DNA from: Intoshia linei
Taxonomy: Eukaryota; Animalia; Orthonectida
DNA: 36,306 nt
Assembly (NCBI GenBank): GCA_001642005.1
Contig: LWCA01000261.1
Coordinates: 1-36,306 of the forward strand
Reading direction: 5' to 3'
In this document: piece by piece, positions 1 to 36,306 of the stretch
How the letters are laid out: each line of letters starts with the position of its first letter
Position numbering within the stretch: position 1 is the stretch's first letter
The notes under the pieces: model-generated
Database searches by the model: none
The model's input: only the letters and a program-made list of their open reading frames with translations
Told to the model about the DNA's origin: nothing
Program-made: the position numbers and the translations under genes

Positions 1-59
1 GTATTCATTCTGATTTACATTTAGGAAAATTTTCAGTAGACAATCCAATTTTTTATAAA

Positions 60-305
60 ACAAGAAAAAAGGCGAAAAGTATGGACACATTTTTGACATC
101 AATCATTTTTATATTACAATCCTTTGCAATAATGGTAAAATTCGACTGAAATATGTTTATAAAGTGAAGATTCCGCAAATTATAGATACACAATTGGTAT
201 TTATAAGTATTTATTAAATTGGTACTGAATATGTCATCACATTGAAAATGACAAAATAGGTTTTTATTATTTTATTTTTTCTGGAATTTATGCTATTTAT
301 GACAA
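60..305. repeat. Dispersed repeat, with an inverted copy at ~20705-20895
   Basis: aaaagtatggacacatttt, tattacaatcctttgcaataatggtaaaatt and tacacaattggtattt...ttattaaattggt all reappear as reverse complements at ~20705-20895. Confidence 0.75.
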
Positions 306-312
306 TTTTTAG

Positions 313-700
313 GATTGAGTGTTTTTACTTTATTGTTAAGATTATACAACTCATTCTGTCTAATAAATTATACTGTTTTTACTTTATTTTTAATATTATA
401 GACACATTCTGTCTAATAAATTAAAAAAATGGGATAACAAGTTTTTTTAAAAATCTTTACGCAAATGTTAACAAACAAAAAATTAAGATGGAATAATTCA
501 GTTTAAAGTAAAAAGTAATGTGATATGATGGTTCCACCTGAAACAAATTTGAGAACCACTTTTTTAAAAGATTGATAATAGTTAGTAGTAGGATTTTTAA
601 GTTAGATTTTCAACGTGAATTTATTTTTTTGGTATAATAAAAAAGTGCCTTCGGCAGAGCTAGGTGCTGTTTGTACGTAGTACAAAACTGCCAAGCTGGT
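313..700. repeat. Dispersed non-autonomous TE-like repeat (direct copy ~25855-26148; partial inverted copy ~30110-30212)
   Basis: Near-identical blocks (cacattctg..taataaattaaaaaaatgggataaca; aagttagattttcaacgtgaatttattttt; gcagagctagg) recur at 25855-26148. tactacgtacaaacag...gctctgccga at ~30136-30170 is the reverse complement of ~650-685. Confidence 0.8.
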
Positions 701-1357
701 TAATATTATAATATAGTATAGTTATAGTTTTATATTCAAGTACATATACAGTACATATTTTTTTAATACCGATTTAACAAAAATTTGTAGCTCAGTTTCA
801 CAATTATTTTTCTACAAGACTTTATAGATGTAATTTCTATAAATTTCATGCATTAAAACAAAATTAATGTTTTATCTTTGTAATGTAACAGATAAGTGAT
901 CTATAATATTTATTGAATGACATAATAATTAATTAAGTTAACCTATAATAAATTATTTAATTCGATTTTAATGTATGATTTGATTTGAGTGATAATGTGT
1001 GTGTTGATAATGAGAATAAAGTATGTACTTTATTAACATTACAATCTTACCGGCCATTTTTAAATCTATGAAATTTAATCTTTATTAAATGATTTATAAT
1101 TAAAAATTGATAAAGAAATTAGATTTTTATTGACTCAACAATGGGCAATTTAATTTATGTTCAGAGTGAAGCGGACAATTTTACTTTGATATTGTATTTA
1201 GTTTAGTTACGATCTTTTGATTTACGATCTTTTAATTACAGTATTATTTTTGCTGAATGAAATTTAATATTTTAAATTCAAAATTATTTATACATTTTTG
1301 TTGATTCTGTTTCATTCAGTCATTTAATTTAATTGAAGTTATTTATTTATTATCATT

Positions 1358-1802
1358 ATGGAAAACCACGCTGAAATTACAATTTTAATGTCACAAAAGA
1401 ATAAACCAAAATTGTGTTATTTAGGATACTATTATATTATTGATAGAAAAACGTTATCAACGATTAATTGGAAATGTAACGTTCGTAGGTGTAAAGGAAG
1501 AGCTGTTTCATCAATTGGAGTGCTAAATGGTAAATAATTAACATTTAAATAATACATTTATCGATATAGGAGACAGTCAAAAGATTGAAGTAAAAGGAGA
1601 ACATGGACACATGCCAAGTTCAGTCGAAATGGAAATGGATACAGCCAAACAAGTAGCTCGTGAGGCAGCGATTCAAACAATGGATACCACTAGAAACATT
1701 GTTTCTAGTTCTATTGTGGGTTTATCTGGAGAGGCACAATTTCATTTACGTTCAAATCATGCTTTGTCACAGATAATCAGAAGGAAAAGATGTACATCTT
1801 AA
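1358..1802 (+). CDS. FLYWCH zinc-finger protein, N-terminal part of a Mutator-like (MULE) transposase, two exons
   Basis: ATG 1358, 40-nt GT-AG intron 1530-1569. The spliced product MENHAEITILMSQKNKPKLCYLGYYY...INWKCNVRRCKGRA...VKGEHGHMPS has the FLYWCH pattern (W-x-C-x4-C...H-x-H). No DDE domain follows. Flanked by repeated ttacgatcttttga motifs. Confidence 0.7.
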
Positions 1803-3255
1803 TTATCCAATTCAATTTAATATATTTAGTTTAGTTACTAAGTTTATTTTTACGATATTTTGATTTACCATCTTTTGAACGGCCACGAATAGTTTTGGAG
1901 CACTATCAAAATATCGTAAAAATAAATTTAGTAGCCAAACTAAATATACTAAATTGAATTGGATAAAAAAATTTAACTAAATTTAAACATAAGTAAGGAT
2001 TATTTCAAACAACCAGTTTTTTCGAAAAACTGTTGAATAACTTATTAGATGTCTTGGATTAAGAATCTAAATGTGTAATCTTATAAAATTTTCGTAAATA
2101 ACAAAATTATTTCATTTTAAACAAAATATATAGAAAAAGTACGGAAAAATTATGGTGATAAAGTTTTAAAATGACAAAATAAATAAAAATTGTTCGCTGA
2201 CCTAAACCCTTGAGCTACATAAACTTTCACTACGTCAAATCAACAAACATGGCCAAATGTTTATTGATAAATTCTTGAACCATGGTAATATATTTTTGTT
2301 ATCAAAGCATAAATTTATTTTGTAAAAAGTAGCATTCAATTGTATTCAAATTTAATTTTGAGTAAATCCAACTACAGTTCAATTTCAATTGTCAATTTTT
2401 GATTAAAACATGTCTTTCCCTGGTAATTCATATTATTTAATGTATTGATTGATTTTACTTGTACTTTGTATTACCATATTTCTATGTAATGCAGTGGTTC
2501 CCAAAATTTTTACATCATGCACCACAAGTCACAAAAAAATGTGTGTGGACCACCACGCAGAACCTACCGTATCGGAGGGGTGTCCACGAAATTTTTTTAA
2601 AATGAAGCATTTGAAAAATTCTTGAATATCATAACTAATAGGTATCTTAAATTTAAAATGTCAATTCAAGAGCCTTAGAGAGATGGATGGGGTTATACAT
2701 TTCGTATTATTATGTTTATTACACGACAATTCGTATGACAAATTTTTGGCATTTTGGCCCTATTTTTCATTTTAGGTGGCCACAAGCTTGTTAGGCTTGG
2801 CTCTGGGAACTAAGAACTAACTATAAAACTAAGTTAAATTGTTACATAGATTAAATCTAACGCACGTGAAAATTATTCACGTTATTCACTAAAACCTCAC
2901 TTTATTTTGATAAAATGATTTTTACGTTCACTAATAATAATAATTTTATTTTTAAAAAAATGTTATTTTCATTTTATTTAATTTATTTATTTTACTCATC
3001 TAAATTTAGACTAAATTGATATACAGTTTTTAATCAGTCAATAAAATGTCGATTACAATTTTTGTTTGTTACAAAAAAAATTTGCCTATTTTATCAACTA
3101 AACTTTACTTAACATCAATGTTGACCAAAATGAGTGATGCGAGATTTATTTTGTTATTTACGATGTGATTTTTTTCATATTTTTTCGCCCTGACATAGGT
3201 CAACTTGTATTTTGAAAAATAATTTTTTTTCAAAAATATTTAAAATTATGTGTAG

Positions 3256-5686
3256 ACAAGAAAAAATTAGCTCAAGTTTGTAATACAATTGAAGATGAAG
3301 AAAGAGAAATCAGAAAAATTAACATAAAAGGTTGTTTAATAGCGACTCATGCAGCTAAATTTGACGAAATTATTGCTTCTAAAGGTATTTAGTTTATCAT
3401 TCATAATTTAATTTCTTTTAATTTTATTATTATAGAAAAAGAAAAACTAAAACTTTCTAAAATTAACAAAAATGCTATAAATACAAATCCATTCAAGAGA
3501 AAAAATGCTCCATCATCTCATTCATTTTTAAAAAAATCTGAGAAAAGGTACACTATAACTTGGCAAATTGATATTTTGAGTAGTTTTAATTTATTTACTT
3601 TTTATTATATCATTATTCTTTGAAAATTTATATGAAAAATGATTTTGATTGTTTTAAAAATGCAGAATACTATATAGTTAAATTCACCAGCCCTGTCCAC
3701 GTGTCAAATTTTTTTAAATTTTACAGCAGGCTGCAAAAATATAATTTAAAAAATAATGGAAATATATAGCGACACCCACTTTGGTAAACACTGCACTAAA
3801 GAGTGATTTTCCAAAAATATTAACACAACCAATATTTTAAATATATAAATGCTAAACTTTGAAAAAAAATTGACATTTGTTTTGTTAATTTAATATATAT
3901 TTTTAGGGATGATTTATTCGAAAAAACAGTTGGTTCGCTAGGATTCATTTACTAATATTTACTTTAGGAAGCCAAAATTATGGTGTCTGATAAAAATGTT
4001 TTAAATTTCCAAGATAAATGCGAAGGTAAATATTACTTGTATCAATATTATACTGGTTTACTATTTTTGTTCTAGATCGTTGTTTTTACAGACACTGTAA
4101 GTTTTCTGTCCCATACCAATATTCTTCTATAATTATAATTTATTAAAATTTTCATTTTATTTACGCTTATAGTACAAGTTTTATACCGTCAGTTTTCCAA
4201 TTTTTATAATAGTCCACATAGTCTTTATTCCGGTGTATCAACTTATTAATTTTATAGTTGGAATTACTCTTAGACATGCTGTTTTGCTTTTAAATTTGAA
4301 ATTATTGTATACAATAAATGTAATTAATTCTAGTCTAGGTGCTATAAAACCATTTGTTTTTGACGGTACAAGCAATAGTTCGAATAAATTTAAATGTTTT
4401 AAAAATCCCAATATTAACGATGAAAATATAATCGAAGAACCGAATATTAAAAAACAAAAATCAATAAAAAAAGACCTAGAAAGTGAAAATATAATTGACG
4501 AAAAAGAAATTATAATTTTCGAAGATTCAGTCAAATTACATAAATTTGATAAAAATGGGAAGGGTGGATGGGAAGAAAGTGTTAGTGGAAATTTGATTGT
4601 TAAGCAGAATCATTCAGATGAAAACATTATATCTAGTCTAGGTATTTTATAAAAAATCATGTACTTTCACTAAAGATACGTCATTCCATATAGTCAGTGC
4701 CGAACCTACCGTATCCGAGACCCCTCTTTGGGTCTCGAAACAATTTTTGTAAAATAATTGTTCAAAATAAACGACCCTGATTTTTCCTAGGCTAGGTAAA
4801 ATTGGATTTTTTATGTTGTGGTTGAATTAAGTGGATTTTTGAAAAAAATATCTGTAAAAAGAGCTTTTTCTTTGAGAATTTGAAATGGTATTTTTTATTA
4901 AATTTTATTAATGATGGAATAAAAGTGGGATGTTTTAAATAATAATGTACCGGTCGTATAGACTTTGGAATAAATTACCAACAAAATAAACAAAAGTTGA
5001 TAAATTTTTTTTATATTTTATTTGAATCACACCGACCCAAGGGTCCAGGGACTTTAATCGGGAACTGCTGCAATAAATAATTGTTATGAAGCTATTTTCA
5101 ATAGTACACTACCAATTTGACTATACTAAAGAATTATGTGTTTCGTTGAAATTAAAGGACATTGTACAGAACAAAAATTAAATTTTTGGGTTGTAAAAAT
5201 CGCCCAGTTTGGGAACTCCTTCTTTCTACTATATAATAGAAGTTATTTTTTCCGTCTCATCATATGACTGAATTTATTTTACTTTAGTTGTACATGACCC
5301 CAGTAATGGAAAATTGAGAGTAAATGCAATAATAACAAAAAACATTGATGTTGAAATAGTCAAGAAGAGTACGATTCGAATTGGGTTGTTAAATACTACA
5401 GAAAAACGATTAGATTTATACCTTTTCATAGTAAAGTTGTCTTTTTTCTTCAATAAAAAAAATTTAGACAAACAACGATAAAATGTGCAAAATATTGTAT
5501 TCAAGACTCAAAAACTGTGCAAATGGAGCAACATATATAAACGACGAAGAAAATGATAGTGAATCTGATAATTTTGTTTGCTATTTTCCCAATTCTTATT
5601 ATTCAGATACCTCGGAAAATATTACAGACGAGCCTAATAGACAAACCAATACTCCTGAAACAAACAATGAAACACCAAAAGATTAA
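3256..5686 (+). CDS. RANBP3: Ran-binding-domain protein, RANBP3-like (multi-exon; start exon uncertain)
   Basis: Spliced exons (..4641 / 5288-5430 / 5468-5686) read IIFEDSVKLHKFDKNGKGGWEESVSGNLIV...SSLVVHDPSNGKLRVNAIITKNIDVEIVKKSTIRIGLLNTTEKRLDLYLFITNNDKMCKILYSRL, followed by an acidic tail. This is the RanBD layout, closest to RANBP3/Nup50-type domains. Confidence 0.65.
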
Positions 5687-5803
5687 ATGTATATTGTAAA
5701 GTTGTAAATTATCGAGTAAATCGGTTTATTTTCATATTTTGTCATTTTTTATAAACTTTACGTAAAATTTAATTTTAAAATAAAGTTACATTTTTTAACG
5801 ACA

Positions 5804-7309
5804 ATGGAAAAAGATTCATTCGAAGGAAAGTTTGAATTTGGAATTTTGTTAATAAGTGGATCATTCAATTTGACCGTATTAAAAGGATGTGCAAAATGTC
5901 ATGGGTTTCATTTAATGAAGAAAAATGAGCCATATTATTTTTGTAACATTTTGCCATTTTCTCAATTTTGCATAGAATTGTGTGACGACGAATGTAATGA
6001 AAAATCTAATGAATTTCGGTACCGTATTGAGAAAATTGAGAAACCAAACTTGATACACATACAAACGGACTCTTACTTTAGTAGACTGGTTAGAAATATG
6101 AATGCAAAAATTGAACATGAAGTGTTCAATAATTATACCGAAATAAAAAATATGAAAGTTGTGACATATGATTATGATACAATTACTACATTATCGAAGA
6201 TGTGTGGTTTTAACAAAAAGTATTTTGTTATGGGTTCTACTGATACCGGGAAATCAACAATGACAAAATATATTGTGAATTGTCTATTAAATATAAATGA
6301 TAAGGTTTATTATATAGATTGTGATATTGGTCAATCTGAATTCTCTACACCCGGGTGTATTTCATTGTTTTGTTTGAAAAAACCAGTATTTGGACCTCCA
6401 TTCTCTCATGTTATCGAAACTGTTGCTTCTTGTACAATTGCAAATAATACGGTTACAAATATTGAAATTAATTCATATTTAGCATGTGTGAATCATTGCT
6501 ATAATCACTATTTGAATCAAAAAGTAAACGATCCATTAGTAGTAAATTGGATGGGCTGGATCCAGGGGCTCGGGTATCAGTTAATGAAGGAAACTATTAA
6601 AATTGTTCGACCCCATTTTGTTGTACAGTTAGATTCTCCAATGAAACATGTCAATATCAACCCTGTAGACACCTTGTCTATTCAAGATTCAAAGTCTAAA
6701 CGTTCTTTTTCGAAAGAATTTACCAATGTTTTAATAAAATCTCCCATTGCATACAATACCGTCAAAACTTATCCAAACCAAAAACTCAGACAACTCCAAT
6801 TTCTAGTTTATTTTTCGAACGTATTTAAGGTGTTCAATGTTGCTCTTTCTTTAAATTATGCTAAACCTTACATGATACACTTTTCAAATATCTTTATTAA
6901 GCTTCACACTAAAGTGCCTCCAGATATGTATTGTGATGTCATAAATGCGAGCGTGGTTAGTTTGTCACATTTAGAAGATAATTGCGATTATACCCATAAT
7001 TATTGCAATATTTCTAAAATGAATATTCTTCAATCCAATACTACCGAAAAATTTGATCATTTAGGCTACGGTATATTATTTTTTATTAGAAATTTAGCTT
7101 CATTTTTAGGTATAATAAGAAACGTTGATTTAATAAACAGAATTATTTTTGTTATTACTCCTTTATCTTCAAAAATTATTTCACAAGTAAATGTCATCAT
7201 ATGTACAAAAATACCACTTTTAACGAATATTCTTAGTTCTCAGGTAATATTAATATTTTGTTTTCTTATCTACAATGCATTGTAGTGTATTTATCCGTTA
7301 CAGGAATAA
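5804..7309 (+). CDS. NOL9: Polynucleotide 5'-hydroxyl kinase NOL9/Grc3 (Clp1 family)
   Basis: P-loop GSTDTGKST, DCDIGQSEF, PLVVNWMGWIQGLG and C-terminal LGYG|IIRNVD...IFVITPL. 39-nt intron 7071-7109, intron 7244-7285 and a probable terminal exon 7286-7309. Confidence 0.9.
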
Positions 7310-8250
7310 GGTGATAAAATATTTTGAACGAATTATAAATAATTTTTTTACGAATTGGATAATGAGTGCATTGTAAGGTTGATAATCGGTAAAAATTTAT
7401 AATGGTAAATTATATAAATATTATAATTTTATTACAATGCCTATTACTATATTCTATTTGTTTGTTACATATCTTAACTTATATAAACAAATTTTTCGTA
7501 TCTGTCTGTGTGTTATTGTTCATTCCAATAACATAGTTCTAGAATTTAAATAAACACAAATTTCAAGTCAGGTTTTTTCGAGGAGAAAGTAAGATAAATT
7601 TCAATCTAAGAAACTTACATCTTACCGGTGATAACCCCATTTATCTTTATTTCAAAAATCAAACAAGTGCTAGAATTTAAAAAAAATTACAATTCATACA
7701 GTTAACACTCACATAAATTTTTGATTTTACTAAAAAATTACAATAAATTGACATTAAAATACTATTTCAAAAAATAAGAAATTAAATAAGTTTTGATATT
7801 TTAAAAAAATGTACATGTAAAAATAAAATGTATCGATAATTTACCGGTAAAAATTTATTCGGTAAATTGTCCAACCTAGTCCCAATCAAGGCTAAATTAG
7901 GCCTCAACAAATTATTGACAATATTAAATTTAACATTTTTTTTATCGCATATCATTATGCTTTAAAATATTGACTCAACCCATATAATTGTACAAAATAA
8001 TTACAGTAATGCTAAAAAGGGTCTACTGTATTACAATTAAATTTTTACCCATTTTGGTCGTGACAGAACGGGTAATTGAATTTGTATATACATTTATGTC
8101 TATTTTTGTATTGTGATATAGTGCAATGGTCAAATGTACGCGCACCTAGGGTGCATTTGAAATTTTCACATATTTATATAACATTTTTTACATGTATGTT
8201 TTTTTATGCTGAAATGTTCCCAGCTTAATGAGATTACATCTAGTACTTAT

Positions 8251-8667
8251 CAGGGATTGGAAATAATTGATTGCAATCAATTATTTTGTATAAACCAATT
8301 AATTGAAAAATGAAAAGATAATTTTGAATTAATTGGTTTTTTTCATATAACTGAAAAAATATAAATTGAATCATTTTATTGGCGAATAGTTGGATAAAAA
8401 AATTAATTAATGAACAGAAAAATGATGTATTTAATCTACTAGCTTGACTTTTATGTATTTCGAACAAACAGCATCCTAGTATTTATTATAACCACATGAC
8501 AGTTTTTTATAAATGATGATGATATTGTTATCAATCTTTAATTAATTGAAATTTTTTATTTTTCATAAAGCAATTGGAAAATATTTTTTCATTTTTCAAT
8601 TAATTAATTGAATTTTTGAACAAACAATTGATTATTTTTCAATAATTTTTAACAATTCCAATCCCTG
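8251..8667. mobile_element. MITE-like element with terminal inverted repeats
   Basis: CAGGGATTGGAA at 8251 and TTCCAATCCCTG ending at 8667, with an AT-rich interior carrying repeated caatt/aattg motifs. No clear TSD. Confidence 0.55.
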
Positions 8668-8952
8668 TTACAAAAATTGGTTAATATAATTTTTTTCGAG
8701 AAAATTCTGAAAAATTAAAATATCCAAGATTTTTACAAATTCCATAAAATTTTGTACCCAACACAATCACTACCACCTATAGCAATACATTTGATATAAA
8801 AAACTAATTCACTTTACATTTAGACAAACTTGGCATATCAACCAAATTATCTATCATATTCTTCAAACAACATGTTATCAAAGCATCAATCACTGGCATC
8901 AATTAGAAAAAGAAGATGATATTTATATTTAATACAAAATAACAATTATACT

Positions 8953-11285
8953 TTAAATGGGTATAATAGTAGTTTCAAAAGTTTCCATACTGTTTGATAA
9001 CACTCGTGGATCGCCATAGTCATCTCTATACGCTGAAAAAACCATTTTAATTTCAGAGTTTATATACAATCTTCCACTAGACGATTTAACGACTCTAAAA
9101 TAAAAATACATGTAATAATGTATAATTTATTAGTACTTCATATGAAGCAAATGTTTGACATGTCTTTTTTTCCGTCGTTTAAAGTAAATTCGATGTCTAA
9201 TAAAAGAAACATTTTTGCGTTTCAATTCTTTAAAATCGTATGGAACTGAAAATAATTTCACCATTGTATCATTAGGATAAAAAATTGTCTAAATGCAACG
9301 TAAATACTCTGAAACTAAAATTATTACAATTTGTACAAACCCAGATTCAGGTATCATGTATCTTTTTATTTTAGCGGTTCCCTAAATTTAAATAATAACC
9401 GGTACGAAACTAATTACTATTACCAAATAAGGGGACGGAGCGTCCATATAATTTAATTTGAAAAACGATATATCTAGTGGTATTTTTATTAGGTCAGTTT
9501 TAAAATTTCCATGAGCCACAAGTTCACAATAAAAATTTTTCAAATGACCGTATTCCTTGAATCGTCTTTTCAATATACTTTCCTAAAGAGGTAAAATTAC
9601 AATGTAAACAATTAAACACAACCTCAAAGTTTATATAAAAATGTTTTCCTGGTATACTTGCTAAATCAATATTTCTAAATAAAAGAATTAAAAATGTTAA
9701 CTTTTTAATTACTCATTTAGTTCATTGTATGAGGTTTTTGATTTAAAGGTAGTCTAAAAATATTAAATAAATGGTAATTAAATTTATTTAAATAAAGAAA
9801 AATTACTTTTAAACAATTGATAGGTTTATTATTTTCTTTCTTGTCAAGTTTATATTGAGAAAAATGCTTCATCAAGTTTAGTTTTTTATGTTTGTTGATA
9901 TATGTTATTTGCGAACGTAAGAAAACGTTTTTAAGGGTATTCTTTTTTTGGAATATTGGCTCCTTTAATAAATTTGCATTTTTATCGCACACGTCAAAAC
10001 CACAAGGTGAATCAGAACGTGATTCAAGTTGTTTAATGTCTTTATATCGGTTTTTTAAATTGTGAGGTTTAAAGAGGTTACCAGATAATTCCATTTCAAT
10101 ATTATATTTTTGTGAATTTGTTTTTGATTCCAACTTGCGTTCATGTTTTTGACAAACGTAAGTAGTTGACAAGTTACACATTGAGGAATATTTTTTACCT
10201 TCACTATTTAACATGTTTAAATTTTTACGATAGATTTGAGGAGTAAGATTGGAATAGGGCGGAATAACTGTTTGAGAATCTTTATTCTTTTTATATATAC
10301 AGGGTTTATATACAATAGATGTAAAATTATTTTGATCGTGACAGTCGAGGTTGGGGAGTAAGTTGTAGCAATCATGATTTGGTGTAACTTGACTACTTGA
10401 TCCATATTTGTAATTCAAGGCTTTAGAATCACGATGAGAGTAAGCATCTATAATTTGAAGAACAGTAAACATAAAATTTTTAATTTCGGTAATTTTAATA
10501 TTAATGTTTTCATCATAAAATGGCGGGCTAGCTTTTTCGCAACAAGATAGAATGATTGGTTGGACACAAATAAAAGCAGGTAAATGTTTGTATTTTATAA
10601 ACTTTTTATTTACAATTAATTCCATTGACGCGTCCAGTAACATGTCGTCTCCGAAAAGACTTTCCACAAACCAAAATTGTTTGATTCGTTTGAGTGAACT
10701 TTGAAAATTATTTACTTTGGGCGGTTTTACTTGGCAGTCGTCTGCATAGTGTCCATTTTTGGAACTGTACAATTTAAATTTAACGGACGAGACATTTTGC
10801 TGAAACCAATGAGAAAACTCCTTGTCATGAATTACCGAACAAGAATACATGTGTTGGATTTCTTGCATCAAATTGTGTCTTTTCGCCAAATTAGAATTTT
10901 TTGTAACTCCAATGGAAAATTTCCACCTTTCAAGTAAAACTGTATCTTCTTGTTTTTCATTCATAAATTCACACATTGGTATGAAATTTTCATAGACGGC
11001 CGTATTAAAGCAACTTTCTTTTTCATTTGATACACCCTTCTTCAGGCAGTGTATATCTATAAACACGGATCCACATTTGTTTAATAAATTGCTAATATGG
11101 TAGCTTAAATTTCTCAATATTTCGTCATTCAGACTAGAATCGAACATTGATGTTATAAAACCCGGCACATCCACAAACTTTGTAAACTCTGACAAATCCG
11201 CCAGTTCCTCCATACTCTCATCCTCGCAATCATTACTATTGAGTCGATTTGTAATTTGATGTTTCTGTAAATCTAAAAATTTCAT
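8953..11285 (-). CDS. ATOSA: Atos homolog / FAM214-like protein (DUF4210 plus C-terminal chromosome-segregation domain); 5' end may extend further
   Basis: A large exon containing LLERWKFS is followed by short exons spelling INFE|ESILKRRF...KIPLDISFFKLNYMDAPSPYL|GTAKIKRYMIPESGFVQI|TIFYPNDTMVKLFSVPYDFKEL...KHLLHM|..KSSSGRLYINSEIKMVFS. This matches the FAM214 C-terminus (NFEESVL..RF, APSPY, TLFNPNKTVVKMF, SKSGKIYL). Confidence 0.85.
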
Positions 11286-13243
11286 TTATAACATATTCTC
11301 CCAGAAACAGATTTGCAAATGATTGTTACTAGAATAAAACATTACTGAAACTGTCTCAGATATTGAGACCGCTGCAGTGATATAAACTTTATTCAAATTC
11401 ATATCAAGATTACAAAATTACCTTTAGATTTCTGGATATTTTCCTTAAGTCGCTTCACTTTGTCAATATCAATACACTTAGACTCTAGCCCAATGTGACC
11501 AACGTTGGAATTTTTCATAATTTTGTCAAATACTTGAATATTTTTATCTAAATTTTCAATGTTTAATAGTATTCACTTGGATTATAATTATCAACAATTG
11601 TTTCACTTGTTTTACAAGAAAATTATATTTGTTTATCTGCAGAATATTTCGTTTGCAAAATCAAATATTTAAGATAGCTGTCGTTTATATTAACCAGCAC
11701 ATAACTTGCATCAAAATGAACACAATCTGGACTATCTTTTAGATACTGAATAATTTTTCATTTGATATTTAAAAATAGAAACTGAAACTATTACATAATT
11801 ATGTCAAATTTCATTTCTACAAATTATAATTAACTACTAACGTAATTAATTGCACGTCCAAGTGTTCCAGTTTATTGCAAATGTTTTAATATTCACTCAA
11901 AATAAATTTCACATTACTGAGGAAAAAAATTTTTACCAAAATCAATTTTTTTAAATACGCCCCCTCCAAGTAATGCAGTATTTATAATTAAAAGAAAACA
12001 AGTTTTAAGCGTATAATAAACATTTTAAAATTACGCCAACAAATGTAATTCTTCTTTTAATTTTCTGTACGTAAAAGTTTGTTAAATAAACAATCAAATG
12101 AACGACCTAAATAGCGAATATAAACTGCACCAATTTATATGTAGAACAAATTGTGTTAATCATATATCTAATGGTAGAAGCTTCATCGCGAATAAAATTT
12201 ATACAAATTCTTAAAATTAAACTTAGAAACCAGTGTAAATTTTGAGTGCATTGTATATATAGTTTACTAAACCATTTTACTGTAACATATCTTAACACTA
12301 AATATTACATACATTACGTTTTGATAAAAATGACACGTATCACATTGAAATGTAATTGGTACAATAACTTAATTTATGTTTGTAGAATGGTTATTGATTT
12401 AAAACAATAAATAATATTTTTTTCATAATTATTAATTCATTAATACGTCTATTATTCAAAAAAGTTATATACCAGTTAACTTGCAATATAATAAACATCA
12501 TACATTACAAGTAAGAGGGACTTCCATTTAATACCCAATACGAGTTACATTATCTCGATTTTTTTAAATTATAAAACCGAATAACTGCTTTTATATTTTT
12601 TTAGTTTAGCCTCGTTATACGTTTTAATACATTTAAATGTAACGTATAACACGATATAATTGGTAAATTTACAAAGATCATTGAACGTACGGGTGATACA
12701 TTTTATAATAAAACCAACAATTTTAATTAAAATGGATATATCAATTATATACAGGTTATATGCGAATCATGGTTTACCTTCCAATTCAATAGTATATTCT
12801 TATGATGGTTTAACCATGTTCAGTCTACTTCGCCATATATATCCTCTTTTGAAAATTATTGAAATTTATTATTATTTTAACCACCCTTTTCGAATGTAAA
12901 GTATATCTTCGATTTTAGCCGTGAGTTTGCTCGATTCATAAGATTTGAAAGGTTCTTAGTATAACTTATTTATTTATTTTTTTATTGTTACCTATGGATT
13001 GATCTGAAACTGTTTTATAACTATTTTAAGACTTTTGTAAAAAACAACAACTAGCTCACAAAGTTGAAAAATAATTATCAATTCATAAAAAACATTACCC
13101 TTAATCATATTCATCAAGCGTACCTTCTAACACGTTATTCTCAATATATCACTCAATATTCAACGTATATTCTAAAAATCAGCATAAATATCTACTAAAA
13201 TTTAGTCTGACTCAAACAATACATCTAAATTTATATGCTACAT

Positions 13244-13889
13244 CAGTGGTTCTCAAACTTGGGTCCACGGACCCTCGGGGGTCCATGAGACCATGTTCGA
13301 GGTTCCGTAAGTTTAAATAAAATTTTGAATTATAAAAAATAAATCGATTTTTTAAATAATTTGTTGTTATTAATTTAAACAATTAAAAATGCAAATCGAA
13401 TTAATTTCCCATATAATAATCAAAACAACGTCATTTTTTCGTTATTGAAAATTTATGTCACACCTTTCAATTTCTCTATTATACGAGCTATGCTGTGTTT
13501 GAAATCCTAATTTAACCTCAATTTAGAACATAGACTTTAATGATTCTGAGGACTTCACTGACAACAGGTCACTGGTTACAAACTGAACTTTTTATAAAAT
13601 TTGAGCATGAATTTATACTTAAAAGTACTTTTTGTACATTACTGGGAAAAATCAAGTGTTTGTACAATTAAAAATAAAAATTAAGTTTGTGTTCACAATT
13701 AAAAATAGTGTATAAGTTTATTGTAAATTGAACATTACTTAGTCTCTTATTTTCAATAAGTATTTTATTAATCATTTACCCTAATTTATGGATAATAAAA
13801 ATCATTTTTTTTTGAATTAATAATGTTAATAAAACATTTCTTAAAAATTAAAAATGGACCAAAAAATTTAAAAAGTTTGAAAACCCCTG
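13244..13889. mobile_element. Non-autonomous hAT (Charlie-like) element
   Basis: TIRs CAGTGGTTCTCAAACTT / AAGTTTGAAAACCCCTG and a perfect 8-bp TSD TGCTACAT at 13236-13243 and 13890-13897. Confidence 0.9.
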
Positions 13890-14069
13890 TGCTACATGAT
13901 TCATATTGTAAAATGATATATAATATATCAGTATACGAAAAATGATTTAGTATGGACTAGATATCTGATATCATTCGCAACATTATGTCAATTAATTCAA
14001 GCTACACATAGTGGAATTTTATAGAAACAATAATAACAAATGTAAGGGTAATGTGAATAAAGTGTAAAC

Positions 14070-15060
14070 ATCCTTACTTACTTATATAACTTATATAATA
14101 TAATATTACTTATATAAAGTAATTTAGTTAAAAATGTAAAATCTTGTATGAAAATATGTTTTGTGTTCCAGTTTATCTAAAACAGTAAGAGGAGTCTTAC
14201 TTAATCAATTTAAAAATTCCATATTTCTATTAGTTTTTCGAGAGTGATGTTTTATCGCAAATTTCATTTTCAGAAATTGAGTCCTTCAAGGTCAAAAACC
14301 CCAATTGTCTTTTTTTTTAAATTCAAACCAGTCCTAGAATTATAAAAAATATTCAATCTGATCAAGACTTTAAAATTATCAACATTATAATTATTTTAAA
14401 TTTAAAAATCTCATATCTTCACGACCAAAACCACAAATTACCTTTATTAGTAAAAATTAAAAAAGTCCAAGAATTTTATACAACATAAATTCGGGATAGT
14501 TTTTTAAATCATAAGCATTAATCGATAAAACGTTCAATTTCACGATCAAAACCACAGATTACCCTTTTTTTTAAATTAAAAAAGATTTATCATTTAAAAA
14601 TATTTACAGTTGATACAGTTATATGCAGTTAACACAGACAAAAAATTCAATTTGATAAAGTGACGCCTTCTTTATTCTGATACAACTTATTACTCACTTT
14701 TTAATTTTTAATTTGAATCCAACATTTAAAAAATATTGGTTGATAATATATTAAAAAATTATTTTTCACCAGGAATGCGTAGATTTCTGGGGTTGCAAAT
14801 TTGTATTTATACAACTGGATAAGCTCTATCTGAATAATCCTTTTTTTTAATTTGCTGACAGTTTAATTATTTCAATTTTTTTGTTTCAATAAAATATTTC
14901 GAAATACAAAAAATAAATACTAAAGTGTTTTTTTGACCTCGAAAGCGTCACTTATTCAGATTGAATTTTTTTGTGCGTTAACAGGATACAACTGTACCAT
15001 GTGTAATTTTTTTAAAATTCTAGGGCTGTTTATATTTTTAAAAAAAAAAAATCTGAGTTT
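14070..15060. repeat. Multi-copy repeat family (copies ~21090-21727, ~26150-26783, partial ~7469-7680), possibly Helitron-like
   Basis: The block aaaaatattggttgataatatattaaaaattatttttcacc.ggaat.cgtagat...cacttattc.gatt...ctagggctgttt is present three times. One end reads TCCT(T)ACTTATATAA...tgtctgtgtgt, resembling non-autonomous Helitron 5' ends. Confidence 0.65.
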
Positions 15061-16581
15061 AATCTGTCTAAGTAGACACCCCATTAAAATCATAGTTTTC
15101 TCAGTTCCTTCAATTTTTTGCCTTAAATTTTCTTTTTTTCGTTCAAAAATCTGAACCTATCGTAAACATTTTCAGTACACACACCAAAATATAATAATGA
15201 AATATATTAATAATTAATATTATTTAAAAACGAAGCAAAGGGTATAATTATAGAAACGAATATTAAAGTAATTTAATTAAATATAGTTTCAATTTTTCAT
15301 TAATATTTTTATATGAGAATGTTAAAAGGGTATGCGCAATTCGAATAGGCATTTGTTTTTAAAATAAATACACCAAACCAACACTAGACACCAAAGAAAT
15401 TCCCAAATTTTCCAAAAAATGTGACACCCTAATGCACAATGAGCGATTTTATAGTGCATAGTGAAATTAAAATGAGCCCAAATACTACTAAAAATAAACA
15501 AAAAATATTGATTTAATAGTTGAAATAATGAATAGAAAATGAGTCCAAATAAAATTATAGAAATAAAACAATAACTGTTTTAGTATTCATTTGAATTTGA
15601 GTCACAAAATATATAAAACAAGTCATATAACTTATTTACTCATACAAATTTTCAACTAGAAACCAATCCCATATAATTCATATTCCTATCCATGAAAGAA
15701 CAACAACTACAGTAAAAAATACCGTACATTGAAAAATGTAAAATTTAAGCGTTAAAAAAACTATATCAACTTGAAAACAAATGAAACTTTCATGTACACT
15801 AAAATAATATCCATTTAAAGTGTAAATGTGTAAAATTTACACAAAACAATTTGTAGAATAAAATGTATAAATAAAAAATTTTAAACAATAAACCATATTG
15901 ATAGAATTTGCAGTTGATAAAAATTTACCTTGAAAATTGTTAGAATCCACTGGCATATTGATTCATTAATAAGAAATCAAGTTTGAATATTCAGATCGGT
16001 AGCTGTGAGTGCTTAGTTGAACATTTCAAGTTTTTTATAAATTTAGACACAATTAATGTTTTGTGTAATGTCAACAATATTTTCAATCTAATAGAGCCAT
16101 TATATTGTTTTCGATATCAATCGACATATCTACAACAACTAGAAAGAGCCACATAGACCCAAATAAGCAAAGATTGGATTCTATAATTGAATTTGTTCTA
16201 ATATAAAACATGTATCTATCCATTACATGCAGATTATTGAGATACATTAAACGACTGAGATATACATAATCAAAACAGATGCTAAAATGTTTATATTTTT
16301 CAAAAAAACTACATGGAAATATATTAACTTATTAATGATCCGTTTGTGAGATAATTGCGTATTTAGAGTTTTTTAACTTCTTAACGAGTTCATATTTTCA
16401 TCAGACAATGTTGACATTTTTTGGATAAATTGTTCAACTTTTGATACATTTTTACACTTCATAATTTAAATGTTTTTGCAATATATTCTGTAGTTTAAGT
16501 AAACATACTTTTATTTTTTGTATCCATGTCTTTAGCGCATTATTCAAATATTTAAATTTGGAATAAATAAATTTAAATTAA

Positions 16582-19500
16582 ATGCCTAGAATTAATTCTG
16601 ACCACGTCAAGTTATTTAAAAATAGTGGGAAAAGTTTGGTAATTTTTTTGCCACAATTTTTAAATTTTCATCAGGATGTTCGAAAAAGACGGTTAGAAAG
16701 GAGTGTTGAACTGCGTAAACAAAAACGTGATGAACAATTATCGAAACGAAGACAAATTGACGAAAGTGTGTCTAATGATAGTTTATCCGACGTGTCTATT
16801 GTGTCCAGCGAAAAAGTGATTGATTCTATATTTATTTGATAAATAACTAATGCACTGTAAAATTAAGCACAAAGTAAAATTTACACAGTACTGAATCAAA
16901 GTCTAGATGACAATTAATTAATTATATTTACCAGGATGGAATTCAAGCTATAGAAAAATTGTTAATGTCAAATTCTGAAAAAAAAATTTCACAAGGAGCG
17001 CAACTATCACGCCAAATATTGTCCAAAGTAGAATCACCTCTAATACAAGAATTTATAGATCGAGGAATAATGCTTAAATTGGTATCTTTATTGGAATACA
17101 ACAAGTATGTGATTGTAAAAATGTTGATTTCATCTTATTTTAATTAGTGAAACGGTACAGTTTGAATCTGCTTGGGCCTTGACCAATATTGCATCAGGAA
17201 ATTCTGAACAAACACAATGTGTTGTGAAAGCTGGAGCATTGACAAAATTGATAAACCTGTTAAAATCAAACAATATGATTTTATGTGAACAAGCTATCTG
17301 GGCAATTGGAAATATTTCTGGAGACGGCTCTCAAATGCGAGATTTAGTTATTAATTTAGATGTCATTTCTTACTTTGAAAACTTTACTACTAAAAAAATG
17401 TCACTAACCTTTTGTAGAACTTTAAGTTGGGCATTATCAAATTTGTGTCGAAATAAAAATCCTTTTCCACCTGAATGGGCTGTCAAAAAATTGATAAATT
17501 TGATGCACACATTAATTGAAATTAATGATTCCAATGTGCATGGTGATATTTGCTGGGCTGTATCATATTTGACTGATGGACCTGATGAGCGTATTAAGGT
17601 TGTTATGTCTAGTGGTAACTTTTATAATTTAGTCAGTGCCGAGCTTAGCATATTCGAAGCCCCTCTTGGGTGCCTTCATCAAAATCTATTTAAAATTTTT
17701 GTAAAAATGGGCCTCATTTTTCCAACTCGAACAATAACTATTTTCTTTAATATTAATTATTTTGTGTGATAAATTTAAAATGTCACGATCGATAGTCTTG
17801 GAGATGTTGCTAGGGGTTATTTTACATTTTCGGTGGCTCGAGGTTTGTAGGTTGGGCTCGCAATCTAGTTAATAACTGTACAACTAATAAGTGATTCCAA
17901 CCATTGTAGTTGTATTTTGGTAATCCTTTCATCAAATTCGACTGAACCGTATTTTATATTCCGTATATACCGTTTTTATATTCTCAGTCGATGCCTTTTT
18001 TAGACTTAAAACATTTTACGACCCTTTAAATTTGTATTAAAACATGTCTGCGAGAATAATGGTGTCATATAAGATTTTTTGTTGGTTTTTTCATTTCAAA
18101 TCTTACCGTCCCTGATTTGGAACCTAATTCAGCCACTCTGATACCTGTTCAGTCGCGTAACCTTATTTTCAAATTATCTTGGTTTGTAATATTTAAAATC
18201 AAACCAAATTCCCCCTGGTCTGATATTGAATTCTTGTATATTTTAATTATATTGTATACTAAAATGGAGGGGTGATTCATTTCAATCACAAATTATGATA
18301 GGGATCCGTTAAAACTTGATTATAATTATGACAAACTTTAGGGTTCCTAGGAAAATATTTTTCAATTTGTAAAGCCTAGGCTTAAATGGGTGATTTCATA
18401 GATGGTTGGAAGTCACTTCTCTAATATATTTAATTTTTTATATTTGTAACATCGTTAGGGTTAATACCTAAAATTGTTAATTTGTTCAATCATTACAACA
18501 TTCTTTCAATTTTGACACCAATTATTCGAGTTGTAGGAAATATTGTTTCTGGCAATGACGAGCATACAAGAGTAATTAATAATTTAATATTTATGTAATA
18601 TTTTTCATTATAGATGATTTTGAATTATAATATTTTGTCTAAATTTCCAAATATTTTACGAGATCATAACAAATCTCTTAGTAAAGAGTTGATGTGGACA
18701 GTTTCTAATATTGCAGCCGGTAAACCTGACCAAATCGAGCAAATTATTATTTCCAAATTAACTAAACCTATAATAAAATGCTTTAAAAATGTAATTTTTT
18801 TAAATTGAATTAAATCGGAACTGTTGTGAAAAGCTACCACTTTTTTCAAAATTTAAAATGTTCAGTTTTCCTATTAAAACGAATTTTATCTAGGCAAAAA
18901 GTAAATTTTCGACCAAAAAACCGAACCATGGGCTCTGAATACAATTTGAAAAAAAATTTTTTTCATTAAAATACCTTTTTAACGATTAAATTGTGTTTTA
19001 TATATATTACATCTATAAAAAATGAATAATTTTCTGGTACCACAAATCGCCCACCATTGTTTATTATTAATTAAAAACGTATCAACTAGAAAATCTATGT
19101 AATACGTTTTAGATGAAGTGAAGGATTCGCAGACTCTAATTTCTTAATGAAAAATTTGTATTTAACTTGCTTTTTTAGTTAATTTTTCTCAGGTTCCCTC
19201 AAAGTTTTTTCAGTCTCAACGTTCTGATTGGTGATATAAATCAATAATCCCGAAGATAAGTATATCAATTGTACTCTTTTTCTATTTATTATACCTACAA
19301 CGTGTAAGATGTACTATTATTTCAGAATGATTACTGAAATTAAATCTCATTTGACTAATCAGTTAGAAACTATGTATTTACCCTACTCTTGAAGTTTAGG
19401 TAAATAAATTTCGAATTTTGGTATAATAATTAGTAAACTTTAAGAGGAACAGTGAGTATTTATGAAACAATTAATTTTGCGTCAATTGAACCTTGATTAA

Positions 19501-20502
19501 ACCTCGTGTTTTACATTCTTGCTTATTTTAGGGAAATTATAGAACAAAAAACGAATGTATTTGGATAATAAATAACATTAGTACATGTGGAACCATCGCT
19601 CAATTGCAAAAGTTTATTGATCGAGGGGTTTTATATTCTCTCAAATCTTGCTTTGAAATTGCTGATGACACAATGACTCTATTGCTTATTGATACAATTT
19701 ATGCTCTTTTAAAGGTACATATATTTAAAAACATTTATTTACATGAGTATTTTATGCGTATTTGTTTTATTGGGGCATCAGGTGTCCATTTTTTTTCTAC
19801 TGACTACTATATTATTTTATTATTGAAATTTATCTTTGAAATGGGTCACTACGAAAACGTTTGGTTACTTTGATCTAAATATTGTTTATAAATTAAAATT
19901 TAATAAAAATGTCTATTTATAGAACTGTAGTGCTAATAATTTTTTAAATGAAATATGTTTGATGGTCGAAGAAAGTGGTTTACTCGATTTGATAGAGGAT
20001 TTGCAACATTCTGAACACCCAGATATTTATAAATCCGTCTTAAAACTAATTCAAAGTTTTTTCTATGTAAGTTATATTAATTTATTATTTTATACTGTAG
20101 ACAAATATATATATTTTATTTTAACTCAGTGAAATTTTTTAAATTCAGTCAATACTTTTTTCTAAAAAGAGTAAATATTATTGCAATGATCTCATTTTAG
20201 TTCTTCAAAGTAACATTTTTGGTAGTAAATACTGATTTTGTATTTATATCAATTTTCTGAGAAATTGAGAAAGCTTTTAATCATTTATTAAATTTAATTT
20301 TCTAAATTAGTATAATAGTAGTTCACTACTATTACACCATTATATTATAATTTTAAATTATTGATGTAATTATTTTTCAAAATATAAATTACTAATTAAT
20401 TATAATTATATAATGACATCAAAATTAGAATTATAAATATTAGTTTCGTGCGCAAATTTGTATTACACATTAAAATATAATATTTAGGAAGAATCAGACT
20501 AA
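16582..20502 (+). CDS. KPNA2: Importin subunit alpha (alpha-2/KPNA2/pendulin-like), about 9 exons
   Basis: IBB domain ([27 protein letters not shown]) and ARM repeats ([78 protein letters not shown]), ending [23 protein letters not shown]...FFY|EESD*. The NLCRNKNP motif points to the alpha-2 clade. Confidence 0.92.
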
Positions 20503-21089
20503 ATATGATGTTATTTAATTAATTTATTCAAAGTATACTTGTCTTTATAGTTGTAATAAATTTCTACTAGTTTGCTAATTTAAATAGGTTGCAAACCACA
20601 AATATCTTCTAGGCCGTACGCGGCTCGCGATTGATTTATGTGGAAATTAATTAGGTTTAGTCTAAAAACTGGGATCTCATCGGATAAGTGAATAGAATAA
20701 TTGTCAAGTCATAAATAGTGTAAATTCCAGCAAAATAAAATTATAAAAACCTATTGTCATTTTTCAATGTGATATATATTCAGAACCAATTTAATAAATA
20801 CTTAAAAATACCAATTGTGTATGAATAATTAATTTTACCATTATTGCAAAGGATTGTAATATAAAAATGTGTCCATACTTTTGGCCTTTTTCCTGTGAAT
20901 GTTACTTTTCTTTTTAGCATTTTCAAATTAAGTTAGTATCAAAACTTTTATAAATTCGTTACCGTAGATGTTGTTCAAAATGTTTGGAAAATGAAAATTT
21001 AAAAATTGCGTAGCAATGAAAAAAATTCCGAAGGAAGAATTATATAGATTTTCACCCATATTACTTTATTTGAAATGTTTAGGCGTACA

Positions 21090-21727
21090 ATCCACATTTT
21101 TTTTTTGAAATTGTAGGATCAATATTTACATTTTTTATTTTAATCGAAATATTTGAAAAATATTGGTTGATAATATATTAAAAATTATTTTTCACCGGGA
21201 ATTCGTAGATTTCTGGGGTACAAATTTTGTATTTATATCAACTGGAAGAAGCTCTATCAGATAAATCCTTTTTTTAATTTTTGACCGTTAATTATTTCAC
21301 ATTTTTGGTTTTAATAAAATATTTCGGAAAAAAAATATATGAATACTAGAATGCTTTTTTGACCATGAAGTCGTCACTTATTCAGATTAAAATTTTTTAT
21401 GTGTGTTAACATGATACAACTCTACCACCTGTAAATTTTTTGAAATTCTAGGGCTGTTTTCAAAAAAAAGGAAGGATAATTTGGGGTTTTGGCCCTGAAG
21501 ATATAATTTTTTTAAATTTTCCAACTTGTTTGATTTTCAAAAAGAGGGACAACAAGGGTTATTGACCCTTAAGATGTGAAATTAGGAGGTTGAAATTTAT
21601 CTTATTATACGTCCCGGAAAAAACTGTAATTGAAATGTTATCTTTAAAAAATTTTAAAAATGCTAGTTATTTTAATAAAGTAGGACACACAAACAAAAAT
21701 CGCGTTGCCTTTTATATAAGGTAGGAT
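21090..21727. repeat. Copy of the repeat family at 14070-15060 and 26150-26783
   Basis: Long near-identical alignment with 26150-26783; ends in tatataaggtaggat. Confidence 0.8.
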
Positions 21728-21779
21728 GTTTACAATTCAATTGTTAACATAGTCTCACAATGTCTCACAAACTCCTTAC

Positions 21780-21905
21780 AAAAACAATGAATATTTATAA
21801 AAAAATTGATGGCTCTTTTATTGAAAGAAAAATAAATTCGAACAATATAAGTGTTTGTACTGATGGTTCACCAGCTATGCTTGGGTCAAAAACTGGGTTT
21901 CAGGT
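21780..21905 (+). pseudogene. hAT transposase fragment (ZBED5/SCAND3/GTF2IRD2 type)
   Basis: Reads ISVCTDGSPAMLGSKTGFQ, the conserved xCTDGAxAMxG motif of this hAT group. The surrounding frame is broken. Confidence 0.75.
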
Positions 21906-22580
21906 TGTAATATAGTATTATAAAATCAAAGAATGAGAAACTTTTAATTTAAATAATTAAGTTAACACGTGAATAGACAATAAAGTTACAAATATAATAT
22001 AACTTTCTTGAATGACAACAGAATAGAGAATGTACAATGTATGTAAATGAATAGCAATGCTGCACAAGTAAATATCAAAAAAGTTCCTGGTGTTAAAGTT
22101 TATAATTATACACCAAATCACAACTACCCTTGAGAATGAATGAATCAACTACAGTCTGTTAGTATTTAGTTAAATGACAGTAGATTAAAAATATAGAATA
22201 TATACATAAAAAAATATGCGGCCCGTAGGTTACCCATCTTTGATTTAAAGGAGTGGTTCCCAAACTTGTCAATTTGTTATAAGTTGACTTGGAATCAAAA
22301 TAATTTTCAGGAAGACACAAAAAATGCCATTTTGTAGAACGGTTGAATTTACCCTAAGCAAAATTTTTTTATTTTATAGTTTAGAAAAATTTAAATTCTA
22401 AACTAAATGTTAATTATATTGTCAAAAATTCGAAATTTGTTACAAACTACCATTACAGGTGATTAAAAAAATGTAAGTTTCAGTTTTACGAATAAATAGT
22501 TTAATTATTATCAATTTTTGTTTTATTAGCGTCGTTATTCATCTGACGTATTTATAATTTCTTACAGTGCTCTTTAGTCC

Positions 22581-23105
22581 TTATTTTTCTGTTCTTCTTT
22601 TTTTTCTTTTGATAGTGAATCGGGGTACATACCTCTGACTTACACAATTTTGAGTGGGTTTAACTTTTGATAGATGATGCGATTGTGGAATGAATTTATT
22701 TTTCGGCATGTACTTCGATTTTTGAATGTATTTATTATTCAGCATGCACTCCGATGGTTTAATGTATTTACTTTTCGGCGTGTACTTCGATTTTTGAATG
22801 TATTTATTTTTCGGCATGCACTCCGATGGTTTAATATATCTACTTTTCGGCGTGTACTCCGATGGTTTAATGTATCTACTTTTCGGCGTGTACTTCGATT
22901 TTTGAATGTATTTATTTTTCGGCGTGTACTCCGATGGTTTAATGTATCTACTTTTCGGCATGTACTTTGATTGTTCACAGAAGTTATCTTCCGATAAATA
23001 ATTCGATTGAGCGTATTCACAGTCCGATTGTGGAAATGAGTCATCTTCCGGTGAAGAATCCGATTGTTGATGTGATAAATTGATATCGTTAATATGTTCG
23101 AACAT
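22581..23105 (-). CDS. Orphan 174-aa protein: acidic N-terminus, eight 12-aa Tyr/Lys/Pro repeats, basic C-terminal NLS-like tail
   Basis: Single ORF from ATG 23105 to TAA 22581 that stays open in non-repetitive sequence on both sides of the repeat. Repeats are KYTPKSRYIKPS / EYTPKNKYIQKS; the tail is KRKKRR. Confidence 0.6.
   Translation of the reverse strand: MFEHINDINLSHQQSDSSPEDDSFPQSDCEYAQSNYLSEDNFCEQSKYMPKSRYIKPSEYTPKNKYIQKSKYTPKSRYIKPSEYTPKSRYIKPSECMPKNKYIQKSKYTPKSKYIKPSECMLNNKYIQKSKYMPKNKFIPQSHHLSKVKPTQNCVSQRYVPRFTIKRKKRRTEK
22680..22968. repeat. Tandem minisatellite, 36-bp unit built from 18-bp sub-units, about 8 copies
   Basis: Units such as ttttcggcgtgtactccgatggtttaatgtatctac and ttttcggcgtgtacttcgatttttgaatgtatttat alternate. 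Confidence 0.9.
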
Positions 23106-23334
23106 TATTTAAACTCTTCAGAACTTCTGACCAGTGTATATGTAGTTTAATCTCGGTTTGTAATACAAACTTTGTATTAAATTTTATTTAAATCAAAATT
23201 ATTATTATTAATAATTATTAGTTAGGTAATTACAACGAATAATGGCTTTGAATTTAAGGGATACGAAAGGGCATTATAAAATATAGTTAAATACGTTTTG
23301 GCTTAATAACAATGTTTGTTGACAGAACAGTTAA

Positions 23335-24397
23335 CCCTTAGACACCAAAATGTCTTGTGTGAGATTAAAAATGACAAGATAAATAAAATAGACGTACAAA
23401 ATGATATTTCAATCTTAGGCATTAGACTATAAACACACCAATTATCTATTATATTTATAATTTTTGGATTCGCATGAAATAATATAAATTGAAGACGTGC
23501 TATTTTGGCTAGTAAATTTAATTGCTTGTTTCAAATATTTAAGTGTCAACATTCCATTTGAATACTTTTTGTTATTGTCGGTTAGTTTGAAATGACTGAT
23601 AAATTACACTGTCCGACAAAATTGACGTTTTTTTTGATCTGGATCACATTATAATAGTATTATAGATAATTTCAGGGTGAACAAAATGATATAACTCTTG
23701 TATGAATCGCTCAACTTTTTGAAATAATCAGGTAATAGCTTTGTTTCTATAGGCAAACTAATAATTTAATTATTTTTACAAGTGCCTTAATTACACTAAT
23801 ATTAATATAGTGTTAAAATATATTTACGCTACCAAGGTTAAAAATATGAAAATCTTCCTGCAAATATAGAGGTTTTATAAAAAAGGGATGGAGTCCTAAA
23901 AAGTACTGATCCCTAATTTTGATCTTGACGTCTTTTTCGCTATCTAAATAAACTTTTAAATTCAGAAATATAATTCCATTCCATTGCAAGATTCTTGAAT
24001 CGCTCATTTTTTTAATTAATTCACCGTTGAAGTTACATATAAATATTTAATTTAATTTTTACAAAAATATATAAAATACATATTATATTTAAAATGTATT
24101 TTTCCGTGTACCGACGCTCAAAAACATTCAAAATTTGATGGAAACGCTCCCCATACTCGTCTGACCATTTAATGCAATCTTTTGCAAAGTAATCCATCTA
24201 GTCAAGAGGCTCGATACGCATACCTACTAACATGTAAAAAAAACAATCAAAGTGTATAAGGCAGTGACTACCAACGTGGAGCGTGCACCAAACAGGTTGG
24301 GCTTTAAAAATTTTAGAAAACAAAATAATTTATTAGTTATCAATTTTTATTAAAATTTACATATATTTTTAGAGGTTGGGAAACACTGGTCTAAGGG
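23335..24397. mobile_element. Degenerate piggyBac-like element
   Basis: TTAA|CCCTTAGACACC at 23331 and GTCTAAGGG|TTAA ending 24401 give a TTAA TSD and CCCT-type TIRs. The interior has broken minus-strand frames. Confidence 0.7.
24262..24388. mobile_element. 127-bp hAT MITE nested in the piggyBac right TIR
   Basis: TIRs CAGTGACTACCAAC / GTTGGGAAACACTG; 8-bp TSD GTATAAGG / GTCTAAGG (7 of 8 match). Confidence 0.7.
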
Positions 24398-24848
24398 TTA
24401 ATAAGAATATTAAATTGTACTATTTATTATTTTACAATATTTAATCTGTTTTAAATTTAAATTTGTTGATTTATTATTGAATATGAGAAGGTTAAATTTT
24501 TCTATGTGGCTGAATCAAAATAACCTGGAAACACAGAATAATAATTTTGTAAAAATGTATACCTTATGGCAGTGGTGGCCAGCTTAATTAACTCGCGGGC
24601 CACAATGTTTATAAAAGTCATTTATGTTGAAATATTTTATAGCTCAACAAAAAATGTAGGCGTATTTTGAATTTACGGTAAAATTTAGTACATTGTATTT
24701 ACGAAAGACGTTCGAAATAGCGATCATCATAATAGCAATAGTTAATAACAGCGACTTCAAAATAGCGACTATTACAAAAACTGTTCCATAATAATAATTT
24801 CGTAGGCCTACGTATCGAGCCTTACCTGAATATCAATATATTAATTAC

Positions 24849-25666
24849 TTGAACTCATGTAACAATTGGGAACAGTCCATCTCATCAAAAATTATTTTTT
24901 GATCCTCCAATTTTAACAATTTATTTATAAAAATAAATTTTTTTACAAATTTAAATGCCAATACCTTGCGTGATGGCTTCACAAACTACGCATTTCTAAT
25001 GTTTTTATAAATACATAAACTTGTAAAAGTACCGTTTTATCGAGACGAACGCAATTCATATATACTCCATTATAAAAATTTAAATTTAAAAGGTTATCCA
25101 ATGTGTGAAATGCGCTATGAAGGAAATTAAAATATTACACGTAATATAACCTGGTCACTATTTTGAATGCTTCCATACAACATATAGCTAAATGTGATTT
25201 TAATGATTAAACAATACTTGAAATTTACCTGAAATTGAACAATTTGTAGTAATTACAGCAGGTATAATGTTGGATAATATCTCTAAGGCTTATATATAAT
25301 TGTCAGTTAAAAAATATACCTTGAATTTTATTTGTGTCAACATTATATTCAATATTCCATTTTTTTGCATGCTGGATAGCCTCATTCAATATCCATTTTA
25401 AATGCTTTTCATTAGTTGTAGAAAAATCTTCTAAAATAAAATAATAGTCGACTGAAATACAAAATTACCTTCAAATGGTATTACTTTTTCCCATAATACG
25501 ATTTTAGCGTATAAAACGCAATGGCCAAATGATTTTGGAAAGTTACATATGGTACACACAGGATATGTAACTTTAGAAGAAAATAAGTCTATTGTACATT
25601 CCAAACAAGCAGTTAAACTGGGAAATATTACTCTCACGCTACCCATTAACCCTTCTGTTCCTCCAT
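24849..25666 (-). CDS. UBA3: NEDD8-activating enzyme E1 catalytic subunit UBA3 (internal exons only; 5' exons not in the window)
   Basis: DGGTEGLMGSVRVIFPSLTACLECTIDLF...YPVCTICNFPKSFGHCVLYAK..LW (catalytic Cys), then KHLKWI, NIIPAVITTN, ICCMEAFKIVT and KCVVC. The Arg in GSVRV matches the UBA3 selectivity Arg (Gln in UBA1). Confidence 0.88.
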
Positions 25667-26148
25667 CTATATTTGAAAAATATAAGTATTTTTTAATAAT
25701 AATTAAAATAAGTGCGAATGTTTTTTACTTCTGGAAAGCTGTATATAAATACTATTGTGCATTTATATAAACACTAGTGTACATTCATATATGGACCATT
25801 TTAACTTTTGATTGTATTGCACGGCATTATATAATTAGATTTATAATATTATTTAGGATTGGACTGTTTTTACTTTATTTTTAATATTATACACACATTC
25901 TGTTTAATAAATTAAAAAAATGGGATAACAATTGTTTTTAAAATTCTTTACACAAATAGTACAATAAAATTAAGATGGAAGAATTCACTTTAAAGTTAAA
26001 AGAAATGTGATATGAAGGTTACATCTGAAACAAGTTTGGGAACCACTCCTTTAAAGAGTTAATAATAGTGAATAGTAGGATTTTAAGTTAGATTTTCAAC
26101 GTGAATTTATTTTTTAGTAAAATAAAAATGTGCCCTTGCAGAGCTAGG

Positions 26149-26149
26149 N
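26149..26149. other. Ambiguous base / probable contig join
   Basis: A single n lies between two different repeat families, and the genes on both sides (UBA3, NUF2) are truncated toward it. Confidence 0.7.
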
Positions 26150-26783
26150 TTTAATGCACAATTTTTTTGAAATTGTAGGATCAATATTTACATTTTCAAT
26201 TTTTGGTTTCAATCGAAATATTTGAAAAATATTGGTTGATAATATATTAAAAATTATTTTTCACCGGGAATGCGTAGATGTCTTGGGTAAAATTTTGTAT
26301 TTATATCAACTGAAATAAGCTCTATCAAAAAAATATATGACTACTAAAATGATTTTTTGATCGTGAAAGTGTCACTTATTCGGATTGAAATTTTTTGTGT
26401 CTGTTAACAGGATACAACTGTACCACCTGTAAATTTTTTAAAATTCTAGGGCTGTTTTCATTAAAAAAAGGGTAATTTGGGGTTTTGGCCCCAATTTGAA
26501 GATATATTTTTTTTAAATTTAAATTTATCATAATATTCATGATTTTAAAATCCGTATCAGAAGATATATTTTTTTAAATTCTCCAACTCGTTTGATTTTC
26601 AAAAAAAAAACAATTGGGGTTTTTCACCCATAAGATGTGAGTTTGGGAGGTTGAAATATATTTTGCTAACACTCCGGAAAAAACTGTAATTGAAATGTGG
26701 ACTTCATAAAATTCTAAGACTGGTATTTATTGAAATAAACGGTAACACACACAGACAACAAAGCATATTATATAAGTAAGGAT
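26150..26783. repeat. Copy of the repeat family at 14070-15060 and 21090-21727
   Basis: Near-identical to 21100-21727; ends in tatataagtaaggat. Confidence 0.8.
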
Positions 26784-26925
26784 ATTAATACATGTATTAT
26801 ATGTAGTAAAAATCTTTAAAATCAGTGTTTCTCAATTAAGGGAGAATCGCACCCTAACGACGCGATTTTTCTATAATGTTAATAAAATTAAATTAAAAAA
26901 AATAAAAAAGATAAGAGTTCGTTAA

Positions 26926-27024
26926 CCCTTCGACTTATGTACTAAAAATTTAGAATATTTTAATATTAAATATAATAAAGTTTTTTACTCTGAATGCAAA
27001 TTTGCAATCAGTTTAGCTGAAGGG
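26926..27024. mobile_element. 99-bp piggyBac-type MITE
   Basis: TTAA|CCCTTCGACT ... AGCTGAAGGG|TTAA. Confidence 0.6.
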
Positions 27025-27128
27025 TTAATTATAAATTGGTCTCTAATTTGATAATGAAAACGACTGAGATTACTGTAAATTATAATTGTATGTCAATTGA
27101 TATTAACTACAATTTACTAAAAATATAC

Positions 27129-28344
27129 TTCTTTTTCTATAATCAGTTGTTTGTCAAATTCAGAATTAGAAATTTTGTCAGAGGCCTTCTTTTCAGTCAT
27201 TAATGCTAAAATATCTTTTACTTCAGAAATCTAAATACAGCGGAGATTATTTATAGTGATTCAATTTTAAGTACACAACAAATCAATTGCACTATTCTTA
27301 CTTATTAATATTAATATATAAAGTTACTAGGTTGACTGTTTTGTACTTGGTACAAAAAGCATTTTAGTACAAACTATGTAATTAAAATTTCTGGAACTGT
27401 CAGTTTTCTAAATAGTTACTCCAAATGAATATACAAGCACACATTGTGACAAACTCTTACTTCATATAAATAAGGATTACCTGTTTTTCTGAAGAAACTT
27501 TTTCTTTTGAATTTTTTACAAAATTATACCAATTGATGAGACCACTAATAAAAAAAATACTTCTGGTTTTATCTAAATATTTATTATAACGTCAATAATC
27601 ATGAGCATAAGAAAATGCAGTCCGCGTAACATCAGTGATACTTATTAGTTTGTATATCAAGGAACCCTTTCTATTGTTTCATAAAAGTAGACTACCATAC
27701 GCAGAGCCGTGGAGAACCAACAATGGGACGAGCCAGATGAAAACACATTTATAAAATATCAGTGTTCTGAAAACAGACAATGAGTAGCATTGATATACAA
27801 AGAATGCAAAAATATAATATAAATACTAGGTTGTAGAATGTCTCTAAGTCCAATATGAATTGGAGTGCCAGTATATAAGCAAAATTTATTAAAAAAGTAG
27901 TTTCTGTATAAAAATAAATAAATGTACAATGAAATATACATCAGCGTTTTCTAATATTTAAATACTTTATACCAACTTGGAACGTGTTGCAGACGTCTAT
28001 TATGCAATAACATTTGGAAAACGCTGATGTATACAATATATTACAATCGTTTTTGAACAGTTTGGATGTGTTCAAAGGATTCAATCTAAAAAATATAATT
28101 AATAATAATGCTTATTAATGATTACATCGTCGAATTCAATAAAGACATTGAACAATTTACAGATATCGGTATATAAAGTGCTCCACTTTTTTTTCTACAA
28201 AGTATTTCATTTTAAATGGTAAAAATTTACTGTGCCATTAGTAAAGTCTGTTTTAACGAATTTGATATTAAAATGAACATTAATAAAATCACATAATTCT
28301 TTAATAGGTAGTAATGGGAAAGAAAGTAATTTCTTCTTTGCCAT
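27129..28344 (-). CDS. NUF2: Kinetochore protein NUF2 (CH domain and start of the coiled coil; 3' part missing)
   Basis: ATG 28344. Spliced exons read MAKKKLLSFPLLPIKELCDFI...KWSTLYTDICKLF...IGLRDILQPNKTRSIFFISGLINWYNFVK, matching the NUF2 motifs SFPxL and DLLxPxxKRT..xLSxxINF. Confidence 0.75.
27937..28031. mobile_element. Tc1/mariner-type MITE in a NUF2 intron
   Basis: TA|TACATCAGCGTTTTCTAAT ... ATTTGGAAAACGCTGATGTA|TA: ~19-bp TIRs with TA flanks. Confidence 0.6.
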
Positions 28345-28588
28345 TTTCGTTGATTTGTAGGTATAGAATTGTAATTTACATTTATTATAAATTGACTTTT
28401 TTATGCTAATGAATTTATCGTTATAACATGGTTACTTATGTAATTTATTTACTTATGTACTAAATTAAATTAAATTTGATTAAAATTTGTAAACGATTTA
28501 CCGTAAACCTGCGACGAGTATTATTATGATAAATTTTGTCAAACTTTGCAGAACAAATAAAATACTAATTTTATTATATTTATTTACA

Positions 28589-31500
28589 TTACAATTGAAC
28601 AACATGTGTCAAACTATATAAATCAATAGGACTGCTGGTGTCAATCTAAAAATATAAATTAGTACAGAGATGAAATGTATAATATAATATTATGAAACCT
28701 AACCATGGACCCACCAGAAATGTTTAATTTTAAAATTTATTTAAAAAATCTTTGAGAACCGCTAGTCTACTTTATAAAAAATGTACCTTAATATTTCTAT
28801 TATTCACACTCCTTCTGTATGTCAAAATTGCAAAAGAAACTAACCCAGCACCACCACTTACAATTAAAAGATATGCAATGTATTCTAGGTAAGAAACTAT
28901 GAACACAATTTGAGCCACCATAACTGCAGTTTTGGTATCAATGCAATATCTCTAAATTTATTTAATAAACCAATAAATAAATACTATACCTCTTGTAAAC
29001 TATATATTGGAAAAGCATAATCGCTCAATAATGAATGGTTAATTTTTTCATTTCCACTATTTTTATATTAAAAAAAAAACAAAAAAAAATGTACTTGTAA
29101 AGAACATAATGTGTATTTCGTATCATCAGACTAGCTGTAAATTGCTTTTGACTACACAAGACTTTACCGGTGACCTATAAATGAATATATACCACAATTA
29201 CGAGTCAATTACCGGCTCCAATTTTAACCACGATTCCGTTTTTTCAAAAGGTTTGATACTAGATTTTCTTAAAAATTTGTCTACTTGAGAATATTGAGGT
29301 ATTGAATATACAAATTCTCCCACTAAATAAATTGTATTATAAAAAATTAATAAAGCAATATTTTAAGGAGATATTATGACTATAGGGAAGTGCTTTCCAA
29401 TAGGTAAGTCGGAGATGAATTCTAGATGTGTCGCCAACATTTGACCACTTTGTATTATCGAAAAATGACAAATTTTTTATTAATACATTTGTAATTATAT
29501 GATGCCATTATTTTTATTCGAAAAAAATCGATTTTATAATCAGATTTTAAAATTATAATTTTTTTCATTATCTTATACTGACGTGTAGCGACTATTTTTT
29601 TAATTGAAATGTATGTAGTCAAGAAACTGATTAGAAAGCACTGATAGGGTCGATAAATCATGTAAATGAAGGAATATTACTTTTACACGGCATTAAATTA
29701 AAATTTCCAGTTTTTGTACAACAAAAATTGACATTTGTTTTATCATTAATGTCTCCATTTAAACAATTTTGTTTACAAAAATCTACATTAATACGATTCT
29801 TTAATGGGTTTTGATAAATATTAGGTGAAATTTTCTAAAAAATAACAATATAATAATAAATTTTTTGTTTTTACGTATTGATAAGTGTGAATTCCTCGAA
29901 CTAAAGCAGTTTCATCAAATTGGACAGAAATGGATCTACACAATTCAGGATCAAAAATGTACAAATCTCTAGTTTTATCAACAAATGGATTCCAACCACT
30001 TCCATCTGTTCCATTCAACATGTTACTGTTTTCGCTATTCCAATAATTCAATTGTCTAAATTAAAATAATAACTTAATTAACAAATAATAGTAATTGTCG
30101 TATAGTAAATATAGTATACTAAGTTGACTGTTATGTACTACGTACAAACAGGACTTAAGCTCTGCCGATGGCACATTTTTATTATACTTAAAAAATAAAT
30201 TCACGTTAAAAATGTTACACAGATGTTAGTATACAACGTTACAATGAACAATAATAATCTCATCAATGCATATAAGCGTAAATTTTCCATTTCACCAATA
30301 ACGAATAGCTGCATGCCAACTCACATTTGCAGTGTATGGTATATGTATATTAATAAGCCAAACACTTTACACTTTGTAAATCTACGAATTTGGTCTTAAC
30401 CTAAAAATCATCAAAATGATTGCTATTTTTGCTCCTTTTTTATTGCATTATTTATGTATGTATACGACGGCGGGTGGTTCGTATGACACGAGTTCGGCAC
30501 GTTCGGTACGCTACTGCTGATCTCCAAGCGAACACGAAGCATGTAAGCACAACATGAAGAATGTGTAAGCAGATTACTAATCTATATGAAGATAGTAGTG
30601 CCGCTTCAGAAGAAACTAAGTTCCTAATAACCCTTGGTAATGTTTTTCCGACGTTTAGGCACAAAGTATTATCTACAGCCCGTTTTCTACATTTAATCGA
30701 GTGTGAAAATAATGGCATGTATGCTCCCATTATATCGATTTTCGAAAATGCAGTTAATGATACACACATCATGGAAAATATAGACACGACATCCATACTC
30801 CAGCAGTATGTGAACACACAACACAGGGTTTAAGTACTCGAGCATGTAGCTTATGCCTTAAACATGCTCACATTCCTAGACCCTATGGATAACAACGAGA
30901 TCGAGTACTTGACTTATATCTATTTACCTGACATACTATGCGGTTCGACGTGCTACGGTGAAGGCACTGACATGACGGAAAAGCTTATGAAAGACCGAAA
31001 ACGTATCGAGTTTAATTTCGCTATTGGATGTGAGAGTGGCTATATTTCACTATGGGAAGATTACAAATCTTGGTTAATTTTTCCAACAGTAATGGAAACA
31101 AAATTAAACACGTATAACATAGAGGTGAAGAGGAAATGTGGGTGTGAAATTTTGTTAGAATTTTCAAAGGTGCGTACAGATAATCCGCAACGTGAAAGCG
31201 GCACCACAAGTCCCCTTTACCATGAAAATAAATACTTAGTTTTGAAAACAGTTTTAACATTCTTTAAAGGTGATTTATGTCTATTATTTGACATAAAAAG
31301 AACCCAAGTTATCAAAACTTGAATAAATATGTGGAGCGTTTTGTTGTATGTCTCGGAATTCTAGATCCGAAATTCAAAGTTATAATAAACAATATAATAT
31401 ATAAATATAATATAATATAAATATATAATAAATAAAAACTCAAAATCAAAAATTTAGCCCATTTTTTTAATTTAAAAAATCATAAACTGCATATTTCAAG

Positions 31501-34500
31501 TTAAAGCAGATGAATATAGCAACCACATAAACTCTTTAGAGAGCGAAACAAATCGAAGATTTATGGATTTTAAGTTGATGGAAAAAGAATTCAATTTATT
31601 ATCTTGCCCATTTTCAGTTGACGTTTCAACCGTTCCAGATAATCTTCAACTTGAGCTGATTGTACTTGGTCGCAATATTTCATTACCATTTATACCTCAA
31701 TCTTTTACAAATCCCAATCAAATACGGAAATATTCAGTACATACTGCTAAAAATCATAGAAAACCATACAACAATCGGTTATTTGCATTCTTAGACTCGT
31801 TACAGATACCAAAAAACTTAAAAAAATTAAAAATTGTGGTTTCGATAACATCGAAAAATCTATTCTTCAATTGCTTCGTATGTGTATAGAAAAGAACATA
31901 CCTGTTTCTGGTCGACAGTTACAAGATCAATAATTATCGTTTGCTAAAAAAACGAAATTCATAACTTTAGGGCATCTTAGGGATGATTTCATAACTTTAA
32001 GTCACGAAATGATGTACTTAATAAAAAATTATGCGGTGAGGCTGCCAGCGTAGATAATACCATATGTGAAAATTGGCGAAAAAACCAACAAAATGTTTTT
32101 AAAAGTTATCGTAATGAAGATATTTTTAATACCGATGAAACGAGTTTATACTATAAAGCAACCCCAAGGCATACGTTAGCTTTCAAAAACGAAAAAATTA
32201 GTGGAATCAATATATTTTAATGTTATTACTAGTCAATCTTTGGAAAAGAAAATAATTATATACTATTGGCATTGGAATACAAAGAGACTAAGTGTTGATG
32301 ATTTTTTAGTTCCTATACGGCTTGTGGTACCAGAAAAATTGGTTGAGAATCTGTATTCTTATGCTTTAACATTACTTAAAGGAAAATTCACTGTTAAGAA
32401 TTTGATGATCGCTGCTGCCACATTTAATAGTAGAGAAATTGTTATTGGTACCGCTGTAAAACAATTAGAAAGAGTACCAGCTGATGAGTTGCAAAAGATA
32501 GTTCATTCTGATTGGATGGCTGTGTATGTCAGTTCTTTTGAATGTTCTAAGACTTTATCGACATTGGTCAAATCAGAAGAAAAATATCGAAATTACTGTG
32601 ATAAAACGATATTCGGGAAATTGTTGGCTACTATTTTTTTCACCAAAATGCTGTGTCAAGAAACATAATACTGTAAATGCAATAGTCGCCGCCCAAATAA
32701 ATGAAAGTTTAGTTGATGAGTGTGGTGCTACTGCTGATATGAAAAATTATGTTTCATCGTGCCTGTCTAAATTCTTATGTAATATAAAAAAATTTGTAAA
32801 TCCCGTAGAGAATATAGCATATCAATGGATAGGTTCTGCCGATTCATCACGATAGAGGAGGAACTGGATATGGTCGCAGCTGAATATGTTGGACCGGACA
32901 AATGTACTGTTAATAGTACATTGATCGATTCATTTCCTCCCGATTATATAAGTAATGTATTGACATATTCTGTTCCTAGCGCAGATGGTGAGATAAGAAA
33001 ACACCCATTTTCCGATGACGCAGCGCCAATTTGATTGGAACAGAAAAATTACCACTTTTAATGATTGGAAAATCAAAAAATCCAAGGTGCTTTGCTGAAT
33101 TCGACAAAAATAATTTGCCAATATTGTATAAAAATTATAAAAAAGATTGGATGACTGCGATCTTATTTGAAGAGTGGCTGCACATAATTGATAAAAAATT
33201 TCATAAAGAAAACCGCCAAATACTGTTAGTAATTGACAAATGTACGGGCCATTGTAAAACTTTAATAGAACCACTAGACTCAATAACACTTTTATTTCTT
33301 CCACCTAATACAACTTGTGCTTTACAGCCCATGAATATGGGGATTATCAAAAATATATAACATTCAAGCTAGTTTATATTATATTACAAATTATATAGCA
33401 CCTTGAATAATTATAGGAAACCAAATCCCCGATTGCCGTTCCTTTTTTACCACTCCATACTTCATATCTTTCAGATATTGAATTATTTCGTAAATTTTTC
33501 TAAAAATATTATATATAGAGCCATTCATAGAGCATAATGATTAGGTTAATGAAGATTTTTCGGATGCTCTTAAAGAAGTTTTGATCATTGTGTATACTTT
33601 ATCGTTTTATTTAACCCTTAAAATTATATGAAATTTAAACAATTGTTATGTACTGTTGCTTAACGACTTTAGAGCATCCTATTTAAATGGCTCTAATTAT
33701 AAATTAACCCTTTCACTGTCTGTTTATTCTATACCATACACAGCAATTTCAATTCACACGTCTGTGTATTCTATGATATACACAGCATAATTTTGAAAAA
33801 CTTTATTTTTTTATTTTCATACATTTTCACATAGGTAATTTAAAAATAATACAAGTTTAAATTAAAAAAGAAATTTCAGACGTGTGGTGATGCATCATAA
33901 AATAGTATTAGACAGTGTATAGTACAGACAGTACTATACACTACGAAAAAAGTTCTTAGTTCTTACTAGGACCACAATAGTCAAAAACTGACAAAATTTC
34001 TGACTGAAAAGATTTTAACCGTATTACGGCATATCAACCATAAAATGGGCCTTTGAAAAAAAAATACCATTAGTTACATATATTAAATAGAAATTACATC
34101 AATTAATCCATGAACTTCAGGGTACGTCGTATACATTTGTTTATTTAATTTGACCAATGTTTCATCAGAATATCCCCATATATAATCGTGTATGTTAACG
34201 GTTCTGAAAAGGTTCAATTTGAAAGGGTAATCAAACAACATTTCAATTGAAGATCTCGTATGGCGATCAGTACTGTTTGTTATAGATAATATAGCCTATA
34301 TAAAAAATTGTTATGCATGGATAAAAAATTATACCCCGCCAACTAAATTTATCACAGTAACCAAATCATATTGACTAGCATATGACATTTCTTCATTAAA
34401 ATAGTAGGTATATTTTTCGTTGTAACTGACTGTGCCATTACAATTGTAGCTAATATCAACTTTTTCTTTGTGCTTTCTAAAAAAACAGATTTATCCAGTA

Positions 34501-35557
34501 ATAATAAATACTTTAATACCTATAAACAATCGGTCCTATTTCGTCAATAATTGGTTCACTTCCGGTAAAAACATAAGACACATTGGTGACGTTATATATC
34601 CAAAATGATATAAAAGATTCCATAGGCTTACTCCACAAATCATTGCTTAAATTTTCAGTGATGACAAAACGCTACATTTTAAAATAATAAAGTCTCATCT
34701 TATCACACAGCATTCATAAACCAACATTGTTTTAAAAAATTGAAAATATACAATAAAACTTTAATTGAAACTAAGTTTGATTTAATAACTAACGTGACCG
34801 GATTTAATGGGTCTTTCGTATTAGTATAAAATAATTGAGTTGTAATAAAATACTATTTTATAACAATTGAAAATAAATTATCGATACAATTAAAAAATAC
34901 GTAAGTGTGTATTTTTGTCTTGTCTATTTGTACAATAAAAAACCTTTTGCCATCAACGATGTATATTGTTAACGAAACATATATTAAAGAAACAATTGAT
35001 AATACTTATTAAATCATGACGATTTAATTTAAAATGAACTTGATATTTATTAGATCATTGAAAAAACTGGATATTGTTGGCGACGAGTGATCTACAAAGT
35101 ACAATGTACTTCATAACCATAGTGTCCTTTAGTACCGAAACCCTTACAGACAAATTTGTTGTAAAATGGTGGCTTCATTTTTCCAAATTAATTCAAAAGC
35201 ATTAAATAATTATACTCTTGAATATCATAATTATTTTTTGTGTTAAATTTAAAATGTCAAATCAAGAGTCTATAAAAGGTGTTTAGGGACTATGACACTA
35301 TACATAGTTTGTGAAAAATTATATTGAGACTATTTTTCATTTTCGTGACCTCAAGCTTGGTAGGTCGGTTCTGGTATCTTTTTTTGATTAAAGGACAAAT
35401 TGCATATTAAAAATTGATTAAATATTACCTCATCAAATTCTGAAAATTGAATATACATCAATAAAGACATTCCAATTAAAATTAAGAGAAAGAGCGATGA
35501 AATGATGATTAAATTTTTTACATTAAATATCCTTTTTGTATTTTTAACTTTTTTCAT
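28589..35557 (-). CDS. CD36/SCARB (LIMP-2-like) class B scavenger receptor, complete, about 12 exons
   Basis: Exons: 35429-35557 (N-terminal TM), 34520-34671 (FWIYNVTN..EIGPIVYR), 34335-34476 (NGTVSY), 34098-34295 (YIWGYSD), 33402-33499 (RNNSISERYEVWSG), 29875-30055 (LNYWNSE..NGTDG..CRS), 29681-29834, then LEP|VTG, FPI, the C-terminal TM and stop at 28589. Splice phases match, including the phase-2 intron 30056-33401. Confidence 0.9.
30460..31381 (+). pseudogene. Endogenous viral element 1: decayed methyltransferase/guanylyltransferase domain of an alpha-like (virga-like) +ssRNA virus replicase
   Basis: ORFs 30561-30833 and 30864-31322 share one frame broken by stops. Motifs parallel the tobamovirus 126K protein: YD(A)GG (frameshifted) vs YDIGG; HVRYATADLQANTKH vs HCCMPNLDVRDIMRH; LEHVAYAL...YIYLPDIL vs LHSIYDI...FHFSENLL; IEFNFAIGCESGYISLWEDYKSWL vs [29 protein letters not shown]..EFSKV vs YMKEF..KFSRI. 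Intronless and visibly more GC/CpG-rich than its flanks. Confidence 0.75.
31500..31665 (+). pseudogene. hAT transposase C-terminal fragment (GTF2IRD2-like)
   Basis: ADEYSNHINSLESETNRRFMDFKLMEKEFNLLSCPFSVDVSTVPDNLQLELI fits the RFxDF...PFSVDV..P..LQLELI motif. Confidence 0.75.
31810..32205 (+). mobile_element. pogo/Tigger transposase, 5' half (CENP-B HTH and first catalytic Asp)
   Basis: IEKSILQ...KNIPVSGRQLQ, FRAS*G*FHNFKSRN, LCGEAASVD and EDIFNTDETSLYYKATPRHTLAFKNEKISG. Contains stops and frameshifts. Confidence 0.88.
32206..33022 (+). pseudogene. Endogenous viral element 2: C-terminal (Y/iceberg) part of a virga/nege-like virus capping domain, frameshifted
   Basis: KIIIYYWHW...PIRLVVPEKLVENLYSYALTLLKGKFTVKNLMIAAATFNSREIVIG...VYVSSFECSKTL parallels tobamovirus [44 protein letters not shown] and, from recall, negevirus ORF1. 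Three overlapping ORFs are joined by frameshifts at ~32635 and ~32825. Confidence 0.75.
33023..33360 (+). mobile_element. pogo/Tigger transposase, 3' half (DDE_1 domain), truncated
   Basis: ANLIGTEKLPLLMIGKSKNPRCF...KDWMT..LFEEWL...RQILLVIDKC...FLPPNTTCALQPMNMGII; the third catalytic Asp has become Asn. Confidence 0.92.
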
Positions 35558-36306
35558 ATTAAAACTGCAAATTTTAATAATTTAAAATTGATTTGAGAAA
35601 TTAAATTAAAATGAAATGATGGAAATAAAAACAATTTGAAACAATACATTTCAATTATGGTACATTATGTATTGTTTAACTATGGATTTAAATAAACAAT
35701 TAATTGTTTCAACATAATTGTTGATTACTTTGTTGTCAATTGTACAATGTACATTTTATTAGATATCATGTAGATTTATTATGTGCATATGACTGCTAAG
35801 GTTAAACATGTAATTTTTTTGTGTATTTTTGACTATGGACAAGAAATCTTGTCCTTCATAGTGTTTACTTTAATTTTTTTCAAGTTTCCAAAAGCCAAGT
35901 ATATAATGCTAAGTTTCAAACAATGTATTTGTTCTTTAGAATTGTAAATTGGTCACGGTTTATGCAATTATTTTTAATTTTTATCGATATTATACAATAT
36001 TTTTAATAAACAATAATAACATTTAATTTCGCTCAAATGTTGAGAAAATTATTTTTTGACAGTGGATGTCACCTACATGGCCTATGTAAATAAAAGCTTC
36101 AAAATGGAGTTTAATTTAAATTTAAAAAATAGATAATGTAGAAAACATTTCATTCATCACAGCGCTAATATTTTAAATTTGAAATAATTAACGCATAACA
36201 ACAAATACTAATTATTAAAAATAAAAATAATTAAAACCAATTAAATCAAAGAAAAATATAACTCGGTTCGAGATTGCTTGCTATTAAAAGTTATAAAATT
36301 ATGACA

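Follow-up and report, generated by a model that had tools for sequence, protein, structure and literature searches.

The window analysed here, the whole 36,306-nt stretch of Intoshia linei contig LWCA01000261.1, contains a minus-strand gene of the CD36/SCARB family, one intron of which is packed with viral and transposon fragments. The features are as follows:

28772..35557, minus strand: host gene of the CD36/SCARB family, 11 coding exons in the model, 496 aa
35557-35429, 34671-34520, 34476-34335, 34295-34098, 33499-33402, 30055-29875, minus strand: exons 1-6 of the model
29834-29681, 29322-29213, 29174-29095, 29056-28990, 28951-28772, minus strand: exons 7-11 of the model
30056..33401, minus strand: large intron of this gene, 3,346 nt, GT-AG, phase 2
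30103..30213, no strand assigned: short non-coding dispersed repeat, presumably MITE-like, with 78-89% matches at 606-694, 26092-26145 and 27312-27367
30843..31244, plus strand: viral piece 1, remote alpha-like (Martellivirales-type) methyltransferase fragment, from Pfam, our own profile and hhalign
31490..31660, plus strand: probable hAT (FAM200/GTF2IRD2-like) transposase scrap adjoining the Tigger piece, an Atlas lead only
31660..32205, plus strand: N-terminal part of a Tigger/pogo transposase, broken (HTH_Tnp_Tc5, E=0.005), 5' end of the element not found
32206..33020, plus strand: viral piece 2, replicase fragment of a nege-like virus, comprising the C-terminal part of the methyltransferase region and the sequence following it, with a broken 3' portion
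33022..33360, plus strand: Tigger DDE domain (DDE_1, E=4e-26), stopping near profile position 125 of 177

The 11 exons of the gene model join into one open frame. Pfam CD36 (PF01130) was matched in four of the seven exons tested, on either side of the large intron, and the ends of the predicted protein are hydrophobic (judged by eye) and flank the PF01130 ectodomain, the arrangement of CD36/SCARB proteins. The introns measure 38, 38, 38, 39, 40, 43, 358, 598, 757 and 3346 nt, six of the ten thus lying at 38-43 nt. This agrees with the first-pass annotation, which had described a CD36/SCARB gene with several introns of about 40 nt and a single phase-2 intron of 3,346 nt; GT-AG borders, frame and contigs all bear out that intron. 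Two of the three other enlarged introns (358, 598 and 757 nt) contain repeats on which many contigs pile up, and since these introns are likewise swollen by repeats, we interpret repeat-driven intron growth as routine in this gene. Rfam gave no match in 29800-33700.

Splicing was assessed with contigs of sequencing runs, which were compared over 31441-36300 only. No listed run is on record as RNA, and three of the four compared (two studies) behave as spliced RNA; missing coverage of the intron in X3 and X5 was given no weight. The four upstream introns are seen as RNA joints in contigs. At 33402 the contigs of runs X2 and X3 stop matching and continue for 791 and 840 letters, and a contig of X5 has 775 further letters (by subtraction), against 772 nt predicted by the model from 30055 to the stop codon. 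The donor at 33402 is in use: mRNA contigs exit there in X2 and X3 (in X5 by length), and a minor unspliced fraction is possible. Of the 33402/30055 junction, which had been put forward for checking, the donor side is therefore observed, whereas we infer the acceptor at 30055 from length and frame, because the contig comparison begins at 31441. The first exon and the joints downstream of the large intron are likewise deduced.

Viral piece 2 covers replicase residues ~345-605 and has 59 non-self matches at E<=0.001 (60 including the window's own gene model), the best being to Wuhan house centipede virus 1 (E=5e-29, 47%). Over the core, identity to the ten closest nege-like viruses lies at 40-45%. 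In a quick tree (160 columns, 55 of 57 rows kept) it belongs to a nege-like group of 24 rows (SH-aLRT 95); its placement there as sister to a centipede/aphid virus group is weak (support 82). The best matches and the position in the tree among Vmethyltransf/helicase/RdRP_2 replicases identify it as a nege-like virus replicase. Over the core it resembles Wuhan house centipede virus 1, aphid nege-like viruses and Loreto virus, but in contrast to these it is a broken DNA fossil of ~260 out of ~2,370 residues, without polymerase or helicase part, and its host is an orthonectid, whereas its named close relatives are viruses of land arthropods. Searches that reach close relatives only confirmed no close virus (0 of 23 viral-contig and 0 of 223 metagenome-contig pattern matches). 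One DNA contig links the piece to Tigger and the next reaches the host exon; viral piece 2 is integrated in host DNA.

Viral piece 1 is a more distant relative. It gave E=0.04 with Pfam Vmethyltransf, 16.8 bits with our own profile, a score that none of 2000 shuffles reached (maximum 4.4), and E=2.6e-4 with hhalign; the homology is real but remote. The reading frame runs back upstream with one stop, and that part (30558-30830) found no homology support. A word search with the longer protein returned the window's own model only (1 of 101 candidates), and no closer relative was found in PDB sequences, viral contigs or phages, nor among 15 relatives of the centipede-virus methyltransferase. A single-sequence fold was unusable (pLDDT 35). 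Integration of this piece is taken from the assembly, the contig comparison starting at 31441. The cores of both pieces are free of stops (0 in 134 codons of piece 1, 0 in the first 153 of piece 2), and therefore the viral cores would be either young or preserved.

As piece 1 ends near replicase residue 344 and piece 2 begins near 350, we considered a single virus split by transposons. This was ruled out by their identity to other viruses (15-27% for piece 1, 24-45% for piece 2) and by their scores: piece 1 reaches 21 bits against 77-149 in 46 of 46 left-out viruses, and piece 2 reaches 156 bits, inside the left-out range of 98-173. Two replicase fragments had been claimed from the outset, and these comparisons support their derivation from two different viruses. 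Their near-abutment in replicase coordinates would nevertheless suit a single virus.

The split Tigger transposase proposed earlier was recovered by the two Pfam domains on either side of viral piece 2. Related Tigger copies pile up on ~31660-32195 in four runs, and other copies continue past 33354, where the DDE domain of the present copy ends ~40 nt from the splice donor. One related Tigger contig crosses from 32195 to 33139 with 64 letters in between, compared with 943 here, and we therefore interpret the viral piece as an addition to this particular Tigger copy. No matching inverted pair flanks the Tigger sequence, and both ends of the element are missing. For the hAT fragment the outcome was divided. 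Atlas supplied a lead (score 0.92, carried by 72% of the cluster, recognition below threshold), and Pfam, PDB and a word search gave nothing; the scrap has no stop in 55 codons, and we take its motifs to be hAT-like. Neither Atlas nor Pfam backed a possible fifth scrap at 31292-31381, presumably a hAT-like motif as well.

The plus strand is the coding strand of every supported piece, as the first reading of the sequence had stated, and the pieces are thus antisense to the minus-strand host; CD36 transcription must traverse them in antisense. Four of four in one orientation corresponds to p=0.0625 one-sided or 0.125 two-sided on the assumption of independent pieces, which is itself doubtful, and the orientation does not go beyond chance. 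As an orientation control, 85 of the 111 listed frames in the rest of the window were scanned and yielded one transposon remnant (FLYWCH, 1337-1534), too few cases for comparison. Filtering by selection is a known cause of antisense bias among intronic elements (PMC1794541). The caveat raised earlier, that selection against poly(A) and splice signals might produce the bias, holds in part: AATAAA occurs seven times on the coding (sense) strand of the intron and twice on the transcribed strand, but splice-like signals show no strand deficit (donors 11 vs 11, acceptors 4 vs 6), and the filter argument is therefore confined to poly(A) signals and a small count.

We favour, with a probability of about 0.6, a roughly neutral and stepwise pile-up of transposon scraps and two RNA-virus DNA copies in the large intron, their antisense orientation probably resulting from small numbers and the loss of forward-facing inserts, which would truncate the host mRNA. 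Tigger and other DNA transposons may have landed in a short intron, and a host retroelement enzyme would have copied viral RNA into DNA, which could then have patched a break inside Tigger, in the way that gap filling gives rise to Pack-TIRs. Deletions may subsequently have taken the element ends and left internal coding pieces next to each other, a load that the gene would tolerate because splicing still removes the intron. The loss of both Tigger ends and the broken 3' part of viral piece 2 count in favour of this pile-up, as do the splicing of the intron, the repeat-swollen introns beside it and the repeat content of the genome. Against it stand the common strand of all pieces, the stop-free state of both viral cores and the presence of two unrelated viral pieces within 2.5 kb, which is hard to obtain by independent chance unless such pieces are abundant in this genome. 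The genome of Intoshia linei consists of ~42% repeats, with 8% DNA transposons (PMC7943196); LTR elements make up ~1.3% and LINEs ~0.02%. For so small a genome, this is a high share of repeats.

TIR elements, among them Tigger, have been documented to capture sequence by gap filling (PMC8277862). In such Pack-TIRs foreign sequence lies inside a Tigger/TcMariner element and is absent from other copies, and the intron parallels this: the captured sequence is internal to a TIR transposon, with Tigger on both sides and a related copy without the insert. However, in the cases described there the filler is a host duplicate rather than RNA-virus sequence, and neither both terminal inverted repeats nor a target duplication is seen here (no matching inverted pair, DDE at 125 of 177), so that the element, without both terminal repeats, is not a complete Pack-TIR.

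A different origin, which we regard as unlikely, is a single step in which reverse transcriptase hopped between sense RNAs in the cytoplasm (the plus-strand genomes of two viruses and the mRNAs of Tigger and hAT), producing a chimeric cDNA that was inserted once. Co-orientation would then be given by construction, and four of four antisense pieces would therefore amount to one coin toss. All supported pieces are internal coding fragments on the same strand with no element end found, hAT and Tigger directly adjoin near 31660, Tigger-virus-Tigger reads as a switch out and back, and the adjacency of two viruses would be accounted for without selection. Nevertheless, deletion of ends produces the same appearance, the scanned frames of the intron yielded no retroelement sequence, decay is unequal among the pieces and suggests different ages, and between viral piece 1 and the hAT scrap lies non-coding, AT-rich sequence. 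We also have to consider a short-read assembly mis-joined through repeat copies, in which case the viral pieces would not be true neighbours. No listed contig covers the whole stretch; the contigs with piece 2 (32177-33312) and with the exon (33285-33733) share only 28 letters, within Tigger; the former extends only 29 letters beyond the Tigger/virus joint on its left side and departs from the window at 8 letters and 2 gaps; the best DNA run may itself have gone into the assembly; and the left part with viral piece 1 lies outside the contig comparison. Yet one DNA contig has hundreds of letters to the left and to the right of the place near 33020 where virus passes into Tigger, another runs through Tigger end, donor and exon with no difference, contig depths (16, 11.5 and 12.5) resemble those of unique stretches of the gene (11 and 10.8), and splice sites and reading frame are intact across the intron, all of which makes a mis-join very improbable.

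The presence of two different viruses and transposons together, all antisense to a transcribed gene, would also be expected of an antisense archive, in which CD36 pre-mRNA or the excised intron would feed Piwi or Dicer and yield small RNAs that target both viruses and both families of transposons, a function for which the locus would be kept. We judge this improbable. RNA-type runs contain related Tigger sequence (~87-93% identity), so that a possible target exists, and run X2 includes a 169-nt contig of viral piece 2, which may be DNA or RNA and of either strand. As to the proposed check for Piwi and Dicer genes, a published table for Intoshia linei, a species missing from the alignment file of that paper, lists three PAZ-PIWI proteins (Argonaute family, clade not given) and one Dicer, which speaks for the archive and against the neutral pile-up, but no eukaryotic RdRP. 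Moreover, endoparasites including orthonectids are reported to have reduced Tudor sets, and several endoparasites have lost Piwi. In Aedes, piRNA clusters, some of them genic, reportedly contain 53% and 26% of nrEVEs, mostly in antisense. What the intron has in common with mosquito nrEVE/piRNA clusters is that fragments of different viruses lie together with remnants of transposons, antisense to a transcript whose expression depends on a host gene. By contrast, those clusters are large, read-through or genic, with piRNAs shown; the 25 core clusters of Aedes span ~1.9 Mb according to the source consulted, beside which a locus of 3.3 kb is small, and many nrEVE-trap clusters of mosquitoes are described as read-through transcripts downstream of genes, whereas the present cargo is spliced out of the mRNA. 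Its neighbours are DNA transposons and its host is an orthonectid, unlike in arthropod clusters, and the orientation, as noted, lacks significance.

That the genome of this species carries RNA-virus sequence accords with a report of viral-family RdRP genes in the Intoshia linei proteome (PMC6396948), which concerns complete polymerase domains elsewhere and, in the text examined, specifies neither locus nor orientation nor clustering. A3Q56_02648, a protein in the database, is probably an erroneous gene model pieced together from the intron cargo. New here are the fossil of a nege-like virus in an orthonectid and the occurrence of two viruses within 2.5 kb, and no comparable locus was found in the literature searched. 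As a fossil record, the intron indicates that two viruses entered the germ line of an orthonectid, one nege-like and the other alpha-like and more remote. There is a small chance that this intron of an ordinary protein-coding gene acts as a compact, heritable archive against viruses and transposons, in a spiralian parasite that is itself highly reduced rather than in an arthropod, and with no dedicated cluster. Were small RNAs to be detected, immune memory based on nrEVEs would then include a spiralian parasite and an intronic layout.

The minus-strand host gene (28772-35557) is an open frame of 496 aa from 11 joined exons, with Pfam CD36 matches in four of the seven exons tested, on either side of the large intron, and an AATAAA about 30 nt past its stop codon. 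Its introns measure 38, 38, 38, 39, 40, 43, 358, 598, 757 and 3346 nt. The first-pass annotation had described a minus-strand CD36 gene with several introns of about 40 nt, six of which (38-43 nt) are found, and one large phase-2 intron, whose boundaries and ends are confirmed. Repeats with many piled contigs lie in two other long introns; the one at 35150-35330 recurs at 2620-2675 and 17693-17798.

Features of the large intron and its surroundings
30056-33401, minus strand: large intron, GT..AG, phase 2, 3346 nt
30103-30213: short non-coding repeat in the large intron
30561-32668, plus strand: gene model A3Q56_02648, 382 aa, stitched from both viral pieces and transposon scraps
30843-31244, plus strand: viral piece 1
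31292-31381, plus strand: possible fifth co-oriented scrap, a 30-codon frame
31490-31660: hAT-like scrap, a lead only
31660-32205 and 33022-33360: Tigger transposase fragment
about 32206-33020, plus strand: viral piece 2
33620-33900 and 35150-35330: repeats inside the 598-nt and 757-nt introns, contig pile-up, reaching 38 contigs at one position

Six sequencing runs contain part of the region, none of them recorded as RNA, and the contigs of four (X1, X2, X3, X5) were compared with window 31441-36300. X2, X3 and X5 show joints with CT..AC ends at the upstream introns of the gene and therefore seem to behave as spliced RNA. The fit of X2 and X3 contigs ends exactly at 33402, beyond which 791 and 840 letters continue; in X5 subtraction leaves 775 further letters, and the gene model predicts 772 nt between 30055 and the stop. 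Since these contigs leave at 33402 with lengths near the model, the donor is seen in use. Of the proposed 33402/30055 junction, the donor is thus borne out by X2 and X3 contigs, while the acceptor we infer. In RNA-type contigs of X3 and X5, 34944-35050 is spliced onto 34671. Read in the CD36 frame, this stretch meets a stop codon immediately ahead of the joint; it may be a poison exon, or else an alternative start from which the protein would lack its first membrane anchor. The contigs compared with 31441-36300 showed no joint for the predicted first exon (35557-35429), which codes for the N-terminal membrane segment.

At E<=0.001, viral piece 2 matches 59 other proteins, most of them replicases of 1,800-2,900 aa (top match 5e-29, 47%), and it aligns to replicase residues about 345-605. 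Helicase and RdRP_2 domains occur in 10 of the 10 top matches scanned; those named are Wuhan house centipede virus 1 and nege-like viruses of aphid, thrips and whitefly. A quickly built tree of 160 columns, with 55 of 57 rows kept (the other two had no BLAST match), places it inside a nege-like group (SH-aLRT 95), with the centipede/aphid group as weakly supported sister (82). Its relatives include P0047 of Strongyloides stercoralis, a protein whose name reads "Alphavirus-like MT domain-containing"; it is likely the fossil of a nege/virga-like virus in that nematode.

The methyltransferase match of viral piece 1 is a remote one: Pfam gives E=0.04, and hhalign places the piece on residues 240-344 at E=2.6e-4. 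Against a profile of 46 replicase N-termini it scores 16.8 bits, reached by none of 2000 shuffles. The two pieces correspond to nearly adjoining parts of the profile (227-366 and 346-604), as would those of one virus split in two, but leave-out scoring rules this out: viral piece 1 reaches 21 bits where 46 of 46 left-out viruses reach at least 77, and viral piece 2 scores like a member of that set. As viral piece 1 has no stop in 134 codons, decay cannot account for its score gap. Both replicase fragments of the first-pass annotation are therefore supported, and on these scores two different viruses supplied them.

The split Tigger transposase is firm (DDE_1 E=4e-26; HTH_Tnp_Tc5 E=0.005), and a related copy in X3, which lacks the virus, joins 32195 to 33139 through 64 letters. 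The hAT fragment is reduced to a lead, three further sequence searches, Pfam included, having given no match. The frame at 31292-31381 has a motif that we take to be that of Ac/hobo-type hAT transposases; the searches run on that frame gave no support for a hAT-like scrap. Searching with one frame of the intron brought up a single protein, the Intoshia linei hypothetical protein A3Q56_02648. No plus-strand joint supporting it is listed in 31441-36300, so this model is likely an annotation artefact.

Every supported cargo piece codes on the plus strand. Four of four on one strand corresponds to p=0.0625 in a one-sided and 0.125 in a two-sided test, assuming independent pieces, which they may not be (virus inside Tigger; all pieces from one event). 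Intronic elements are known for an antisense bias through negative selection, as passages of PMC1794541 indicate. Of the suggested filter by poly(A) and splice signals, the former part fits the counts: AATAAA occurs seven times on the coding versus two times on the transcribed strand of the intron, as predicted for a filter against forward-facing inserts. Splice-like motifs, by contrast, show no strand difference (11 vs 11; 4 vs 6).

We consider it most probable (about 0.6) that the intron grew stepwise and roughly neutrally. Transposons would have entered a short intron, and viral cDNA, likely the product of a host LTR-element enzyme, would have patched a break inside Tigger, as in the gap-filling capture inside transposons described in parts of PMC8277862; element ends would then have been lost by deletion and the load hidden by splicing. 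A single chimeric cDNA, made by template hopping among sense RNAs, would explain the co-orientation and both viruses together; we regard it as doubtful. More doubtful still, by analogy with the Aedes clusters treated in sections of bioRxiv 10.1101/2022.08.22.504762, is a functional small-RNA source: two viruses in 2.5 kb would speak for it, but the locus is small and spliced, and its orientation non-significant. A mis-join within the intron is unlikely, the least probable reading of all. Two contigs of the DNA-type run X1 bear on it: 32177-33312 spans viral piece 2 together with the Tigger part to its right, and 33285-33733, with no differences, runs from the Tigger end through the donor into the exon. 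They share only 28 letters, in repeat sequence, and the assembly may itself have been made from X1; this, and a contig comparison covering 31441-36300, leaves some room for a mis-join.

The genomic background of the host is as follows. Excerpts of PMC7943196 list three PAZ-PIWI proteins, one Dicer and no eukaryotic RdRP for Intoshia linei, and, in a column taken as this species, ~42% repeats, 8% DNA transposons, 1.3% LTR and 0.02% LINE. Passages of PMC12147562 describe endoparasites, Orthonectida among them, as having reduced Tudor sets, and some parasites as having lost Piwi. Viral-family RdRP genes have already been reported for Intoshia linei (part of PMC6396948).

Neighbouring genes in the window (Pfam)
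5720-7285: NOL9/CLP1 kinase
near 8956-11285: PF13889 gene
16582-20129: importin alpha
25431-25724: ThiF-family gene

A RanBP1-like gene (weak Pfam match) is also among the neighbours in 4173-25724. The plus-strand stretch 1337-1802 starts with a FLYWCH zinc finger (E=1.5e-8), followed by a frame resembling the remnant of a Mutator-like transposase. A 175-codon frame of 36-nt tandem repeats (22584-23108, minus strand) has no Pfam match.

The literature covered on Piwi, piRNA and endogenous viruses of Intoshia linei, with subscription papers, including the genome paper, mostly outside its scope, leaves the locus undescribed. The observation of the first-pass annotation is confirmed; its immune-memory interpretation is unproven. 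Mixtures of nrEVEs and transposon remnants are already known as a class, and in insects nrEVEs commonly give piRNA-like reads, according to parts of PMC12810003. Flatworms are known to carry nege-like or other Martellivirales viruses (passages of PMC10269781 and bioRxiv 10.1101/2021.12.15.472606), so that a spiralian host has precedent.

Follow-up and report, generated by a model that had tools for sequence, protein, structure and literature searches.

Described Relatives

In the part of the account by Ahola and Karlin (2015, PMC4392871) available to us, the Core of viral methyltransferase-guanylyltransferases (MTase-GTase; PF01660) is defined by a catalytic histidine, a DxxR motif and the beta-G tyrosine, to which the alto group adds two cysteines. 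In this group the cysteines stand six residues apart before beta-C, a histidine ends beta-G, and beta-I contributes an aspartate or glutamate; positions of the Iceberg region are called conserved or semi-conserved. The window analyzed here, a 36,306-nt stretch of an AT-rich eukaryotic contig of Intoshia linei (LWCA01000261.1; GC 0.268, introns very short), contains a fragment, piece 1, that resembles the alto MTase-GTase in the order and spacing of its DGG, HxxY, FxF-x7-Y and beta-I Glu blocks and in a profile match that extends from the last part of the Core into the first part of the Iceberg. Unlike in that enzyme, the catalytic histidine lies outside piece 1, DxxR and the two cysteines were not found, the histidine after the beta-G tyrosine is replaced, and the score is below the Pfam cut-off. 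Its best single-sequence scores are to invertebrate virga/nege-like viruses, yet identity to the nearest virus is at most 21% over 137 columns.

The genomic setting recalls the non-retroviral endogenous viral elements of arthropods. According to the accessible text of PMC8048955, fragments of RNA-virus genes in Aedes lie among transposon remnants, several viruses per locus, and their reverse transcription is ascribed to a host retroelement. Unlike the arthropod elements, piece 1 resides in a marine orthonectid, and its neighbors are remnants of DNA transposons within the intron of a protein-coding gene. Endogenous nege-like elements are known in arthropods (Lu et al. 2024, as cited in the available part of PMC12282059), and the available part of PMC7412485 describes negeviruses as insect-specific.

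For Intoshia linei itself, the accessible text of PMC6396948 reports RdRP genes of viral families, probably acquired from viruses; the available contents of its seven supplements make no mention of an element of the piece 1 type, and the available text of PMC11097642 names Orthonectida once. The literature covered, with subscription papers mostly outside it, gives no account of piece 1 or of capping-domain elements in orthonectids, a group with essentially no described virome. Piece 1 is best classed as a very divergent non-retroviral endogenous viral element in a new host group. Such RNA viruses likely infected the germline of orthonectids, since viral pieces lie inside one intron of an orthonectid gene. 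We put the probability at roughly 0.84 that piece 1 is a broken intronic coding fragment, likely derived from a capping gene that belonged to an alpha-like positive-strand RNA virus not yet sampled, likely copied to DNA and fixed in the germline.

Host Intron

The intron in question (30056..33401, minus strand; 3,346 nt, GT-AG) belongs to a CD36-family gene whose other observed introns measure 38, 40 and 358 nt, and it holds piece 1, a second viral fragment (piece 2) and transposon debris. The exon downstream of it (29875..30055, minus strand) matches PF01130 with E 1.6e-16 over profile positions 239–295 and is present in spliced contigs of sequencing runs X2 and X3. The exons upstream (33402..34671, minus strand) match the same family with E-values of 1.3e-8, 8.1e-10 and 0.008 over positions 39–83, 82–131 and 145–190, in order; the exon starting at 33402 has no Pfam match by itself. 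The X3 spliced contig breaks off from the window at 30057, and the loose end that follows has a single match, at 33404, while the X2 spliced contig continues for a further 550 letters. The spliced contigs of both runs show that the host gene is expressed.

Contigs of four sequencing runs were compared with the window over 29000–31380. A 1,100-nt contig of run X1 aligns gap-free, with 7 differences, across resident repeats and on into piece 1, and retains the 5′ lesions. Two repeats lie on this side of piece 1, a high-copy interspersed one (30110..30213; copies at 606–694 and 26092–26145; each of the four runs has very many contigs of it, and Rfam has no match) and a low-copy one abutting the 5′ end of piece 1 (30244..30433; diverged contigs in X1, X2 and X3). 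Rfam gave zero matches over 29500–34500. Run X2, from a separate study, contributes a 175-nt contig over 30717–30891 of piece 1, at depth 3 compared with 84 for the host message.

An assembly chimera or contamination by live virus would account for a disagreement between the window and the run contigs at codon 30831, which points to an imperfect assembly or to one of several alleles; furthermore, the intron is spanned by no single contig, and X1 may be the source sample of the assembly. This explanation is barely credible, as collinear host exons stand on both sides and are spliced across with GT-AG ends, the X1 contig joins repeats to piece 1 without a gap, and part of piece 1 is also found in the independent run X2. 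The preliminary description had argued from the in-frame stops for germline integration of a decayed insertion rather than contaminating virus. Integration is upheld by the host flanks, and its best support is the position of piece 1 within a spliced host intron rather than the stops, one of which is absent from the run contigs.

Piece 1, piece 2 and the transposase remnant described below are all antisense to the CD36-family gene. The public gene model P0002 (30561–32665) stitches together parts of piece 1, an open stretch beginning at 31476 and piece 2; it is most likely an annotation artefact, antisense within a real intron.

Reading Frame and Base Composition

Piece 1 occupies a plus-strand frame at 30459–31322, with stop codons at 30555, 30831 and 31320. 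Its two internal stops in 287 codons compare with 8–28 in the remaining five frames, and none of 20,000 base shuffles had two or fewer stops in any frame (the minimum was 4). Its GC content is 0.385, against 0.268 for the window; of 634 stretches of equal size taken outside the intron, none was as high. Since neither the stop-poor frame nor the GC content is matched by shuffles or windows, piece 1 is a genuine, foreign-looking coding relic.

The fragment consists of a broken 5′ part (30457..30557, plus strand), with a DGG-type block, stops at 30484 and 30555 and at least one frame change, and a main frame (30558..31322, plus strand) that constitutes the alpha-like capping-domain fragment and carries the profile match at 30828–31223. 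The about 90 codons at 30558–30830 show similarity only to P0003, another gene model of Intoshia linei. The preliminary description had reported about 300 codons, mostly in one frame, interrupted at 30555, 30831 and 31320 and frameshifted at the ends. The single frame and the three stops are indeed found in the window, but codon 30831 is a non-stop codon in the contigs of X1 and X2, and its stop, seen in the window sequence only, is either an allele or an assembly error; the stop at 30484 is additional to those listed. Regarding the frameshifts, the 5′ part bears one out, but the data lend no support to one at the 3′ end: on a 24-virus profile the tail frame reaches −2.4 bits, and diverged multi-copy contigs from X1 and from the spliced run X2 (depth ~60) align to 31254–31351; they may represent another repeat overlapping the 3′ end or additional copies of piece 1.

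Similarity to Viral Capping Domains

Public libraries gave little for piece 1. PF01660, named in the preliminary description as the profile to check, matches the uninterrupted part of the frame, 30834–31319, at 13.5 bits (E 0.04), under its cut-off of 27, although it was the sole Pfam family reported there; the whole read-through had no Pfam match. The same family was detected in five of six panel domains checked, and one of these six intact domains had no Pfam match at all. Searches of PDB and NCBIfam with piece 1 yielded no match, as did PDB searches with piece 2 or with an alignment of the two Intoshia copies. A word-index protein search with piece 1 found no viral match among 519 word-sharing candidates; this search is insensitive here, because even an alignment of five viruses retrieved nothing at E 1e-10 (piece 2 retrieved its self model only). 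None of 159 viral ORFs found piece 1 by tblastn at E 0.01, and scanning viral contigs for patterns drawn from piece 1, from the two-copy alignment or from piece 2 produced no confirmed match. With phmmer, 1.84 billion representative proteins gave two matches to piece 1, its self model and P0003, and no viral, cellular or transposon protein. At the structural level, a five-virus profile reached alphavirus nsP1 in PDB at E 0.37–0.59 only, AlphaFold2 models from one-sequence and two-sequence input had a pLDDT of 30 each and are unusable for comparison with the nsP1 fold, and the ESM Atlas returned no usable match for P0003 or piece 2.

Purpose-built profiles were more informative. A motif scan of virus records gave 111 loci, of which 108 were in frame, 75 long enough and 38 below 70% identity; the panel was assembled with no targeted sampling of closteroviruses, benyviruses, endornaviruses or alphaviruses. 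Run over 366 six-frame chunks of the window, the 38-virus profile placed 32144–32695, within piece 2, first (43.6 bits) and 30825–31298, within piece 1, second (13.6 bits); neither score was equalled in 2000 shuffles. Piece 1 itself scored 14.8 bits, a value reached by 0 of 2000 shuffles, and the reversed sequence was negative. On a second profile of 24 viruses (taken from 74 loci, mainly long-genome records plus the metagenome record L126) piece 1 scored 25.3 bits and piece 2 118.7 bits, with 0 of 2000 shuffles reaching either score; a match at 25 bits is significant at genome scale, not for a universal database. As five seed viruses had been chosen by score, they were removed as a control, and piece 1 retained 22.9 bits on the remaining 19 rows. 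A profile of 32 short-genome viruses gave it 9.1 bits. In both this profile and the jackknife, piece 1 was the second-best locus of the 366 chunks, after piece 2. Finally, when the two Intoshia copies were compared with five viruses by hhalign, the match had E 8.4e-5 and a probability of 60.5 over 148 columns. The proposed homology to alpha-like methyltransferase-guanylyltransferases is thus borne out by these profiles (25.3, 14.8 and 22.9 bits) and by hhalign.

A decayed orphan host gene, or an unrecognised transposon gene, might resemble a viral profile by chance. The negative or sub-threshold results in all public libraries would suit such a gene, as would the absence of key catalytic motifs, the surrounding transposon debris and the presence of a relative elsewhere in the genome. 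We consider this improbable, given that four differently composed profiles agree under shuffle controls, that the DGG block lies upstream at the expected place although outside the profile match, and that Pfam, NCBIfam and the 1.84 billion proteins contain no cellular or transposon match; a better match of that kind had been anticipated as the result that would speak against a viral origin.

Each motif block was ranked among the six-frame positions of the window (about 72,500), using the 24-virus panel and a 57-virus panel. The preliminary description had listed DxGG, H-x6-D-x6-H, HxxY, FxF-x6-Y...W and YxxE as retained in order. The first exists at 30466 as a literal D-G-G in a different frame, followed by the stop at 30484; this block ranks 4 of 72,542 in the ungapped model and 1 of 72,542 when one profile column is skipped, in a model picked after the sequence had been inspected. 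The letters of H-x6-D-x6-H are present at 30498, but as a homolog of the HxCxP...DxxR block they rank only 1,928 and 2,432, which leaves the motif unsupported; the best rank of any frame in 30475–30560 for the SAM-binding DxxR block is 819 of 72,512. HxxY at 30843 is well placed (rank 1 on the 24-virus panel, 19 on the 57-virus panel), and FxF...Y...W at 31011 ranks first on both panels, with a spacing of x7 instead of x6. The conserved beta-G tyrosine is present, its block ranking 1 of 72,458. The beta-I glutamate is also present, with YxxE at 31113 weakly supported: it ranks 24 on the 57-virus panel and falls outside the two best sites of piece 1 on the 24-virus panel. Block order is kept, with spacings of 56 aa (55–91 in the panel) and 182 aa (125–315).

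Both cysteines, DxxR and the histidine after the beta-G tyrosine were not found in piece 1; all occur in 57 of 57 panel rows, an invariance that partly reflects selection of the panel on these motifs. The catalytic histidine before helix A falls outside piece 1, which begins at the DGG block, and the low-copy repeat occupies its place as expected from panel spacing. Judged from its motifs, piece 1 is a truncated fragment that reaches from the final part of the Core into the beginning of the Iceberg, without catalytic residues. It has no capping activity and is incapable of enzyme function, because the catalytic histidine and DxxR are missing. We regard it as a fragment derived from a homolog, neither a family member by cut-off nor an enzyme.

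Related Copy and Lineage

The gene model P0003 comes from a 28,852-nt contig and is related to piece 1, though diverged (phmmer E 3.7e-9; identity 47% over 43 residues and 23% over 102). It reaches further 5′ than piece 1 and has a histidine-containing stretch at the expected place of the catalytic histidine, without statistical support. Scored alone on the 24-virus profile, it is equalled by 22 of 2000 shuffles. The otherwise invariant histidine after the beta-G tyrosine is replaced in both copies, and P0003 is without 61 residues in its middle.

The shared substitution is one feature that could suggest viral origin followed by co-option, that is, a main frame kept open by selection as a non-catalytic host gene with its start methionine at 30561. 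In the X1 contig the frame is unbroken over 30558–31319 (254 codons) and all lesions fall in the first 33 codons (P about 0.006 for uniform lesions), and the 175-nt contig from the spliced run X2 covers part of it. However, the longest open run in the window allele is unremarkable (P 0.09–0.18), and a young insertion with junction damage would yield the identical pattern; the GC content is still foreign. A depth of 3 against 84 is what pre-mRNA or DNA carry-over would give, and the 61 residues absent from P0003 also count against co-option. We therefore grant co-option only a slight likelihood, and retain the interpretation of piece 1 as a decayed viral fragment.

A 60-row tree, computed by a quick method from 147 of 236 columns and with two hepevirus-like rows as outgroup, places piece 1 in no starred clade and gives it an end branch of 3.96, compared with a median of 0.26. 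Its best single-virus score is about 10 bits, and the best scores, 7–10 bits, belong to Nephila clavipes virus 4, L126, Sanxia atyid shrimp virus 1 and Xingshan nematode virus 1, which are nearest by score only and are not demonstrated sisters. From its distance to tobamovirus motifs, an undescribed lineage had been proposed; piece 1 indeed groups with no sampled virus, but the proper comparison is with invertebrate virga/nege-like viruses. The two hepevirus-like records matched in the same register (best E 0.056), more weakly than the virga/nege-like viruses, and a hepevirus-like origin was rejected, though a distant affinity may exist.

About 5% of single-base changes create a stop, and the 2–4 stops of piece 1 correspond to about 10–19% of residues changed, with an upper bound of 31–41%. 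Because decay explains only about 10–20% compared with a 79% difference from the nearest virus, we infer that most of this difference predates insertion; the distance of piece 1 from known viruses would be mostly the virus's own and not host decay. Piece 1 offers a bait with which to look for a branch that is missing from the alphavirus supergroup as sampled.

Second Viral Piece and Transposon Remnants

Piece 2 (32204..32974, plus strand; 118.7 bits on the 24-virus profile) is a negevirus-like fragment of the Iceberg region and beyond, with stops and frame changes. It shares 33–43% identity with the replicases of Loreto, Big Cypress, Daeseongdong 1 and Ying Kou viruses and, in a 25-row tree, forms a starred 98/98 clade with these negeviruses and three 8.7-kb records; unlike them, it has a non-arthropod host. 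It extends the negevirus-like host range to a marine non-arthropod. The homology of piece 2 is much stronger than that of piece 1, and arguably provides the clearer host-range result.

Derivation of both pieces from one virus was considered and rejected, because the negeviruses that give piece 2 about 100 bits give piece 1 hardly any score, and the profile ranges of the two overlap. As piece 1 is not close to negeviruses, the two come from different viruses. Germline infections by two separate alpha-like viruses are thus likely preserved in this intron, one virus being close to negeviruses and the other so divergent that, of 1.84 billion representative proteins, none from outside this species matches it.

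Piece 2 interrupts a pogo/Tigger-type transposase remnant (31760..33357, plus strand), identified by DDE_1 at 33022–33357 (E 4.2e-26); HTH_Tnp_Tc5 was below cut-off (E 0.0095). The stretch 32002–32200 is presumably the left catalytic part of this transposase, judging from its motifs. We also take the open stretch 31476–31670 to resemble the C-terminus of hAT/Buster transposases, a resemblance for which Pfam on this stretch gave no support.

As proposed for mosquito elements, the viral RNA could have been reverse-transcribed to cDNA by the reverse transcriptase of a host retrotransposon, and the cDNA then captured at a DNA break; neither a retrotransposon remnant nor a target-site duplication was identified at the locus. 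Piece 1 would since have been tolerated in the intron of the host gene, and have persisted there, because splicing removes it from the message.

We speculate further that piece 1 and P0003 are the sole trace so far of a deep, family-level alpha-like branch with altered capping motifs that infected orthonectids, and that the oversized intron is a repeat capture site feeding small-RNA antiviral memory outside arthropods. The second part draws on the shared orientation of the transposon and the two unrelated viral pieces, all antisense to the host gene; host transcription would then supply antisense RNA. We consider this combined reading unlikely.

Other Features of the Window

A candidate third viral piece at 14472–14807 was taken to be noise, its score falling from 10.3 to 3.0 bits on the jackknife. 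Ordinary host genes are located at 5720–7285, 16582–19873 and 25431–25724; the NOL9/Grc3 gene has the Pfam domains CLP1_P and NOL9_C, and others, recognised by eye, we take to be importin-alpha-like and UBA3-like. A dispersed repeat family with internal inverted similarity (14290–15046, 21100–21730, 26162–26786 and 7469–7703) shows 70–90% identity between copies. A tandem repeat of ~36 nt lies at 22680–22993 within a minus-strand open frame, and an imperfect, MITE-like palindrome of ~165 nt is found at 1803–1966.

What the first reader, a model, noticed from the sequence alone, without database searches (positions are those of the whole stretch)
31810..33360. EVE 2 is inserted inside a Tigger transposase, splitting the DDE domain
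The transposase reads ...TLAFKNEKISG, breaks at ~32205-32210 and resumes ~815 nt later at ANLIGTEKLPLL. The roughly 12 codons normally in between (K-x-SKER-x-TV-LLC) are missing. The insert is nege/virga-like replicase in the same orientation, with no visible poly(A) tail or TSD. Most described EVEs are associated with LTR retrotransposons. A deletion-associated insertion into a DNA transposon points instead to double-strand-break patching with viral cDNA, or to capture during gap repair. If captured before transposition, the Tigger could have spread the viral sequence.
Basis: partly seen in the sequence, partly recalled or inferred. Interest (0 to 1): 0.8.

Follow-up and report, generated by a model that had tools for sequence, protein, structure and literature searches.

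The report
RNA-virus fragment inside a dead transposon
An 816-base piece of an insect-type (nege-like) RNA virus replicase gene sits inside a broken, end-less Tigger-like DNA transposon in an intron of a tiny marine parasite's genome; it likely patched a DNA break and was likely never spread by the transposon, so it matters mainly as a fossil of such a virus reaching this animal group.

Summary
Observation confirmed. Window 32207-33022 (816 nt) is a broken fragment of a nege-like replicase (residues about 350-600 of about 2370; 46% identical to Wuhan house centipede virus 1, E 2e-31). It replaces 12 codons (about 36 nt) of a Tigger-like DDE_1 transposase, same strand, with no TSD or poly(A). 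One contig of run X1 crosses both junctions (30 letters on the left side; X1 may be the assembly's own sample). Family copies without the insert exist. New context lowers the surprise: the host is the orthonectid Intoshia linei (name from the tool), where DNA transposons are 8.0% of the genome, LTRs 1.3% and LINEs 0.02%, so a DNA-transposon landing site is expected. This Tigger copy is cut at both ends (31807, 33354), has N at the third catalytic D, and shows no second locus, so spread is not supported. Everything lies in a 3.3-kb intron of a minus-strand CD36-family gene, beside a second, more distant viral piece, all antisense to the gene. Best mechanism: end-joining patch with viral cDNA (0.6); microhomology is untested. 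Value: first nege-like EVE I could find for Orthonectida.

The parts
31807..32206 (+). 5' arm of a Tigger-like (pogo, DDE_1) transposase remnant, cut at its 5' end; holds the first catalytic D (NTDETS); broken by stops and a frame change
   Evidence: family contigs go on with other letters before 31807 (X3 loose end, X2 record 9), X1 record 2 crosses 31737-32063
32207..33022 (+). EVE2: 816-nt nege-like replicase fragment (end of the capping-methyltransferase region and the linker after it, about aa 350-600); broken reading frame
   Evidence: X1 record 6 covers 32177-33312
33023..33354 (+). 3' arm of the Tigger-like transposase; second D present, third position reads N (32 residues apart, as D-32-D in P0063); cut at its 3' end
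   Evidence: loose ends after 33354 in X1, X3, X4; X1 record 8 crosses 33285-33733 with 0 differences
30056..33401 (-). 3346-nt GT..AG intron of a CD36-family host gene that holds the whole array
   Evidence: X2, X3, X4 contigs join 33402 to letters found at 30026-30055; splice signals; Pfam CD36 E 1.3e-17 on the next exon
33402..33499 (-). 98-nt CD36-family exon next to the array, in frame with both neighbouring exons
30450..31330 (+). EVE1: weak alphavirus-like capping-methyltransferase fragment, likely from a different, more distant virus; limits approximate
   Evidence: Pfam Vmethyltransf E 0.04; hhalign E 9e-4, probability 23%; above 500 of 500 shuffles, best identity 24% against 28-54% expected for the same virus
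31476..31670 (+). short hAT-like (FAM200/GTF2IRD2-type) transposase piece; a lead only
   Evidence: no Pfam hit; Atlas rank 16, score 0.92, PF27046 on 72% of members, recognition below the reliable level

Best explanation
An 816-nt fragment of a nege-like RNA virus replicase gene replaces about 36 nt of a Tigger-like transposase remnant inside an intron of a CD36-family gene, and it likely got there when viral cDNA, likely made by an LTR-retrotransposon reverse transcriptase, was joined into a trimmed double-strand break in the germ line. Shown: viral origin, both junction positions, the 12 lost codons, no TSD or poly(A), intron location, loss of both transposon ends, one locus seen. Inferred: the reverse-transcriptase source (LTR elements are the main retroelements of this genome), the end-joining step, and that the Tigger was a passive target. 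The piece is likely a neutral fossil removed with the intron at splicing; the unspliced transcript would carry it antisense to the virus.
For: Replacement rather than clean insertion: 12 codons lost. No TSD or poly(A). LINEs 0.02%, LTR 1.31%, DNA transposons 7.97% of the I. linei genome (PMC7943196 supplement 1). Insert-free family copies: X3 record 17 covers both arms in one contig, and an X4 loose end carries the family's version of the missing motif. One X1 contig on the insert (depth 16.1; unique-flank contigs 11.5 and 12.5; 45-79 summed on the 5' arm bins). LTR elements are shown to reverse-transcribe viral RNA in mosquito cells (PMC6797480 passages).
Against: Microhomology untested: neither the source virus nor the full empty-site letters were available. 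All four pieces in the intron face the same way (1 in 8 by chance), which a mosaic cDNA predicts and break-patching does not. The two arms differ in distance from the same family contig (26 of 389 vs 28 of 216, p 0.011 in X3; p 0.008 in X4; not in X1, p 0.42), so they may not come from one copy. The left junction is crossed by 30 letters, one short of the tool's 31-letter rule, and X1 may be the assembly's own sample.
Confidence: 0.6

Rival explanations
1. Mosaic cDNA: a template-switching reverse transcriptase copied Tigger mRNA, jumped to viral RNA and back, and the product (perhaps the whole EVE1 - hAT piece - Tigger - EVE2 - Tigger array) was inserted in one step.
For: All four pieces are on the + strand. 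The Tigger lacks both termini, as an mRNA copy would. Tigger family sequence is present in runs whose contigs look spliced (X2, X3, X4). Homology-independent copy-choice recombination of viral RNA is reported (PMC6797480).
Against: It needs a switch back to the same mRNA within about 36 nt. In the passages read, the hybrids in PMC6797480 were with LTR elements only. Antisense orientation in introns can also arise by selection (own knowledge). The pieces look of different ages: EVE1 at most 24% and EVE2 46% identical to known viruses.
Confidence: 0.17
2. Capture during gap repair after a Tigger excision: repair synthesis left the template, copied viral cDNA and returned, giving an internally deleted element that later lost its ends.
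For: Internal deletion plus filler is the classic product of abortive gap repair (own knowledge). A second family copy is also rearranged in this region (X3 record 17: 64 letters where about 163 are expected).
Against: It requires two further deletions removing both TIRs. No TIR pair found (8-mer matches only). No second locus seen.
Confidence: 0.12
3. An ordinary insertion with a TSD or retrotransposon partner, later trimmed by a deletion that removed one junction and about 36 nt of Tigger.
For: The locus has had other deletions (both Tigger ends lost), and the last 36 nt of the insert cannot be assigned to the virus by homology (matches end near 32986).
Against: No LTR or LINE remnant was recognised beside the insert; it needs an extra event.
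Confidence: 0.08
4. Assembly artefact: a contaminating viral or host sequence was mis-joined into a repeat.
For: X1 may be the source sample; left overlap is 30 letters; the X1 contig differs from the window by 8 substitutions and 2 single-base gaps.
Against: X1 behaves as DNA (unspliced across the CD36 exon-intron border), holds the insert at flank-like depth, and its contig runs 290 letters into the right arm. The insert is decayed. A 169-nt piece is also in X2, from another study.
Confidence: 0.03

Closest known systems
Endogenous virga/nege-like viral elements of insects (Kondo et al. 2019; Lu et al. 2024: titles seen in reference lists only; Bombus Martellivirales-like EVEs, PMC12922265 passages)
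   Same: Decayed replicase fragment of the same broad virus group, sitting among mixed transposon remnants.
   Different: The host is a marine orthonectid, not an arthropod; the insert is nested inside a transposase with a defined deletion.
Horseshoe-crab nrEVEs flanked by DDE_Tnp and Transposase_1 domains (PMC12282059 passages)
   Same: RNA-virus EVEs physically associated with DNA transposons in a marine invertebrate.
   Different: Those are within 10 kb of transposase domains in the passages read, with no junction shown; the authors suggest a transposase role, while here the Tigger looks like a passive target.
Aedes vDNA/LTR-retrotransposon hybrids and EVE clusters (PMC6797480; PMC6580184)
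   Same: Likely source of viral cDNA; several viral and TE pieces clustered; antisense to the overlying transcript.
   Different: No LTR sequence at these junctions; no small-RNA data here; the cluster is a single intron.
Viral-type RdRP gene(s) in the I. linei proteome (PMC6396948 section 13)
   Same: Earlier hint that RNA-virus sequence is integrated in this species.
   Different: A different domain (RdRP, not methyltransferase/linker); the family and locus are not given in the text I read.

Membership tests
Non-retroviral EVE | Homology to an RNA virus protein | tested here: met
   E 2e-31, 46% to Wuhan house centipede virus 1 replicase; hits carry RdRP_2, Viral_helicase1, Vmethyltransf
Non-retroviral EVE | Joined to host genomic DNA, with decay | tested here: met
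   X1 records 2, 5, 6, 8 tile 31737-33733 apart from a 3-nt gap; right junction crossed by 290 letters, left by 30; stops and frame changes in the insert. X1 may be the source sample.
Nege-like viruses (broad nege/kita/virga-like group) | Closest relatives are nege-like replicases | tested here: met
   Named best hits are nege-like
Negevirus proper (Nelorpivirus group) | Nests in the clade with Negev and Loreto viruses | tested here: not met
   Careful tree, 57 rows x 155 columns: the 8-row clade with Negev and Loreto (99/96) excludes EVE2, which is unresolved among 50 rows; no test_one_clade was run and the bootstrap had not settled
Tigger/pogo transposon | DDE_1 domain with pogo-type spacing of the last two acidic residues | tested here: met
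   PF03184 E 4e-26; 32 residues between second D and third position, as in P0063; that this spacing is Tigger-type is recalled
Tigger/pogo transposon | Intact DDD triad | tested here: not met
   Third position reads N; the domain is split
Tigger/pogo transposon | Terminal inverted repeats and TA target duplication | tested here: not met
   Both ends truncated against family contigs; only 8-mer inverted matches
LINE-type retrocopy (TPRT) | TSD and 3' poly(A) | tested here: not met
End-joining (MMEJ/NHEJ) insertion | Target deletion without TSD | tested here: met
   12 codons lost; no TSD
End-joining (MMEJ/NHEJ) insertion | Microhomology or filler at junctions | not testable with these tools
   Needs the source virus; best relative is 46% at protein level
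Transposon-captured, mobilised sequence (Pack-type) | Same junctions at two or more loci within intact termini | tested here: not met
   One X1 contig on the insert; contigs run unbranched across both truncation points. No whole genome was held, so a diverged second copy is not excluded.
piRNA-cluster EVE | Antisense small RNAs from the locus | not testable with these tools
   No small-RNA run listed

The most novel reading that the evidence does not exclude
The whole 2.9-kb array in this intron (virus 1, hAT piece, Tigger, virus 2, Tigger; all one strand, no transposon ends) is a single mosaic cDNA stitched by a template-switching reverse transcriptase from two viral RNAs and two DNA-transposon mRNAs, and the host intron now yields antisense RNA against nege-like viruses in one of the simplest known animals.
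Probability: 0.12. Interest if true: 0.75.

Novelty: new member of a known kind. Interest (0 to 1): 0.4.

Why it matters
It is a dated-by-decay record that a nege-like virus, a group whose named members here are from land arthropods, reached the germ line of a marine orthonectid parasite (by infecting it, or from its host; not distinguished). I found no such report in the searches run. Because insert-free Tigger copies supply the pre-insertion state, it is a rare EVE whose target deletion can be measured, which makes the integration route testable. It does not show DNA transposons spreading viral sequence.

Tried and rejected
No whole genome was held, so other Tigger copies and EVEs could not be counted directly. 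IMG/VR scan with the insert: 20 pattern matches, none confirmed. Word-based protein searches found only the window's own gene model for the insert and for EVE1, and 3 unnamed Tigger-like proteins for the right arm. No RNA holder was listed; X3 and X4 show no cover over most of the insert, which is no evidence on expression. EVE1 and EVE2 as one split viral piece: their profile positions abut (about 220-343 and 348-615), but EVE1 is at most 24% identical to any of the profile's viruses where 28-54% is expected, and they share no clear nucleotide match (best 18 nt, E 0.026); rejected. EVE1 gave nothing in PDB or the Atlas. TIR search gave 8-mer matches only. The quick tree put EVE2 beside the centipede/aphid nege-like group; the careful tree did not keep this. 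Earlier-findings look-ups returned nothing. Paper searches with zero results. Lu et al. 2024 was not held; bioRxiv supplements (paper) were not seen and may list orthonectid viral reads.

Full report
Observation. The left arm (31999-32205) aligns to Tigger-like protein P0063 residues 5-74 and the right arm (33022-33354) to residues 87-197 (Pfam DDE_1 E 4e-26). Residues 75-86, twelve codons, are absent; P0063 and P0064 agree on this spacing. As P0063 is only about 50% identical, 36 nt is an estimate. In one search a loose end in X4 shares nine letters with the window up to 32206 and then goes on with the family's version of the missing motif, the X1 contig over the insert starts exactly 30 letters before 32207 (as expected at a graph branch), and family contigs in X1, X2 and X3 begin to align at 33023. 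The insert is therefore 32207-33022, 816 nt. No direct repeat over 4 nt lies within 6 nt of the junctions and there is no terminal A-run.

The insert is viral. Its longest unbroken piece (153 aa) matched 62 of 1.84 billion representatives at E<=0.001, one being the window's own gene model. I scanned 19 of the other 61: 16 carry RdRP_2 and Viral_helicase1, 2 short ones carry Vmethyltransf only, 1 had no hit. I looked up 20: named ones include Wuhan house centipede virus 1 (best, 46%, E 2e-31), aphid, thrips and whitefly nege-like viruses, Loreto virus, Negev virus, Hubei virga-like virus 7 and Rose latent virus 1. tblastn maps residues about 350-600 onto 32222-32986 on the + strand; a later piece matches separately (E 3e-9). 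The reading frame is broken. A careful tree (57 rows, 155 columns; 4 near-duplicate rows and short matches left out) leaves EVE2 unresolved among 50 nege/virga-like rows and outside the Negev/Loreto clade; the quick tree's closer placement was not kept.

Host and setting. The tool names the window's own gene model as a hypothetical protein of Intoshia linei; it is a chimera of EVE1, the hAT-like piece and the insert. Contigs of X2, X3 and X4 match 33402-33499 without differences and continue on one side with letters found at 30026-30055 and on the other with letters of 34098 onward. The skipped parts have GT..AG ends on the minus strand and the three exons join in frame; the exons hit Pfam CD36 (E 1.3e-17 and 0.008). 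I infer that these runs are RNA and that the array lies in a 3346-nt intron (30056-33401), antisense to the gene. The intron also holds EVE1, a weak methyltransferase-like piece (Pfam E 0.04; hhalign E 9e-4; above 500 of 500 shuffles), and a short hAT-like piece (lead only). EVE1 is too distant from the nege-like set (best 24%; 28-54% among 107 of 561 pairs as alike as EVE2 is to its hits) to be the same virus.

Same family, one locus, no mobility. X3 record 17 covers both arms in one contig with no viral sequence between, so the arms are one family. Against a simple reading, the arms differ in distance from that copy (26 of 389 vs 28 of 216, p 0.011; X4 p 0.008; X1 p 0.42). Family contigs go on with other letters before 31807 and after 33354, so this copy has lost both ends; no TIR pair was found; the third catalytic position reads N. 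In X1 a single contig (1136 nt, depth 16.1, 8 substitutions and 2 single-base gaps against the window) covers the insert, crossing the right junction by 290 letters and the left by 30, one short of the tool's bridging rule. Records 2 and 8 run unbranched from the arms into unique flanks at depth 12.5 and 11.5. A recent duplicate in other flanks would break those contigs. Limits: depth is no copy number, X1 may be the assembly's own sample, and the tables show only 32 of 272 pieces, 24 of 105 loose ends and 40 of 100 differences. X2, from another study, holds a 169-nt piece of the insert at depth 2.3 but no junction.

Mechanism. Shown: replacement of about 36 nt, no TSD or poly(A), intron site, loss of ends. 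Inferred: viral RNA was reverse-transcribed, likely by an LTR element, and the cDNA was joined into a trimmed break (0.6). In I. linei DNA transposons are 7.97%, LTRs 1.31% and LINEs 0.02% of the genome (PMC7943196, supplement 1, parts 2-3, last column), so the lack of LINE hallmarks and a DNA-transposon target are both expected. Rivals: a mosaic cDNA from template switching (0.17; favoured by four of four pieces on one strand and the missing termini), capture in gap repair after excision (0.12), insertion plus later deletion (0.08), artefact (0.03). Microhomology cannot be tested without a close virus.

Comparison with print. Passages read: PMC12282059 (EVEs near DNA-transposase domains in horseshoe crabs); PMC6580184 (LTR association in Aedes, non-LTR in ticks; nege-like NIRVS in Aedes); PMC6797480 (virus-LTR hybrids by copy choice); PMC12922265 (Martelli-like EVEs within mixed TE clusters); PMC12810003; bioRxiv 2023.11.03.565523 (no orthonectid virus named in the main-text passages; supplements unseen). 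PMC6396948 section 13 already notes viral-family RdRP genes in the I. linei proteome. Kondo 2019 and Lu 2024 were seen as titles only. Searches for Intoshia with 'endogenous viral' and for an EVE captured in a mariner-type transposase (six terms) returned nothing; 'orthonectid' with 'virus' gave 26 papers, 20 listed, 1 opened on this point. The library lacks most subscription papers.

Verdict. Real, well-delimited and viral: a new member of a known kind, in a new host group. The striking claim, spread by the Tigger, is not supported. Interest 0.4.

Noticed in passing
window 30450-31330: EVE1: a second, more distant alphavirus-like methyltransferase fragment in the same intron and strand as EVE2; two different viruses in 3.3 kb suggests a trap-like site.
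   Followed up: partly
window 29824-34300, minus strand: CD36-family gene with introns 30056-33401 and 33500-34097, shown by joined contigs in X2, X3, X4; the second intron holds high-copy repeats.
   Followed up: partly
window 30561-32665: The public gene model P0001 (382 aa) is a chimera of EVE1, the hAT-like piece and EVE2 on the strand opposite the CD36 gene; likely an annotation artefact.
   Followed up: yes
run X3 record 17 against window 32195-33139: Another Tigger family copy has 64 letters where about 163 are expected, and contigs in X2 and X4 also start at 33139: an internal deletion or a spliced form in the same region as the EVE.
   Followed up: no
window 31659-31806: Unidentified repeat piece between the hAT-like fragment and the Tigger; another copy exists in X1 (record 1, depth 25.7); no Pfam hit.
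   Followed up: partly
run X2 (organism B) against window 33402-33499: A run filed under a different organism holds the CD36 exon without differences and a piece of the insert; likely a mixed host-parasite sample.
   Followed up: no
window 5720-7285 + and 17128-17769 +: NOL9/CLP1-type kinase ORF and an armadillo-repeat (importin-alpha-like, label recalled) exon.
   Followed up: no
window 9717-11285 -: 522-codon ORF with no Pfam hit.
   Followed up: no
window 22644-23029: 36-nt tandem repeat inside a minus-strand ORF giving a 12-residue peptide repeat.
   Followed up: no
window 14261-15061, 21100-21698, 25858-26758, 30124-30218: Several non-coding repeat families in direct and inverted copies, MITE-like.
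   Followed up: no
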